DNA of 64,000 bases from Oscillospiraceae bacterium (lineage in GTDB: Bacteria > Bacillota > Clostridia > Oscillospirales > CAG-272): positions 6,990 to 70,989 of the forward strand of contig SVTO01000005.1 in the NCBI GenBank assembly GCA_015063745.1, given 5' to 3'. This document shows positions 1 through 64,000 of this stretch, one piece after another; within the stretch, counting starts at the first letter, position 1, and each line of letters opens with the position of its first letter. Position numbers and translations under genes: made by a program. The notes beneath the pieces were generated by a model. The model saw only the letters and a list, made by a program, of their open reading frames with translations. It did no database searches and was not told where the DNA came from.

Positions 1-89
1 TTACCAAGGACGGCTCCCTTTCCGCCCATTATGAACATACCGTTGCGCTGACTGCCGACGGTCCGGTTCTGCTGACAAAGGTGGACTGA
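1..89 (+). CDS. map: methionine aminopeptidase, C-terminal fragment (5' end outside window)
   Basis: Frame open from the window edge translates ...TKDGSLSAHYEHTVALTADGPVLLTKVD*, a typical type I MetAP C-terminus; canonical position upstream of infA. Confidence 0.8.
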   Translation, partial: TKDGSLSAHYEHTVALTADGPVLLTKVD

Positions 90-90
90 G

Positions 91-420
91 ATGTCCCGGG
101 AAGAGAATATCCTATTCGGTACAGTGGTTCAGTCCGTCTGCGGAAGAGACAGATTCCGGGTGTTCCTCGTGCTGGAGGAAGGCACGGAGCGGGACTATCC
201 CACCCTAAAAGTGGTGAACGGTGTCCTGCATAAGCTGGAAAAACCGAAGATCAAACACCTGTCCCACGTTCGTGTGATCGGACATCTGACAGAGGAAGAG
301 ATCGCCGATTGGAAAGCTGACTATTCTGACAAAAAAACGGCGGAATTGGCTGCAAAATATGATCACAACGGAGAAAATACTGGTTTGATGCATAAAAAAA
401 TCAAATCCGTATTGACATAA
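91..420 (+). CDS. KOW-domain RNA-binding protein (YbzG-like)
   Basis: 109-aa ORF with AAGGTGG SD; conserved map-KOW-infA position in Firmicutes; G-x-V-V-x-S-x-x-G-R-D KOW-like N-terminus. Confidence 0.6.
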   Translation: MSREENILFGTVVQSVCGRDRFRVFLVLEEGTERDYPTLKVVNGVLHKLEKPKIKHLSHVRVIGHLTEEEIADWKADYSDKKTAELAAKYDHNGENTGLMHKKIKSVLT

Positions 421-511
421 CAGAGGTTTTCACGTATAATATTAAACGGTGTGCTATGGCAATTTACCAAATACTGCATAGCAGAAACTGCACACAATGG
501 AGGAGACGCTT

Positions 512-733
512 TTGCCTAAGGATGACGTAATTGAATTCGAAGGTACGATCGTGGAAGCACTGCCGAACGCAACGTTCAAGGTAAAACTTCCCAATGATAT
601 GATCGTGACGGCTCATATTTCCGGCAAACTCAGAATGAACTATATCAGAATTCTCCCCGGGGACAAAGTAACGGTGGAAGTATCCATCTATGACCCCACA
701 AAGGGAAGAATCACGTGGAGAACAAAGGGTTGA
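512..733 (+). CDS. infA: translation initiation factor IF-1
   Basis: ...[25 protein letters not shown]...[29 protein letters not shown]. The ORF track starts at ATG 497, but GGAGGAG lies 6 nt upstream of TTG 512, which gives the canonical ~73-aa length. Confidence 0.93.
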
Positions 734-1015
734 TTTTGGCACACGTGGCCGCGTGTACGGCTGCACAGCTCTGAATCCGAAAGGGTTTCGAGAAGGCGGA
801 AAACTTGCATTCCGCCGGAAGGTCATCCGGAGCATACCTTATATAATAGGTAGATGACCGGGTAGACAGAGCGAGCGGACAGGTGTGAAAAAAGCGCTCT
901 TTTGTCCCTAAGAACAGGGAGCTGAGCCTTGTTCTGTTTCCGGTGTCGGGATTTCGCATTTCACCGACATGGGGGATGAATACTCAGATGAACAAGAGAA
1001 AGGTGGAAAAATACT

Positions 1016-1129
1016 GTGAAAGTTAAGCCTTCCGTAAAAAAGATCTGCGATAAGTGCAAGGTTATCAAGCGCCATGGCCGCGTTATGGTAATCTGTGAAA
1101 ATCCCAAGCACAAGCAGAGACAGGGTTAA
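1016..1129 (+). CDS. rpmJ: 50S ribosomal protein L36
   Basis: Not in the ORF track (short). GTG-start ORF translates [37 protein letters not shown], with AGAAAGGTGG SD upstream. Confidence 0.93.
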
Positions 1130-1153
1130 TTTCGAGAAAGGTGGAAGAAGCAT

Positions 1154-1522
1154 ATGGCTCGTATATCCGGTGTTGATATTCCGAATTCCAAGCGTGTCGA
1201 GATCGCTCTTACCTATATTTACGGTATCGGTCTGAAGAGCTCCAAGGATATCTTAGCTAAGACTGGCATCAATCCTGACATCAGAGCAAAGGATCTTACC
1301 GAAGACGACATCGCAAAGCTGCGTGACGAAATTGAAAACAACTACACTGTAGAAGGTGAACTTCGTCGTGAAGTTGCCATGAACATCAAGCGTCTCGTAG
1401 AAATCAACTGCTACCGCGGCATTCGTCACAGAAAAGGCCTGCCGGTTCGTGGTCAGAGAACCAAGACCAACGCAAGAACCAGAAAAGGTCCCGCTAAGAC
1501 GATCGCTAACAAGAAGAAGTAA
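1154..1522 (+). CDS. rpsM: 30S ribosomal protein S13
   Basis: [10 protein letters not shown]...[25 protein letters not shown]; conserved order. Confidence 0.97.
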
Positions 1523-1542
1523 TAAAGGAGTGAGAGAACGAA

Positions 1543-1938
1543 ATGGCTAAAGTCGCTAAGAAAGTCATCAAGAAGCGTCGTGACCGGAAGAATATTGAAA
1601 AAGGTCATGCACATATCCGTTCTACCTTCAACAATACCATCGTAACCATCACTGATGTTATGGGTAACACCGTAGCATGGGCATCCTCCGGCGGCATGGG
1701 CTTCAAGGGTTCCAAGAAGAATACTCCCTTCGCTGCTCAGACTGCTGCAGAAGCTGCTGCAAAGGGCGCCGTTGAACATGGTATGAAGACTGTTGAAGTT
1801 TACGTTAAGGGCCCCGGTAACGGACGTGAAGCCGCTATTCGTGCGCTGCAGACCGCTGGTCTGGACATCACCCTGATCAAGGACGTTACCCCCATCCCTC
1901 ACAACGGATGCCGTCCGCCCAAGCGTAGAAGAGTATAA
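1543..1938 (+). CDS. rpsK: 30S ribosomal protein S11
   Basis: ...[18 protein letters not shown]...WASSG..GFKGS.K.TPFAAQ... Confidence 0.97.
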
Positions 1939-1961
1939 GGAAATTTTAGGAGGAAAATAAT

Positions 1962-2588
1962 ATGGCAAGATATACAGGTCCTTCCTGCAAGCTCTGCCGC
2001 AGAGAAGGCAAGAAGCTTTTCCTCAAGGGAGATCGCTGCTTATCTGATAAGTGTGCCGTTGCCCGCCGCACGACCGTTCCCGGTCAGCATGGTGCAGGCC
2101 GCAAGCAGATCAAGGAATATGGCCTCCAGCACAGAGAAAAGATGACTGCACGCCGTTACTATGGTGTACAGGAAAAGCAGTTCAAGTCCTACTATGTAAA
2201 GGCTGATAAGAAGGCCGGCGTTACCGGTGAAAACCTGCTGACCATTCTGGAATGCCGTCTGGACAATCTGGTATATAGAATGGGTCTGGCATCCAGCCGT
2301 AAGGAAGCACGTCAGCTGGTTCGTCACGCACACTTCACTCTCAACGGCAAGAAGGTAGACATTCCGTCCATCATCTGCAAGGTTGGCGATGTAGTGGCAC
2401 TGAAGGAAAAGAGCAAGGGCTCCGAAAAGTTCAAGGCTCTGATCGAAGCTTCCGAAAGCGCTGTAACACCCAAGTGGCTGGAAGTTGACCAGGCAAACGC
2501 ATCTGCAAAGATGATCGCTATGCCCAAGAGAGACGACGTGGACTTCCCGTTCGAAGAACAGCTCATCGTCGAACTTTACTCCAAGTAA
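1962..2588 (+). CDS. rpsD: 30S ribosomal protein S4
   Basis: [25 protein letters not shown]...; S4 domain at the C-terminus. Confidence 0.97.
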
Positions 2589-2760
2589 TAACCTACCCCA
2601 GGATCAGCTCTGCGGGACAGTTATCCCCTACCGAAGGGCAGAAACGGTTTGGAGTGAAGTTCGACTGTACCCGGAGCTTACGTCTGCATTTTGCAAGAAT
2701 CAGTGTATTCCCGAAAATATGTGGATTTGCAAAAATTTGAAACGGAGGGTTATTATATAA

Positions 2761-3732
2761 ATGATTGAGATAGAGAAGCCGAATATTGCGACGATCAATT
2801 TAAGCGAAGACGGTACCAACGGGAAGTTCATTATTGAACCCCTGGAAAGAGGCTACGGCATCACGCTGGGCAACTCTCTCCGCCGTGTACTGCTCAGTTC
2901 CCTTCCCGGCGTAGCGGTAACCAATATCAAGATCGACGGCGTACTTCATGAAATTTCCACCATACCCGGTGTGAAGGAAGACGTTACCGAGATCGTACTG
3001 AATGTTAAAGGCATTACCGCAAAGCTGCACTCCGATGAACCCAAGACTGTGATCATTGACACCACAGGTGCCTGTGACATCACCGCCGGCGACATCAAGC
3101 AGGATGCGGATATCGAGATTCTGAATCCCGATCACCACATCGCAACCGTAGGCGAAAACGTTCGCTTCTACATGGAGCTGACCTTCGATCACGGCCGCGG
3201 CTATGTATCCCAGGAAAAGAACAAGCAGATTTACCAGGCAAACAGCCAGGGTGTATCGGCTCCCATCGGCACCATTTTCACAGACTCGATTTACACTCCG
3301 GTTTATAACGTAAACTACACCGTCGAAAACACCCGCGTCGGCAGCAATACCGACTATGACAGACTGACTCTTGAAGTTCTGACAAACGGCGTGATTTTGG
3401 CGAAGGAAGCGATTTCTCTCGGCGCCAAGATACTCAACGAGCATCTCAATTTGTTCGTCGATCTTTCCGACGAAGCAAAGAATGCGGAAATCATGGTTGA
3501 ACGCGAAGAAACCATCAAGGAAAAGGTTCTTGAGATGACCATTGAGGAGCTTGATATGTCCGTCCGCAGCTTCAACTGCCTGAAGCGCGCCGGCATAGAC
3601 ACCGTAGAAGACCTGATTAACAGAACCGAAGACGACATGATGAAAGTGCGTAACCTCGGTAAGAAGTCGCTGGAAGAAGTTATCCAGAAGCTGCACTCCC
3701 TCGGTCTGGATCTCAAGAAAGAGGAAGAATAA
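2761..3732 (+). CDS. rpoA: DNA-directed RNA polymerase subunit alpha
   Basis: 323 aa; N-terminal ...[20 protein letters not shown]; C-terminal domain ...[22 protein letters not shown]. Confidence 0.97.
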
Positions 3733-3881
3733 TAAAACCTCTTTCGCCGCCTGATCCGAATCAGGCCCACGACAGACTGACAGCAGTGCTGTAAAGAAGA
3801 TTGAGTAAAGCCCTGATTGTTGGGCGATTTTCCGACGGTTAAACCGGACGGATCAAAGTAAGCAAAAGGAGGACATGGAAA

Positions 3882-4226
3882 ATGCCCGGTACCAGAAAAC
3901 TCGGCAGACCCACGGCTCACAGAAACGCTATGCTTCGTGGTATGGTAACCTACCTCATCGAGAACGGTTCCATCGAAACCACCCTGACTCGCGCTAAGGA
4001 AGTTCGTGCCATCGCTGAAAAGATGATTACCCTTGGCAAGAAGAACACCCTTGCCAGCCGCCGCGCAGCTCTTGCATACATCACCAAAGAAGATGTTGTA
4101 AAGAAGCTCTTCGACGAAACTGCTCCCAAATATGCAGATCGCACCGGTGGTTACACCCAGATCTATAAGCTCGGCCCCCGCCGCGGTGATGCAGCCGAAA
4201 TGGCCCTCATCAAGCTCGTAGACTAA
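3882..4226 (+). CDS. rplQ: 50S ribosomal protein L17
   Basis: ...[34 protein letters not shown]...EKMITLGK. Confidence 0.97.
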
Positions 4227-4240
4227 TCTATACAAAATCA

Positions 4241-4272
4241 CACCAGGCTTTTTAGTCTGGTGTTTTTGTTTT
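4241..4272 (+). terminator. intrinsic terminator after rplQ
   Basis: CACCAG-loop-CTGGTG hairpin followed by TTTTTGTTTTT. Confidence 0.6.
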
Positions 4273-4275
4273 TCC

Positions 4276-4371
4276 GGGGGAGGGAGAGAAACTTTTTGCC
4301 AAAAAGCTTCTCTCCCTCCCCCGGGCCCCCTCCTTCTTTTCAAAAAACTTTGGGAAGGGGTTTTGGGGGGG
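4276..4371. repeat. palindromic intergenic element, type 1, copy A
   Basis: GGGGGAGGGAGAGAAACTTTTTGCCAAAAAGCTTCTCTCCCTCCCCC hairpin followed by CCCCCTCCTTCTTTTCAAAAAACTTTGGGAAGGGG module. Related copies at 13404, 44726, 48711 and 49708. Confidence 0.8.
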
Positions 4372-4376
4372 AGAGG

Positions 4377-4405
4377 TTGACAGTGGGGGGATTTGGTTGT
4401 ATAAT
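4377..4405 (+). promoter_or_regulatory. sigma-A type promoter for the GNAT gene
   Basis: TTGACA-17 nt-TATAAT. Confidence 0.6.
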
Positions 4406-4437
4406 GGTGGAAATAGTTTGTTTGGGGAGGGATTGTG

Positions 4438-4914
4438 ATGATTGTTCGGTATTATAGGGCGGATGATGTGCCGGTGATGCGGGTGATTTGGAATCAGGTT
4501 GTGGAGGATGGAATTGCGTTTCCGCAGTTAGACTGTCTGACGGAAGAGGAGGCAGAGGCGTTTTTTGCCGAGCAGACCTGCTGTGCGGTGGCGGAACAGG
4601 ATGGGAAGGTTGTGGGGTTATATATTCTGCATCCCAACAATATCGGCCGCTGCGGGCATATCGGGAACGCCAGTTATGCGGTGGAACGGAGCTGCCGCGG
4701 TATGGGTGCGGGGGAAGCATTGGTGAGCCATTGTCTGACCGCCGCGAAGGAAAAAGGTTTCCGTTTGATCCAGTTCAATGCTGTAGTAAAGACCAACGCT
4801 CCGGCACGACATATTTACGAAAAGCTTGGGTTTGTAACCTTGGGCACGATTCCCGGCGGCTTCCGGATGGATGACCGGTATGAGGATATTGTGCTGTATT
4901 ATTACGAACTGTAA
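4438..4914 (+). CDS. GNAT family N-acetyltransferase
   Basis: ~158 aa; acetyl-CoA motif-like ...RSCRGMGAGEALVSHCL...; GGAGG SD 7 nt upstream of ATG 4438 (the ORF track starts at GTG 4435). Confidence 0.85.
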   Translation: MIVRYYRADDVPVMRVIWNQVVEDGIAFPQLDCLTEEEAEAFFAEQTCCAVAEQDGKVVGLYILHPNNIGRCGHIGNASYAVERSCRGMGAGEALVSHCLTAAKEKGFRLIQFNAVVKTNAPARHIYEKLGFVTLGTIPGGFRMDDRYEDIVLYYYEL

Positions 4915-4921
4915 AAAAGAA

Positions 4922-4951
4922 AATCCGGAGTTAAACAAATAACTCCGGATT
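4922..4951. terminator. bidirectional hairpin between convergent GNAT and DAHP synthase genes
   Basis: AATCCGGAGTTA-AACAAA-TAACTCCGGATT perfect 12-bp stem flanked by A/T runs. Confidence 0.65.
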
Positions 4952-5025
4952 CTTTAATTTCATCAGTTGCTGAAGCCTTTTTTAAAGTTTTGTGAAAAGA
5001 GGCAGGGTGCCGGTACGATATTCCA

Positions 5026-6054
5026 TCAGACAAGTTCAGCAATATCGTAAATCAGCCGTTCGGTCTTTTCCCAGCCGAGGCAGGGGTCGGTGATGGATTT
5101 ACCGTAAACGTCTTCGCCGATCTTCTGTGCACCGTCTTCGATGTAACTTTCGATCATAAAGCCTTTGACCATCTTTTTGATATCCGCATTATGGCGGCAG
5201 CTGTAGAGGACTTCCTTGACGATACGGGGCTGTTCGAGGTGTTTTTTGCCGGAGTTGGCGTGGTTGGTATCGATAATGGCGGCGGGGTTGGCAAGACCGC
5301 TGGCTGCGTAGACTTCGCAGAGATTGAGCAGGTCTTCGAAGTGATAGTTGGGCATGGAATGGCCCTGTTTATTCACGTATCCGCGCATGATGGCATGGCT
5401 CAGGGGGTTGCCCTGGGAGTGCACTTCCCAGCCGCGGTAGATGAAGGTATGGGCGTGCTGGGCGGCTGTGATGGCGTTCATCATAACGGATAGATCGCCG
5501 CCGGTGGGGTTCTTCATACCAACGGGGATGGATAATCCGCTGGCGGTCAGACGGTGCTGCTGGTTTTCCACGGAGCGTGCACCGATGGCCACATAGGCCA
5601 GAATATCGTTCAGATAACGGTAGTTTTCCGGGTACAGCATTTCGTCGGCACAGGTGAAGCCGGTTTCCTTCAGCGCACGGATGTGCAGCTCACGGATGGT
5701 AACGATACCCTTGTACATATCCGGCTTTTCATTCGGGTCGGGCTGGTGCAGCATACCCTTGTAGCCGTCACCGGTGGTTCTGGGCTTGTTTGTGTAGATG
5801 CGGGGGATAATATATACCTTATCCGCAACCTTCTCCTGTACCTTCGCCAGGCGGTTGATATAGTCCAGTACGCTGTCTTCGTTGTCGGCGGAGCAGGGGC
5901 CGATGATCAGCAGAAACTTATCGGACGCACCGGTGAAAATGTCCGCAATCTCCTTCTCTCTGCGGGCAACGATCTGCTGCTGTTCCGTGGTCAGAGGGTA
6001 CATCTTCTTTACATCCATGGGGATGGGCAGTTTTCTTTCAAAAATCATATTCAT
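5026..6054 (-). CDS. aroF: 3-deoxy-7-phosphoheptulonate (DAHP) synthase, class I alpha
   Basis: 342 aa; ...LLIIGPCSADNE...IIPRIYTNKPRTT..GYKG...GARSVENQQHR...IIDTNHANSGK. Confidence 0.9.
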   Translation of the reverse strand: MNMIFERKLPIPMDVKKMYPLTTEQQQIVARREKEIADIFTGASDKFLLIIGPCSADNEDSVLDYINRLAKVQEKVADKVYIIPRIYTNKPRTTGDGYKGMLHQPDPNEKPDMYKGIVTIRELHIRALKETGFTCADEMLYPENYRYLNDILAYVAIGARSVENQQHRLTASGLSIPVGMKNPTGGDLSVMMNAITAAQHAHTFIYRGWEVHSQGNPLSHAIMRGYVNKQGHSMPNYHFEDLLNLCEVYAASGLANPAAIIDTNHANSGKKHLEQPRIVKEVLYSCRHNADIKKMVKGFMIESYIEDGAQKIGEDVYGKSITDPCLGWEKTERLIYDIAELV

Positions 6055-6075
6055 AAGGCAAATTCTCCCTTTCTT

Positions 6076-6933
6076 TTACATTTTATCAAACAGCGCCCGT
6101 CTTGCTGTGGACTGACGCATCATTTCCTGCATATCTTTCACATTTCCCTCGGCGACCATGTCTCTGAGAGAAATAAACTGCTTCAAAAACAAATCCATCT
6201 GCTGCAGAAGCGGCTCTCTGTTCTCCATGAACAGCTCGCTCCACATATATTCGTTGATCCGCGCAATACGGGTCAGATCCCGGAAGGAGTCCCCGGTGAA
6301 CTTTTCCATGTTCTCCTTGTCGTTGCAGGTCATCAGCGCAACCGCAATGCAGTGGGTCAGCTGGGACAGGAAGCCGATCATTTCGTCATGCTCTTTGGGG
6401 GACAATTCCGCCACATTGGTGAACCCCAGCAGGAGTCCCAGCTCCTTGCAGGTGGCGATCGCTTCCGGCGTATTTTTGGCCGTGGGGGTAACAATGTAGT
6501 TCGCCCCGATGAAAATCCGCGATGTGCTGTTCTCCACCCCGGAAACCTCACGACCCGCCATGGGATGGGCCGCAATAAACTCCACATCCTCTCGGAGCAT
6601 ATCCTGGATCGTGTATACAATGCTTCCCTTGACACCGGTTACGTCCGTGATCAGAGCGCCGGGCTTGAAATACTGCTGGTTGTCCCTGATCCATTCCACA
6701 AATACATGGGGATACAGCGCAAAAATCAGCAGATCCGCTTCCCCGATCATCTGTGGGTCAATCTCGGTAGTGCCTTCGTCGATCAGTCCCTTTTCCAGCG
6801 CATAATCAATGGAGCTTTGCTCCTTGGTGATCGCCGAAATGTGAAAACCGAACCGCTTCAGAGCCTCTGCGTAGCTGCCGCCCAGAAGACCCAGGCCCAC
6901 AATCATTACTTTTTTATTTACATCAATAATCAT
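6076..6933 (-). CDS. tyrA: prephenate dehydrogenase
   Basis: 285 aa; Rossmann motif VMIVGLGLLGGS; ...DVTGVK...AAHPMAGRE. Confidence 0.88.
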   Translation of the reverse strand: MIIDVNKKVMIVGLGLLGGSYAEALKRFGFHISAITKEQSSIDYALEKGLIDEGTTEIDPQMIGEADLLIFALYPHVFVEWIRDNQQYFKPGALITDVTGVKGSIVYTIQDMLREDVEFIAAHPMAGREVSGVENSTSRIFIGANYIVTPTAKNTPEAIATCKELGLLLGFTNVAELSPKEHDEMIGFLSQLTHCIAVALMTCNDKENMEKFTGDSFRDLTRIARINEYMWSELFMENREPLLQQMDLFLKQFISLRDMVAEGNVKDMQEMMRQSTARRALFDKM

Positions 6934-8138
6934 AGTATCTCAACCTTTCCGCCAAGGGATTCCATATCCGCGAAAAATCCCGGATAACTTTTGCGTACCG
7001 CTTCCGCACCGACGATTTCACCGCCGGTTTGGGAAAGCACCACCGCCATGGCCATAACGATGCGATGGTCGTTGTGCCCGTCGATCGGCATCTCGGGCGC
7101 GTGCAGAGTACATCCGCCGGGAACGGTGATCCGGTTCTCCTCACAGATCAGGGACACACCAACCCTGGCAAGCTCCTCTGCCATAGCCGCACCACGGTCG
7201 CTTTCCTTGGCCGCCAGCCGTGCCGTGTTCGTAAATACCGCACCGTTTTTCAGTGCCGCCAGCGCCATGAGTACCGGCCCCAGATCGGGACAGTCGGCCA
7301 TGTCGATCTCCGGCGTACCGGCACATAAAGCAGGGTAGTGTTCCTTATAAACCCGGTCTCCCTGCAGACTGTCCTCTGACAGCCCCGTAACCTGCACCTG
7401 ACCGCCGATACAGCCGAAGGCGTCCAGGAATGCGGCGTTGGAGTAATCGCCCTCCACAGGGCCGGAAATCGGCTGAAAACGCTGTCCGCCGGGAATACGG
7501 ATGTGATATTCGTCCGTGAATCCGGCATGAATACCGGCTTTGGCCAGCATGGACAGGGTCAGAAGCACGTAGGACCGGCTCTCAAAGGGCGGAAGGATCG
7601 TAATGGTGCTGCCCCCCTCCCGTGTGGCCAGGGCAAAGATCATGCCGCTGATGAACTGACTGCTGATATCCCCCCGGATCACATATTCCCCGGAGGTCAG
7701 ATGGCCGCATACCGTGATCTTGCCGGGCGTGCGGGTGAACACAAATCCCTTCTCCCGACATAAATCCTCGTAGATATCCATGGGCCTCTCCATCAGCCGC
7801 CCCTTGCCTGCGAAGGTCATTCTCCTGCCGCAGCACAAAGCCAGCGGAATCAGAAACCGTAGCGTGCTTCCGCTTTCTCTGCAGTCCAGAATCTCCCCGT
7901 CGCCGTGAAACATTCCCCTGCCGTCCACAGTGACCGTGCTGCCCTGTACGTCAAATTTCGCCCCGAAGGCGGACATACAGTCCATGGTGGCCAGAATATC
8001 CTCGGAATAATCCACGCCGCGCACAACGCTGATGCCGTCCGCCAGAGCCGCACAGATCAGATGCCGGTGTGCCATACTCTTGGACGGGGGAGCCGTGACG
8101 GTACCGTGCAGCAGGGAGGGTGTAATGCGTACATTCAT
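6930..8138 (-). CDS. aroA: 3-phosphoshikimate 1-carboxyvinyltransferase (EPSP synthase)
   Basis: 402 aa; ...APPSKSMAHRHLICAALA...; ...DHRIVMAMAV; ATGA start/stop overlap with tyrA. Confidence 0.92.
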   Translation of the reverse strand: MNVRITPSLLHGTVTAPPSKSMAHRHLICAALADGISVVRGVDYSEDILATMDCMSAFGAKFDVQGSTVTVDGRGMFHGDGEILDCRESGSTLRFLIPLALCCGRRMTFAGKGRLMERPMDIYEDLCREKGFVFTRTPGKITVCGHLTSGEYVIRGDISSQFISGMIFALATREGGSTITILPPFESRSYVLLTLSMLAKAGIHAGFTDEYHIRIPGGQRFQPISGPVEGDYSNAAFLDAFGCIGGQVQVTGLSEDSLQGDRVYKEHYPALCAGTPEIDMADCPDLGPVLMALAALKNGAVFTNTARLAAKESDRGAAMAEELARVGVSLICEENRITVPGGCTLHAPEMPIDGHNDHRIVMAMAVVLSQTGGEIVGAEAVRKSYPGFFADMESLGGKVEIL

Positions 8139-8575
8139 TTTTCCGCCTCCGGCATATTGGCCAGATAGTCAATGGCTTCCAGATAGCCGTCGGTGCCGTG
8201 ACCGGTGATGGTGTGTACACAGGCATAACGGACATAGCTGATCTGCCGGAAGTCCTCCCGCTCTTCCACCTTGGAAATGTGAACCTCCACGGTGGGAATG
8301 CCCACGGATTTCAGCGCATCCAGCAGAGCAATGCTGGTGTGGGTGTAAGCGCCGGGATTGATGACGATGCCGTCAAATTCCCCGTACGCCTGCTGGATCC
8401 GGTCCACAAGGTCGCCCTCGTGGTTGGACTGGTAGGTGTCCACCTGAATCCCGGCCGACGCGCAGTGATCCTGAATTTTGGCAATCAGGGTGGCGAAGGT
8501 TTCCCTTCCGTATATGGCAGGCTCCCGGATACCCAGCATATTGATGTTGGGACCGTTGATAACCAGAATTTTCAT
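8135..8575 (-). CDS. aroQ: type II 3-dehydroquinate dehydratase
   Basis: MKILVINGPNINMLGIREP.IYG......QSNHEG.LVD.IQ....DGIVINPGAYTHTSIAL.DA. Confidence 0.93.
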   Translation of the reverse strand: MKILVINGPNINMLGIREPAIYGRETFATLIAKIQDHCASAGIQVDTYQSNHEGDLVDRIQQAYGEFDGIVINPGAYTHTSIALLDALKSVGIPTVEVHISKVEEREDFRQISYVRYACVHTITGHGTDGYLEAIDYLANMPEAEK

Positions 8576-8590
8576 AGTCAGTACCTCGTA

Positions 8591-9826
8591 TTATTTGTGC
8601 ATTGCCCGGATCTTTTCCGCATTGATCACGGGATCTTCGTCCATGGGATGAATCACATCCGCCGTAGAACAGTACCGTCCGTACCGTTCCTCATACCGCT
8701 TCCGGATCGCATCGGCGGAATTGGCCGTGGGTCGGTCCGCTGTGGGCAGAAGCCTGTCCAGAGGACGGTCCAGGAAATAGATCTTCCCGTTCTGCCGCAG
8801 GGCATCCACGTTTGCATCCCGCAAAATCGCGCCGCCGCCGGTGGCAATAACCAGAGCGCTGTTTTTACCCACCTCGGCGATCACGTCACTTTCTCTGTCC
8901 CGGAATCCCTCTTCGCCGAACTGCGCAAAGATTTCCGGAATCTCCATACCGTACTTCTTCACGATCTCCGCATCCGTATCCACAAAGGTACGTCCGGTCA
9001 TTTCGGCCAGCAGTCTGCCAACCGTGGTCTTGCCGCTGGCGGGCATGCCGGTCAGAACGATGTTCTGCTTGGAAATGAAGATCTCTCTGTAAATATCATC
9101 AATAATGGTATCCCCATAGGTCTTGCCGGTGAACTTTTCGGCCGCAAATACCGCCTGTGCCACCAGCATATATAATCCGCCCACCGCCGGGATTCCCTTT
9201 GCCGCGGCATCCATCACCAGTCTTGAGGACAGGGGATTGTAAATCGCATCGAATACGCCGGACAGACCGGGGAAACAGCCGATGTCCACCGGTGCCGTGC
9301 CCGGATTCGGATACATCCCCACCGGTGTGGTGTTCAGAATCACACCCGCATCCCGGTGATCCCTGTAAGCCTGTTCATAGGTGATCACCCCGGGCTTCTC
9401 CGTCCGGCTGACCACGATGATCTCTCCGGCACCCATGGCTTCGGCCACCGCTTTGGCCGTACGGGATGTGCCGCCGGTGCCGAGAATGAGCACCTTCTTG
9501 CCGGTGAGGGAAATCCCCGCCCGGGTGATACAGCTTTTCATACCGAAGAAGTCTGTGTTGTAGCCGTAGAGCCTGCTGTCCCGGTTCACGATGGTGTTGA
9601 CAGCACCGATGGCCCGGGCGGTGTCGCTGATTTCGTACAGATAGGGAATCACATCCTGCTTGTAGGGGATGGTCACGTTGATGGCGGTGAATTCCTTCGC
9701 CGTCATGAAAGCATCCAGCTCATCCTTGGGGACTTCGCGGATGGTGTAGTCGTAGGTTTCGATTTTGTTGTGTATTTCTTTGGAAAAACTGTGGGAAAGA
9801 TGTTCCCCGATACAGCCGTATGTCAT
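8591..9826 (-). CDS. bifunctional shikimate dehydrogenase / shikimate kinase (AroE-AroK fusion)
   Basis: 411 aa. The N-terminal ~265 aa are AroE-like (..NVTIPYKQ.., YGYNTD, LGTGG). The C-terminal ~145 aa are AroK-like, with Walker A GMPASGKTTVG and ..IATGGG.. Confidence 0.88.
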   Translation of the reverse strand: MTYGCIGEHLSHSFSKEIHNKIETYDYTIREVPKDELDAFMTAKEFTAINVTIPYKQDVIPYLYEISDTARAIGAVNTIVNRDSRLYGYNTDFFGMKSCITRAGISLTGKKVLILGTGGTSRTAKAVAEAMGAGEIIVVSRTEKPGVITYEQAYRDHRDAGVILNTTPVGMYPNPGTAPVDIGCFPGLSGVFDAIYNPLSSRLVMDAAAKGIPAVGGLYMLVAQAVFAAEKFTGKTYGDTIIDDIYREIFISKQNIVLTGMPASGKTTVGRLLAEMTGRTFVDTDAEIVKKYGMEIPEIFAQFGEEGFRDRESDVIAEVGKNSALVIATGGGAILRDANVDALRQNGKIYFLDRPLDRLLPTADRPTANSADAIRKRYEERYGRYCSTADVIHPMDEDPVINAEKIRAMHK

Positions 9827-9855
9827 ACTGCAGACCTCCTTGTCTGATGCGGGAC

Positions 9856-10944
9856 TTATGCGAGAAAATCCGTGCCGTACCGCTGGGCCAGCAGATCACA
9901 GAGTGCAATGGCCACCGCGCTGTCCACAACCACTCTCGCCCGGTGAATGATGGCGGGGTCATGGCGTCCGGCGATCTGCAGAGGCGCATTTTCTTTTTTC
10001 GCAAAATTGACAGTATCCTGTTCCTTGTAAATGGAAGGCGTGGGCTTGACGGCGCAGGAGAACTGCAGGGGCATACCGTTTGTGATGCCGCCGTTAATGC
10101 CGCCGTTGTTGTTGGTGACGGTGACGATCTTCTCCCCGTCCATGCGGAAATTGTCGTTGGCTTCACTGCCGTACCGGTCGGCCATGGCAAAGCCCATACC
10201 GAACTGCACACCTTTTATGCCGGGAATACTGAAGAGAATATGGGAAAGTACGCTTTCCACGGTGTCGAACCATGGCTCTCCCACACCGGCAGGCATACCG
10301 ACCACAACCGTTTCCAGAATCCCTCCCACGCTGTCACCGGATTCGGCCGCCTGGGTGATCTTCATTTCCATTCCCGCCGCACGTTCGGTGTCCAGTACCG
10401 CAAAAGTCATTTCGTTCAGCGCGGCAATGTCTGCTTCCACATCCCCGAAAGGACGGTCGGAAACACCGGCACAGCGGCTGATGTGGGTACCGATCCGGAT
10501 CCCCTTGTTCTTCAGCGCGGCAATGGCGATGGCACCGGCCGCCACCAGTCCCGCCGTGATCCGTCCGCTGAAATGCCCGCCGCCCCGATAATCCTCGAAG
10601 CCGTGGTACTTGCAGTTGGCGGTGTAATCGGCGTGACCCGGACGGGCCAGAAACCGGGTGGCGCTGTAGTCCTTGCTCTTGGTGTTCTGATTGGGAATGG
10701 TGATCATAATGGGCGTGCCGGTGGTTTTGCCCTCGAATACACCGCTGGCGATCACGAACGGATCTTCTTCCTGCCGGGCGGTGGAGATTCTGCCCTTGGG
10801 CCGGCGCAGGGTCAGCTGATGGGCGATGAAGTCCTCATCCACCGGAATCCCGGGTGCCAGTCCGTCCAGTACCGCACCGATCTGTCCGCCGTGGCTTTCC
10901 CCGAATATCGTCAGAGAAACGCTCTGTCCGAAGGTGTTCTTCAT
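9856..10944 (-). CDS. aroC: chorismate synthase
   Basis: MKNTFGQSVSLTIFGESHGG.IG.VLDG.P.G...; start placed at the internal ATG that forms an ATGA overlap with the aroB stop (the ORF track extends to 11052). Confidence 0.92.
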   Translation of the reverse strand: MKNTFGQSVSLTIFGESHGGQIGAVLDGLAPGIPVDEDFIAHQLTLRRPKGRISTARQEEDPFVIASGVFEGKTTGTPIMITIPNQNTKSKDYSATRFLARPGHADYTANCKYHGFEDYRGGGHFSGRITAGLVAAGAIAIAALKNKGIRIGTHISRCAGVSDRPFGDVEADIAALNEMTFAVLDTERAAGMEMKITQAAESGDSVGGILETVVVGMPAGVGEPWFDTVESVLSHILFSIPGIKGVQFGMGFAMADRYGSEANDNFRMDGEKIVTVTNNNGGINGGITNGMPLQFSCAVKPTPSIYKEQDTVNFAKKENAPLQIAGRHDPAIIHRARVVVDSAVAIALCDLLAQRYGTDFLA

Positions 10945-11963
10945 ACCGTTTCGCCTCCTGCATATACTTTCAAGCGGTTTTCCAGTTCCGCATAGGTGAT
11001 CTTCGTCAGCCGGAACGTGCCGGGTTCCTCCACGGTGGTTACGGTAATACAATCCCCCTCGGATTTCTTATCGTGCACCATGGCTTCTGTAATCTTTTCC
11101 AGAGAGAAGTGATATTCCACCGGCAGACCGAGCTTTTCCAGAACGGGAATCAGCCGTTCTCTCACCCCGGGGGAACACATGGGAATCATCCCCAGGGCAA
11201 TACATTCGCCGTGGTAGTAGCCGTGAAGGCCCTCTTCGCTTTCGATACCGTGGCCGATGGTGTGCCCGAAGTTCAGAATCTTCCGCAGCCCCATCTCCCG
11301 TTCATCCTGCTCCACGACATTCTTTTTGATCATCAGGGAACGGGCGATCACGGTGTCAATATTTGCAATGGGATCTTCCTCTTCAAACAAACGGAACAGC
11401 TCCGCATCGGAGGTCAGGGCCATTTTCACCGCCTCTGCCAGACCCGCCGCAATCAGACGGGGAGAGAGGGTGGAAAGCACTTCCGGATCAATGATGACCT
11501 TTTTCGGCTGATAAAACGCACCGACAATATTCTTGATACCCCCCAGATTCACGGCAACCTTACCGCCGATGGAGGAGTCGATCTGCGCCAGCGTCGTCGT
11601 GGGGATGTTGTAGAAATCCACCCCGCGCATATAGGATGCGGCCACAAATCCGGCCAGATCCCCGACCACACCGCCGCCGACCGCCACAACGCAGTCCTTC
11701 CGGGTAAATCCCTTTTCCATCATCACCGTCAGCAGCTTTTCCCACTGGGCGGCGGACTTGCTGTCTTCGCCCTGCCGAACGGTAACGATCACGGGATTTT
11801 TGCACTGCGCCGCCACCGTTTCGGCATATACCGCAGGCACACCGTCGTCGGTGACGATCAGTACATTCCGCTCCAGAGGGATCATCTCTCCCGCTTTTGC
11901 CAGAGATCCCCTCTCGATCACTATATCATAACTGCGCTCACCCAGAGCAACGGATAAAATCAT
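10941..11963 (-). CDS. aroB: 3-dehydroquinate synthase
   Basis: ...VAVGGGVVGDLAGFVAASYMRG..F..IPTTLLAQ.DSSIGGK..; start at the ATG forming an ATGA overlap with the pheA stop. Confidence 0.92.
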   Translation of the reverse strand: MILSVALGERSYDIVIERGSLAKAGEMIPLERNVLIVTDDGVPAVYAETVAAQCKNPVIVTVRQGEDSKSAAQWEKLLTVMMEKGFTRKDCVVAVGGGVVGDLAGFVAASYMRGVDFYNIPTTTLAQIDSSIGGKVAVNLGGIKNIVGAFYQPKKVIIDPEVLSTLSPRLIAAGLAEAVKMALTSDAELFRLFEEEDPIANIDTVIARSLMIKKNVVEQDEREMGLRKILNFGHTIGHGIESEEGLHGYYHGECIALGMIPMCSPGVRERLIPVLEKLGLPVEYHFSLEKITEAMVHDKKSEGDCITVTTVEEPGTFRLTKITYAELENRLKVYAGGETV

Positions 11964-13081
11964 TCTTCTTCCCCTCTTTTCTTCTGCAGGCTGACCTCCA
12001 TGGTGTATCCGCCCACAACCTTCAGCATATCGCAATATTCATCCAGCGCCGCCAGCATCTTCTTACCGGCTTCGCTGTTCTCATCTCCTTCGGCTTCCAC
12101 ATAGAAGTAATACTGCCACGCCAGCTCCTTCAGCGGACGGCTGCGGAGGGCGCGCATATTGAATCCGTGTTCACCGATGATGCTGATGGCCTTCGCCAGC
12201 GCACCGGCTACGTTGTTTACCGTAAACAGCAGCAGGAATTTCTTGTCCCGGCCGCCGATGGAGTGATTGGGTACTCTGGAGAATACGGCAAAACGGGTGG
12301 TGTTTTCGCTGCTTTCGTTGATGTCGTGATCCAGTACCCGCAGACCGTACAGCTCCGCCGTCTCCGCACTGGCAATGGCCGCGGTGTGAATGTCTCCCTT
12401 TTCCGCAACGGACTGGGCGGCAATGGCGGTGTTTGTGGCCTGAATGACCTCGTATCCTCTGGCCTTGATGTATTCACCGCACTGCTTGAGAGCCTGGGGA
12501 TGGCTGATTACGGCGGTAATGGTGTCGGGGGTGGAACCGGGAACACCCAGCAGATTGTGCGTCACCGGCAGATCGTATACACCGTTGACATACAAAGATC
12601 CGCTGAACATCAGATCCATCACCTGTCCGACTTCCCCCGCATAGCTGTTTTCAATGGGCAGTACCGCACATTCACATTCCCCATCCACAACGGACTGATA
12701 GGCCGCCTGAAAATCCTCATAGGGAACACTCTGCCCGTCGGGGAAAATCCGGCCGGATGCAATGTGGGCAAACGCCCCTTCCACACCGCTGTACGCAATC
12801 TTGACCCCCTCGATCAGCCGTCTCTGGTAGGTCTTGGAAACCTCCATGGTGTGCTTCTGGAAGCTGATGTAGTAGGCTTTCAGTTCATCATCGTCCACAT
12901 ATTCCGCATTTTTGGCAAGAAGCAGCGCCTCTCTGCCGGCATCAAAAATGGGCAAGCCCCGTTCTTTCTTGTATTCCGCCACCATCCGCACCGCATCCAT
13001 GCGTCTGCAGAAAAGACCGGCGATCTCCCTGTCCACAGAATTGATAATCTCTCTCGCCTGTTCCAGCTTATCCATAACCAT
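11960..13081 (-). CDS. pheA: bifunctional chorismate mutase / prephenate dehydratase (P-protein)
   Basis: N-terminal CM helix (..IDREIAGLFCRRMD..), then a PDT domain (..AVLPIENS..G.V.., ..NTTRF..), then an ACT-like C-terminus. Start is ATG 13081 or 13075 (AGGA SD); the ORF track extends to 13141. Confidence 0.88.
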   Translation of the reverse strand: MVMDKLEQAREIINSVDREIAGLFCRRMDAVRMVAEYKKERGLPIFDAGREALLLAKNAEYVDDDELKAYYISFQKHTMEVSKTYQRRLIEGVKIAYSGVEGAFAHIASGRIFPDGQSVPYEDFQAAYQSVVDGECECAVLPIENSYAGEVGQVMDLMFSGSLYVNGVYDLPVTHNLLGVPGSTPDTITAVISHPQALKQCGEYIKARGYEVIQATNTAIAAQSVAEKGDIHTAAIASAETAELYGLRVLDHDINESSENTTRFAVFSRVPNHSIGGRDKKFLLLFTVNNVAGALAKAISIIGEHGFNMRALRSRPLKELAWQYYFYVEAEGDENSEAGKKMLAALDEYCDMLKVVGGYTMEVSLQKKRGEEE

Positions 13082-13102
13082 CCGTCCTTCAATCAAATAG
13101 AA

Positions 13103-13158
13103 TCCAAACAAAAAACCTCCACACGCCCATACATACAGCACGAAAAGCGGTGGAGGTT
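13103..13158 (-). terminator. intrinsic terminator (candidate attenuator) in the pheA leader
   Basis: Minus strand: AACCTCCACCGC-loop-GCG(T)GTGGAGGTT followed by TTTTTTGTTTGG; ends ~22 nt before the pheA ATG. Confidence 0.7.
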
Positions 13159-13176
13159 ACTATACACAAGTCCCTG

Positions 13177-13254
13177 TCAATCGGCCAGGCCCGGTACAAT
13201 GCAACGATCCATCGCGGTCATAAAGTAATAAAAATACGCATACAGCTTAAACAT
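13177..13254 (-). CDS. candidate aromatic-rich leader peptide (25 aa)
   Basis: Minus-strand ORF ATG TTT AAG CTG TAT GCG TAT TTT TAT TAC TTT ATG ... TGA = MFKLYAYFYYFMTAMDRCIVPGLAD. Seven of residues 2-11 are Phe/Tyr. GGAAAGGA lies upstream. The ORF sits between the promoter and the terminator. Confidence 0.5.
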   Translation of the reverse strand: MFKLYAYFYYFMTAMDRCIVPGLAD

Positions 13255-13294
13255 TATACAGCCCGTCCTTTCCCCGGAATTTCAATATGCATAT

Positions 13295-13323
13295 ATTATA
13301 TACCCATCACTCCCGGATGTCAA
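13295..13323 (-). promoter_or_regulatory. consensus sigma-A promoter of the aromatic operon
   Basis: Minus strand TTGACA-17 nt-TATAAT (perfect hexamers). Confidence 0.75.
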
Positions 13324-13403
13324 GAGGAAATTATGTATTTTTATAAACAAAACCGCAAAAAAATTCCAACCCTTCCTCCCCTGTCCACCCACCCAAACAA
13401 AAA

Positions 13404-13503
13404 AATCCCCCTCCCCTTTTTCAAAGTTTTTTGAAAAGAGGAAAGGGGTCCGGGGGAAGGAGAAAGACTTTTTTTCAAAAAAGTTTTTCTCCTTCCCCCG
13501 GGA
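13404..13503. repeat. palindromic intergenic element, type 1, copy B (inverted relative to copy A)
   Basis: Aligns along its length with the reverse complement of 4276-4371. Confidence 0.8.
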
Positions 13504-13525
13504 AAACTCAAAACTGCTACTAAAC

Positions 13526-14329
13526 TCAAAACTGATACTGCTGACCCGCAGTGAGGAAGGATTTGGTTTTTTCGCTTTGGGGGTTTTCGAAGACCTGTTC
13601 GGGGGTACCCATTTCTTCGATGACGCCGTCGGCCATATAGATGACTTTATCGGCGACACCTTTTGCGAAGGCCATTTCGTGGGTAACGACGATCATGGTA
13701 CGGTCATCGGATTTGAGGCCGCGGATGACCCGCAGAACTTCGCCGGTCAACTCCGGGTCGAGGGCGGAGGTAGGTTCATCGAAGCAGAGGATATCCGGGG
13801 AGAGGGCAAGCGCGCGGGCGATGGCCACACGCTGGCACTGACCGCCGGAGAGCTGACAGGGATAACTGTCCGCCTTATCGGTAAGTCCCACCGTAGCCAG
13901 CAACTCCATACCGTGACTGCGGATACCTTCCATCACACGGCTGCGCTGTTCTCTGCCGGCCTTTTCGGCTTTCAGACGTTCATTTTCCAATAACTCCGAA
14001 GCAAGGGTGATGTTCTTCAGAACCGTATACTGCGGGAACAGGTTGAAGGACTGGAACACCAGCCCGAAGTGCAGGCGGCGCATCCGGATTTCCTTATCCG
14101 ACAGCTTCTTGTGCTCCACGGCGTCAAAGAGGGTCTCGCCGTTCACGCGCATTTTCCCGCCGTCGGGGGTTTCCAGGAAATTCAGACAGCGCAGCAGGGT
14201 GGTTTTACCGCTGCCGGAAGAGCCGATGATAACCAGCACTTCGCCTTTCTCCAGGGTGAAATCAATGCCCTTCAGTACATTTACGTTTCCGAAACTTTTT
14301 GTAAAGTTTTCCACTTCCAGAATCGGCAT
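13526..14329 (-). CDS. amino acid ABC transporter ATP-binding protein
   Basis: Walker A GSSGSGKTT, signature LSGGQCQR, Walker B ILCFDEPTSALD; GlnQ-like. Confidence 0.93.
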   Translation of the reverse strand: MPILEVENFTKSFGNVNVLKGIDFTLEKGEVLVIIGSSGSGKTTLLRCLNFLETPDGGKMRVNGETLFDAVEHKKLSDKEIRMRRLHFGLVFQSFNLFPQYTVLKNITLASELLENERLKAEKAGREQRSRVMEGIRSHGMELLATVGLTDKADSYPCQLSGGQCQRVAIARALALSPDILCFDEPTSALDPELTGEVLRVIRGLKSDDRTMIVVTHEMAFAKGVADKVIYMADGVIEEMGTPEQVFENPQSEKTKSFLTAGQQYQF

Positions 14330-14341
14330 ATATATTCCCCC

Positions 14342-15076
14342 TTACACCTTGTAATAGGATAACTTGGCTTCCAGCTTGCCGAAAACCCATGTTACCAGCG
14401 CGTTGAATATCAGATAGAACAGACCCGTGTAGAAAAGCGGCCAGATCAGCTGCTTCAGAGACAGAATCTCATTGGCCATGAACAGAATTTCCATAACGGA
14501 AACGGTTCTGGCAAGCGCCGTATCCTTTACCAGCGTAATCGTTTCGTTGGCGATGGGCGGCAGAATGTTCTTGATTACCTGCATCAGAATGACCTTGAAG
14601 AAAATCTGGGATTTGGTCATGCCGAGCACCTGACCGGCTTCGTACTGACCCTTGGCAATGGATTCAATACCGCCGCGGTAGATCTCGCTGAAATAACAGG
14701 CGTAGTTGATGATAAACGCCACCAGCGCACCGCAGAAATAGGCCGCCGATACATTGCCGCCGAAAATCGCCCAGCGGGTCAGAGGCATCCGGAAGGCAAT
14801 ACCCGGCAGATATACGATGATCATCAGCTGCAGCAGCAGAGGCGTGCCGCGGATGATGTATACAAAACCCTTGACCAGATAACGCAGGGGCTTGATCTTG
14901 CTCATGGTACCGAAGGAAAAAACAAGACCCAGAGGCAGGGAGAAGATCAGCGTCAGGAAAAACAGCCCCAGCGTAAGCTTGAAGCCGTTGAGCAGCTGTA
15001 CCGTAACATACCACGCCTCGGCCCAGTCAATGTCCGTCAGCCAGGCAAAGGAAATTCTAAGCATCAAATTCATCAT
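14342..15076 (-). CDS. amino acid ABC transporter permease
   Basis: 244 aa polytopic; His/Glu/Gln/Arg-type permease signature ..ESIAKGQYEAGQVLGM...F..VI.PQ. Confidence 0.88.
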   Translation of the reverse strand: MMNLMLRISFAWLTDIDWAEAWYVTVQLLNGFKLTLGLFFLTLIFSLPLGLVFSFGTMSKIKPLRYLVKGFVYIIRGTPLLLQLMIIVYLPGIAFRMPLTRWAIFGGNVSAAYFCGALVAFIINYACYFSEIYRGGIESIAKGQYEAGQVLGMTKSQIFFKVILMQVIKNILPPIANETITLVKDTALARTVSVMEILFMANEILSLKQLIWPLFYTGLFYLIFNALVTWVFGKLEAKLSYYKV

Positions 15077-15173
15077 AAATATGTAAAACCAATAAAAATG
15101 AAATCAGTCTGCCGCATCCGCACCATGAAAAGGGGAGGACACGGCAGACAAATGTTTATGTTCGGAGGGAAAC

Positions 15174-15977
15174 TCAGCCGTTTACAGCTGCCTTGTACTG
15201 GTCGAGACGGCCGTACTTTTCGGCAATGGCTTCCAGAGTACCGTCAGCGATGAACTTGTCGATGATCTTGTTGGCTTCTTCGATCAGGTCGGAGCCTACA
15301 CGGAAGCCGATGGCGTACAGTTCGTCGGTCAGGTCGATGCTGTCAACGATAACCATGTCGGCATAGTCACCGGAACCAACGGAAGCGGTAGCCATGGAGT
15401 GGTCAACAACGATTGCATCTACGTTGCCTGCCTTCAGTTCCAGCAGAGCAGCGGCCTGGGTGTCGGCGCCAACGTAGGTAGCCTTGGACAGGTTTTCGTC
15501 AGCGGCAACAGCGGATTCACCCGCGGAACCTGCTTCAGCGGCGATGAGCGCACCGGCCAGGCTTGCGGTATCCACGTAAACGTCAGCCTTGTCAGCCTTG
15601 ATTACGATGCACTGTTCGTTGGTCAGGTAGGGAGTGGTGAAGCCCATGTTTTCCTTGCGTTCTTCGGTAACGGTCAGGCCGTTCCAGATCGCGTCAATGT
15701 TGCCGGACTTCAGTTCGGTTTCCTTCATCTTCCAGTCGATGATCTGGAATTTGGGTTCAACGCCCAGTTCCTTGCAGAGTGCTTCAGCGAATTCGGTATC
15801 GAAACCAACAAGGGTTTCACCGTCTTCTGCGTAGTAGTTCATGGGTTCGTACAGGGTAATACCGATAACCAGTTTGCCGTTTTCCTTAACAGCGGCCAGG
15901 TCGCTGGCAGTTCCGCAGGAAAACAGACAAGCGGACAGCATCAGCATAGCAAGAGCGAGGGCAAGAATCTTCTTCAT
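15174..15977 (-). CDS. amino acid ABC transporter substrate-binding lipoprotein
   Basis: MKKILALALAMLMLSAC lipobox; family 3 SBP signature ..GFD.EFA.ALC..LG....I.W......L.SG.IDAIWNG.T. Start at ATG 15977 with GGAGAAAAAAC SD. Confidence 0.88.
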   Translation of the reverse strand: MKKILALALAMLMLSACLFSCGTASDLAAVKENGKLVIGITLYEPMNYYAEDGETLVGFDTEFAEALCKELGVEPKFQIIDWKMKETELKSGNIDAIWNGLTVTEERKENMGFTTPYLTNEQCIVIKADKADVYVDTASLAGALIAAEAGSAGESAVAADENLSKATYVGADTQAAALLELKAGNVDAIVVDHSMATASVGSGDYADMVIVDSIDLTDELYAIGFRVGSDLIEEANKIIDKFIADGTLEAIAEKYGRLDQYKAAVNG

Positions 15978-16133
15978 TTTGTTTTTTCTCCTTAAAATTT
16001 GGTATTCTGATAAAGATTTATGCTTTATCACACTAAAGCACTAATATAATAGCACATAACATATCATTTGTCAATACGTTTTTTGTTTTTTATCCGGATA
16101 ATTGTATTTTTATACCGTGAACCGGATTTCGGA

Positions 16134-16180
16134 AACAAAAAGGGCGGGCCGCATTTACGTTGAAGAATGTAATATGCGGC
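16134..16180 (-). terminator. intrinsic terminator downstream of the DUF1934/EamA/HisJ unit
   Basis: Minus strand GCCGCATATTAC-loop-GTAAATGCGGC followed by CCGCCCTTTTTGTTT. Confidence 0.55.
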
Positions 16181-16203
16181 TCGTCCTTTGGTTGGTACGG
16201 AGT

Positions 16204-16285
16204 GTTTCGAGGCTTGCGAGCCTCGATTCAGGGCTCTGCCCTGAAAACCCGCGAGCTTTTGAAAAAGCTTGAGCAAAACTTTTTA
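16204..16285. repeat. palindromic intergenic element, type 2, copy F
   Basis: TCGAGGCTTGCGAGCCTCGA, TTCAGGGCTCTGCCCTGAA and GAGCTTTTGAAAAAGCTTGAGCAAAACTTT; aligns with the reverse complement of 44848-44934. Confidence 0.75.
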
Positions 16286-16320
16286 TATTGGTGGGAGTTT
16301 CTTTTGTAAATACGAAATAA

Positions 16321-16965
16321 TCAGATTTTGGTTACATTGATGCGCATTGTTGTTCGCTGGATGTCTGCGCCGCGCAGTTCTACCAGATAATCCAGCAGGA
16401 TCACACCGCCGGCTTCGGTCAGAGTGGATTCGCATTTGCGGGTGTAGATACATACGGAAAAAGGCATGGGCATCATGGGAGAAGTGTAGGTGGACATATG
16501 ACGTTTGCCTTTTTCGCAGCAGAGTGTGCTCATAAGCGTGCCGCTGCGTTCGATCACGATCAGAGGATGCTTTTTGGAAATGTGCAGAATTGTCAGCGCA
16601 TCGCCGAATCCGTTGTCCGGATTTTCGGTGTACTTCAGATGGTATTCCGTGTCATCGGACTCCATAAGAGCTTCCGTGGTCAGTACATAACGGTTGCTGT
16701 TTTCATCGTCCGGCGCAACGGCTTCGAACAGCGTGCGGAACATATCTTCGATCTGCTCCACCATATCATCGTCCAACTCCGCATCGTCGTCCAGCTCCTC
16801 CATCAGGGAACGGATCTGATCCCCTGTAGGACCTTCCTGTATGGGAGCCTTGTCCCCGGCACCGAACATGGAATAGGGACTGCCCATTTGGGGGAGAACG
16901 TGTCTGGAATTGATGGTAATCTTAACCGGGAAGGAATTCACCGGTGTGTTCTGTGCAGTATTCAT
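16321..16965 (-). CDS. DUF1934 (YwiB-like) domain protein with an acidic insertion
   Basis: 214 aa. The spacing VKITI...Y.L.Y.E......T.L.I......IER.G...S.L....G......Y.......F.V...T......T..GG.I.LDY.L resembles YwiB. Confidence 0.55.
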   Translation of the reverse strand: MNTAQNTPVNSFPVKITINSRHVLPQMGSPYSMFGAGDKAPIQEGPTGDQIRSLMEELDDDAELDDDMVEQIEDMFRTLFEAVAPDDENSNRYVLTTEALMESDDTEYHLKYTENPDNGFGDALTILHISKKHPLIVIERSGTLMSTLCCEKGKRHMSTYTSPMMPMPFSVCIYTRKCESTLTEAGGVILLDYLVELRGADIQRTTMRINVTKI

Positions 16966-17852
16966 GTAACTTCCTTATTTGCAGTGGTATTTCGTTTTTC
17001 GGCCCGGCCGGTCAGCAGATTGTAAGCCAGAATCGCCGCAATGACGATACCGGAACCGAGAATGGTCAGTACCCCCATCTTTTCTCCCAGCAGCAATGCA
17101 GTCCACGTTGGATTGAGGATGGGTTCGATGATGCTGATCAGCGAGGCGGTAAAGGCGGGCGTGTGGTCCAGACCTTCTGCCATGAAAATGTAGGAGGAAG
17201 CATACTGTACCGCACCGAGAAGGAACATCATCAGTAAGATCTGGGGTGTACAGTTGCCTGGGGTACTGATTTCGGAAATGAGAGCAGGGAAACCGATGAC
17301 GGCACTGATCACGCAGCCCACGAAAATGGAGGACAGGTTGTCGCTGGCGGGCAGCATCTTCATCATGAAAACAACAGCATAAGTCATACCGGAGCCGATA
17401 CCGAAAATATTGCCAAGCATCGGATTGGGAGCCATTGCGGATCCGGCCATACTGTCAAAGAAGAAACAAACGATACCGCCGATTACAACGGGCATGATGA
17501 AGAGATCCAGCTTCGATGGTTTTTTGCGGAAAAACAACAGGGAAAAGAGAATGATGAAGATGGGTGCCGTGAACTCCAGAATGATCGCCGCGGCAGAGGT
17601 GGTCATCTTGGCGGAGAGGATGTAACAATATCCGGAAGCGGCTATGGAAGCACCGCACAGAAACACGGACTTGTTGAACACCAGCCTGTGTTTCCGGAGT
17701 CTGGTATACAGAAAGATCACGCAGGCGGCAATCAGTGTACGACCGCTGCCGATACCGAAAGAACCCCACGGAATGGCTTTAACGAATAAGCCGCTGCTGG
17801 AGAAGCAGAGGGCGGAGCATAAAATCAGTAAAGGAGAGATTTTTTTCTTCAT
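16962..17852 (-). CDS. EamA/DMT family transporter
   Basis: 296 aa, ~10 predicted TM helices, duplicated EamA-like halves. Confidence 0.8.
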   Translation of the reverse strand: MKKKISPLLILCSALCFSSSGLFVKAIPWGSFGIGSGRTLIAACVIFLYTRLRKHRLVFNKSVFLCGASIAASGYCYILSAKMTTSAAAIILEFTAPIFIILFSLLFFRKKPSKLDLFIMPVVIGGIVCFFFDSMAGSAMAPNPMLGNIFGIGSGMTYAVVFMMKMLPASDNLSSIFVGCVISAVIGFPALISEISTPGNCTPQILLMMFLLGAVQYASSYIFMAEGLDHTPAFTASLISIIEPILNPTWTALLLGEKMGVLTILGSGIVIAAILAYNLLTGRAEKRNTTANKEVT

Positions 17853-17861
17853 ATCGTTACC

Positions 17862-18638
17862 TCAGAATGTTTTGGGCAGAGGACGCAGAACGGGTTCCAC
17901 ATAGGTCAGATGGTAGTCATCGATGATCTTCTGAGCTTCCGTGAAAGCGTACTCGTTGACGAACATATAGGGATCGTGTGCATCCAGACCGACGGTCACG
18001 GGCGCGCCCATTTTGCCCACCAGCTCCCAGAAGGGCCTGTGGGGATAGTTGCGGTGGTCGGCGATACCCAGACAGTTGATTTCCAGAGGCATTTCGGTTT
18101 CCATGGCACATTCAATCAGCTTTTCCATGGCCTTGTAGTATGCCGGTGTGAATTCGTCCACCCAGGGCAGATCGGGATGGCAGAGATAGGTGAAGTATCC
18201 GGTACGCATGGCGGCACATACCTGATCCACATAGGCGAAGATATATTCCGTGGAACCTCTGCGCGGATTTTCGGGATGGTCGAATTCATTGTTCAGGAAA
18301 TGCTGACCGAGGATGAGGTAATCGCAGGGGAAAGCGGCGAGATGCTTCAGCAGATCCGGGAAAATATCGGGATAATATTCCGCTTCAAAGCCGATTTTGA
18401 TGTCGATTCTGTCCTTGAACTCTTCCTTGAGGGCCAGAATGGAGGCAAAATATTCCTCGGTCTGATAGGGATACATCCGGAAATCGGAGTAGTATTTTCC
18501 GGGGAAAATCTGGGGAGAATGGTCGGCAAAACCGAGCACCTTGAAGCCGGCATTCACGGCGAATTCCACATACTGTCTGTCGGGACAGCCTGCATGATGA
18601 CAGCGTTCGGTATGGGTATGGTAATTGACAGTAAACAT
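17862..18638 (-). CDS. histidinol-phosphatase HisJ family (PHP domain)
   Basis: ..NYHTHTERCHHA......GFK.LGF.DH.P...; ...GFE.EY......DYLILG.H....; ..G.DAH. Confidence 0.75.
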   Translation of the reverse strand: MFTVNYHTHTERCHHAGCPDRQYVEFAVNAGFKVLGFADHSPQIFPGKYYSDFRMYPYQTEEYFASILALKEEFKDRIDIKIGFEAEYYPDIFPDLLKHLAAFPCDYLILGQHFLNNEFDHPENPRRGSTEYIFAYVDQVCAAMRTGYFTYLCHPDLPWVDEFTPAYYKAMEKLIECAMETEMPLEINCLGIADHRNYPHRPFWELVGKMGAPVTVGLDAHDPYMFVNEYAFTEAQKIIDDYHLTYVEPVLRPLPKTF

Positions 18639-18802
18639 AATGATTCCTTGCTTTGTATCGTAAAAAATAACTGTATATATAAACGTATGACAGTATTATA
18701 GCACAGTTCGGCGAAAAATGAAAGTATTTCGGGAAATAAAATCAAAAAACAGACCCTCCCCGGAAAGAAGATCTGTTTTGGCGGTGATGGCGTCAGAATC
18801 CC

Positions 18803-19642
18803 TTACGTGAACTGCAGCTGCGTGGGATTGTCCTCTTCGGCGGCGTGGCGGTGGGCTTTGCTGCCGTAACGGAAAACGGGCACGGTATTGCCGCTTTCGT
18901 CGGGGTTGGCGAAGAAGCACAGGGTGCAGAGAGGATTGAACAGGGGCAGATGCTCGGTCAGACGGCCCAGCTCCGTGCTGTCATGGGCAATCGTGATGAC
19001 CACGGGATAGCCGGCAGACAGAAGGGAGAGGGGGGAAATGTCGGAGAAGGGTCCGTAGGGACGGCGGAAGAGATTGATCTCCTTGTCGAAATTCTCCCGG
19101 TTGATGAGCAGGATATGACCGCTGTCCGAGGCAGCGAACCGGCGGATATCCTCTCTGAAATCGCTGTTGTATACCGTGATCGCCGGCGCTTCCACACCGT
19201 AGACATCGGCAAAATAAGCGGACAGGGCGGTCAGCGAATGACGGATGGATTCCCGTTCCGCGGCGTTTTTCACGGTGATGATGTATTTTCTGACATCTCT
19301 TTTCGTAATCAGGGCAAAGATCACCTGCAGAGCCGTTGCCACCAGATCTCCCCTGCCGCAGGCAAAGGAAAAACGACCGGCAGAGAGGGCTTCCTCCGGT
19401 ACATCACGATCGGGACAGGCAGCACGGCAGAGCATTTCCGCAGCCGCAAACAATTCGGGGCGGGGGGCACAGTTGCCGTAGCCAAGCTCCTCACCGTCGA
19501 TCCGCAGCTGTCCGGAATCCGCTGTGGGATAAGGAATCCCGGCAAAAGAAACAGCACTTTCCTGACTGCCGCCGAACAGCGCAAGCGCCGCAGCCACAGC
19601 CCGACCTGCCATTCCGCCGGCTCCGGCCTGTTTCAAATTCAT
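18803..19642 (-). CDS. hypothetical protein
   Basis: 279-aa ORF with codon usage like its neighbours and a hairpin/T-run downstream. No family recognised with confidence. Confidence 0.5.
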   Translation of the reverse strand: MNLKQAGAGGMAGRAVAAALALFGGSQESAVSFAGIPYPTADSGQLRIDGEELGYGNCAPRPELFAAAEMLCRAACPDRDVPEEALSAGRFSFACGRGDLVATALQVIFALITKRDVRKYIITVKNAAERESIRHSLTALSAYFADVYGVEAPAITVYNSDFREDIRRFAASDSGHILLINRENFDKEINLFRRPYGPFSDISPLSLLSAGYPVVITIAHDSTELGRLTEHLPLFNPLCTLCFFANPDESGNTVPVFRYGSKAHRHAAEEDNPTQLQFT

Positions 19643-19815
19643 AATCTCACCCCTGACACCATATTTCCATATTGATTAAATATAGTATACCATATTTTGC
19701 GCCTTTTGTCCATGGGAATTTTGTATTTCGAAGGCCCGGAATACAAAATTCGGGGGCAGGAAACCGGATACGTTCCGATTTTCTTCCCCCGAGGGTTTGT
19801 GTAAAGTATTCCCGT

Positions 19816-20406
19816 TCACTTCCGGCAGAGTCCCGTCAGATAATACTGCATATCCTCCCCCGCTTCGATGAGCACACCCGTGTACTTCTGCCCGTCACGG
19901 AAAACCAGCAGCAGGGCTTCCTTGCGGAATATGGTAACGGTATAGTCGTACAAAGCAAGCTCGGGATATTTTTTGCGTACCTCCTGCAGCGTTTTCCCCG
20001 CCCCGTCTTCCTTTTCCGTGATCCGGACCGCATCCTCCAGGGCTTCCAGACCCATCAGACATTCGAGAACCCCGTTTTTGCTTCCCTGCCCGCGGACGAC
20101 GGCGAAATCCAGCATTTCCTTGGGCAGATGGGTGATGTGCATGGGATATTCCTCCGCAAGGGCTGTGCCGATGCCGGGGACGGTGGTGTCGCTTTTGGTG
20201 CGCACGGAGTAGACGAACCAGGTCATGTGATACCGCATCAGCAGATACAGCATGGCAACGATCCCGCCGATGCAGATCAGCTGAAACAGCCAGCCGAACC
20301 GGTCGATGATATTCCCCGCAATGTATCCGACAGCGGACACAAGTCCCGTCAGGATCATCAGAACGATCAGGGAAGGATAATTCTTCTGTATCGGTCTCCA
20401 CTGCAT
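19816..20406 (-). CDS. hypothetical membrane protein (2 N-terminal TM helices plus a soluble domain)
   Basis: 196 aa; hydrophobic segments at residues 12-32 and 40-58. Confidence 0.5.
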   Translation of the reverse strand: MQWRPIQKNYPSLIVLMILTGLVSAVGYIAGNIIDRFGWLFQLICIGGIVAMLYLLMRYHMTWFVYSVRTKSDTTVPGIGTALAEEYPMHITHLPKEMLDFAVVRGQGSKNGVLECLMGLEALEDAVRITEKEDGAGKTLQEVRKKYPELALYDYTVTIFRKEALLLVFRDGQKYTGVLIEAGEDMQYYLTGLCRK

Positions 20407-20416
20407 AAAGTACCTC

Positions 20417-20989
20417 TTATTCCTCGCCCGTCAGCATACGCACTTCATCTTTTGTGAATTTTCTGTCCACCAGAGGCTGCATGGCGTGATGCACGGGATG
20501 CTCGCTTTCATAGGTGTCGGAAAGCCGCATATAGCAGTACAGGGACGCGTCTTCCGCTACATCCACATTGTCAAATACCAGACGGCGGTAGTGATAGATG
20601 CCCTTTTCATAGGACTGTACGGAAGTGGGAGAGACGCGCTCGCCGTCCTTTGCCGCACCCAGCGTATAGGAAAACTCCGTTCCTTCGGGTACACCGGCAT
20701 AACCGAACAGACTGCGGTTGTAGCGTACGGTGATCTGTACCTGATGCAGCTCGGGGAAATAGACAAAGCCGTATACGGAATAATACCCGTCCAAGGAAAT
20801 TTCCCCTGCGGGATCCTCCGTGGTGACAGCGGAAAGCTCACCTGCGGCATAAGCGGCAATCATGGCATCTCCGGGGACAATATCCGTCATGACACTGCGG
20901 TCGGCGGACATACAGCAGCGCAGAATGATCAGCACGCAAAGCAGCAGTACGATAAGCGTTACGGTGGTGGAAATGATTTTTTTGAACAT
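20417..20989 (-). CDS. hypothetical membrane-anchored protein
   Basis: Start at MFKKIISTTVTLIVLLLCVLIIL (signal anchor). The ORF track extends to 21052 through a low-complexity AT-rich tract. Confidence 0.5.
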   Translation of the reverse strand: MFKKIISTTVTLIVLLLCVLIILRCCMSADRSVMTDIVPGDAMIAAYAAGELSAVTTEDPAGEISLDGYYSVYGFVYFPELHQVQITVRYNRSLFGYAGVPEGTEFSYTLGAAKDGERVSPTSVQSYEKGIYHYRRLVFDNVDVAEDASLYCYMRLSDTYESEHPVHHAMQPLVDRKFTKDEVRMLTGEE

Positions 20990-21159
20990 AATCCGACTCC
21001 AATATATAAGATAGCGATGCAGATATACATAGATGTACATATATTGTAACACGTATTTTTGAACAATTCAACCCTTCCGAAGGAATTGTGTCTGACGGCT
21101 TATATTTGTATCCTGCATGACGGAGTTTGAATTTTGTTTACAAAAACCGATTTCGATTA

Positions 21160-21188
21160 TTGACAAAGAAGCTGCTCTGTGCTATAGT
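21160..21188 (+). promoter_or_regulatory. sigma-A type promoter
   Basis: TTGACA-17 nt-TATAGT upstream of the lipoprotein gene. Confidence 0.55.
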
Positions 21189-21241
21189 ATAACTGACCAT
21201 AAAAATCCGTGCATGAAAATCAATATAAAGGAGAAAAAGAT

Positions 21242-23413
21242 ATGAAGAAATTGCTTGCTCTGCTTCTGGCGCTCTGCATGACTCTGCCCCTTCTGATATC
21301 CTGCGGAACGGGAGAACAGGCGGGAAGTGACAAGACGGATATGACGGAAACCGAAGCAGCCGTACCGAACGGACTGGTACTGGTATCCGAAGGTAAGACC
21401 GACTATGTAATCGTAACCGGCGAAAATGCATCTCCGGCAGACGCCAACGCAGCACTTGAACTGCAGAATTATCTGAAGCAGATCAGCGGTGTGGAAGTGC
21501 CCATCGTGAAGGACACAACGGCGGAAAGCGCAAAGGAAATAATCGTCGGCAAGACCAACCGTGAAGCGGAAGGGGAATTCCCCAGAGAAACCTTCAACGA
21601 AGACGGCTTCATCATCAAGACCGTGGCAGATAAGCTGTACATTGTTGGCACAGAGGAAAGAGGCTCCCTGTACGGTGTGTACGAATTTCTGGAATCCTAT
21701 CTCGGCTGCCGTTTCTACACCCAGGAAATAGAAAAAATCCCGACATTGACCACAATTTCCCTTTCTCCCATCGAAGAGGACAAGCAGATTCCCACTCTTT
21801 CCTGGCGTGTGCTGGGCTGGAAGGATATGGACGACATTGACTTTTCGGTAAAGAGAAAGATCTTTGGTTTGGGTACGGAATACGACAGACCCGACTGGGG
21901 CTGCAGCAAGAGCTGGGACGGCGGTCACAATATGACGGCTGACTGGGGGCTGATCCCCGTAAAGGAATATGAAAACGAGCATCCCGAATACTTCGCACTG
22001 GTGAACGGCGTGAGAGAAAACTCCGCAACATACGAAGGTTCCGAATTTACCCCTCAGCTGTGCCTGTCCAACCCGGAAGTAGTCACTCTTCTGACCGAAA
22101 AGGCTCTGCAGCATCTCCGTACGAATTACAAAGGACAGGGTGTATATCTCATAGGCCAATCGGACGGTGCGGCCATGCCCTGCGAGTGCGATGAATGCAT
22201 GAAGATCTACGAAGAAGAAGGCGGAGCCCTGTCCGGTACGCTGATCCGTGCGGTGAATGCGGTTGCCCGTGCTGCAAAGAAAGAATTCCCAGATGTAAAG
22301 ATCATGACCCTGGCATACAACTATTCCCGCAGTGCGCCGATCACACCGCCGGAGGACAATGTAGTGATCTGGATGACCGTCCAGAAATGCCAGTCCCATC
22401 CCGTATATGCGGACTGTCAGGCCAATATCGGTGCCATGGCATCCTACACGGACGGTACTTCCAAGTCCTTTGCGGAAAATCTGGAGGATTGGGGCAAGCT
22501 TACCGATAGAATTTACATTTACGAATATTATATGCACTATCAGGATTACCCCTGCACGCTGCCCGACTTCTACCATCTGTACGATGAAATGCGTTTTTAT
22601 TATGAAAACGGAATGGGTGGTATGTATGCCCAGGGCTGTGCAGAAGGACGGAGCACGGAATTCGGCGAACTGCGTGCCTACCTGGTCAGCAAGCTGCTGT
22701 GGGATCCCACGATTACCGAAGAAGAATACTGGGCAATGCTTGATGAGTATATGCTGTATGTATACGGCCCCGGCTATACCTATCTGAAGGACTATCTGGC
22801 TCTGGCAGACAGCCTTACGGAAGAACGGTGCATTTTCAACGACTACGTGCAGAATCAGTTCCCCATGCCCGTTGTAGAGGTAAACAAAACCAACACCCTG
22901 CCCGATGGCATAACCTTCGAAGAATTCGTGAACTACAAAGAAACCGACTGGTCGAAGTACTGGAACTGGTATAAGGACATCGAAGAACCCCGTATCATCA
23001 CCGAAGGCGAAATGCTGTTCGACAAGGCCATGGAACTGGCGGAAAACGATGCCCAGAGAACCCAGATCGATAAGAGCTCCATCCAGGTGGACTACATCAG
23101 AGCATACTATCTGTACTTCAAGTACCACTACGATATGATGCACGTTGAGAAGATGTTCAACCGTTTCTGCAAAAAATATCCGGAACTGGTAACCGTTGAG
23201 GGGGACGCTTTCTTTGCCCTGCGCACCGAATTGTATACATACCCCGCAGAGCAGGTGCGTATGATCTACGAAAACTACTGCAAAGAATTGATTGAACATA
23301 TGCTGCAGTATACCACCGCCTCCAACGACTGGTGCTTCCTTGAAGATTACGAAAACTTCAACTACGCCAACCGTCCCCAGTACTGGCATTTGCCCTATCT
23401 GGCTGAGTGGTAA
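21242..23413 (+). CDS. DUF4838-like secreted lipoprotein (glycoside-hydrolase-like)
   Basis: MKKLLALLLALCMTLPLLISC lipobox; ..ERGSLYGVYEFLE.YLGCRFYT.. is typical of DUF4838 proteins; AAGGAG SD. ~723 aa. Confidence 0.6.
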   Translation: MKKLLALLLALCMTLPLLISCGTGEQAGSDKTDMTETEAAVPNGLVLVSEGKTDYVIVTGENASPADANAALELQNYLKQISGVEVPIVKDTTAESAKEIIVGKTNREAEGEFPRETFNEDGFIIKTVADKLYIVGTEERGSLYGVYEFLESYLGCRFYTQEIEKIPTLTTISLSPIEEDKQIPTLSWRVLGWKDMDDIDFSVKRKIFGLGTEYDRPDWGCSKSWDGGHNMTADWGLIPVKEYENEHPEYFALVNGVRENSATYEGSEFTPQLCLSNPEVVTLLTEKALQHLRTNYKGQGVYLIGQSDGAAMPCECDECMKIYEEEGGALSGTLIRAVNAVARAAKKEFPDVKIMTLAYNYSRSAPITPPEDNVVIWMTVQKCQSHPVYADCQANIGAMASYTDGTSKSFAENLEDWGKLTDRIYIYEYYMHYQDYPCTLPDFYHLYDEMRFYYENGMGGMYAQGCAEGRSTEFGELRAYLVSKLLWDPTITEEEYWAMLDEYMLYVYGPGYTYLKDYLALADSLTEERCIFNDYVQNQFPMPVVEVNKTNTLPDGITFEEFVNYKETDWSKYWNWYKDIEEPRIITEGEMLFDKAMELAENDAQRTQIDKSSIQVDYIRAYYLYFKYHYDMMHVEKMFNRFCKKYPELVTVEGDAFFALRTELYTYPAEQVRMIYENYCKELIEHMLQYTTASNDWCFLEDYENFNYANRPQYWHLPYLAEW

Positions 23414-23438
23414 GACAAGTGAATCCATAAAATGAAAA

Positions 23439-23483
23439 GTGGGCTGACGTACTTTGGAATCTTTCCTTAGTACATCAGCCCAC
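23439..23483. terminator. hairpin terminator between convergent genes
   Basis: GTGGGCTGA(C)GTAC...GTAC(A)TCAGCCCAC. A second hairpin, CCCCACCCTTTTC..GAAGGGTCGGGG plus a T-run, lies at ~23510-23550. Confidence 0.55.
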
Positions 23484-23552
23484 CGAAGATTGGTACGATA
23501 ATTCTTCAGCCCCACCCTTTTCAAAGCCGAGAAGGGTCGGGGATTTTATTTT

Positions 23553-24539
23553 TCAGGGAATATAGCTGTCCCCCTGTACCCATTTCCGGGCGTACATTTC
23601 CTTGTCAATATCATTGGCTACCTCAGTCTTCCGCCGGCTCCACAGAGGGGCAAGAAGATCCTCAGCCATACCGTCCCCCGTGATTCTGCCGATGACCGTA
23701 TCCGGCGCGAACATCCGCAGCTGACAGCAGACCAGATGGGTGTAGGCTTCCTTTTCCATGGGTACATACCCGCCCGATTCGTACAGAGATGCAAGGGATG
23801 TATCCCGCAGAACATGGAGCAGATGCAGCTTTACCATATCCGGCCGGAGGGAGGCGGTGATCCGTGCGCTTTCGAGCATATCCTCCTCTGTTTCACCGGG
23901 CAGGCCGTTGATCAGATGGACCGCGACGGAGATTTTTCCATATCCGGGTGTGGCACCGGGGGAAAGCTTTTCCGCCAGTTCCTTCAGCCGGCTGTATCCG
24001 TCCAGAAATTCCCCGAAGGTGTGACCGCGGTTGATCCTTTCCGCCGTCCTGTCGTGCGCGGACTGCAGACCAAGTTCCACCATAACGGGAATCTTCTCCG
24101 CCGTTTCGCCGATCATCTCCAGCACATCCTCCCCGAGACAGTCCGCGCGGGTACCGATCCCCAGCATCACCGCCCCGGGCAGCTCTGCCGCATCGGCAAA
24201 AGCACGGCGGATACGGGAAATGTCCCCGTATGTATTGGTACCGGACTGGAAATAGGGAATAAATCCCGCCACCTTCCATTTCCGCTCGGCCGTGGCGATT
24301 CCGTTGGCGTACTGTGCCCCGATCCCCTCGCCCACCGCACTTCTGCTGCCGTCCTTGCAGTAGATGCAGCCGCCTTTTCCTCTTGTGCCGTCCTTGTTGG
24401 GGCAGGTACAGCCGATGTCCAGAGTAACCTTGGCGCATTTCCCGCCGAAACGGGTACGTGTATAATAATCAAAGGTCTGATACCGTTTGTTTGTATCGGA
24501 ATACAGATACGGATTCTCACTCTGCTGTGACATATTCAT
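23553..24539 (-). CDS. TIGR01212 family radical SAM protein
   Basis: 328 aa; ...DIGCTCPNKDGT.GKGGCIYC... cluster, ..YFQ..TNTY.., ..HLINGLPGET. Confidence 0.85.
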   Translation of the reverse strand: MNMSQQSENPYLYSDTNKRYQTFDYYTRTRFGGKCAKVTLDIGCTCPNKDGTRGKGGCIYCKDGSRSAVGEGIGAQYANGIATAERKWKVAGFIPYFQSGTNTYGDISRIRRAFADAAELPGAVMLGIGTRADCLGEDVLEMIGETAEKIPVMVELGLQSAHDRTAERINRGHTFGEFLDGYSRLKELAEKLSPGATPGYGKISVAVHLINGLPGETEEDMLESARITASLRPDMVKLHLLHVLRDTSLASLYESGGYVPMEKEAYTHLVCCQLRMFAPDTVIGRITGDGMAEDLLAPLWSRRKTEVANDIDKEMYARKWVQGDSYIP

Positions 24540-24606
24540 CCTCCGTTTTTGTGTATAGGGTTATTATACCACAAATTCCCCGTCTTGCATAGCACCCGGC
24601 GCAGAT

Positions 24607-25689
24607 TTACCCGACGATTGCCAGAGGGGAGGCTCTGCGGGAACCGATATACACCGCTCCCACAGGACGAATCCCGTAAACGGTGCCGATGTACATATTG
24701 GATACCGCCGCAGTCAGCATACCGGAGGTGCACCAGGGAGACACGGCACCGTTTGTTCCGTTGGCACGTACTCTGTACCATACCCCGTCCCCGTCCGCCG
24801 GCACAATGTCGGGATACTGCAGGGACGTGCCCGTGTACAGAGCGGTGAAATTCACCCCGTCGGCAGAACGCTCCAGCGTATAATCCTTCACGGGAACCAC
24901 CGGATCCTCCACTGCCGCCCAGGTGACGGTTACAGGACTGCCCGCCAGCAATGCACCCGTGCGGATGTATGCCGGCGCAAGGGGAACGGAGCCGCTGCGG
25001 GAAACCGTCTGTACCGGCGTGGTGATCTGCAGGGTGGTGACATATTTGTAATACGCACTCCCCCACTCCGCCTCGTCGAAGGTGCGGTACACCAGAACCA
25101 TGTACCACTCATACCCCACCGTATCCGCCATGGTGTACGTGCACTGCAGCTTCTTTGTGTAGGAAAGCAGTACCGTTTCCGTGAAATCCGCTTCCCCCGG
25201 CGCACGGGTGTACAGAGCCAGCCGGTATATCCCGCCGAAATGGCCTTCTTCCAGAGGGGATTCGACGACGGATACCGTGTTTTCGCAGTCCGCATACAGC
25301 ACCGGTGCAAAGGAAATCACAGGTGCTGTGTCACAGTCGGCAAAGGACAGGGTGAATCCGGTAATGGATGAGCCGGACAGCGCCAGCTTGTTGACGGGGA
25401 TAATGGGCTTTACCTCCATTCGCCTCGGCCCGTCCGGCAGATAGGGGATACGGCAGACCATGGTATCCCAGTCGTCAAGGGTCTCAAAGGTGTATGCCGT
25501 ATCGTTGTAAATACACTGCAGCAGGGTCCCGGGATCCCCCACGGCAGGATCGTCGTAGGCACCGATAACGCACAGATACTCCTCCGCACGCAGGACTGCC
25601 ACTTCAAAACCGTTGTCGTTCAGCGTGTAATCCAAGGCCGTGGTCATGGTCAGACAATGCCTGTCCGTCCTTGCATGATCCAGAATCAT
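24607..25689 (-). CDS. phage tail fibre / host-recognition protein with FN3-like C-terminal module
   Basis: 360 aa; AGGAGG SD 7 nt upstream; segment PVTVTWAAVEDPVVPVKDYTLERSADGVNFTALYTGTSLQYPD...YRVRANG resembles fibronectin type III. Confidence 0.45.
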   Translation of the reverse strand: MILDHARTDRHCLTMTTALDYTLNDNGFEVAVLRAEEYLCVIGAYDDPAVGDPGTLLQCIYNDTAYTFETLDDWDTMVCRIPYLPDGPRRMEVKPIIPVNKLALSGSSITGFTLSFADCDTAPVISFAPVLYADCENTVSVVESPLEEGHFGGIYRLALYTRAPGEADFTETVLLSYTKKLQCTYTMADTVGYEWYMVLVYRTFDEAEWGSAYYKYVTTLQITTPVQTVSRSGSVPLAPAYIRTGALLAGSPVTVTWAAVEDPVVPVKDYTLERSADGVNFTALYTGTSLQYPDIVPADGDGVWYRVRANGTNGAVSPWCTSGMLTAAVSNMYIGTVYGIRPVGAVYIGSRRASPLAIVG

Positions 25690-25701
25690 CGCATTCCCTC
25701 C

Positions 25702-26418
25702 TTATCTGTCCGCCAGCAGCAGGAAAATTTCCCCTTCCGCCAGAGAATCGGGCAGCGTGTACCCGTAGCGGATGTTGCGTACCGCGGATGCACCGGTGGT
25801 GTCGTTTGCGGCCTGCAGGATGCCGGTCATGACCCCGCCGGATTTCGGCAGAAGGTCATCGGCCGTCAGTCCGCCCACCGCACCGCTGCTTATGGCATAG
25901 GATACATTGTCCAGACTGTCCGCCGCACCCACCACGGGTCCGCAGAGGGTTTTGTCCATGCGGGTATCGGTGATCATGGCTTCCGTTACCGCTCCCGCAT
26001 CGGCGGCAAGAGTAACCTTTGCCAGCACCAGATCCCATGCTTCGCCGTCTCTTCTCGGCAGGGATGTATCATCCTCGACGGATTCCAGAGTGAAATACCC
26101 GGCGGCGGGATGGAGTCTGAGGCAGACGGTGTAGGTGTGGTCGGGAGAGAGGGGCAGAGTGGCCGCTTCCTTCAGCCACGCCATATGCCCGAGAATCCAC
26201 GCACATCCGGGAGATACCTGCAGAGAGGTCCCGTTTCCGGGAGATACGGCAAAGGCACCATCACCGGGTCGGATGATGCCGTCCGCGTAGAAACAGCGCA
26301 TCATCTGTGCGAAAAAGGCCGCATCCACCGCTTTGTTGCCCCGGGGGAATCCGTCCACGGTTTCCACAACGGATGTGGAATCGAACATGCCCCCGTTTAC
26401 TTGAATGGTTGTGTTCAT
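25702..26418 (-). CDS. phage tail/baseplate-associated protein (fibre-like)
   Basis: 238 aa; N-terminus ..GGMFDST......DRGNKAVDAAFFAQMMRCFYADGI resembles the conserved N-termini of Firmicute phage fibre/upper-baseplate proteins. Confidence 0.4.
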   Translation of the reverse strand: MNTTIQVNGGMFDSTSVVETVDGFPRGNKAVDAAFFAQMMRCFYADGIIRPGDGAFAVSPGNGTSLQVSPGCAWILGHMAWLKEAATLPLSPDHTYTVCLRLHPAAGYFTLESVEDDTSLPRRDGEAWDLVLAKVTLAADAGAVTEAMITDTRMDKTLCGPVVGAADSLDNVSYAISSGAVGGLTADDLLPKSGGVMTGILQAANDTTGASAVRNIRYGYTLPDSLAEGEIFLLLADR

Positions 26419-26433
26419 AATAAAACCTCCGTA

Positions 26434-27474
26434 TTATTTGTTCAGTTTGTCGATCAGACGGCGTATATCCCGGATCTCGTCGCCGAAGAGGGGATACAGC
26501 TGTTCCACGCCGTTTTCGTATACAATATCCAGTCCCGTCAGCTGTGTATGGGCACGCACACCCAGTACATCGGAACGGATCTCGCAGATATCTCCCAGAC
26601 CGTATCCCGTACCGTACCGGGGCTGGGCATCCCCCTCCGCTGTACAGTCCAGACGGATAAGGGGCGTGTATTCCCGGAGTATCTGCAGGCCTCTGGCGGA
26701 AAGGGCGGCGAGGTAGGCATCTCTGTCGGCGAAATCCGCTTCCTTCAGATCCGCCGCCTTACGGTATATTTCCCGTATGTCATCCCCGTCCGCGATGTTT
26801 TCCGCCGTCACCACCGTACCGTCCCCGCCTTCTATGTAAATCCGGTTGTATACATTGCCGCATTCCTTCTCAAAGGTGAGCGAGGCAATATTCCCGAATT
26901 CCTCCGAAAAAACCGCCTTCTCCGCTTCTCCGTCCCCGTCAAAGGAACGGTCAATACCCCGGATCAGCCGGAAAACCCCACGCTGAGCAGTCCCGTCATA
27001 CGTCACCGAGAAGGACATACCGTAAGGCCTCAGCATTTCGTACAGCCATTCCCCGAGAGGCTCACGGCTGCCGGAAAAGGCTGCCTCCGTATCCATTATC
27101 GGCTGCTCGGGGTCAATATCCACGGGAAGATCTCCCGCCGTGTCTCTGACCGCTTCCAGTACCGCATCGGTCAGAGAACCCGTGTACGTCACATTTCTCG
27201 GAAGCAGCCGGTCGGAGAGCAGACATTCAAGCATCCGTCCCCGCAGCTCGATCCCGTCCCCCGTAACGGAAACATATTCGATCCGTCCGCAGTGCAGTCT
27301 GTCGCACAGATACACCGCCGCAGAAGCGATCTCCGCCACCGCGCTGTCGCATCCGGGGAAGACCACCGTAAAGGTGCCGCAGGAATAATACCGCAGGGAC
27401 CAGACCACGGAAACCATGGTGTCCAGAGGCGTATTCAGTACGGCAAAATTTCTGTCGAGAAAATAAATTTCCAT
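26434..27474 (-). CDS. Siphovirus Gp37-like tail/baseplate protein
   Basis: MEIYFLDRNFAVLN..D...S..W..RYY.CG.F N-terminus is characteristic of the ReqiPepy6 Gp37-like family. Confidence 0.55.
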   Translation of the reverse strand: MEIYFLDRNFAVLNTPLDTMVSVVWSLRYYSCGTFTVVFPGCDSAVAEIASAAVYLCDRLHCGRIEYVSVTGDGIELRGRMLECLLSDRLLPRNVTYTGSLTDAVLEAVRDTAGDLPVDIDPEQPIMDTEAAFSGSREPLGEWLYEMLRPYGMSFSVTYDGTAQRGVFRLIRGIDRSFDGDGEAEKAVFSEEFGNIASLTFEKECGNVYNRIYIEGGDGTVVTAENIADGDDIREIYRKAADLKEADFADRDAYLAALSARGLQILREYTPLIRLDCTAEGDAQPRYGTGYGLGDICEIRSDVLGVRAHTQLTGLDIVYENGVEQLYPLFGDEIRDIRRLIDKLNK

Positions 27475-27483
27475 ATTTCCTCC

Positions 27484-28359
27484 TTATAAACCGAAGTATA
27501 AGGGCGTGCAGTACAGGCTGACGGAGAGAAATTCCCCGCCGCTGTCCGCCGAAACGGTGATTTTGTTTTCGCCGGGTTCCAGCAGGAAGAAATCGCTGGT
27601 GCGGTCGAATACAAAATGTCTCTCGCCGTTCAGCAGTACATTTTTGCGGCGCGGACGTGTGTCGATCTCCGCCGTGTCTCCATCCTGCAGAACGGTGAGC
27701 AGACGTATGTACCTGTCCCCGCAGGCCAGAACCGGATTTTCCACCATCCCGCCGTCTGCTGTCAGTACCGCCGTCATCCCGCAGGCCGCATCCCCCGGAT
27801 TGTACACCTCGGTCGTGTCCGTACTGCGGAGATACCCCGTGGTCATGCCGGTTTCTTCCATGAAATTCAGCGGGAAGGCCATAAGGGGCACGGTCTGACG
27901 GAAGGAAAAGGACAATTCCTCGGCATCCCGGTAGAAGGGATCGGGGGCGATGAAGGTCAGACTTACCTGCAGGGGAGAGAACAGGGTATCCTTGGCCAGC
28001 TTGGGCGTGTCGTGGGGAATGACGGTGATCAGACGGGACACGCCGTGGATTCTGATCCGCATCTCGATTTCGGAAAGGGGGTTCATAAGCCTTATGATCC
28101 GGCGTCGGATGGCGTGTTCCTCCTCAGGGGATGCGGCGTTTACCTCAGCGTGAATGGCCAGATACCGCTCCCCGAAGCGCCTGCTCACCGGATGCCCGCC
28201 GGGAAGACCCGCATATGCCTTGGTCTCCACCGAAAGCGCCGTGATGCCGAATCCCTCCAACCCCTCCTCCAGAATGTGCAGATCCGCATCCGCCGAGGAA
28301 GAAGCCGTCAGCGTCACATCCTTCCCGGACAGGCGGATCTCATAATGTGTGTTTGTCAA
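27484..28359 (-). CDS. distal tail protein (Dit, Sipho_tail-like)
   Basis: 291 aa immediately after the tape measure gene; TTG start with AGGAGG SD. Confidence 0.5.
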   Translation of the reverse strand: MTNTHYEIRLSGKDVTLTASSSADADLHILEEGLEGFGITALSVETKAYAGLPGGHPVSRRFGERYLAIHAEVNAASPEEEHAIRRRIIRLMNPLSEIEMRIRIHGVSRLITVIPHDTPKLAKDTLFSPLQVSLTFIAPDPFYRDAEELSFSFRQTVPLMAFPLNFMEETGMTTGYLRSTDTTEVYNPGDAACGMTAVLTADGGMVENPVLACGDRYIRLLTVLQDGDTAEIDTRPRRKNVLLNGERHFVFDRTSDFFLLEPGENKITVSADSGGEFLSVSLYCTPLYFGL

Positions 28360-28370
28360 AATATACCTCC

Positions 28371-29156
28371 TTAAATACGCAGCAAGGCTTCGCTTTCCCT
28401 GCGGATGGCACGGGCGGTGGCGTAGGGGGAAGTGTCGTTTTCGCGCAGGTAGATATGCTGTACCACCTGTCCGCCCGTACCTGCCCCGCTTCCTGTATTG
28501 TCCGTCAGTACACTGCGCTGACCCACACCGGCCAGAGCCTCTTCAATATACCGGCTGCCGTCGAGAATACCTTCCGCAATCCCACGGGACAGCATGACCC
28601 CCACCTCATCCTTCATCAGCTTCGAGGGAGAGGAGATTTCGTATACCTTTTTCGTCTCCGCCAGGGTCTGGGCGGAAACCGAACGTACTGCGGCGATGAT
28701 GGCCCCCGCAGAAGCCATGATGCCGGATGCGATCCCTTCGCTGATGGACGCACCCACGGAAACCCATCCGCCGGAAAAGAGATTCCGTACCCTGTCGGCG
28801 GTGGCCTGGGCGATGTGTGTCAGGGAAGCGATCCGCTCGGTGAAGCCGGATGTGATGCCCGATGCTCCGTTTCCGCCCGCACCCTGCCAGTCGGCGGATG
28901 AAAAAGCGAGAACGGCACCATGGGCGGCAGATGCACTCTGCTCATACACTCTCGCGGTCATGGTTTCCATAGCGGAAATGACGGCGGAGATGACCAGCAG
29001 CATGCCCGCATCCACCCCCGCAGAAGCAACCGCGGTCTGTACACCGGCCTGCAGTCGGGAAGACAAAGCGGAAAGCTCTGTTTCCAGCGTGCCGATCTGT
29101 GCCGTAAACTGTTCCGTATCCAGAGCGGCTTCAATGATTACCGATCCGTCTGCCAT
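28371..29156 (-). CDS. tail tape measure protein (unusually short, 261 aa)
   Basis: Position between the chaperone-like genes and Dit; Ala/Gly/Ser-rich helical sequence with ..EISSPSKLMKDEVGVMLSRGIAEGI.., typical of the TMP core. Confidence 0.6.
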   Translation of the reverse strand: MADGSVIIEAALDTEQFTAQIGTLETELSALSSRLQAGVQTAVASAGVDAGMLLVISAVISAMETMTARVYEQSASAAHGAVLAFSSADWQGAGGNGASGITSGFTERIASLTHIAQATADRVRNLFSGGWVSVGASISEGIASGIMASAGAIIAAVRSVSAQTLAETKKVYEISSPSKLMKDEVGVMLSRGIAEGILDGSRYIEEALAGVGQRSVLTDNTGSGAGTGGQVVQHIYLRENDTSPYATARAIRRESEALLRI

Positions 29157-29731
29157 ATAGATTCCTCCGTTTCTTTGTTTGTTTTCTTGGTGTTTCTGAT
29201 GCGTACCGATGCTTTGGCACGCCGTAATTTTCTGCGCGTTTCCTCATCCTTGATCCCGCTTATGTCCATGCAGCGCAGGGCGGCGGTACGCATGAAGGGA
29301 CAGTCCGGGGGCAGGGCGGTCAGCAGGGCTAAGAATTTCCACCAGTGCAGCTCACATTGGGTCAGATCCATACGGTACACCTGCAGAAAAGCCCCGTAGA
29401 TCAGGTCCCCGTCCCATACAAAATCAAACACCCCGCCTTTCGGTGCATTGCCGGAGGACGGGGCATTTTCGACGGTATCCGGGGACATCTCTCCTCTGTA
29501 AAAGGCCAGTAAGGCATCAAAGAGGCGGTGCAGATCCACATCGGGCAGCCTGTCGCCGCAGTACAGCCACAGCCCCAGCTTCATCCGGGAGAGATCGTCC
29601 AGATCCTCATCCTTCGCCAGTTCCCCGAACAGGATTCCCGTTCTGTAATCGGTACGGATGGGTATTCTGACCCCGTCCACAAATACCGCATCCGGCAGGG
29701 GATGGGTCAGAACGGAAGTGCGTCCCTTCAT
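29138..29731 (-). CDS. phage Gp15-family protein (tail assembly-associated)
   Basis: 197 aa; ..VRIPIRTDYRTGILF......D...R..L.L.L.Y resembles the Phage_Gp15 family. Confidence 0.5.
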   Translation of the reverse strand: MKGRTSVLTHPLPDAVFVDGVRIPIRTDYRTGILFGELAKDEDLDDLSRMKLGLWLYCGDRLPDVDLHRLFDALLAFYRGEMSPDTVENAPSSGNAPKGGVFDFVWDGDLIYGAFLQVYRMDLTQCELHWWKFLALLTALPPDCPFMRTAALRCMDISGIKDEETRRKLRRAKASVRIRNTKKTNKETEESIWQTDR

Positions 29732-30117
29732 GCGCCTGCTCCGTCCGCAATGGGAGAACGGCTCAGATGGATCGCCAGCGCACGTTCACGGAAACGCTGT
29801 TCCGCTTCCATACGGATGTCCACCATGGCCTGCATCTGGGCTTCCACAAAGGTGACGAAGGAGACAAAGGCTCTGGTGTGGCTTTCCGCACTTTTCAGAA
29901 GCCCGCAGATCTCCCCGGCGGATTCCTCGTCGAAGAGTACATTGAAGAAACGGCGGATGTCCTCGCACTGAGCGGCGATCTTTCCCGCAGGCGTAAGATT
30001 TTCCTCCGCCGGTTTTCTTTCCATGTGGATCAGCGCCTCCGTCAGGCGGAACATACAGCCTTCCTCGCTGATGTCAAACCAGTAATCCGTGTTGTTGTAA
30101 TGCCAGTTTTTGTTCAT
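29728..30117 (-). CDS. phage protein, tail assembly chaperone position
   Basis: 129-aa ORF between the major tail and TMP genes; ATGA overlap with the next gene. Confidence 0.4.
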   Translation of the reverse strand: MNKNWHYNNTDYWFDISEEGCMFRLTEALIHMERKPAEENLTPAGKIAAQCEDIRRFFNVLFDEESAGEICGLLKSAESHTRAFVSFVTFVEAQMQAMVDIRMEAEQRFRERALAIHLSRSPIADGAGA

Positions 30118-30190
30118 TCCATATCCTTTCCCGGCCGGGGTCTGCGGGAGAAACCCTGAAAAGCTTCTCCCGTATCCCGTACCGTATCGT

Positions 30191-30391
30191 TTAAGAAACC
30201 GTGTTTCGTTTTTCGATATCCGATTCCCACTTTTCCAGCCAGAGAAAGATCTTGGACAGGATGGACTTGAGCAGTCTGCAGAGCTGCAGGGCGAAATCCA
30301 CCCACTTCATGACCTTCCCGGCCGTGGGATTTTTATACTGTACTTCCGTTTCCTCCGCATCGGAGAAAATCATGTTGTTTTCTTCGTTCAT
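30191..30391 (-). CDS. small phage protein (66 aa)
   Basis: ATG 30391 lies 6 nt after GGAGG and 1 nt after the major tail stop: MNEENNMIFSDAEETEVQYKNP... The longer ORF-track version (to 30565) overlaps the major tail gene. Confidence 0.4.
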   Translation of the reverse strand: MNEENNMIFSDAEETEVQYKNPTAGKVMKWVDFALQLCRLLKSILSKIFLWLEKWESDIEKRNTVS

Positions 30392-30392
30392 C

Positions 30393-30881
30393 TTACGCCT
30401 CCGTGAAGGTGGAGGTGGACAGAACAAAGGTACCGGATACGCCGTCGGAAACGGACTTGAGCGTACCGGTGTAGAGCAGAGTATCCGTACCTGCGCCGCA
30501 TTCGTCGGGGATGACGGAATAGGTGCGGCGGCGTGCTCTGCAGATGCCGGATGTACCGGTTTCATCGAACAGATCCACGGTACAGATCTCCACCTGCGCC
30601 TCCTCTCCCGTGCGTTCGTAATCGGTAATGGCGCGGAGCTTCTCGATCACGGGATTGCTGCTGTATACCTCAAATTCGTAGTCGACGGTGGGCGCATAGC
30701 CGGTAACGTCCGTACGCTTGGAAGCCTCGTGGATGTAGCGTCTCTGGTAGCTTACCGCGTTCTTGGATTCGGTAAAATCCGTGAACCCTTCGCCGATGAG
30801 ACTCCATACAGGTGCGCCGGCGGTACCGATATTCATGTAATGCCGTCTGGCGGCACGGTTGACAATGGATGTTTCAGCCAT
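30393..30881 (-). CDS. major tail protein
   Basis: 162 aa; ..RHYMNIGT....W.LIGEGFTD..ES.N......RYI....K.TDVTGY resembles phi13/TP901-type major tail proteins; position fits. Confidence 0.6.
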   Translation of the reverse strand: MAETSIVNRAARRHYMNIGTAGAPVWSLIGEGFTDFTESKNAVSYQRRYIHEASKRTDVTGYAPTVDYEFEVYSSNPVIEKLRAITDYERTGEEAQVEICTVDLFDETGTSGICRARRRTYSVIPDECGAGTDTLLYTGTLKSVSDGVSGTFVLSTSTFTEA

Positions 30882-30896
30882 AATGATTCCTTTCTG

Positions 30897-31313
30897 TTAT
30901 CGTTTGGTGTCGTAAACATTGTATTCCAGTACAAAACCCGCCCGGTATTCCTCCGTTCCGTCCTCCCATACTGCGGATTTTGCCGGCAGCGTGGTCTGGG
31001 TGATCTTTGTGAATACCCTGCCGTTTTCATCCGGCGGCAGATGGTCTGCAAACCATTCGGTCAGGACATCGAACCGGCCCAGAACCGCCAGCTTGCCGAT
31101 GGGAGAGGTGCCGTCCGTGTACATGGATACCGCAAAGGGAAAACGGGCGGTGTAGGAGCCGTCTATGTATTTGCGGATCTGACGGCCGGCGGAAAGGGCG
31201 GTAATCACCCCACCCGGTACATTCCCCTCCGTTTCCGGCAGAAAATCCGACGGACGGTCTTCCCAGGTGTTGAGTAAAGTACACAATGCTTTGAGTATGC
31301 TTTTTTCTTCCAT
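30897..31313 (-). CDS. tail completion/terminator-like protein (minor capsid family)
   Basis: 138-aa ORF immediately upstream of the major tail gene. Confidence 0.45.
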   Translation of the reverse strand: MEEKSILKALCTLLNTWEDRPSDFLPETEGNVPGGVITALSAGRQIRKYIDGSYTARFPFAVSMYTDGTSPIGKLAVLGRFDVLTEWFADHLPPDENGRVFTKITQTTLPAKSAVWEDGTEEYRAGFVLEYNVYDTKR

Positions 31314-31319
31314 AAATGT

Positions 31320-31658
31320 TTATACCTCGTTTTTCGTCACAGCCCGGGCAGCCGTTTCACACCACAGCGCCAGATCCGCCGCCTTTGCCGCCTCGAACCA
31401 TCCGGCCTGCGCCAGAGGATGAACGGAGCGGGAAAAGGGACGCTTGGCGTAGTAGCATTTTCTGGCATGATCCGCCGTCCAGATTACCCCGGTGTCCGTC
31501 ACCGCACCGGAGCGGAAAAGCTCTCCCGTGCGGTAGGGAACATAGGGGGTACAGGACGTCAGAACCGCCTGACGAAGGGCCTGAGCGGCACTTTCCGCCC
31601 GGTTTGTGAGGGATGTCATGGTTCTCCCCGGCGAGAAATGTAGTCGGAAATGTACCAT
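31320..31658 (-). CDS. head-tail joining protein (Minor_capsid_2 / HK97 gp10-like)
   Basis: 112 aa; AAGGAGG SD 5 nt upstream of ATG 31658; ..VPYRTGELFRSG.. motif. Confidence 0.45.
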   Translation of the reverse strand: MVHFRLHFSPGRTMTSLTNRAESAAQALRQAVLTSCTPYVPYRTGELFRSGAVTDTGVIWTADHARKCYYAKRPFSRSVHPLAQAGWFEAAKAADLALWCETAARAVTKNEV

Positions 31659-31668
31659 AAGAACCTCC

Positions 31669-32013
31669 TTATTTCACACATTCCAGCCGATAGTGTTCCA
31701 CTCTGTCACTGCCGGTAAGAAAGGGCGTGATCTTCAGAATCTTCCAGCCATCCCGTTCGTTTTCGTCCGGATACATTCTGTCTCCGGGTACAAATCCGGC
31801 ATCGGAAAAAGCGCAGATACGGCCGGAGGCGTTTGTCAGCTTACTGAACCGCGGGAAGAAATAGACGACGGTACGGCTCTGATGATGCCCCTTTTCCGAC
31901 GCGGCGTATTCGGTGAACAGAACGACCTTATCCGCCGTGAATATGCGGTAAGCCGGGCCGAAGTTTTTGTCGTAGCCGAAAAGATGCTTGAGAATGATCC
32001 GATTCCTTTTCAT
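31669..32013 (-). CDS. head closure protein (Minor_capsid_1-like)
   Basis: 114-aa ORF in the connector module. Confidence 0.4.
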   Translation of the reverse strand: MKRNRIILKHLFGYDKNFGPAYRIFTADKVVLFTEYAASEKGHHQSRTVVYFFPRFSKLTNASGRICAFSDAGFVPGDRMYPDENERDGWKILKITPFLTGSDRVEHYRLECVK

Positions 32014-32022
32014 GATTTCACC

Positions 32023-32373
32023 TCAGATCCATTGGTTCAGCAGTCCCGCGTGGGAGAGAACCATCAGGGCTTCGGGACTGACCTCCATGCCGAGAACGGT
32101 AAGGGCAGGGGTACGGTATTCCGCACGGTAGTCCCCGATGGTTTCGGCAGCCAGTCCCGCACTGTCAGAGCATCCGGCGGTTTTGTCCGTCTGCAGACAA
32201 ACGGCACAGCGGATGGCATCGGCCTTCTGCGGATAATCCGCCGGGTGACGGGGCAGCAGAAGACAATGGATCACCGCCTGTGCTGCCTTGCGGAACTTTG
32301 CAAAATCCTCTTCGGAAAGCGCACCGCCGTATTCGTTTTTGTAATACGTATAATCCGTCACGGCGTCACCCAT
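32023..32373 (-). CDS. head-tail connector (gp6-like DNA packaging) protein
   Basis: 116-aa ORF directly after the coat gene (TAATG overlap). Confidence 0.45.
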   Translation of the reverse strand: MGDAVTDYTYYKNEYGGALSEEDFAKFRKAAQAVIHCLLLPRHPADYPQKADAIRCAVCLQTDKTAGCSDSAGLAAETIGDYRAEYRTPALTVLGMEVSPEALMVLSHAGLLNQWI

Positions 32374-33494
32374 TAACCCAGATAACGTACAGCCAGCTCG
32401 GGATAGATGGGCATAAAGCTGTAGAGCACATCCATGGAGAGAATGTCCTTCTTGCGGTTGATGTCGTAGCCGCGTACCACACGGAGGGAGATGCCGTTAT
32501 GGGTGGTCACGTAGGATTCCACACCGGCGGGAGTAGCCAGAGGACGGGATACGAAGGCAAAGGCATGGGGATGGAATACCAGGTTGGCTTCATGGCTGGG
32601 AATGAGGGTAACCGTACTTTCCAGAATAGCCAGATCCGGGATTTCAAACAGCATCAGGGAGAGGGTGTTGCCGGAGAAGGACACATCGTCCGCCACGACC
32701 ACATTGCGGGTCACGCCGTCCTTGCAGGCGCAGGACAGAATGTCACCGGGATGCACACTCTTGCCGGAAGCGGAATCGCAGGACAGGGTGATCATGTTGT
32801 CCACAATGGAACGGACGGAAATGTCGGCAGTCACTTCGGACAGGGAACCGGATTCGTGGCGGCAGACTGCCTGGCTCATGTAGTTTTCCACGCCGAATAC
32901 CTTGCCGATGGAACCGGTGCGCAGAGCCTTGGAGGAACCGCACTGATCGGCGTGCAGAAGGGCGGGGATCTGCTTCAGCTGACAGGCGGTACGGGGACTC
33001 CATACGGCGCATCTGCCTTCGGTGGGTACGCCCATGCTGTCCAGTACATAGGAAGCTTCGGCGAAATCGCTCAGGTCGGAGGGAGTGGAACCGGGGGTAC
33101 CTGCCACATTGGCAACAGCAGCATACATGGCCAGACCGTCCTTGTTGATCTGCTGTGCCAGAGCCGCGGCGGCAGGTTCCAGAAACAGTCGGGTCATATC
33201 GTCAAAGCTGCAGGCACTTTCCAGAGCGGATACTTCCACATCCACGGTGGCAATGGTGTCCAGCTTGACTTCCACGGTGTCTTCCACAACGGACTGGGGA
33301 GCGATGGATTCGTCGTTGAAGAAATGCTTGGCTTCCAGCTTGACGGGGCGGCGGATGACAACGGTGTCACCCTTCTTTGCGCTGTTGTGGTCGCCCAGAT
33401 CCTTGTAGATCAGGTTGGGGAACACCAGGTTGTCCATCAGTCTGGGCAGGGCTTCTCTGGCGATCTGCTTGGCGGAAAAAATAGAACTATTCAT
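32373..33494 (-). CDS. major capsid protein (P22 coat-like family)
   Basis: 373 aa; N-terminus ..AKQIAREALPRL.DNLVFPNLIYKD......KKGDTV.IRRP and C-terminus ..RGYDINRKKDILSMDVLYSF resemble P22_CoatProtein-family coats. Confidence 0.7.
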   Translation of the reverse strand: MNSSIFSAKQIAREALPRLMDNLVFPNLIYKDLGDHNSAKKGDTVVIRRPVKLEAKHFFNDESIAPQSVVEDTVEVKLDTIATVDVEVSALESACSFDDMTRLFLEPAAAALAQQINKDGLAMYAAVANVAGTPGSTPSDLSDFAEASYVLDSMGVPTEGRCAVWSPRTACQLKQIPALLHADQCGSSKALRTGSIGKVFGVENYMSQAVCRHESGSLSEVTADISVRSIVDNMITLSCDSASGKSVHPGDILSCACKDGVTRNVVVADDVSFSGNTLSLMLFEIPDLAILESTVTLIPSHEANLVFHPHAFAFVSRPLATPAGVESYVTTHNGISLRVVRGYDINRKKDILSMDVLYSFMPIYPELAVRYLG

Positions 33495-33532
33495 AAAAAA
33501 TCTCCTTTTCTTTTAAAAAATTACGTTTGGGA

Positions 33533-33949
33533 TCAGAAACGGCGGACGAAGCGGTAGTATTCCGCATCGGTCATGCTGTCCGGATCGGCGAAGGGTGTGC
33601 CGTGGGAAAGACCGGTGGCGGTTTTCTCTCCCTCGGCGGTGCTGTGGAACAGGTAGGGATCACTGATGCGGAGCTTGTCAAGCTGTTCCTTCAGTCCGCA
33701 GATGCCCTCTTCCCCATAGGTAATGGCGGACATATCCAGCACTTTGGCGGCAAGGGCAGGGTTTTTCGCACCCATGCGGGCCAGCGCATATTTGGTTTCA
33801 TGCTCGATCTGCATTCTGGCAAGGTCGGCGGTGTGTTTTTCTTCCATCTGACGGATCTGCTCGCGCAGGGTATCCGCTTCGGTGGGCACCTTTTCTTCCG
33901 CCGGGGGAAGTTCGGTTTCGGGGGTGTTTGTCATTTTGGTTTCATCCAT
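33533..33949 (-). CDS. capsid scaffolding protein (GP20-like)
   Basis: ~138-aa charged helical protein between portal and coat; AAGGAG SD upstream of ATG 33949 (the ORF track starts at 33976). Confidence 0.5.
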   Translation of the reverse strand: MDETKMTNTPETELPPAEEKVPTEADTLREQIRQMEEKHTADLARMQIEHETKYALARMGAKNPALAAKVLDMSAITYGEEGICGLKEQLDKLRISDPYLFHSTAEGEKTATGLSHGTPFADPDSMTDAEYYRFVRRF

Positions 33950-33985
33950 GTGCAAAATTCTCCTTTTCGTGGGCATCCGTCGGGT

Positions 33986-35356
33986 TTACGCACCGATATG
34001 CCATTTTTGTCTGTATTCTTCCTGCGTCAGAAGGCCCGCTTCCACCTCCCGCAGATCCCGGCTTCTTTCGGATTCGGAATCCACGAAATAGCTGTCGTCA
34101 TACCGTATGTGTACAGCGGACATGCTGTTCATGGGCAGGCCGAGAACGAATTCGCCCAGCCACAGTACCGGACGGATCACGGCACGCAGGAAAGCGGTCA
34201 TGTTCTGCTGATGCTTGCTCAGATTCTGGCGCATATCCTGTCTCTCTCCCATGTACTGGGTGGCGGTCAGCTGCGCCTTGCCCTGTACGCCGGAGAAGAG
34301 ATAATGCCTTGTCCCGAACCCGCAGCGGAAGGACAGGTAGTCAAGCTGTGCCTGTAGCGCATCGCGGTTTTCCTCGGAACGGAGGCTGGGATTGTGTTCG
34401 GTGATCATGGGCGTATCCGCAATATCCCCGTCGCCGATGGTCACGAACAGCTGCTGCGCCACATCGTCCGGGGTGTACAGATTGCCGTTGTCGTCCCGGT
34501 TCACGAGGGACTGGTTGATGAACACCTTTTTGCCGCCCAGCTTCAGGTCACGGCAGAAATTGTTGAACGCCAGATCCACACCCTTGAGACAGTCGATGGC
34601 ATCGGCAAAAATCGACTGACCCAGTCCGCATCCCTCGTCCACGGCGTTGTGGATATTGGGCGTCAGGATGCTGAAGAAGGGGAAGGGACAGCCGGTGCGG
34701 ATCTCCTCGGGCGGCATCCCCGGACGGCGGATTTCGGTGAGGGAACCGTCCACCTCGCCGAAGTATCGGTTGCGGATCACATAACCGTCCTCTTCCTTGG
34801 TGTGGATCTCCGCATAGAGGATCGTCTCGCCCCTGTTCCGGATTTCGGAAATAAAGGCCGCCTCCGTGATCCTGCCTTCTTCTGCGGAGATGGGGAGAAT
34901 GTGTCCCGCATCCACAAAATCGAAGGAGAGTGTCAGGGGTATTCCGGCGGCTTCGGTCAGATTCGTGCATCCCTTGGGCAGATCCCTGACACGGAGCAGA
35001 CAGGCACCGCTGCCCAGCGCAAAGGCCTTTTCCACCAGATGGTTGCATCTGCGCCAGAAATCCGTGTTGTCCAGTAAGATACCGACCCACTTTTCGGCGG
35101 CGGGATCATCGAGCTGCAGGTAGGTTTTGTCGTTGAACAGCAGGGATGCCCAGTCCTCGCACACTTTTTTGGCCATGTGCAGACGGTACATTTCCCGTTT
35201 TACCGGACGGCCGAATGCGGCGTTTTCCCAGTATTCGTGGAAGCGGTGCTCCTTCCCCTGCCACCAGCTCTGCCAGAGATCGATCATGCGGTAGATTCCC
35301 GTACCCGCCGTGCATCCGTACTGCTGACCGATCAGGTCTAAAATTTCGTTTTGCAT
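33986..35356 (-). CDS. portal protein (SPP1 Gp6-like)
   Basis: 456 aa after the large terminase; ..W..WW.G...FH.Y........R....L.MAKKVCEDWASLL.N. is typical of SPP1-type portals. Confidence 0.8.
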   Translation of the reverse strand: MQNEILDLIGQQYGCTAGTGIYRMIDLWQSWWQGKEHRFHEYWENAAFGRPVKREMYRLHMAKKVCEDWASLLFNDKTYLQLDDPAAEKWVGILLDNTDFWRRCNHLVEKAFALGSGACLLRVRDLPKGCTNLTEAAGIPLTLSFDFVDAGHILPISAEEGRITEAAFISEIRNRGETILYAEIHTKEEDGYVIRNRYFGEVDGSLTEIRRPGMPPEEIRTGCPFPFFSILTPNIHNAVDEGCGLGQSIFADAIDCLKGVDLAFNNFCRDLKLGGKKVFINQSLVNRDDNGNLYTPDDVAQQLFVTIGDGDIADTPMITEHNPSLRSEENRDALQAQLDYLSFRCGFGTRHYLFSGVQGKAQLTATQYMGERQDMRQNLSKHQQNMTAFLRAVIRPVLWLGEFVLGLPMNSMSAVHIRYDDSYFVDSESERSRDLREVEAGLLTQEEYRQKWHIGA

Positions 35357-35383
35357 AAATGTTTCCTTTCCAAAGAATTGTAA

Positions 35384-36694
35384 TCAGACTTTGCCCATAT
35401 ACCGCTCCACGGCATATTCCATAGCATCCAGAATGTCTATGTCCGAGGTAAAGTCATCCTTGCGCCGGTCCGCACCTTCCGTGTCATCCCATACCGCTTC
35501 GGCCAGACCGGCAGCCAGACGGGGACAGTCCTCCGTGAGATGGAACCGTCCCGCCGTCATCAGGCCGTTGATAAAGGCGATACGGTCGGCAATGGGACGC
35601 TTGGCGCAGTCGGTGATGATCACACCCTCCCCGTGGGGAACAGCCCGGCGGAGTCCGTTGATCAGATACTGGGCTTCGCTGTCGCAAAAAACGTAGCGGA
35701 TGGGCAGGCGGGGGAATTTGCTGCGCAGTCCGGCCAGAAAGGAGAGAAACTCCCTGTTGATGCGTCCGGGATCAATATCCCCCTTGTCCCCCTGCACCGT
35801 ATGCTCTCCGATGGCAATGACACCGCCGGACAGCGGAAAACCCATGGCGGCGAATACGGTTTTGGAGCGGTTTCCGCCGAAGTCCACGCCGATGTTGCAG
35901 AATTTCATGGGCGGCAGACCGGAGAGGGGCAGAATGAATTTCTCCGGTGCATCGGCGAAGGTGCGGTAGATCAGTCCTTCCGCGGCACAGCGCAGACCGA
36001 GTATGTCCCGGCGGTACCAGACGGAGGACTTGTCGTACTGCGCCTCGATTTCGGCAAGCCTGTCCGGCGTGATCACGGGGTTGTCCCGGATGGTAAAATG
36101 GGCGTAATTGCAGAAACCGGGATTCCCGTCGGCGGTATAGGGGTCGATATACTGCCGGTAGATGGAAGCGGAAGGGGATGTGGGATTCAAGTCCCAGAAG
36201 ATTTTCCGGCGGCGGGCGGCGAGGGTACGGTTGAAGGCCTCTTTGATGAAGCTGTCGTGATGGTGGTTGATCTCGGTGGCGATCCACATTCCGTAGGAAT
36301 TGCCGCGGATCCGTTTGCAGGCATCCGCATTTTTGCCGCCGGCGAAGATCACCGCCTTTTCACCGCTTTTCGTCTGAATACGCAGACATTCGTTATCCTT
36401 ATACCGTCCCCATGCGCACCGTCCGCGGAAGATCCGCTCAAGACCCAGACCGTTGCAGTCTCCCAGATTGAGTTTCGCATTGCCGATGGTGGCACCGGTT
36501 GCCAGATGCAGCCTGTCGGGGGCATCCTCCAGCAGAGCGGCGAAGACAAACACATTGTCCACTGTCTTCCCGGCACGCACCGCACCTTCGGCAATGTTCA
36601 CGGTACATTCCATGGCACGCCGCATATAGTCCCGGTGCTTATCCCCGAAACAGAACGGCGGCATATCCGTGTACCCTGCGCACACATCCTCCAT
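35384..36694 (-). CDS. terminase large subunit (PBSX family)
   Basis: 436 aa; Walker A-like EGAVRAGKT; ..IATEINHH.. ; C-terminal nuclease ..GVDFGGNRS......DILDAMEYA. Confidence 0.85.
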   Translation of the reverse strand: MEDVCAGYTDMPPFCFGDKHRDYMRRAMECTVNIAEGAVRAGKTVDNVFVFAALLEDAPDRLHLATGATIGNAKLNLGDCNGLGLERIFRGRCAWGRYKDNECLRIQTKSGEKAVIFAGGKNADACKRIRGNSYGMWIATEINHHHDSFIKEAFNRTLAARRRKIFWDLNPTSPSASIYRQYIDPYTADGNPGFCNYAHFTIRDNPVITPDRLAEIEAQYDKSSVWYRRDILGLRCAAEGLIYRTFADAPEKFILPLSGLPPMKFCNIGVDFGGNRSKTVFAAMGFPLSGGVIAIGEHTVQGDKGDIDPGRINREFLSFLAGLRSKFPRLPIRYVFCDSEAQYLINGLRRAVPHGEGVIITDCAKRPIADRIAFINGLMTAGRFHLTEDCPRLAAGLAEAVWDDTEGADRRKDDFTSDIDILDAMEYAVERYMGKV

Positions 36695-36722
36695 TTTTTC
36701 ACATCCTTTCCCATGATTTCAG

Positions 36723-37109
36723 TTACCCATCCTGCTCCTGACGGAATATATTTGCCCGCAGAGCCATCATTTCCGGACTGGCTTCGGCGGCGGCAAAGCC
36801 CAGCGCGGGATTGGCACGGACATCCTTCCACAGTTCAAAATAGAGCTTGATGGCCTGAATATTCCCGTCCCGCGCCAGGGTCAGCAGCTGCTGCCATATC
36901 TCCGCGGCATATATTCCCGCATATTCCCTGGCCAGCTGCACGACCGCGGATCCGAACGCCGCATCCCGCAGCCACGCAAGCATATCCGTTTCGGATACAT
37001 CGGTCTGTGAGAGGGCGCCCGCGATCTGTTCCCCTGCCGTCAGTCCGCCGAAGCTGTTTTTGACGACGGCATTGGCGGTGTCGATTTGTTTTTCCGTCGT
37101 ATCGCTCAC
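36723..37109 (-). CDS. putative terminase small subunit / HTH DNA-packaging protein (start uncertain)
   Basis: C-terminus ..LARDGNIQAIKLYFELW.. is typical of small terminase/phBC6A51-type HTH proteins. GTG 37109 abuts the GGAGG with no spacer. The upstream ATG 37262 would run through a terminator and a promoter. Confidence 0.45.
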   Translation of the reverse strand: MSDTTEKQIDTANAVVKNSFGGLTAGEQIAGALSQTDVSETDMLAWLRDAAFGSAVVQLAREYAGIYAAEIWQQLLTLARDGNIQAIKLYFELWKDVRANPALGFAAAEASPEMMALRANIFRQEQDG

Positions 37110-37125
37110 CTCCTTTCGTGAAACC

Positions 37126-37155
37126 AGTATACCACAGCGAACATTTGTTTGTCGT
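37126..37155 (-). promoter_or_regulatory. candidate late promoter (extended -10, weak -35)
   Basis: Minus strand acGACA-18 nt-TGgTATACT, ~15 nt upstream of the GAAAGGAGG SD of the small-terminase-like gene. Confidence 0.4.
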
Positions 37156-37235
37156 CCCGTGATTATGGCGGAGGAATGGGGAGAAAGTTGCAGAAAAGTG
37201 GCAGAAAAGGGATGGAAAAATCCACATAATCCCGT

Positions 37236-37282
37236 AAAAACAAAAAACAGCAGGGGATGCATGGTAAAACATCCGCTGCTGT
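37236..37282 (-). terminator. intrinsic terminator between the regulator and the structural operon
   Basis: Minus strand ACAGCAG(C)GGAT-loop-ATCC(C)CTGCTGT followed by TTTTTTGTTTTT. Confidence 0.65.
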
Positions 37283-37307
37283 GGGGGAAAGGGGAGGATG
37301 GGAGGGA

Positions 37308-37696
37308 TCAGGTATTTCTGCCGAAGAGTGCGAGGGTAAAGCGTTCATAGGCTCTGCGTCGGATGCGGTAGAAGGAGCTGCGTTCGACGTGGAGTTCTTC
37401 GCAGAGGTCATCGATACTGACGCGGGAAGATTTAGCGGCGTAAGCGGTAAGGATGGCTTTTTCATCGGGGTCGAGGGTAGCGAGGGCAAACTCAAGGGCA
37501 CGCACTTTTTTGGCAAGTTTCGCACGATTCTCCGCGGCGGTTTCGTTTTCTTCTTCCCAGTCATTCCGCAGAGCGTTTCTGAGGTAGGGTAATTCCTTCA
37601 GCAGAGAGACCGCCTGTTTCTGGAGGGAGCTATTCTGATCTGTTTTTCGGGTTTTCAGGTTTTTTTTGTTACGTTTGTTCTAATGGTGGGACTCAT
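37308..37696 (-). CDS. ArpU/RinA-like (sigma region-4-like) phage late transcriptional activator, interrupted at an A8 tract
   Basis: ATG 37696 (AAAGGA SD at 9 nt) opens a 13-codon frame that ends at TGA just after A8 (37660-37667). The -1 frame is open from there to 37308. It encodes ..LQKQAVSLLKELPYLRNALRN...LDPDEKAILTAYAAKSSRVSIDDLCEELHVERSSFYRIRRRAYERF. Its only canonical in-frame start is GTG 37505 (65 aa). Confidence 0.55.
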
Positions 37697-37740
37697 CTGC
37701 CATTATCCTTTCTTTTGTATTCTTTTCTTTTTTATACTAC

Positions 37741-37754
37741 AGAACATATGTTCT
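37741..37754. promoter_or_regulatory. LexA (Cheo/SOS) box 2, overlapping the predicted transcription start
   Basis: AGAACATATGTTCT, a perfect palindrome with the Firmicute core GAAC-N4-GTTC. Confidence 0.6.
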
Positions 37755-37762
37755 TGTTCTAT

Positions 37763-37791
37763 AGTATAGCACATGGGGATTCTTTTGTCAA
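37763..37791 (-). promoter_or_regulatory. sigma-A promoter of the phage-cluster regulator gene
   Basis: Minus strand TTGACA-17 nt-TATACT. Confidence 0.65.
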
Positions 37792-37797
37792 TACAAA

Positions 37798-37811
37798 AGA
37801 ACAAATGTTCC
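37798..37811. promoter_or_regulatory. LexA (Cheo/SOS) box 1, 6 nt upstream of the -35
   Basis: Minus strand GGAACATTTGTTCT (GAAC-N4-GTTC). Confidence 0.55.
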
Positions 37812-37827
37812 TTTTGGTTTTTCTACG

Positions 37828-37985
37828 GATGGGAGGACTAAATCGCTATTTTCTTTTTTGTCCTTGGCGGACGGATATTCTTTTACTACTCGATGAGTCG
37901 TGCTATCGTACGTTTTTGGTGTCCTGTGCGGACGGCACTTAGAGAGGCCTGCCAAAGCGAGGCCCCTCTAAGAACTCCCCCGCTT
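37828..37985. repeat. left arm of a ~158-bp inverted repeat
   Basis: By hand alignment ~93% identical to the reverse complement of 38549-38706. Contains an internal hairpin TTAGAGAGGCC..GGCCCCTCTAA and the direct repeat GTCCnnnGCGGACGG x2. Confidence 0.85.
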
Positions 37986-38548
37986 TATTAAGAGCTACGT
38001 TGGTACTGTATTGGTTGTTGGATTGGTCAAAGTAGTGGAGGATGCAAATCAGCGCTGACCGCGGTAGGGGTGCATTAGTGGAGGCATACTGTTGGGATAA
38101 GGTATGTATTAGCCGTGTACAGTGATGTGGACTGGGTGCGGTCTCATCCGTGCTAACCGCGCGAAGACTGAATGGCAGTCCTAAGACATGGCGGTCAGCC
38201 GGAATTTTTAATGCACCCAACCTTGTACTGTAGGCGAACCCACTCTTAGTTTGCACAACCTGTCAGCGGTCAAACTCCCCTATTCATCCCGCGGTCAGCA
38301 CAGATAATCCTTTACTCCACTAATTAACCCAACAAACCCACACCCAACAACCTCTCCCTTTACACCAAGCGGTAGCGTAATCCTTCCTGCACGGCACTTC
38401 GTTCTGTGCACAGACCCACTATCAAACCCAACCAACCGTCAACGGTATACCAAAACCCCTGCACCCTTCGGCGGTTAGCCATAATTGAAAAACGAGATTC
38501 CCAAACCCAAAGAAACAGCAAACCCGAACCAAGAAAACCCTTGCACCT

Positions 38549-38706
38549 AAGCGGGGGAGTTCTTAGAGGGGCCTCGCGTCTGCAGGCCTCTCTAAGTGCC
38601 GTCCGCACAGGACACCAAAAACAAACGACAGCACGACACAAAGAGTAGTAAAAAAATATCCGTCCGCCAAGGACAAAAAAGAAAATAGCGGTTTAGTCCA
38701 CCCCAA
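38549..38706. repeat. right arm of a ~158-bp inverted repeat
   Basis: Reverse complement matches 37828-37985. The 563-bp spacer holds nested imperfect palindromes and 6 copies of GCTGACCGC/GCGGTCAGC. Confidence 0.85.
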
Positions 38707-38744
38707 CTGTGGAGAGAAAAATAAAACGAACCCCCGTAACCCCC

Positions 38745-38773
38745 TTGCAAACCCAATAAAAAAATGGTATACT
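38745..38773 (+). promoter_or_regulatory. sigma-A promoter of the kdgK-like/hydrolase unit
   Basis: TTGCAA-17 nt-(TGg)TATACT. Confidence 0.55.
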
Positions 38774-38826
38774 AAAACCAACCTGAATAAAGACCAACCC
38801 CAAGAAAACAACAGGAGAAAAAATAT

Positions 38827-39858
38827 ATGGTAGTATGTTTCGGAGAATTATTGCTTAGACTTTCCCCCGCAGGCCGTGAACGGCTCGTACAGGCGGAAAC
38901 CTTCGAGGTCCGCTACGGAGGCGCAGAAGCCAATGTCGCCGCTGCTGTAACCATGTTCGGCGGAAAAAGCAGTTACATCACAAAAGTCCCGGATTCCGTC
39001 ATCGGTGAAGCCGCCGTGCAGAGTATCAGACGGTACGGCGTCCATACAGACGGTATTGTCCGCGGCGGAGAACGGCTGGGTGCTTATTACCTGGAAAAGG
39101 GCGCATCCTACCGCCCCTCCAAGGTCCAGTATGACAGAAAACATTCGGCTATTGCGGAAGCAAAACGGGAAGAATTCGACTGGAATACCCTCCTCGACGG
39201 CGCGGATTCCTTCTTCTTTACCGGTATCACCCCCGCCGTGTCCGATCCGGAAATTCTCATGGATGCCCTCCGTGTCTGCAAAGAGCGGGGAATCCGGGTG
39301 TACTGCGATTTAAACTACCGCGCCGCCCTGTGGTCCGCAGAAGATGCCGGACGGGTACTGTCCCGGATGATGCCCTACGTCAATACCTGCGTGGCCAATG
39401 AAGAACACGTGCGCCTGCTGTTCGGTATTACGCCCGACGAAGGACTGGCCGAAGAAGAAGAAAGACTCGGCGATATCGGTAAAAAAATGACGGAAAAATT
39501 CGGCTTTGCCAAGGTTGTCCTGACCCTGCGGGAAAGCATCTCTTCCGACGATAACGAAGTCGCCGCTGTGCTGTATGATAACGGCAGACTGTATAAATCC
39601 TCCCGCTATAAGGTACATATCGTTGACCGTGTGGGCGGCGGGGATGCCCTGTCTGCGGCACTGATCTACAGCGAATCTCCCGATGTGGAGAATAAAGTCA
39701 TCGATCCCGCCGACAGGGAAATGCAGATCGACTTTGCCTGTGCCGCCAATGCCCTGAAGCATTCCATCGAAGGGGATATCTGCGTGGCCGATGCCGGAGA
39801 AGTGAAGAAAACCATGGAAATTGCCAGAAGCGGCGGACGGGTCCGTCTGGTGCGCTGA
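38827..39858 (+). CDS. PfkB-family sugar kinase (2-dehydro-3-deoxygluconokinase-like)
   Basis: 343 aa; ..CFGELLLRLSP......Q...F...YGGAEANVA.....G; C-terminal ..DRVGGGDA.. Confidence 0.8.
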   Translation: MVVCFGELLLRLSPAGRERLVQAETFEVRYGGAEANVAAAVTMFGGKSSYITKVPDSVIGEAAVQSIRRYGVHTDGIVRGGERLGAYYLEKGASYRPSKVQYDRKHSAIAEAKREEFDWNTLLDGADSFFFTGITPAVSDPEILMDALRVCKERGIRVYCDLNYRAALWSAEDAGRVLSRMMPYVNTCVANEEHVRLLFGITPDEGLAEEEERLGDIGKKMTEKFGFAKVVLTLRESISSDDNEVAAVLYDNGRLYKSSRYKVHIVDRVGGGDALSAALIYSESPDVENKVIDPADREMQIDFACAANALKHSIEGDICVADAGEVKKTMEIARSGGRVRLVR

Positions 39859-39880
39859 ACGGCAGAAAACGGAGGAAAAT

Positions 39881-42811
39881 ATGGATTTCATCAAAACCAT
39901 CAAAGACAATGCCTATGCTTATGCCAGCATGCCCTTCTGGAGCTGGAACGATAAGCTGGAGGAAGAAGAACTGCGCCGTCAGATCCGCGATATGAAGCGC
40001 CTGGGCATGAGCGGCTTCTTTATGCACGCAAGAGGCGGTCTGGAAACGGAATATATGTCCGATGAATGGTTCGACTGCATCAAGGTGTGCATCGACGAAG
40101 CCAAGAAGCAGGGCATGGAAGCATGGGCGTACGACGAAAACGGCTGGCCCAGCGGATTCGCCGGCGGTAAGCTTCTGAAAGAAAAACGCAAGCAGGCAGT
40201 GGGTCTGCAGTGCGAAGTGGTAAAGACCTTTCCCTGCGAAGAGGATACCCTCGCCGTATATACCCGCGGTGCGGACGGCAGCTTCACACAGGTAAAAGAA
40301 GACTGCGGCGCGGCGGAGTATTACCATATCTACCGTGAATATTCCAACAGCTACGTGGATACCCTCGACGGCGATATCACCAGAGAATTCCTGCAGCTGA
40401 CCCATGAGGAATACAAAAAGCGCATCCCCGCAGAGGATTTCGGCAAGGCCATGCCCGGCTTTTTCACCGACGAACCCCACCGCTGCCGTGACGGCGTTAC
40501 CTATTCCAATACCCTGCCGGAGATCTTCAAGAATACCTACGGCTACGATCTCTTCCCCCACCTGCCTGCTCTGTTCTATGATTGCGAGGGTGCGGAGAAG
40601 TTCCTGTTCGATTACAATATGCTGACGCATAATCTGTTCATCAACAACTGGATCCGTCCCGTATATGAATGGTGCGATGCCAACGGCGTACAGCTCACCG
40701 GACACGGCTGGGAGGAATCCAACCTGAGAGAGCAGATGGTCACTGTCGGCGGTATTATGGAATTCTACGAATACCAGCATATTCCCGGTATGGACTATCT
40801 GTGCCGCAGACTGACCAACGACATCGGCCCCAAGCAGATCGGCTCCGCCTGTGCACAGCTTGGCAAAAAGATGGTGCTGTCGGAAATGTTCGCCTGCTGC
40901 GGCTGGGACGTTTCTCCCCATGAACTGAAACGTATTGCGGACCTGCAGTATGCCGGTGGGGTCAACCGTACCTGCCAGCATCTGTATCCCTACAGCGAAC
41001 GTGGCCAGCGCAAGCGTGACTATCCCCTCCATTTCTCCGAACATAGTCCGTGGCAGGACGGCATGGTGGATTTCGACCGGCACTATAACCACCTCGGCGC
41101 CGCATTGGCCCAGGGTGAAGAATTTGCCCCTGTACTGGTGATCCATCCCATCCACGGCGCCTTCATGAAGTACCGTCGGGATATGGAAGCTATTATGGAC
41201 CTCGACAGAGAAATGGACAATCTGTCCGACCTGCTGGGTGAACATCAGATCCCCTACCACTACGGTGACGAAAACCTGATGAAGCGCTACGCTTCCGTGG
41301 AAGACGGCAGAATCCGTGTGGGCAAGTGCGTGTATGATTATGTCGTAATTCCCTACACCCATTCTCTGGATAAGGAAACCTGCGACCTGCTGAAGAAATA
41401 CATGGCAGAAGGCGGTAAGGTATGGCTGTTTGCCGATACACCCGCACACATGGACGGTGCCAAGGCGGACATGAGCTGGCTGAAGGCGAACATTACCTTT
41501 GAAGAACTGCTGACATCCAGAGATGTGCCCATCGCATCCCCGGACGGCAAGAACGTACCCGCCCTGCGTAAGATGACCCGTGTTCTGGAAGAAGGCAGAC
41601 TGGTGTTTGTAACCAACCTGACCGCTGTCGAACAGGATGGCGTATCCCTCACCTTCCCGGGCACGGAAACGGTATGCGAGATCGATATCGACACTCTGGA
41701 TATCCTTCCCGTATACGGTGAAAAGACCGCAGAGGGCATTACGGTATATGCCAACTTCGACGATACCGAAAGCCACCTGTACCTGATCGACTCCACCGCC
41801 GCCGATATCCTGCCCGGCAAACCCGCCCGTCCGGCTGCATACATCCCGATTCCCGCCAAGGCTGTCTTTGCCGAAAAACCGGAAAACATGATGATTCTGG
41901 ATATGGTATCCCTTGCCAGGGGGGACGGTGCTTACGATGAACCGCTGTCCCTGTACGGCGTGAAGGATAACCTGCTCAGAGAACAGTACGAAGGGGATAT
42001 CCGCCTGAAGTATACCTTTACGGTAGCGGACGGATTTGTACCGGAAAAACTGAATCTGGTGCTGGAAAACATGGGCCAGAAGCGTGTTCTGGTCAACGGC
42101 AAGGAAGTCAATGTTCTGCCCGACACATGGTGGTTCGACCGCAGCTTCCTCGTGTATCCCATCGCGGAACAGGTGAAGGCCGGCGTGAACGAAGTGGAAG
42201 TTTTCATGCGCCACTATCAGAGACCCCATGTATACTATGTTCTGTACAACGCATCCGCCGGTGCACTGCGCAACAGCCTGACCTTCGATACGGAAATCGA
42301 ATGTGCATACCTGACCGGGGATTTCTCCATCCGCACCGATGCACCCTTCACACCGGACATCCGCAACAGCTTTGTCTACGAAGGCAGCTTTGCTCTGGAT
42401 ACACCGAAGACGGAAGTACGCACGGACAATGTGGTGGAAGACGGATTTACCTTCTTCGGCGGCAAGATGCAGCTTGAGATGCCGTACACATGGAAAGCGG
42501 GAGATCCGACGGTACTGCGTCTGAACGGCCGTTTTGCCACCTGCGGCGTAAAGGTCAACGGCGTATATGCGGGAGAAATGATGTTCAAGCGCACCATGGA
42601 TCTGGCGGCATACCTGAAGGAAGGGGAAAACACCATTACCTTTACCATGTGCAACGCATGGCGTAACCTGATGGGTCCCCACCACCATGCAGATGCCGAA
42701 TGTATCGTTCTCGGACCGAGAGAGTTTACCTACGAAAACGAATGGAACGGCAGAGAATGTGAACGATATAAAGAACGCTATTCCTTTGTACGGTACGGCC
42801 TGGTGATGTAA
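39881..42811 (+). CDS. large glycoside hydrolase-like protein (jelly-roll type; family not assignable by eye)
   Basis: ~976 aa; MDFIK....YAS.PFWSWNDKLEEEELRRQI.DMK..GMSGFFMHARGGL.TEYMSDEWF. Start at ATG 39881 with GGAGGAAAAT SD (the ORF track starts at 39821, inside the kinase gene). Confidence 0.6.
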   Translation: MDFIKTIKDNAYAYASMPFWSWNDKLEEEELRRQIRDMKRLGMSGFFMHARGGLETEYMSDEWFDCIKVCIDEAKKQGMEAWAYDENGWPSGFAGGKLLKEKRKQAVGLQCEVVKTFPCEEDTLAVYTRGADGSFTQVKEDCGAAEYYHIYREYSNSYVDTLDGDITREFLQLTHEEYKKRIPAEDFGKAMPGFFTDEPHRCRDGVTYSNTLPEIFKNTYGYDLFPHLPALFYDCEGAEKFLFDYNMLTHNLFINNWIRPVYEWCDANGVQLTGHGWEESNLREQMVTVGGIMEFYEYQHIPGMDYLCRRLTNDIGPKQIGSACAQLGKKMVLSEMFACCGWDVSPHELKRIADLQYAGGVNRTCQHLYPYSERGQRKRDYPLHFSEHSPWQDGMVDFDRHYNHLGAALAQGEEFAPVLVIHPIHGAFMKYRRDMEAIMDLDREMDNLSDLLGEHQIPYHYGDENLMKRYASVEDGRIRVGKCVYDYVVIPYTHSLDKETCDLLKKYMAEGGKVWLFADTPAHMDGAKADMSWLKANITFEELLTSRDVPIASPDGKNVPALRKMTRVLEEGRLVFVTNLTAVEQDGVSLTFPGTETVCEIDIDTLDILPVYGEKTAEGITVYANFDDTESHLYLIDSTAADILPGKPARPAAYIPIPAKAVFAEKPENMMILDMVSLARGDGAYDEPLSLYGVKDNLLREQYEGDIRLKYTFTVADGFVPEKLNLVLENMGQKRVLVNGKEVNVLPDTWWFDRSFLVYPIAEQVKAGVNEVEVFMRHYQRPHVYYVLYNASAGALRNSLTFDTEIECAYLTGDFSIRTDAPFTPDIRNSFVYEGSFALDTPKTEVRTDNVVEDGFTFFGGKMQLEMPYTWKAGDPTVLRLNGRFATCGVKVNGVYAGEMMFKRTMDLAAYLKEGENTITFTMCNAWRNLMGPHHHADAECIVLGPREFTYENEWNGRECERYKERYSFVRYGLVM

Positions 42812-42964
42812 AAAACAGCCCGCTGCCGGCCATTTCAGCCGGCAGTGAACACAAAGTATATTTATAAAAACCATCGGTATCCCGTTTCACGGAGACAGGA
42901 TGCCGATGGTTTTCATATTTCCCAAAAAATTCCGCAATTTTCCGGAATATTCAAAAAATCCGCA

Positions 42965-42993
42965 TTGATTTTTGCACCGGATGGGTGTATACT
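42965..42993 (+). promoter_or_regulatory. sigma-A promoter upstream of the mgtE leader
   Basis: TTGATT-17 nt-TATACT. Confidence 0.5.
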
Positions 42994-43171
42994 ATATAGG
43001 TATAATTCCATAACAACAGTGAGGTGAGAGAAAGTGAGTCATTGTGATGGCTGTAGTCGAAGTAGACGAGCAAACAGAACCTGTTCCGGCAATGGATCGT
43101 CGGAGAGCCGTCACAGGCGTGCTTTCTGAACCCGCGGACTTTTTCTGTGATGCCGGCATCGGCATTTTTTG
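42994..43171 (+). promoter_or_regulatory. mgtE 5' leader with terminator; possible M-box (Mg2+) riboswitch
   Basis: GAGGTGAGAG, GTCGAAGTAGACGAG and CACAGGCGTGCT segments partly resemble M-box conserved blocks. ATGCCG-GCAT-CGGCAT hairpin plus TTTTTT at 43150-43171. Lies upstream of mgtE. Confidence 0.4.
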
Positions 43172-43246
43172 CTTTTCTGCCTGCCCTAAGCTGTCGTGCG
43201 GAATACAAATCCGCAGCGCCAATTCGATTGAAGGAGGTAAGGAATA

Positions 43247-44719
43247 TTGAAAACAGAAAAAGATATGGAAGAATTGGATGTCCTGGGCGAATCTGCTGAG
43301 TCTGAAGAAGAAACCGAAGAAACCGAACAGCTGCAGATGCCCGATTATGAAGAAGAAATACTGAAAGTGATCCGCAGCAACGCCTCCCCCCGTATGATGG
43401 AGCGGAATCTTTCGGACTACCACCCGAAGGATATTGCAGAAGTATTGCCGGAGCTTACCGATAAGGAACGAAAGAAGCTGTACCGCATACTCAGTGTTCC
43501 CGTACTGACGGAGATTCTGGAATACGGCTCGGAGGACGTGACCGGCGGTTATCTGGACGAAATGGACCTGCCCAAAGCGGCGGCGATCCTTTCGGAAATG
43601 GAAACGGACATTGCGGTAAACGTCCTGCGTGAGATCGAAAGAGGCAAGCGCCTTCTGCTGATCGACGCCATGGATGGGGAAGCGAGACGGGAAGTGGCCC
43701 TGATTGCATCCTATGACGAAGACGAAATCGGCAGCCGCATGACCACCAACTGCATCATCATCCGTGAAAACCTGAGCGTCAAGGGCGCCATGACGGAGCT
43801 TCTGGATCAGGCGGCACGGAACGACAATATTTCCACATTGTTTGTTGTGGACGAATACGGTGCGTTCTACGGCGCGCTGGATCTGAAAAAGCTGATCATC
43901 GCCAGAGAAAACGAAGATCTGGAGCCTTTGATCGTTACATCCTTCCCCTACGTATACGGCCATGAAAGCATTGAAGACTGTATCGAAAAGCTGAAGGATT
44001 ACTCCGAGGACTCGATCCCGGTACTGGACAACAACAACCGCATCCAGGGTGTCATCACCTCCCAGAGCATTATCGAAGTGGCCGATGACGAAATGCGGGA
44101 AGACTACGCGATGCTTGCAGGTCTGACCGCCCGTGAAGACCTGGAAGAACCCCTGAAAGTCAGCATGGGCAAGCGTCTGCCCTGGCTGCTCATCCTGCTG
44201 GGACTCAGCTTGGTGGTATCCGCCGTTGTGGGCGTGTTTGAAAGGGTAGTGGACCAGCTGCCCCTGATTATGGCATTCCAGTCCATGATCCTGGGCATGG
44301 CAGGTAACGTAGGTACCCAGTCCCTGGCCGTTACCATCCGCGTGCTCATGGACGAAAGCCTGACCGCACGTCAGAAGCTGACTCTGGTTTCCAAGGAAAT
44401 CCGCGTAGGTCTGGCCAACGGCTTTATCCTCGGCGTGATCTCCTTCGTTCTGGTCGGCCTGTTCATCTGGCTGGTCAAGAGTAAGGAACTGCTCTTTTCC
44501 TTTGCCGTCTCCGGCTGCATCGGCGTGTCCCTCCTGCTGGCCATGCTCATTTCCAGCGCAGTCGGTACCCTGATCCCCCTGTTCTTCAAAAAAATCAATA
44601 TCGACCCCGCCGTAGCCTCCGGTCCCCTCATCACTACCGTAAACGACCTTGTGGCAGTGCTGACCTACTACGGCATCAGCTGGGCTCTCCTTCTGAATGT
44701 TCTGCAGTTTGTGGCATAA
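43247..44719 (+). CDS. mgtE: magnesium transporter MgtE
   Basis: 490 aa; N-domain, tandem CBS, C-terminal TM domain ..MILGMAGNVGTQS..; ..PLFFKKINIDPAVASGPLITT.ND. TTG start 9 nt after AGGAGG. Confidence 0.92.
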   Translation: MKTEKDMEELDVLGESAESEEETEETEQLQMPDYEEEILKVIRSNASPRMMERNLSDYHPKDIAEVLPELTDKERKKLYRILSVPVLTEILEYGSEDVTGGYLDEMDLPKAAAILSEMETDIAVNVLREIERGKRLLLIDAMDGEARREVALIASYDEDEIGSRMTTNCIIIRENLSVKGAMTELLDQAARNDNISTLFVVDEYGAFYGALDLKKLIIARENEDLEPLIVTSFPYVYGHESIEDCIEKLKDYSEDSIPVLDNNNRIQGVITSQSIIEVADDEMREDYAMLAGLTAREDLEEPLKVSMGKRLPWLLILLGLSLVVSAVVGVFERVVDQLPLIMAFQSMILGMAGNVGTQSLAVTIRVLMDESLTARQKLTLVSKEIRVGLANGFILGVISFVLVGLFIWLVKSKELLFSFAVSGCIGVSLLLAMLISSAVGTLIPLFFKKINIDPAVASGPLITTVNDLVAVLTYYGISWALLLNVLQFVA

Positions 44720-44725
44720 GAATAA

Positions 44726-44820
44726 AGGGGGAGGGAGAAAAACTTTTTGCGAAAAAGCTTTTCTCCCTCCCCCTTTGACCCCCTCCCTTTTTTCAAAAAA
44801 CTTCAGAAAAGGGGATTTTG
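44726..44820. repeat. palindromic intergenic element, type 1, copy C
   Basis: GGGGGAGGGAGAAAAACTTTTTGCGAAAAAGCTTTTCTCCCTCCCCC plus the CCCCCTCCCTTTTTTCAAAAAACTTCAGAAAAGGGG module. Confidence 0.8.
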
Positions 44821-44847
44821 TGGAAATATTAAGGTTCTGCCGCAAGT

Positions 44848-44934
44848 CCAAAAGTTTTGATCCAACTTTTTCAAAAGTTGGCAGGGATCGAAGGGACAGA
44901 GTCCCTCGTCGAGCTCCGCAGAGCTCGAAATACC
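44848..44934. repeat. palindromic intergenic element, type 2, copy G (inverted relative to F)
   Basis: Reverse complement aligns with 16204-16285 (TCGAGCTCTGCGGAGCTCGA, GAGGGACTCTGTCCCTTC, CAACTTTTGAAAAAGTTGGATCAAAACTTTT). Confidence 0.75.
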
Positions 44935-45017
44935 CAGGACACAAAAAAGTTCTTTTTTGGCTTCTTTTTTCCTCGTTAAAGGAAAAAGAAGCACTATATC
45001 TCAGATCAAAACAATAA

Positions 45018-45072
45018 GGGCGTGTCGCAAATTACATTTTCCAACGTAAATGCGACACGCCCTTTTGTTTTG
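45018..45072. terminator. bidirectional terminator between mgtE and asd
   Basis: GGGCGTGTCGCA-loop-TGCGACACGCCC with T-runs on both strands. Confidence 0.7.
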
Positions 45073-45075
45073 TTA

Positions 45076-46155
45076 TCAGTCGAGGTAGCCCTGACGGTAG
45101 AGCAGTTCGGCGATGAGAACGGCGCCGCCTGCAGCACCTCTGAGGGTGTTGTGGGACAGACCTACGAATTTGTAGTCGAACATGGTGTCGGGACGGAGTC
45201 TGCCGACGGATACGCCCATGCCGCCGTAGAGGTCACGGTCCAGCTTGCACTGAGGACGGTTGTCTTCTTCGAAGTAGGTGATGAACTGCTCGGGTGCGTG
45301 GGGGAGTTCGAGCATCTGGGGAAGACCGCGGAAAGCCTTCCATTCGGCGAGGATGGTTTCCTTGGGCGGGGTGTTTTCGAAGCTTACGAACACGGCTGCG
45401 GTATGACCGTCGGAAACGGGAACGCGGATGCACTGGCTGGTGATGGCAACGTCATCTGCTGCCACGATGGTACCGCCGCGTACTTCACCCCAGATCTTCA
45501 GGGGTTCCTTTTCGCTCTTTTCTTCTTCGCCGCCGATATAGGGGATCACATTGTCCACCATTTCCGGCCAGGTTTCGAAGTTCTTGCCGGCGCCGGAAAT
45601 TGCCTGGTAGGTGGTAACGAGGATCTGCTTGATGCCGTACTTGCGCAGGGGAGTCAGCGCGGGAACATAGCTCTGGATGGAGCAGTTGGGCTTAACGGCA
45701 ATAAAGCCGCGGTGTGTGCCCAGACGTTCTCTCTGGCTGGCGATAACGGCCAGATGGCTGTCGTTGATTTCCGGGATCACCATGGGCACGTCGCTGGTCC
45801 AGCGGTTGGCGGAGTTGTTGGAGATTACGGGAATCTCAGCCTTCGCGTACGCTTCCTCCAGGGCCTTGGTTTCTTCTTTCTTCAGGTCAACTGCGCAGAA
45901 AACAAAATCGCACAGTGCCTTCATTTCGTCGATATGGGAAGCGTCGTGGATAACCATGTCACCGATTCCTTCGGGAATGGGGCAGGCCATCTTCCATCTG
46001 CCGTCCACAGCTTCCTTATAGGGCAGACCGGCTGTTCTGGGGCTGGCGGCCAGTGCAGTGATCTTGAAATAGGGGTGATCTGCCAGCAGGGTGATGAATC
46101 TCTGACCAACCATACCTGTCGCGCCGATGATACCACATCTCATTTTTTCTTTCAT
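45076..46155 (-). CDS. asd: aspartate-semialdehyde dehydrogenase
   Basis: MKEKMRCGIIGATGMVGQRF...; ..KPNCS.. active-site Cys; start at ATG 46155 with GGAG SD. Confidence 0.92.
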   Translation of the reverse strand: MKEKMRCGIIGATGMVGQRFITLLADHPYFKITALAASPRTAGLPYKEAVDGRWKMACPIPEGIGDMVIHDASHIDEMKALCDFVFCAVDLKKEETKALEEAYAKAEIPVISNNSANRWTSDVPMVIPEINDSHLAVIASQRERLGTHRGFIAVKPNCSIQSYVPALTPLRKYGIKQILVTTYQAISGAGKNFETWPEMVDNVIPYIGGEEEKSEKEPLKIWGEVRGGTIVAADDVAITSQCIRVPVSDGHTAAVFVSFENTPPKETILAEWKAFRGLPQMLELPHAPEQFITYFEEDNRPQCKLDRDLYGGMGVSVGRLRPDTMFDYKFVGLSHNTLRGAAGGAVLIAELLYRQGYLD

Positions 46156-46374
46156 AGCAATCTCCATTCCACCGCAGAATCTGCGGTATTTTCACATAAC
46201 TTTACTTTTTGCCACGTATATTTTCCCCGCCTGCTCACAGGATATGCACCGGCGGAAAATCGGTACATTCCATCCTGCCGGTATCGCCGCGGCTGCGGAT
46301 AAATATGCGGGATCGGCGGAAAATTTGCGCAAACCCGAAAAAATTCACGCATAATAATTCTCCGATAATATATA

Positions 46375-46403
46375 ATTATACCACATCCTGCGTATACTGT
46401 CAA
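46375..46403 (-). promoter_or_regulatory. consensus sigma-A promoter for asd, giving a ~210-nt leader
   Basis: Minus strand TTGACA-17 nt-TATAAT. Confidence 0.65.
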
Positions 46404-46590
46404 TTTATAGCCATACAAAATGCGAGCATTCCTCCCTGCGGGATTTTATGCAATTTGACACAAAACGACCCTGTCTTCGGGCAGAATCCATTGTGTCCCG
46501 GGAGCACACAGTCCGGCTGTGGTACTTTGGCACTCCGGGAAAGCGGGCAGGAAATAAATGTTAATTAAGTGTAAACTATTGAAAAAAGGC

Positions 46591-46619
46591 TTGATTTTTA
46601 TAGGGCATGGGGGTAAAAT
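46591..46619 (+). promoter_or_regulatory. groESL promoter
   Basis: TTGATT-17 nt-TAAAAT, 13 nt upstream of CIRCE. Confidence 0.65.
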
Positions 46620-46632
46620 ATAGGCGTGAAGT

Positions 46633-46659
46633 TTAGCACTCTGTAATTTCGAGTGCTAA
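46633..46659 (+). promoter_or_regulatory. CIRCE operator (HrcA binding site)
   Basis: TTAGCACTC-N9-GAGTGCTAA, a perfect match to the consensus. Confidence 0.95.
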
Positions 46660-46734
46660 AATATGCGAAAAAACGAAGATAGCATATCCTTCATTCATAC
46701 GAAAAAATATAAAAAAGCATACAGGAGGCATATT

Positions 46735-48688
<1,954 letters not shown>

Positions 48689-48710
48689 TTTAAAGTAAAT
48701 AGTGTTTTCG

Positions 48711-48797
48711 CAGGGGAGAGAAGCTTTTTTCAAAAGTTTCTCTCCCCCTGCTATTTTCCCCCCTTCTTCAAAAGCTTTGGATGAAGGGGGATTTTTG
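48711..48797. repeat. palindromic intergenic element, type 1, copy D
   Basis: GCAGGGGAGAGAAGCTTTTTTCAAAAGTTTCTCTCCCCCTGC plus the CCCCCCTTCTTCAAAAGCTTTGGATGAAGGGGG module. Confidence 0.75.
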
Positions 48798-48868
48798 TGT
48801 TGTGGGAAATAGAAATGGGCTGCCGCTTTTGTACTTGCGACAGCCCTTATGGTTATTTTTGATCTATG

Positions 48869-49036
48869 TCAGTCCTCGTCGGGATCCTTTTCAAAATCTT
48901 CTTTGCTCATGCCGCAGTCCGGGCAGGTAAAGTCATCGGGGAGATCTTCAAAGAGCGTACCCGGTTCAATACCGTTGTCGGGATCGCCGGCTTTTTCATC
49001 GTAAACCCATCCGCAGATCATGCAAACATACTTCAT
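48869..49036 (-). CDS. rubredoxin
   Basis: [33 protein letters not shown]; two CxxC pairs; AAAGGAA SD. Confidence 0.93.
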
Positions 49037-49387
49037 AGTGATAATTCCTTTCTTGATTTGAAAAGTGTTACTGTTTTTACACATACTTGTGTGTTCAATA
49101 GTATATCAAAAGCATCGCGGAATTGCAAGAAGAATTATACCGAAATTTTCAGGATTATCTTGTATGTATTGCACAATTTTCATAAGACGGATGTCGTATC
49201 GGGGAGGAATTATGCGCATTATGATGGAATTGGAGGGTGGAAATACTGTTTTACAGCAGTCCGAGGCTGATGATTTTTCGGTTTTTCGCATATGTCTCTG
49301 TCCTGAAGTATTTGCACAATACTTCCGTAACAGAATTATGTCAAGCGTTCCCGGTTATATAATTTCCATAACGGAATTATAAACGGA

Positions 49388-49651
49388 ATGGGTGATACAA
49401 TGAAGACGAGAAAAAAGGAATACGGAAACGTCAATATGGTAGGGCAGACCATCGAAAAACTCCGCAAAGCCCAAAAAATATCACAGAAGGATTTCATATC
49501 CCGTATGCAGACACTGGGCTGCGATATAAACCCCACCAGCTATTCCAAACTGGAGGGACAGATCCGTATCGCCACCGATAAAGAACTGTACACAATCGCC
49601 AGAATTCTGAACGTCCCCGTAGACAGCCTGTTCCCCTCCCCCGCCGAATAA
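49388..49651 (+). CDS. XRE-family helix-turn-helix transcriptional regulator
   Basis: ..VGQTIEKLRKAQKISQKDFISRMQ.LG..I....YSKLE.G.R.....EL..IARILNV..D.LF. The true start may be ATG 49436. Confidence 0.8.
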   Translation: MGDTMKTRKKEYGNVNMVGQTIEKLRKAQKISQKDFISRMQTLGCDINPTSYSKLEGQIRIATDKELYTIARILNVPVDSLFPSPAE

Positions 49652-49707
49652 ACCAAAAAGGACTTGGCCCGGACCACACCAAACGTGTCCCGCCAAGTCC
49701 TTTTATA

Positions 49708-49783
49708 TTTTTCAAAAGTTTTTAGAGGATGGGAGGTGTCGGAGGGAAGGGGTACTTTTTCCAAAAAGTATCCCTTCCCTCTG
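49708..49783. repeat. palindromic intergenic element, type 1, copy E (inverted orientation)
   Basis: TTTTTCAAAAGTTTTTAGAGGATGGGAGG...GGAGGGAAGGGGTACTTTTTCCAAAAAGTATCCCTTCCCTC. Confidence 0.7.
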
Positions 49784-49796
49784 ACAAAAAACTCAT

Positions 49797-51203
49797 TCAA
49801 CCCCTCCGCAAAACCTTCTTCGCCGCTCGGAGCAGGTTTTCGAAATTCAGCACAGTAACCGCACCCGTCAGCACCACGGAAACGGGGATCCAGTAAGGGA
49901 TTTCCAGAATCATCACGCCGCAGAGGGCCGTAACCAGCACCACGCTGATGATGAACCGGGGAATATCCCAGCGGATCGCCACGGAGGTACGGCTGTGGAA
50001 GAAGCGGATGACGAACATGATCACATAACTCAGACAGGTGGAAACGGCCGCACCCATGGAACCCATAACGGGAATCAGCAGAATATTGCCGACGATGTTG
50101 CATACGGCACCGATGAGGATCGTCACGAAGGTTGCCATACTCCGCTTGTCCACCAGATAGGCGGAGGTCAGGAAATTGGCCAGACAGCAGAAGGTCGTTG
50201 CCAGAACCAGCATGGGAACAAACCGCCACGCTTCATAATATTCCGGTGCCGCCAGAACCATTGTGGAAAGCTTGGCCGTCACGATCAGCCAGGCCGCACC
50301 GCCGAAAGCCACAGCCTGATATACCCGCGCCACATTGGAGAACAGCCGCTCTCTTTCCTCTTTCGGCTGATCCGCAAAGGCGGAAAGCTGCCAGGCATAG
50401 GTGAATATGTTGGAAATAATAATCAGAATCGTGGGGATCTTGTTGGCGATGGCGTAGATCCCGTTGGCGGATTCGCCCAGAACGGATGTAATGATAAAAC
50501 GGTCGGAGATGTTGATGATCCAGCTGCAGACGGTGGTGGGAATCAGGGGCAGACTGTATTTCAGCATATCGAAATCCGTCTTCTTCTCCAGACTGCCGCC
50601 GAAAACCGAACGCAGATCAAAGGCCCGCCACTGCTTGTCCTTCAGAATACAGAACGCCGCACAGGTGCAGTCCGCCAGAATACTGGACAGCACATATCCC
50701 GTCACACCCATGTCCAGTACGGCCAGAAACAGGATGTTCAGCGCGATCGCCACAGCGGTGCAGAGAATCCCGTCTTCCGCATACAGCCGTACATTGCCGC
50801 CGGACCGGGCAAACTGACTGCAGGCCGCATGGAAGTTGGCCGCGATGACGTAGAAGCATACCAGAATCGTGTAGCCGCCCGTGTAGGGGATCAGATCCAG
50901 CAGGGGATAGGCCAGCAGCAGTACCGCAGACCCGATGGCCGTGGTGAGAATCCCGAAGGTGTACACCGTTTTGCGGTCCGTCGTCTCGTCCATGCCGAAA
51001 CGGATTACCGCATTGGCGATCCCGGCGGAGGCAATGGGAATCAGCAGATTGGACAGCTGTACCACATTGTCCATGATACCGTATTCCGTTGTATTGAGCA
51101 TGGCCGTGTAAAAGGGTGTCAGGAAAAATACCAGCAGCTTGGACCCGAAGGTGCTCAGCGCAATGAGCAGGGTATTGGATAACAGCTTTTTATAGACATT
51201 CAT
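49797..51203 (-). CDS. oligosaccharide/polysaccharide flippase (MOP/Wzx family)
   Basis: ~468 aa polytopic; MNVYKKLLSNTLLIALSTFGSKLLVFFL.PFYT..L...EYG; GAGGA SD. Confidence 0.8.
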   Translation of the reverse strand: MNVYKKLLSNTLLIALSTFGSKLLVFFLTPFYTAMLNTTEYGIMDNVVQLSNLLIPIASAGIANAVIRFGMDETTDRKTVYTFGILTTAIGSAVLLLAYPLLDLIPYTGGYTILVCFYVIAANFHAACSQFARSGGNVRLYAEDGILCTAVAIALNILFLAVLDMGVTGYVLSSILADCTCAAFCILKDKQWRAFDLRSVFGGSLEKKTDFDMLKYSLPLIPTTVCSWIINISDRFIITSVLGESANGIYAIANKIPTILIIISNIFTYAWQLSAFADQPKEERERLFSNVARVYQAVAFGGAAWLIVTAKLSTMVLAAPEYYEAWRFVPMLVLATTFCCLANFLTSAYLVDKRSMATFVTILIGAVCNIVGNILLIPVMGSMGAAVSTCLSYVIMFVIRFFHSRTSVAIRWDIPRFIISVVLVTALCGVMILEIPYWIPVSVVLTGAVTVLNFENLLRAAKKVLRRG

Positions 51204-51503
51204 GGGAAACAATCCTCACAGTGTTCAAAAAATCTCAGCCTATATAGTATACCACAGTTTTTCCCGACAGGAAAGGGAATTGTATGAATTTTTGCAAAAG
51301 AAAATGGAATGTACCGCATAACCGGGGAAAACGGGGGAGGGAGGGGGAAAAGAATATAAATTTATTGTAAATAATCCGTTTTCTCTTTACCAAACGAAAA
51401 AACTATGGTATAATATATGTATTATACGCAAAATTGCGGTTTTGTTGTCATTTTGCCGACTGCATGGATGAGCCGGCGCAGGAAAGGGCTGAAGGGAAAG
51501 CGG

Positions 51504-52772
51504 ATGTTTGATAAATATTACCTGAAACGGACCCTGATCACCTTTCTGACCGTGCTTCTGACCGTGGGCATCATCATCTACATCGCCTACCACATCGCCG
51601 GCAGCTTCGGGGCAACCCTGCAGCTTTCCGATGCGGTATACGAGTCCGTGACCCGGGTGCTGGACACCGACGGATACGTCATGCGCCATGAAAAAGTGCT
51701 GTACGCCTCCCACGCCCAGTCCGGCAGCGTCACACCTTCCGTACAGGACGGTACAAGACTCGGCATCTACGACAAAGCGGCGGATATCTATGACAATACT
51801 CTGCCCGACGTACAGGCGAGAATCCGCGAGATCGACGAACAGATCGCCCTGCTGGAGGACAGCCGTACGGAAAAGGTCTCCGTGGTCAATACCTCGGGAC
51901 TGGAAGCCGCGATTTTCAATAATGTGCAGGACATCCGCCTGATGGTGGAAAACCGCAGCTACGGAGATGCCACCACCATGCGCTCCACTCTCCTTGTCAA
52001 TATCCTGAAACGGGATATTCTCAAGGGCACCATGACCGACTACAACGACCAGCTGGCCGCCCTGCAGGCAGAGAAACGGAATCTGACGCTGCAGCTCGGT
52101 GCCTGCCTGGAAACCGTATATGCCCCCGTCAGCGGCTATTATTACGCCGATACGGACGGCTATGAGAGCATCTTCAGCGCGGACGGCATTGATTCCATGT
52201 CCTACGAAAGCTTCATGGCCATGATCGGTACCGACCCGGCGGAAGCAAACCGCAGTACCGTCACGGTGGGCAAAATGGTAACGGATTACCGCTGGTATCT
52301 GGCCTGCCCCGTATCCAAGAAGGAAGCGGCGGAGCTGGAGGACGGCAGAACCTATGCGATCACCTTCCCCTATAACGGCAATAAGGTCATCCACATGAAG
52401 CTGTACAGCGTCATTCCCGCATTGCCGGGCGAAGATGCGGTACTGGTATTCGTATCCGGTACGATTCCGGAGAATTTCGACTACACCAGAATGCAGCCGG
52501 TACAGATCGGCACCGTGGAATATACCGGTTTCCGAGTGCCCGTATCCGCTGTGCGCGTCATTGACGACTGTGAAGGCGTGTATGTTCTGGACCAGGTAAC
52601 GGTACGGTTCAGACGGGTCAATATCGTATACGAAGGTGACGGTTACTATATCTGCACAGGCGGGGAGCCGGATGAGAATGCGGTATATCCCTGGATACAG
52701 ATGAACGACGTCATCATTACGGAAGGGGTCAATCTTTACGAGGGTAAGGTCATTACCGGTAAAGATATGTGA
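51504..52772 (+). CDS. HlyD-family membrane-fusion-like protein (start uncertain)
   Basis: N-terminal TM anchor (LITFLTVLLTVGIIIYIAY), then a coiled-coil (..QARIREIDEQIALLE.., ..LAALQAEKRNLTLQL..), then a beta-barrel-like C-terminus. Confidence 0.6.
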   Translation: MFDKYYLKRTLITFLTVLLTVGIIIYIAYHIAGSFGATLQLSDAVYESVTRVLDTDGYVMRHEKVLYASHAQSGSVTPSVQDGTRLGIYDKAADIYDNTLPDVQARIREIDEQIALLEDSRTEKVSVVNTSGLEAAIFNNVQDIRLMVENRSYGDATTMRSTLLVNILKRDILKGTMTDYNDQLAALQAEKRNLTLQLGACLETVYAPVSGYYYADTDGYESIFSADGIDSMSYESFMAMIGTDPAEANRSTVTVGKMVTDYRWYLACPVSKKEAAELEDGRTYAITFPYNGNKVIHMKLYSVIPALPGEDAVLVFVSGTIPENFDYTRMQPVQIGTVEYTGFRVPVSAVRVIDDCEGVYVLDQVTVRFRRVNIVYEGDGYYICTGGEPDENAVYPWIQMNDVIITEGVNLYEGKVITGKDM

Positions 52773-52794
52773 TCCGTCCGGAAAGAGGCACAGT

Positions 52795-53520
52795 ATGACA
52801 GAAGCAAGACAACAATTTTTGAAGGCATCCTACGAACGGGTGATGGAGGATATCGAATCCGCTGTGATCCGTCGGGGTGAACATAAAGCGGTACAGCTGC
52901 TGGCCGCATCCAAGACCATGCCGGCGGAGGATATTGTATATCTGTCCGACGTGGGACTGCGGTATGCGGGTGAAAACCGACAGCAGGAATTCACGGAAAA
53001 ATACGAAGCCGTCAAATCCGCGGCAAACCCGGCCGAGTATCATTTCATCGGCCACCTGCAGACCAACAAGGTCAAGTATCTTGTGGGCAAGGCGGATCTG
53101 ATCCATTCGGTGGACTCCGTGCATCTGGCTGAGGAGATCGCAAAGCAGGCATGCCGTATGGGCGTCACCGTTCCGATTCTGGGACAGGTGAACATCGGCG
53201 AAGAGGAAGCAAAGAGCGGCGTCTCGCCCGACGAAGCCCCGGAATTTTTCGCCGCACTGCACGAGATGCAGGGGATTTCTCTCCGCGGAATGATGGTTGT
53301 GGCCCCGATTTGTGACGAAAAAGAAAAAATTCGAAAATATTTTCGAGATTCTTACCGAATTTTTATTGACTTTTTCGAAAAAAAACCGCATAATATAAGA
53401 GAGGCCATTTTATCTATGGGAATGAGCGATACATATGAGCTTGCCATAGAGGAAGGCGCGACCATGGTAAGAGTGGGCAGCGCGCTGTTCGGACACCGAG
53501 ACTATGGGGCGGGAAGATAA
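52795..53520 (+). CDS. YggS/YlmE family pyridoxal-phosphate homeostasis protein
   Basis: ..LLAASKT......Y......GENR.QE........HFIGHLQTNKVKY......IHSVDS...; ..SMGMS.D...AI..GATMVR.G.A.FG. Confidence 0.92.
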   Translation: MTEARQQFLKASYERVMEDIESAVIRRGEHKAVQLLAASKTMPAEDIVYLSDVGLRYAGENRQQEFTEKYEAVKSAANPAEYHFIGHLQTNKVKYLVGKADLIHSVDSVHLAEEIAKQACRMGVTVPILGQVNIGEEEAKSGVSPDEAPEFFAALHEMQGISLRGMMVVAPICDEKEKIRKYFRDSYRIFIDFFEKKPHNIREAILSMGMSDTYELAIEEGATMVRVGSALFGHRDYGAGR

Positions 53521-53578
53521 AAATTTTCGTCCGTAGCTATATAAAAAATTCAGAATATTTTCGCCGCGAGGCGGCAGA

Positions 53579-54112
53579 ATGGAGATAAGAATGGGACTTA
53601 TGGATCGAATCAAAAAAGTAACCGGCACCAATGATGCTTACGATGAAGCATACGACGAAGATTATTACAAGGGCTTCGACGGCTACGAAGACGAAGAAGA
53701 CGATAGTGATATGCAGATCGCCGGCGGTGCTATGGGCGGTATGGGCGCTCCCATGCAGAATCCTATGGGCGGCGGACTGAGCCTTTCCGGCAATAACATC
53801 CAGATGCAGGTTGTATGCCCCCAGACTTTTGACAGCGCTCCCCAGATTGCTGACCGTCTGCTGAACAAGTGCACTGTAGTACTGAACCTGGAAAACACCA
53901 ACAAGGAAACCTCCCGTCGTCTGATCGACTTCCTGACCGGTGTTGCTTACTCCATCGACGGTTCTATCAAGAAGGTTGCCACCAACGCTTACGTTATCAC
54001 TCCTTCCAATGTAAATGTTGACGACGCACACCTGAAGAGCACCGCAGCTCCCCGCAAGAAGGAAGAAAAGCCCGCTGAAGAAGCAGAAGCTGAATTCGAC
54101 GATTTCAACTGA
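53579..54112 (+). CDS. sepF: cell division protein SepF
   Basis: 177 aa; C-terminal core ..VVCPQTFDSAPQIADRLLNKCTVVLNLENTNKETSRRLIDFLTGVAYSIDGSIKKVATNAYVITPSNV. Confidence 0.9.
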   Translation: MEIRMGLMDRIKKVTGTNDAYDEAYDEDYYKGFDGYEDEEDDSDMQIAGGAMGGMGAPMQNPMGGGLSLSGNNIQMQVVCPQTFDSAPQIADRLLNKCTVVLNLENTNKETSRRLIDFLTGVAYSIDGSIKKVATNAYVITPSNVNVDDAHLKSTAAPRKKEEKPAEEAEAEFDDFN

Positions 54113-54376
54113 TCCGGCTTTTTCCATAACACAGACAATACTTCAATGATGCCGCAGAGTTCATGGTAAAAATTACCTGATTTGAGGTTTTGTTTGTGTA
54201 CCCATTTTATAAATTACCAAACAATTCCATAGACAACCCCCGCGCTATGCCGCCTATGGTATAGCGCTTTGTTGTTCAGAGGGATGAGCGGGAGAGGTGC
54301 ATAACGAACTCCCGTACAGCAAATACTAAGGTATTCAAAAGCTTTCCGCGAAATATTACCCAACGGAGATACGAAT

Positions 54377-54643
54377 TTGCATAGCTTGATTTATTTGATA
54401 ACAGCCACCTTGTCCTTTCTGCTTTCCGCCCTGCAGTTTCTGATGCTGGCCCGGGCGATCATGAGCTGGTTTCCGATCGGCGAGGACAATGTGATAGCCG
54501 GCTTCCTCTATGCTGTCACGGAACCTGTGATCATGCCGGTACGTGCCCTGCTTGAGCGGTTCGGATGGTTTGAAGGACTGCCGATCGATATGTCCTTTTT
54601 CTTCACCTTCATCATACTGTCCATCCTGCAGACATTCCTGTAA
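54377..54643 (+). CDS. YggT family membrane protein
   Basis: 88 aa; ..ARAIMSWFP.......L...TEP...P.R......G.D.S; TTG start. Confidence 0.85.
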   Translation: MHSLIYLITATLSFLLSALQFLMLARAIMSWFPIGEDNVIAGFLYAVTEPVIMPVRALLERFGWFEGLPIDMSFFFTFIILSILQTFL

Positions 54644-54654
54644 GGGAGAGCCAT

Positions 54655-55521
54655 ATGGAACTGACGAAGGAAGAAGAACTGCTCTGCGCAAGAGCGGCGG
54701 AACTGGCGGAAAACGGCAGCTTTATGGTGGCCGTGACTCCCTTTTTTACCCCCCGTGAAAGAATGGCCGTCCACGATTATCTGTGCCGCAGCGGACAGAT
54801 GGGCAGCTGCTTCTGGTGGGGCGGATATCCCGGGGCGGAGAGAGCCTGCGGGGTGTTTGTGCCGGACTGGTATCTGCCGGAGGAAGTTCCCTCTGTGACC
54901 GGCGGATATGCGGGGGCATTTGATGAAACGAGAAGCACATTTTTTGCCGGACTGCTGCAGGAAAATCCGTCTCTGGCAGAGGAGATTCCCCTGTGTGCCC
55001 TGTCGGTGAAGGGGAGCGGCTTTGCCTCCCTGACCCACCGGGACTACATGGGCGGCATACTCTCCCTGGGCATCGAACGTGACGTGATCGGCGACATTGT
55101 GGTACGCGGCGGAACGGAAGAGAACCCGGCAGCGGAAGCGGTGGTGTTTGCGGCGGAGAAGATCTGTGCCTATCTGGAAGAGTCCCTGACCCAGATCGGC
55201 CGGGATGCCGTAACGACAAAGCGCATCCTCCATCCTGCGGGAGAAGCCCTGCCCAGACGGTACGAAGCTGTTTCCGTAACCGTATCCTCCCCCAGACTGG
55301 ACGGTATCGTAAAAGCCATCACGGGTATGTCCAGAGAAGATGCGGCAGAGTTCGTGCGCCGCGGACTGGCAGAACTGAACTATCACCCCGCACAGGTGGA
55401 CAAAACGGTCTGCCCCGGTGATACCCTGTCCCTGCGGGGCTACGGAAAATACCGGATCGACACCACCGATACGGAAACCCGCCGCGGCAGAATCCGTGTA
55501 ACGGGACGAAAATATATCTGA
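54655..55521 (+). CDS. YlmH-like RNA-binding S4-domain protein
   Basis: 288 aa; ..HRDYMGGILSLGIERDVIGDI..; C-terminal S4 ..PRLDGIVKAITGMSREDAAEFVRRG...N. Confidence 0.85.
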   Translation: MELTKEEELLCARAAELAENGSFMVAVTPFFTPRERMAVHDYLCRSGQMGSCFWWGGYPGAERACGVFVPDWYLPEEVPSVTGGYAGAFDETRSTFFAGLLQENPSLAEEIPLCALSVKGSGFASLTHRDYMGGILSLGIERDVIGDIVVRGGTEENPAAEAVVFAAEKICAYLEESLTQIGRDAVTTKRILHPAGEALPRRYEAVSVTVSSPRLDGIVKAITGMSREDAAEFVRRGLAELNYHPAQVDKTVCPGDTLSLRGYGKYRIDTTDTETRRGRIRVTGRKYI

Positions 55522-55584
55522 AAAACAGTATTCCCAAGAAAATCCGAAAAACATTCCTATACATTTATACAAGGGAGGACTACC

Positions 55585-57528
55585 ATGCCCCAAGAAGATC
55601 GCCTTGCCCTGAAAAAAATGACATTCAGCAAAAGCCTGAGAGGCTACTCCTGCGATGAGGTGGATGCCTACATAGAATATGTAACGGATAAATATGCCCA
55701 GGTCTGCAGAGAGTATACGGAGGTGCGCAGAAGACTGGCCACCGCCGCCGCCAGAGAAAGCGAGCTCCGTGCGGAAGATGAACAGGCTCAGAAGACCCGG
55801 ATTGAAAAATACCAGAAGAACTGCGACGCCATGGTGGACGAAGCCAAACGCCAGGCCGCGCGGATTCTCGCCGATGCGGAGCACGAAGCGAAGCTGATCA
55901 TCCGCCAGGCCGAGGACGAAGCCCAGAATATCGCGGCCAATGCAGCCAAGGAAGGCATCCGCGTACAGCACGAAGCCAGCCGCTCCATCGCTGCCAAGAG
56001 CAACCTTGCCGACAGAATAGTGCAGGAAATCGATACCTTCCGTAAAGAAGTATTCGCCATTTACGCAGAACATATCGATGCCCTGGAACGTCTGGGCAAA
56101 CTGACGGACGAATTCTACCGGCAGAAGAACGAACTGGCCGATGCCGGAAACGCCGACCCCGCCGCAATCGCATCCCTGATCCGTACAGATGCCGGAGAAG
56201 CGGAACCGGAAGAAATGACCGGGGCGGTTATGGAAGCGGAGGCAGCCGAAGCAGAGGAAACGGCGGAAGAAGAAACCGAAGTGAAAGCCGAAGGTTTGTT
56301 CAAAGCAGCCGAAGTGACTGTAACGGAAGAAGAACCGGACGAAGATGCCTTCAAGGAAGCATTCGACGAAGCCAAAAAAGCGGTATTTGAAGAAAAAACC
56401 AAAAAAGCGGACGACACTCTGCAGCTGCATATAGAAGAACCGGCAGAAGAACCGGAAGAAACCCCCGCGGAAGAAGCTGCCGAAGCAGAGGAGTTTGTTG
56501 ATGCTGCGGAAGAGTTTATCGAAGCAGAGGAGTTCGTTGACGCTGAAGATGAATTTATCGAAGCGGAAGAATTCGTTGATGCTGAAGATGAATTCACCGA
56601 AGCGGAAGCGTTCGTTGACGCCGAAGAACTCACCGAAGCGGAAGAAGAATTTGAAGTCTGGTCCGGTCAGGAATACACAGAAGACGAAGATAACGACGAT
56701 GCGCTGAACCTGTTCGATACGCTGACCGAAGAATTCATCGAAGCTGAAACGGAAGATGCGGAAACGGAACTGACCGAAACCGAAATGGTATTCGAAGAAC
56801 CCGAAGCGGCTATTGAACCGGAAGAATCCTGGGAAGAAGAAGCGGTATTTACCGAGGGTGAGCTGACGGATATCCTGTCCGAAGGCGAGCGTTGGGAAGA
56901 CGCGGAAGAAGTACCGGAGGAAGTACCGGAAGAATGGGAAGAGTCCGCAGAAGAATGGGCGGAAGAATGGACGGAAGACGCAGGTGAAGAGGAAGGGACT
57001 GCCGGAATCATCACCGAAACGGCGGACGAAGACCGGTCCTTTACCGATACGACGGAACTGCTGAGAACCCTGTTCGGCGACAGCAGCTGGCAGAGCGTTC
57101 CGGATGCCGACAATGGGCTTGACGACGGGAATATCCTTGTGGAAAACTCCGTCGAACCCGTGAAGGAATACGGGGAAGATGAAAACGACCTGCTGCTGGC
57201 CGACCTGAAATCCATCTACGGTGCAACGGATGAAGACGACGAAGAGGAAGAAGAAAGCGATTTCGACGAAGAAAGTGATTTTGAAGAAGAAAGCGCCGCG
57301 GTTTCCTTTGTACCCGTCAAGCGTAAGGCTGTGCGCAATCCCAAGGATCTGGACGATCTGTTCCTGTCGGGAGATGCGACCAATTCTACCAAGGACATCA
57401 GCCTGACCGGGGAATTTGATATTATCTTCTCCAAGGAAAAGAGTATGCGCAACGTGGAAGAAATCGGCAGACAGCCCTTAGCCACACCCGAAGCACCCAC
57501 CAAGCCCAAGAAACACAGTAAGTTCTGA
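55585..57528 (+). CDS. DivIVA-domain protein with a ~450-aa hyper-acidic C-terminal extension
   Basis: N-terminus ..KKMTFSKSLRGYSCDEVDAYIEYV (DivIVA motif), then a coiled-coil, then a long E/D-rich tail with tandem EEFVDAEDEFIEA units. Confidence 0.85.
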   Translation: MPQEDRLALKKMTFSKSLRGYSCDEVDAYIEYVTDKYAQVCREYTEVRRRLATAAARESELRAEDEQAQKTRIEKYQKNCDAMVDEAKRQAARILADAEHEAKLIIRQAEDEAQNIAANAAKEGIRVQHEASRSIAAKSNLADRIVQEIDTFRKEVFAIYAEHIDALERLGKLTDEFYRQKNELADAGNADPAAIASLIRTDAGEAEPEEMTGAVMEAEAAEAEETAEEETEVKAEGLFKAAEVTVTEEEPDEDAFKEAFDEAKKAVFEEKTKKADDTLQLHIEEPAEEPEETPAEEAAEAEEFVDAAEEFIEAEEFVDAEDEFIEAEEFVDAEDEFTEAEAFVDAEELTEAEEEFEVWSGQEYTEDEDNDDALNLFDTLTEEFIEAETEDAETELTETEMVFEEPEAAIEPEESWEEEAVFTEGELTDILSEGERWEDAEEVPEEVPEEWEESAEEWAEEWTEDAGEEEGTAGIITETADEDRSFTDTTELLRTLFGDSSWQSVPDADNGLDDGNILVENSVEPVKEYGEDENDLLLADLKSIYGATDEDDEEEEESDFDEESDFEEESAAVSFVPVKRKAVRNPKDLDDLFLSGDATNSTKDISLTGEFDIIFSKEKSMRNVEEIGRQPLATPEAPTKPKKHSKF

Positions 57529-57538
57529 AGGAGCGTAT

Positions 57539-58048
57539 ATGATACTGATCATCATCCTGATTCTGGCCGCCGTAGGTCTGGATCAGTGGACGAAATATCT
57601 GGCTGTGGAGCACCTGATGGGGGAAGCCAGCTATCCCTTCTGGCAGGATGTACTGCACTTCACCTATGTGGAAAACCGCGGCGCCGCGTTCGGTATGCTG
57701 GCGGATCACCGCTGGGTGTTCATGATCTTTTCCGTAGCGGCCATCGGCATCCTGCTGTTCTGGCTGTGGAAGGAAAAGCCGCAGAGCATCTGGGTCCGTA
57801 TGGCGGCGGCCTTCATCGTGGGCGGCGGAATCGGCAATATGATCGACCGCGTACGGCTCGGCTATGTCGTGGACTTTATTGACGTACGGCTGATTGATTT
57901 TTACGTGTTCAATGTAGCGGACTCCTTTGTCTGCGTGGGATGTGCGCTGTTTCTGCTCTGGGCGGTGTTCTCGGAGATCGGTGCAAAGAAGAAACCCGCA
58001 GAAGCTGCCGCGGAAGCACCGGAAACGGCGGATGAGGAACAGCAATGA
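57539..58048 (+). CDS. lspA: lipoprotein signal peptidase II
   Basis: ..LDQWTK.L......F.YVEN.GAAFG.......GG.GN.IDR...G.VVDF.......FNVADS. Confidence 0.93.
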   Translation: MILIIILILAAVGLDQWTKYLAVEHLMGEASYPFWQDVLHFTYVENRGAAFGMLADHRWVFMIFSVAAIGILLFWLWKEKPQSIWVRMAAAFIVGGGIGNMIDRVRLGYVVDFIDVRLIDFYVFNVADSFVCVGCALFLLWAVFSEIGAKKKPAEAAAEAPETADEEQQ

Positions 58049-59061
58049 AGGATGTATTCGATTTGTCCGATGTGCTGACGGAAGAGGATCTGCCCGAAGA
58101 GGAAAACGCGGGCGAGACCCGGATCGACATTCTCCCCGAAGAAGCGGGAAACCGTGCCGATGCCGTTCTTGCCGCACGTACCGGCCTGTCCCGTTCCGCA
58201 ATCCAGCGGCATATGGAAGAAGGACAGCTTGTCCGACTGGTGCAGGGAAACCCGCATCCGGTTACAAAGAAGGATAAAACCGCCGCAGGTGAGGTCTACG
58301 TTCTGACCCTGCCCCCGCCGGCCGCATACGACGTGGCACCGGAGCCGGTTCCGCTGGATATCGTATACGAAGATGACCAGATCATCGTCCTGAACAAACC
58401 CCAGGGCATGGTCGTCCACCCCGCACCGGGACATACCGGCGGTACTCTGGTCAACGGACTGCTCTACCATTGCGGCGACAGCCTGTCCGGGATCGGCGGC
58501 GTACAGCGACCGGGGATCGTCCACCGGATCGACAGGGACACAAGCGGCTTACTGTGCGTGGCCAAAACCGATATGGCCCATACCCACCTGTCCGCCCAGC
58601 TCTCCGACCACAGTATGCACCGGGAATACCGGACCATCGTGATCGGCGGACTGCCGGAAGAAACGGGAACTGTGGACGCACCCATCGGCAGACACCCCAC
58701 CGACCGGAAGAAAATGGCGGTATTTGCGAAAAACCAGCCGGGCACATCCAGACACGCCGTATCCCACTACCGTGTACTGGAGCACCTGACGGGACACACC
58801 TACACGGAAGTGATTCTGGAAACGGGACGCACCCACCAGATCCGCGTACACATGGCGCACATCGGCCATCCGGTACTGGGAGATCCGGTATATGGCGGCG
58901 GAAACACACCGTTTGTACGGCGCAATCCGGCTCTGTTCCACGGACAGATGCTCCATGCGGCCGCATTGGTCCTGACCCACCCGGCTACGGGAGAAAAAAT
59001 GCGGTTCACCTGCCCTCTGCCGGATTATTTCGAAGCGGCGCTGGCGAAACTGCGGGAATGA
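58045..59061 (+). CDS. rluD: RluA-family 23S rRNA pseudouridine synthase (RluD-like)
   Basis: S4-like N-terminus; ..IVLNKP.GMVVHP.......VHRIDRDTSGLL..AK......YR......TGRTHQIRVHM..IGHP..GD..YG. Confidence 0.92.
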   Translation: MKDVFDLSDVLTEEDLPEEENAGETRIDILPEEAGNRADAVLAARTGLSRSAIQRHMEEGQLVRLVQGNPHPVTKKDKTAAGEVYVLTLPPPAAYDVAPEPVPLDIVYEDDQIIVLNKPQGMVVHPAPGHTGGTLVNGLLYHCGDSLSGIGGVQRPGIVHRIDRDTSGLLCVAKTDMAHTHLSAQLSDHSMHREYRTIVIGGLPEETGTVDAPIGRHPTDRKKMAVFAKNQPGTSRHAVSHYRVLEHLTGHTYTEVILETGRTHQIRVHMAHIGHPVLGDPVYGGGNTPFVRRNPALFHGQMLHAAALVLTHPATGEKMRFTCPLPDYFEAALAKLRE

Positions 59062-59250
59062 AAAGTAAATAAGCATACGGACGGTCGTACTGTCCCGAAG
59101 CAGGCTTGCGGAATACGGATTCCCCAGACCGGCGGCGGTGGATGGTGCGGCTGTCCTTTGTTCTGCGGAGAAATCCGGATTTTTCCAAGTCATATACCGC
59201 CGTCCATCGGCATAAAATGTGCTGTACTGAAATATTCACGGAGGTATACC

Positions 59251-60753
59251 ATGATACCTGAACATTATTTGTCAACGGAACGGTTTTACGAAGAGGAAAC
59301 AGCGGAGACAGCAGAGGATTTCATTCTCCCGGATTATATGGCGGAGGTACAGCGGGTTCTCGGCGTAACGGCGGCGGTTACACTGGACGATGCATTTCTG
59401 GAAGGGGATTTTCTGGAAGCGGAAGGGGATGTGATCTATACCGTCCTGTACCAGAGCAGCGACAAAGGTCTGGCGTCGGCTCCCCTGACCTCCCGCTATT
59501 CCTGCCGCGTACCCATTCGCCGCGGGGAGGGGGACGGATTCGGCGTGGAAGATGTGACCTTTCTCAAAAGTGCGGAAAACGTGGTCTGCCGGGTACTGTC
59601 GCCGCGGAAGCTCAGCCTGTCCGCGAAGGTGCATCTGCAGTGTTTCTCCCTCGGCTGTACGGACGGCGGTCACCGGATCGAAGCGGAGGAGGAAGATGTG
59701 TCCACCGTGATCTGCCGCAGCCGGGAAGTACCGGTGACGGAGGTGAAAAACGTCCGCAAGACCGCCTCGGCATCGGGGAATGTGCGGGAGAGGGAAGGCA
59801 CCCGGGTGATCAGCTGTACGGGACACGTGTGCGTGCAGGATGTAAAAATCCTTCCGGCCAACGGAGAGATCCGGGTCACGGGGGAAGCATCCGTGCAGTT
59901 TCTGCTGGCATCCCCCGACGGCAGTTATATCCGTCTCCGTGACCGCTGTCCCACGGAAGATACCCTGCGGCTGGAAGCACTGCGGTCCCTTGGCAGTGTC
60001 CGAGGGGAAAAGGACCGTCCGCCGGAAGGATTTGCCTCTGCCGTATGTGCCGCGCTGGAAGTGACCTGCGGGGACAACGGGGAGATCGGCTGGCAGATGG
60101 AATACGATCTGGACTGTTCCGCCGCCATGCCCGGGATGCGCCTGATCACCGATGATGCCTACAGTACGGCATACAGGGAAAACTGTACGTTCCGCACAAC
60201 GGAAGCCGTATCCCTGGGCCGATGCAGCACCGGCAGACTGACCGTCACCGGCGAAAAACAGCTCCGCGGCGGCGATATGCGGTACATCTGCGGCTTCGGC
60301 AGGGCGGTCTTCCAGAACGGTGAGATCCGTGACGGACGGCTGATCCTGACGGGCAGTGCGGTACTCACGGGCGTGTTGGCGGACAACGGGGAAGTGGTTA
60401 CGGAAGAATGTACTGTACCTCTGCGGTACGAATGTGAAGCGGGGCACACGGACGGTGCGGTATCCTGCCGGTGCGGGATCACGCTGTTCGACATCGGCGG
60501 ACGGGTGGACGGGGATATGCTGTACATGACCGCAGAATCCGCCTTCCACGGCATATGCCTGCTGAAGCATCCGGAAACCACTCTGGAATCCGTTTCTCTG
60601 AAGGATGCCGAACGCCTGCCGGAAAAACGACCTGCCGTTACCATATATACCCCGGATGTGGAGGACACGGACTGGACGGTGCAGAAGCGCTACCGGGTCC
60701 GGGAAGAAGCCATCCGGAAAACCGGACAGCGGTATCTGATACAGATGGAGTGA
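59251..60753 (+). CDS. DUF3794-like domain protein
   Basis: ~500 aa; N-terminus ..EDFILPDYMAEVQRVLGVTAAVTLDDAFLEGDFLEAEGDVIYTVLYQS resembles DUF3794 repeats; GGAGG SD upstream of ATG 59251. Confidence 0.55.
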   Translation: MIPEHYLSTERFYEEETAETAEDFILPDYMAEVQRVLGVTAAVTLDDAFLEGDFLEAEGDVIYTVLYQSSDKGLASAPLTSRYSCRVPIRRGEGDGFGVEDVTFLKSAENVVCRVLSPRKLSLSAKVHLQCFSLGCTDGGHRIEAEEEDVSTVICRSREVPVTEVKNVRKTASASGNVREREGTRVISCTGHVCVQDVKILPANGEIRVTGEASVQFLLASPDGSYIRLRDRCPTEDTLRLEALRSLGSVRGEKDRPPEGFASAVCAALEVTCGDNGEIGWQMEYDLDCSAAMPGMRLITDDAYSTAYRENCTFRTTEAVSLGRCSTGRLTVTGEKQLRGGDMRYICGFGRAVFQNGEIRDGRLILTGSAVLTGVLADNGEVVTEECTVPLRYECEAGHTDGAVSCRCGITLFDIGGRVDGDMLYMTAESAFHGICLLKHPETTLESVSLKDAERLPEKRPAVTIYTPDVEDTDWTVQKRYRVREEAIRKTGQRYLIQME

Positions 60754-60810
60754 AAACCTGCGGGATGGGGAAGCATATGCTTCAGGCATTTGCTTCCCCG
60801 TCCTCTGTTT

Positions 60811-60861
60811 GGTATCAGCCAATAAACCACCAGCATAGCTGGTGGTTTATTGGCTGATACC
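60811..60861. terminator. perfect 24-bp palindrome (bidirectional terminator-like hairpin)
   Basis: GGTATCAGCCAATAAACCACCAGC-ATA-GCTGGTGGTTTATTGGCTGATACC; no clear T-run. Confidence 0.5.
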
Positions 60862-60949
60862 AATTCTCCGTAGCGTAGAATTACAAACGGTACATTTATC
60901 GCATAATTGACTTTTCCTGCTACAAAATTGATACTTTCACGAAAAAGTG

Positions 60950-60979
60950 TTGACGCTTCCCGGAGAATTGCGATATAAT
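60950..60979 (+). promoter_or_regulatory. sigma-A promoter of the first repeat-protein gene
   Basis: TTGACG-18 nt-TATAAT. Confidence 0.55.
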
Positions 60980-60982
60980 CAT

Positions 60983-61028
60983 ATCGGAAAAAGTCTTTTA
61001 CACTATACTGCAAAAGACTTTTTCCGAT
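60983..61028 (+). promoter_or_regulatory. perfect 17-bp hairpin at the 5' end of the predicted transcript
   Basis: ATCGGAAAAAGTCTTTT-ACACTATACTGC-AAAAGACTTTTTCCGAT, followed by GTATTTTC. Confidence 0.5.
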
Positions 61029-61071
61029 GTATTTTCAAAATTAATTAAACAATATGAAAGGATTCCCCGAC

Positions 61072-62469
61072 ATGAAAAAGCTTCTTGCAATCCTTATGTG
61101 TACTGTACTGACAGTATCTTTCATGGTTATTGGTGTTTCTGCAAAAATCTTTGTTAATGAAAAAGCAATGGTTCTGGATGTGGAAAATATCATTGGTGAA
61201 GACGATACCGGCTGGCTGTATCTGACCGGCGACGAAGCCGACGATGCCAACATCGTACTGCGTTCCTACGGTTATGGCTGGTTTACAATGTATGACGGCT
61301 ATCCGGCATTTATCACCACACCTATCGGCAACAATATTCTCAACTATGCATGCAATACCGAGAGTGAAGAACTTGAAAAAGAGACTATTCCTCTGTGGAG
61401 CGTATTTCCCGAGAGAAGACCCATTATGAAATGGCGCTATAAATTTGCTTTTGACCTGGGTACAACGGTTACAATGGATATGCCTTTCTGTGATGGTCAG
61501 GGATTTAATTTTGAAGTAATCGCCGATGGTGAATGGCATGACCTGATCATTGACCTGTATGCTTACGACTCTCTGGACTGGATTGCATATGAAAAGTATT
61601 GGGCAGAACAGGTTCCCGGATTTGACGAACCCGAACAGGGCGGCTTTCAGTTTGAATTCTCTTTCCCGGATGAAACACCGATTCTGATTGATTATATCGG
61701 ATTCTTTGCTACCAAGGAACTGGCAGAATCCTTTACCGGTGACACCTCCATTTTCGGAGAAGGTATTACCGACTGGAGAACTGTGGACAAGAACTCCGAT
61801 CTGTACAAGAGAGTAACTGACCCTGAATATGCATCTACAGTAACCGCTCCCGAAACCGAAGCCGCAACTGAAGCAGCTACCGAAGCTGCAACTGAAGCTG
61901 TAACTGAAGCAGCAACCGAAGCAGCAACCGAAGCCGCAACCGAAGCTGCAACCGAAGCTGCAACTGAAGCTGCAACCGAAGAAGCTACTGAAGCCGCAAC
62001 CGAAGCTGCAACTGAAGCAGCAACTGAAGCTGCAACCGAAGCTGCAACTGAAGCAGCAACTGAAGCTGCTACCGAAGCCGCCACCGAAGCTGCAACCGAA
62101 GAAGCTACTGAAGCAGCCACCGAAGCTGCAACCGAAGAAGCTACTGAAGCAGCCACCGAAGCTGCAACCGAAGAAGCTACTGAAGCAGCCACCGAAGCTG
62201 CAACCGAAGAAGCTACCGAGGCTGCAACCGAAGCTGCTACCGAAGCCGCAACTGAAGCCGCAACTGAAGCAGCAACCGAAGCAGCAACCGAAGCTGCTAC
62301 CGAAGAAGCAACCGAAGCTGCTACCGAAGAAGCAACCGAAGAAACTCCCGTTGTTGATGAAGAACCCGCATCCAGCAAGACTCCCATCATCGTAGGCTGT
62401 GTCGCCGCTGTTGTTGTGATCGCTGCTGTTGTTGGCATCATCGTCAAGACTAAGAAGAGCAAGAAGTAA
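61072..62469 (+). CDS. secreted, C-terminally membrane-anchored protein with a (A-T-E-A)n acidic repeat stalk
   Basis: Signal peptide MKKLLAILMCTVLTVSFMVIGVSA; ~235-aa N-terminal domain ending ..PILIDYIGFFATKELAESF; ~41 tetrapeptide repeats; TM IIVGCVAAVVVIAAVVGIIV followed by KTKKSKK. Confidence 0.8.
   Translation: MKKLLAILMCTVLTVSFMVIGVSAKIFVNEKAMVLDVENIIGEDDTGWLYLTGDEADDANIVLRSYGYGWFTMYDGYPAFITTPIGNNILNYACNTESEELEKETIPLWSVFPERRPIMKWRYKFAFDLGTTVTMDMPFCDGQGFNFEVIADGEWHDLIIDLYAYDSLDWIAYEKYWAEQVPGFDEPEQGGFQFEFSFPDETPILIDYIGFFATKELAESFTGDTSIFGEGITDWRTVDKNSDLYKRVTDPEYASTVTAPETEAATEAATEAATEAVTEAATEAATEAATEAATEAATEAATEEATEAATEAATEAATEAATEAATEAATEAATEAATEAATEEATEAATEAATEEATEAATEAATEEATEAATEAATEEATEAATEAATEAATEAATEAATEAATEAATEEATEAATEEATEETPVVDEEPASSKTPIIVGCVAAVVVIAAVVGIIVKTKKSKK
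61852..62346 (+). repeat. in-frame 12-bp tandem repeat (~41 units) encoding (E-A-A-T)n
   Basis: GAA GCN GCN ACY units with synonymous variation; perfect 36-bp higher-order copies around 62086-62230. Confidence 0.95.
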
Positions 62470-62517
62470 TCCGGATACATAAGCTGCGTATGTAAACGCC
62501 GCCCAAAAGAAATAACG

Positions 62518-62550
62518 AAAACCCATCGATGAATCCAATCGATGGGTTTT
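62518..62550 (+). terminator. intrinsic terminator after the first repeat-protein gene
   Basis: AAAACCCATCGAT-GAATCCA-ATCGATGGGTTTT. Confidence 0.7.
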
Positions 62551-62614
62551 ATTATGAAAAATACAATTAATTTGTTGTCTTATGTGACTTTTTTGTCATA
62601 TTTTTGCAAACACA

Positions 62615-62644
62615 TTGACAAATAGTTATATATTTTGTTATAAT
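62615..62644 (+). promoter_or_regulatory. sigma-A promoter of the second repeat-protein gene
   Basis: TTGACA-18 nt-TATAAT. Confidence 0.6.
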
Positions 62645-62721
62645 AAAATTGTACTATATGTACTGATAATGATGGTATCTTTTGATGCCGGTATCAAAAA
62701 AATTGAAAGGAAAACTTTATT

Positions 62722-64000
62722 ATGAAGAGGCTTTTGACAATTCTTCTCTGCGCGGTAATGCTTGTTTCCGTTATGGGTATTGCCGTTTCCGCCGCAAATT
62801 ATAGAACCGACACAGCACGTGCCTATAAAGTTGACGGCTTTGTAAGCGAAGACGAACCCTATGTACAGGATACCGAAGAAGACAAGTATATCCAGTGGTA
62901 CAATTACTACCAGGGTTGGACCATTCAGATGGAGGGTTATACCGCTATTATGACACACCCTTATCTGGCAACCACTTGGGAAGCTTGTTTCTGGGATCCG
63001 GAATGGTGTATTCCCGTTACCCACCGATACATGAAACTGCGTATTAAAACATATTTTGATATCGGCGAAGATGTTGTAACCAAATACGAACTTTCCGGAC
63101 GTACACAGTTCTTCTGGTTTACATGGCCCGGCAATGGCGAATGGCAGGAAATCATCATCGACATGGCTGACCCCGAACTGGCGAAGGAAAACGGATTTGA
63201 CTGGCTGGGATACACTGACCAAGGGGTAGACGGCGATACCAGACCTTTCCCGGATATAATCGGTCAGCCCCTGCTGCGTTCTTGCGCTCTTTTGTTCAAT
63301 ATGCAGGGTAAAGATGAACAGCCTATTCTGTTCGATTACATCGGTTTCTTTACCACCAGAGAAGAAGCTGAAGCATTCGACGCAAGCTGGTTTACCAATC
63401 CTCCTGCAACCGGAGTAGAAGCTGATACTGAAGCAGCAACCGAAGCAGCAACCGAAGCCGCAACTGAAGCAGCAACCGAAGCCGCAACTGAAGCCGCAAC
63501 TGAAGCCGCAACTGAAGCCGCAACCGAAGCAGCAACTGAAGCAGCAACTGAAGCCGCAACCGAAGCCGCAACTGAAGCCGCAACTGAAGCAGCAACCGAA
63601 GCCGCAACTGAAGCCGCAACTGAAGCCGCAACTGAAGCCGCAACCGAAGCAGCAACTGAAGCAGCAACTGAAGCCGCAACTGAAGCCGCAACTGAAGCCG
63701 CAACTGAAGCCGCAACCGAAGCAGCAACTGAAGCTGCAACTGAAGCCGCAACCGAAGCCGCAACTGAAGCCGCAACTGAAGCCGCAACTGAAGCAACAAC
63801 TGAAGCTGCAACCGAAGTTGCTACCGAAGCAGCAACTGAAGCTGCTACCGAAGCAGCTACTGAAGCCGCCACCGAAGCCGCCACCGAAGCTGCAACCGAA
63901 GCAGCTACTGAAGCCGCAACCGAAGCAGCTACTGAAGCCGCCACCGAAGCTGCAACCGAAGAAGCTACCGAGGCAGCAACTGAAGCTGCAACCGAAGAAA
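62722..64000 (+). CDS. paralogous secreted (A-T-E-A)n repeat protein, 3' end outside window
   Basis: Not in the ORF track (no stop in window). ATG 62722 after AAAGGAAAA; MKRLLTILLCAVMLVSVMGIAVSA signal peptide; ~205-aa domain ending ..PILFDYIGFFTTREEAEAF; then the repeat runs to the window edge. Confidence 0.8.
   Translation, partial: MKRLLTILLCAVMLVSVMGIAVSAANYRTDTARAYKVDGFVSEDEPYVQDTEEDKYIQWYNYYQGWTIQMEGYTAIMTHPYLATTWEACFWDPEWCIPVTHRYMKLRIKTYFDIGEDVVTKYELSGRTQFFWFTWPGNGEWQEIIIDMADPELAKENGFDWLGYTDQGVDGDTRPFPDIIGQPLLRSCALLFNMQGKDEQPILFDYIGFFTTREEAEAFDASWFTNPPATGVEADTEAATEAATEAATEAATEAATEAATEAATEAATEAATEAATEAATEAATEAATEAATEAATEAATEAATEAATEAATEAATEAATEAATEAATEAATEAATEAATEAATEAATEAATEAATEATTEAATEVATEAATEAATEAATEAATEAATEAATEAATEAATEAATEAATEAATEEATEAATEAATEE
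63415..64000 (+). repeat. in-frame 12-bp tandem repeat (at least 48 units, truncated by the window)
   Basis: GAA GCN GCA ACY units; a ~120-bp higher-order duplication (63481-63600 vs 63601-63720). Confidence 0.95.

Follow-up and report, generated by a model that had tools for sequence, protein, structure and literature searches.

A large non-coding foldback repeat family, probably mobile, in ruminant-gut Clostridia

Large non-coding interspersed repeats are rare in bacteria. Among the described kinds, MITEs are usually under about 600 bp long and are recognized by a target-site duplication and by a related autonomous IS with the same ends. BOX elements measure about 100-400 bp; their tandem units are central and not in arms, and they have no large conserved core. 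In pneumococcus, BOX follows a boxA-(boxB)n-boxC plan (PMC3049150). REPINs and REP-BIMEs, which go with RAYT transposases, are two inverted hairpin modules around a spacer of 20-100 nt (PMC3116915, PMC3733652). The tagged REPs are described mainly in Proteobacteria (PMC3733652), whereas the element studied here is hosted by a Clostridia lineage. BrickBuilt, a MITE of Porphyromonas gingivalis, has a central 23-nt minisatellite, small inverted ends and bidirectional promoter activity (PMC4596501). The Foldback and Galileo transposons of Drosophila are eukaryotic and several kb long, and have autonomous copies with P- or MULE-type transposases and target-site duplications (PMC3573991, PMC4079207).

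We analyzed a non-coding region in a stretch of 64,000 nucleotides (the window) from a metagenome-assembled genome of 2.44 Mb in 81 contigs, estimated to be 82% complete. This genome, denoted G000, also served as the search genome. The architecture of the region is unusual, mixing Foldback-like arms of tandem units, a REP-like tagged hairpin and a core of 0.5-0.7 kb that is more constrained than the ends. We conclude that the region is probably one copy of a lineage-restricted, non-autonomous, non-coding foldback repeat family, which would be selfish or near-neutral mobile DNA. Broadly, the family belongs with MITEs, REPINs/BIMEs and BOX elements; it is, however, much larger (0.83-1.09 kb) and differently built. 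BOX elements have no sequence similarity to it.

The whole element copy spans positions 37824-38716 (893 bp, no strand assigned), with limits set by comparison with an element-less strain, GCA_054285045.1. A repeat search placed the inverted arms at 37831-37985 and 38549-38703, 155 nt long, 92% complementary and 563 nt apart. A preliminary description of the sequence had put them at ~158 bp and ~93% identity with the same 563-bp spacer, and a gapped alignment extended the complementarity to about 37813 and 38730. The lower GC content and the left-to-right switch in composition reported there were confirmed by the composition profile: arm GC was 34-47% against about 55% in the flanks, and across the element the GC skew went from +0.35 to -0.48 and the AT skew from -0.3 to +0.5. 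The neighbors at this locus are the regulator of a phage-like cluster and kdgK. The leftward promoter of the regulator (37763-37791, minus strand; TTGACA-17-TATACT, 11/12 matches) lies intact outside the element, and its sequence is retained in the element-less strain. The kdgK promoter (38745-38773, plus strand) is also outside the element and conserved in that strain. Both promoters (leftward 37791-37763, rightward 38745-38773) are directed away from the element, which occupies the gap between them, where it had been placed before, and provides neither. Five independent metagenome contigs reproduced the locus copy, with identical sequence over the part displayed except for a few substitutions in one contig. 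This excludes an assembly artifact for this copy.

The arms are built from tandem units in which a GTCC-N5-GGAC motif repeats at steps of 61-62 nt, with one to three units per arm varying between copies. Within a unit, a T-run is followed by GTCC-N5-GGACGG, then TTTTACTACTC, then a variable tail. The left arm opens with a terminal segment (TACGGATGGGAGGACTAAATCGCTATTTTCTTTTTT; 37824-37859, plus strand), a degenerate half-unit with a recurrent CTACGG/CTAAATCGCT end motif. The terminal motif TTTTTCTCTCTACGGTT..CTAAATCGCT, which closes the outermost half-unit, was present at the outer ends of most copies. The left outer arm unit of 61 nt (37860-37920, plus strand) has GTCCTTGGCGGACGG before the shared TTTTACTACTC and variable tail, and is predicted to be a weak, inward-facing terminator-like site of hairpin plus T-run. 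The direct repeat noticed earlier within the arm, GTCCnnnnnGGACGG at 37860 and 37921, is the head of this tandem unit. The innermost unit runs on into an invariant module, in which GTCCTGTGCGGACGG is followed by a 13-bp hairpin and then by GAACTCCCCCGCTT. In the left arm, this inner module covers 37921-37985 (plus strand), with the hairpin at 37938-37972, and it did not vary across 11 copies. The conserved arm module therefore reads as a GTCC-N5-GGAC palindrome, a covarying 13-bp hairpin and GAACTCCCCCGC. On the right, all on the minus strand, are an inner module (38549-38613) that mirrors 37921-37985, an outer unit (38614-38679) with CCGTCCGCCAAGGAC at 38660-38674 and GAGTAGTAAAA at 38643-38653, and a terminal segment (..GCGGTTTAGTCCACCCCAACTGTGGAGAG; 38680-38716) delimited by the end motif and the element-less strain.

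A hairpin in each arm had been claimed, and we found both the one at 37938-37972 and its mirror in the right arm. We compared this hairpin over four variants, comprising two families in G000, the version in a second species (G018, below) and a metagenome variant (L061). Pairing was kept in 97.4% of the cells, four positions had changed on both sides, and the observed covariation score was reached by none of 500 shuffles.

Between the arms, the 11-copy conservation profile, the inner repeats and the folds define a quasi-palindromic core (37986-38349, no strand assigned). Its conserved blocks include 38024-38064 (..TAGTGGAGGATGCAAATCAGCGCTGACCGCGG) and a central hairpin at 38145-38200; invariant blocks, this hairpin among them, are interleaved with mosaic-variable ones. 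A repeat search paired 38048-38064 with 38289-38305 and 38068-38083 with 38315-38330, in agreement with a second, imperfect inverted repeat suspected in the spacer. The motif GCTRACCGC is located in the quasi-palindromic core at 38054, 38152, 38191 and 38291. It has five exact matches within 38054-38479, and eight in the 64-kb window versus 0.94 expected. Six copies of this 9-mer had been counted previously; five are exact, while the sixth, at 38266, is degenerate. The remaining ~200 nt (38350-38548, no strand assigned) form a C/A-rich right-hand segment with a conserved block CGGCGGTTAGCCATAATTGAAAAAC (38469-38493). This segment has no left-side partner and is unpaired or paired only locally in the consensus fold, which makes the core asymmetric and hence orientable. 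Across the 11-copy profile, the outer arms were the most variable part and the inner modules and core blocks were invariant. The outer ends are fuzzy arrays of tandem units and not sharp inverted repeats.

Consistent with the earlier statement that the region holds no credible ORF, no ORF was conserved among the copies, and two copies had no open stretch of at least 60 aa in any frame. A search of Rfam 15, which includes GOLLD, ROOL, OLE and HEARO, found nothing at E up to 1 in 36500-40000 and, over the whole window, nothing at the gathering score. A promoter scan detected no sigma-70-like promoter within the element. As RNA, the element folds into a near-continuous rod on either strand, with z = -21 on the plus and -31 on the minus strand; with DNA parameters the values were -19 and -26. 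The consensus fold has 98% canonical pairs. The strand complementary to the plus strand of the window folded better in 14 of 14 copies in G000, by 4-41 kcal/mol (12-41 in 13 of the 14), and where the two halves mismatch by a transition, G.U forms on this better-folding minus strand 245 times versus 121 on the other. Because the copies in G000 share ancestry, this asymmetry counts once rather than fourteen times. Which strand of G018 corresponds is ambiguous: a junction motif points to the same strand, and the global alignment and the arm-hairpin sequences point to the opposite one. Conservation of the asymmetry between species was considered as evidence for an RNA and dropped, since the latter two favor the opposite match.

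The orientation of the core appeared to follow the local strand bias, for which the AT skew served as a proxy to be read with caution. It agreed with the sign of the flanking 40-kb AT skew in 15 of 16 copies in G000 and, in 12 of 14, with the skew over the 800 bp downstream; the trend was weaker in G018, at 5 of 7 informative loci. It was also weaker relative to crude gene calls, holding for 11-12 of 16 copies in G000, with callers that are unreliable (a known transketolase gene was miscalled by one). An orientation bias relative to replication or transcription looks real.

The preliminary description had proposed a BLASTN search of the same and related genomes, and this search revealed a dispersed family. 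In G000, there were 132 matches that merged to 29 places totaling 18.9 kb; 10 of the 29 lie at contig ends, and pairing the ends leaves about 24 loci. Only one other species had the family. It makes up about 0.8% of the G000 assembly, and a genome self-BLAST showed it to be the main dispersed repeat and the sole sizeable one, the remaining repeated DNA being tandem repeats within protein-coding genes. Full copies were 827-1089 bp long. Among 11 of them, the cores were 689-694 nt and the pairwise identity was 83.8-92.5% (mean 88%) in a star-like pattern. There were no near-identical copies among the elements of G000, and hence no sign of recent transposition. A nested insert of ~100 nt, common to the copies on contigs C24 and C2, displaces half of the left arm hairpin, and this variant has spread to two loci. 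One copy is truncated, and three copies of ~160 bp (contigs C38, C68 and C76) consist of arms only as a result of core loss. A second, diverged family of like design on C65 shows compensatory changes in the hairpin. GCTRACCGCG was found 47 times inside elements versus 4 times outside in G000, and GAACTCCCCCGC 37 times versus none. These counts leave no regulon outside the repeats, and an array of regulator sites, as suggested before, is unsupported when the motifs are almost exclusive to elements.

Within the genus, BLAST identified the family in only 1 of 24 other species, 'Clostridia bacterium RGIG4573' from roe deer rectum (G018). It was absent by BLAST from 16 genomes of other families of the order (0/16). 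An exact arm pattern, run over 185,579 GTDB species, matched only the G018 genome. G018 contains about ten copies of a shorter version, ~92% identical among themselves, with a core of 520 nt versus ~690 nt in G000 (about 170 nt shorter) and arms likewise built from G/T-rich tandem units of ~62 nt. No match was found in phage or plasmid collections by BLAST or in viral contigs by pattern scan. A loose pattern scanned over metagenomes gave 74 loci, of which 73 were chance matches in unrelated metagenomes and only L061 was real, representing a third variant. Both species with the family are uncultured Clostridia of the ruminant gut. A covariance model (R1) built on the arm module and applied to 300 genomes from 153 genera of the order detected one further genome, G243, from a distant family. 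It has six weak solo modules of ~55 nt, in which GTCCYRNGCGGACRGC is followed by a covarying hairpin and GA(A)CTCCC. Because these solo modules are of like design, the arm module must be older and more widespread than the 0.8-kb composite.

We then compared filled and empty sites. In GCA_054285045.1 (L017), the flanks are 97.6-98.9% identical to the window, and homology stops at 37823 and restarts at 38717. Between the flanks, this strain has 1,849 bp with a gene for a secreted protein of 500 aa, and no element. At this site, the element thus replaces an accessory, gene-bearing segment of 1.85 kb of a 98%-identical strain. G000 and G018 share three filled loci, namely C43/C71 and G018 C14, the first C16 copy and G018 C17, and C14 and G018 C131/C64. 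Four loci of G000 (C24, C18, C15 and C38) are empty in G018. At least four loci of G018 have no element in G000, where their flanks match C50 (two sites), C60 and C28; one of the C50 sites was inspected directly and is empty. At least eight loci are species-specific between the two genomes. Since the sister species split, many intergenic sites have gained or lost a copy, and gain or loss has also taken place between strains. Further strain-level empty sites were sought by exact-protein look-ups of the flanking genes, which returned only element-bearing contigs or contigs of other species.

The filled and empty sites also bear on how the element inserts. No target-site duplication was visible when filled sites were compared with empty ones in five cases, of which one was a strain pair (98% identity) and four were species pairs (~75-90%); flank divergence and T/A-rich ends limit the power of these comparisons. 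Elements fill the whole gap between two convergent terminators or two divergent -35 boxes, and their T-rich or A-rich ends blend into the adjacent terminator T-runs. The preliminary description held that identical copies with target-site duplications would reduce the element to an ordinary MITE; the copies found are 84-92% identical and show no visible duplication. Orthologues at the shared loci are only about 70% identical, versus 88-92% for paralogues within a genome. That orthologues are less alike than paralogues implies concerted evolution, or repeated replacement or re-insertion. The arm types show that the core faces opposite ways in the two species at one or more of these three loci, regardless of how their versions are paired up. 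Inversion or re-insertion must therefore have occurred over evolutionary time.

The terminal motif in G000 is confined to element copies, and an autonomous partner with like ends was not found in this 82%-complete assembly by terminal motif search or self-BLAST. Y1 (IS200/RAYT) transposase genes, found in 14 of the 31 genomes from the genus, do not correlate with the element. The sole Y1-like ORF in G000 is RAYT-like (contig C13:38600-39300, minus strand) and is bordered by GGGAGGATCAAGATCCTCCC-CTACGGG repeats, a different palindrome family of GTAG type in tandem arrays. G243, which carries the solo modules, has no Y1 gene. A Y1/HUH transposase was therefore rejected as a candidate mobilizer, its presence being uncorrelated with the element and the RAYT-like gene going with another palindrome family. 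At the end of one contig, an element copy adjoins an IS200-like right end; we regard this as a coincidence.

Of the five explanations offered in the preliminary description, a foldback MITE or nested MITEs comes closest. The dispersal, the modular build and the presence/absence differences agree with it; a target-site duplication and an autonomous partner are missing. From the fuzzy ends, the absence of a visible target-site duplication, the tagged hairpin and the tracking of strand bias by orientation, we infer that movement may pass through single-stranded hairpins or cruciforms as intermediates, on which an enzyme encoded elsewhere would act. The conserved hairpin with its adjacent single-stranded tag resembles sites on which HUH/Y1 enzymes work.

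Several observations count against a mobile repeat. Conservation is higher in the core than at the ends, an uncommon pattern for a MITE and one that may reflect a host or RNA function. The three shared loci have species-specific sequence types, so that concerted evolution or repeated re-insertion is needed. There is no visible target-site duplication, no autonomous partner was found in the 82%-complete assembly, and Y1 genes do not track the element. Near-identical copies are lacking, and the orientation bias weakens with crude gene calls and in G018. A more specific proposal, to which we give a low probability, is a 'giant REPIN', the non-autonomous half of a hairpin-based ssDNA mobility system new to Firmicutes. 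Its tagged module (GTCC-N5-GGAC, covarying stem and GAACTCCCCCGC) would be recognized by an enzyme encoded elsewhere, and its core would have an added role, for instance in forming a rod-like RNA or in loading proteins. Such a system would account for the conservation of the core over the ends, the lack of a target-site duplication, the tracking of strand bias by orientation and the solo modules in a distant family.

Among rival explanations, it is unlikely that the host has domesticated the element as a structural or regulatory DNA module and keeps it between transcription units, where it would terminate or insulate transcription in both directions or, as has been proposed for BIMEs, serve as a site for nucleoid proteins or gyrase. 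Such a role would fit copies that lie exactly between convergent terminators or divergent -35 boxes, arm units that resemble weak inward-facing terminators, three loci filled in both species, invariant core blocks and a biased orientation. However, placement between these signals is equally expected from purifying selection on random insertions, and the arm hairpins are weak as terminators, at 4-7 pairs. The element is missing from 22 of 24 congeners, most loci are species-specific, and the empty orthologous sites have terminators and promoters of their own. We also find it quite unlikely that the copies together make up a multicopy gene whose product is a large, rod-like structured RNA (~0.7-0.9 kb) from one functional strand. 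Of the large structured RNA envisaged earlier, what stands is the extreme folding (z -21 to -31), the 98% canonical consensus fold and the covarying arm hairpin, along with the better folding of the minus strand in all 14 copies and its G.U bias (245 vs 121). A DNA palindrome alone, however, yields such fold statistics, and the strand asymmetry is also seen with DNA energy parameters. The asymmetry was inherited by common descent and so is not independent evidence, and its counterpart in the second species is ambiguous and may lie on the opposite strand. Rfam gave no match at E up to 1, the element has no internal sigma-70-like promoter, the flanking promoters are directed outward, and incoming transcription would be stopped by the arm units.

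We consider the two remaining explanations highly improbable. One is a programmed invertible switch, in which the 563-bp core flips via the 155-nt arms and controls the neighboring promoters. Long inverted arms are suitable substrates for recombination, and the opposite core orientation between species at one or more of the three shared loci is the part of the earlier suggestion of an invertible segment that stands. However, four independent assemblies of the locus (the window, L018, L020 and L021) show one orientation, there is no promoter within the element to redirect, and no recombinase was present among the flanking genes examined. The roughly 24 copies at unrelated loci and the strong orientation bias within the genome argue against frequent flipping. 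The other is a cis site (pac or ori) of the adjacent phage-like (GTA-like) particle locus, or an operator array for a chromosomal regulator. The element does adjoin the particle cluster, and it carries recurring 9-11-mers as well as GTCC-N5-GGAC palindromes at a spacing of about six helical turns. Yet a strain with the same flanking cluster genes has no element, nor do relatives in the genus, and the element is missing from phage and viral collections; with about 24 copies at unrelated loci as well, a packaging or replication site of the particle locus, as proposed before, is in effect excluded.

Reading the region as a copy of a mobile repeat family has several consequences. It strikes a suspected cis element from the phage-like (GTA-like) locus, and leaves there an interspersed repeat that happens to sit between two promoters. 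The family makes up ~0.8% of a 2.4-Mb genome and many contigs are broken by it, which matters for the assembly of such metagenome-assembled genomes. If a mobilizing enzyme is found, hairpin repeat systems of the REPIN/RAYT kind would be extended to gut Clostridia. A core that proved to be transcribed would represent a new large RNA family.

Compared with MITEs, the family is likewise non-coding and multicopy (29 places, about 24 loci) and has terminal inverted repeats (at least 155 nt, 92%). It differs in that neither a target-site duplication nor, within the 82%-complete assembly, an autonomous IS sharing its ends was seen, and in the size of its full copies (827-1089 bp), only the arms-only derivatives being as small as ~160 bp. 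BrickBuilt is also bacterial, species-restricted and always intergenic, has a similar number of copies (about 19-24), and combines inverted ends with internal tandem repeats (PMC4596501). In place of its central minisatellite and promoter activity, the element described here has arm units, a unique conserved core and no detected promoter.

The likeness to REPINs and REP-BIMEs extends further (PMC3116915, PMC3733652). Both are two inverted hairpin modules forming one large hairpin, and both lie in intergenic DNA, commonly downstream of a gene or where genes converge. The copies in a genome form a diverged population in either case, and the loci are partly shared between species while the sequence types are species-specific. 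Neither has a target-site duplication or a transposase of its own, and both occur as singletons, dimers and clusters. The element here is ~10 times larger, with a conserved core of 520-690 nt in place of the short REPIN spacer and arms extended by 61-nt tandem units, and no cognate RAYT bordered by element modules was found. The unpaired GTAG/CGTC tag of REPs (PMC3733652) has no counterpart 5' of the hairpin, where the tag is GTCCTGTGCGGACGGCA and CGTC occurs only on the opposite strand, 3' of the stem; the stem is 13 bp compared with 8-9 bp in CGTC REPs. Pneumococcal BOX is, like this family, a modular repeat of Firmicutes with a variable number of tandem internal units, is intergenic, has complementary terminal modules that form a stable stem-loop, and has no known transposase (PMC3049150). 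With Foldback and Galileo, the family shares long terminal inverted repeats made of variable numbers of tandem repeats, fuzzy and variable outer ends, folding back, and a proneness to internal deletion and inversion, but none of their autonomous copies, transposases or target-site duplications (PMC3573991, PMC4079207). By design and behavior, the element is closest to REPINs/BIMEs, pneumococcal BOX and the eukaryotic Foldback transposons.

In the sister strain GCA_054285045.1, the position of the foldback element (window 37824-38716) is taken by a different segment (L017:1698-3546), which encodes a 500-aa protein with a signal or membrane segment at its N-terminus and no match in Pfam. The gene has a promoter and a terminator of its own, and kdgK and a GH106 gene are located downstream of it. 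One possibility is that the gene is an accessory one for carbohydrate utilisation and that the strain of the window has lost it. A small gene lies beside the third element variant, on metagenome contig JAEIGA010761612.1 (L061:371-630); it converges on the variant, and its product has a repetitive tail rich in Glu/Cys.

We found nearly identical terminator hairpins at the ends of two unrelated genes in the MAG carrying the window (C15:6866-6905 and C16:1104-1146). The hairpin reads GCCGCTGTACTGAGGAAAG.TTTTCCTCGG.ACAGCGGC and is followed by a T-run, immediately after which a copy of the element starts in both cases. A similar hairpin, CTGCTGTACC...GGTACAGCAG, was found at C24:7290-7330. The terminator on C15 and C16 is either a separate small repeat or a sequence that travels with the end of the element.

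A further copy in this MAG is bordered on its right, at a contig end (C16:48136-48259), by the right end of an insertion sequence of the IS200 type. The second species, 'Clostridia bacterium RGIG4573', carries an intact IS200-like copy whose end (L116:1950-2075) has almost the same sequence. The transposase part of the insertion sequence on C16 is absent from the MAG assembly. A 161-aa ORF on the minus strand (C36:26911-27396) adjoins a rearranged copy and contains the stretch ..GNPYDNAMAENFFSILKTECIH..; it looks like the C-terminal portion of a transposase of the IS3 family (rve) and is present as one fragment only.

Six solo modules of ~55 nt each were identified at loci L123, L125, L127, and L129 of G243, a genome from another family of the same order. 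In each, a hairpin of 9-10 bp that shows covariation follows GTCCYRNGCGGACRGC and precedes GA(A)CTCCC. The modules resemble the arm module of the element, but they lack the core and the tandem units. No Y1 transposase gene was found in this genome.

Outside the window, at C13:37817-39300, the MAG carries a 197-aa ORF for a RAYT-like Y1 transposase, with a weak match to PF01797 (30 bits). The ORF is flanked by a second repeat family, distinct from the element, which has apparently invaded it. Further sites of this family were located at C13:2627-3251, C13:5486-6131, C59:10115-11108, and C59:16665-16907. The repeats form tandem arrays with a unit of ~150-170 nt, and each unit contains the palindrome GGGAGGATCAAGATCCTCCC followed by CTACGGG. 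Together, the ORF and the second family have the look of a REP-RAYT (REPtron) system, in this case in a MAG of the Clostridia. In classical REPs, GTAG lies directly 5' of the hairpin, and the second-family units show the same arrangement when read on the other strand.
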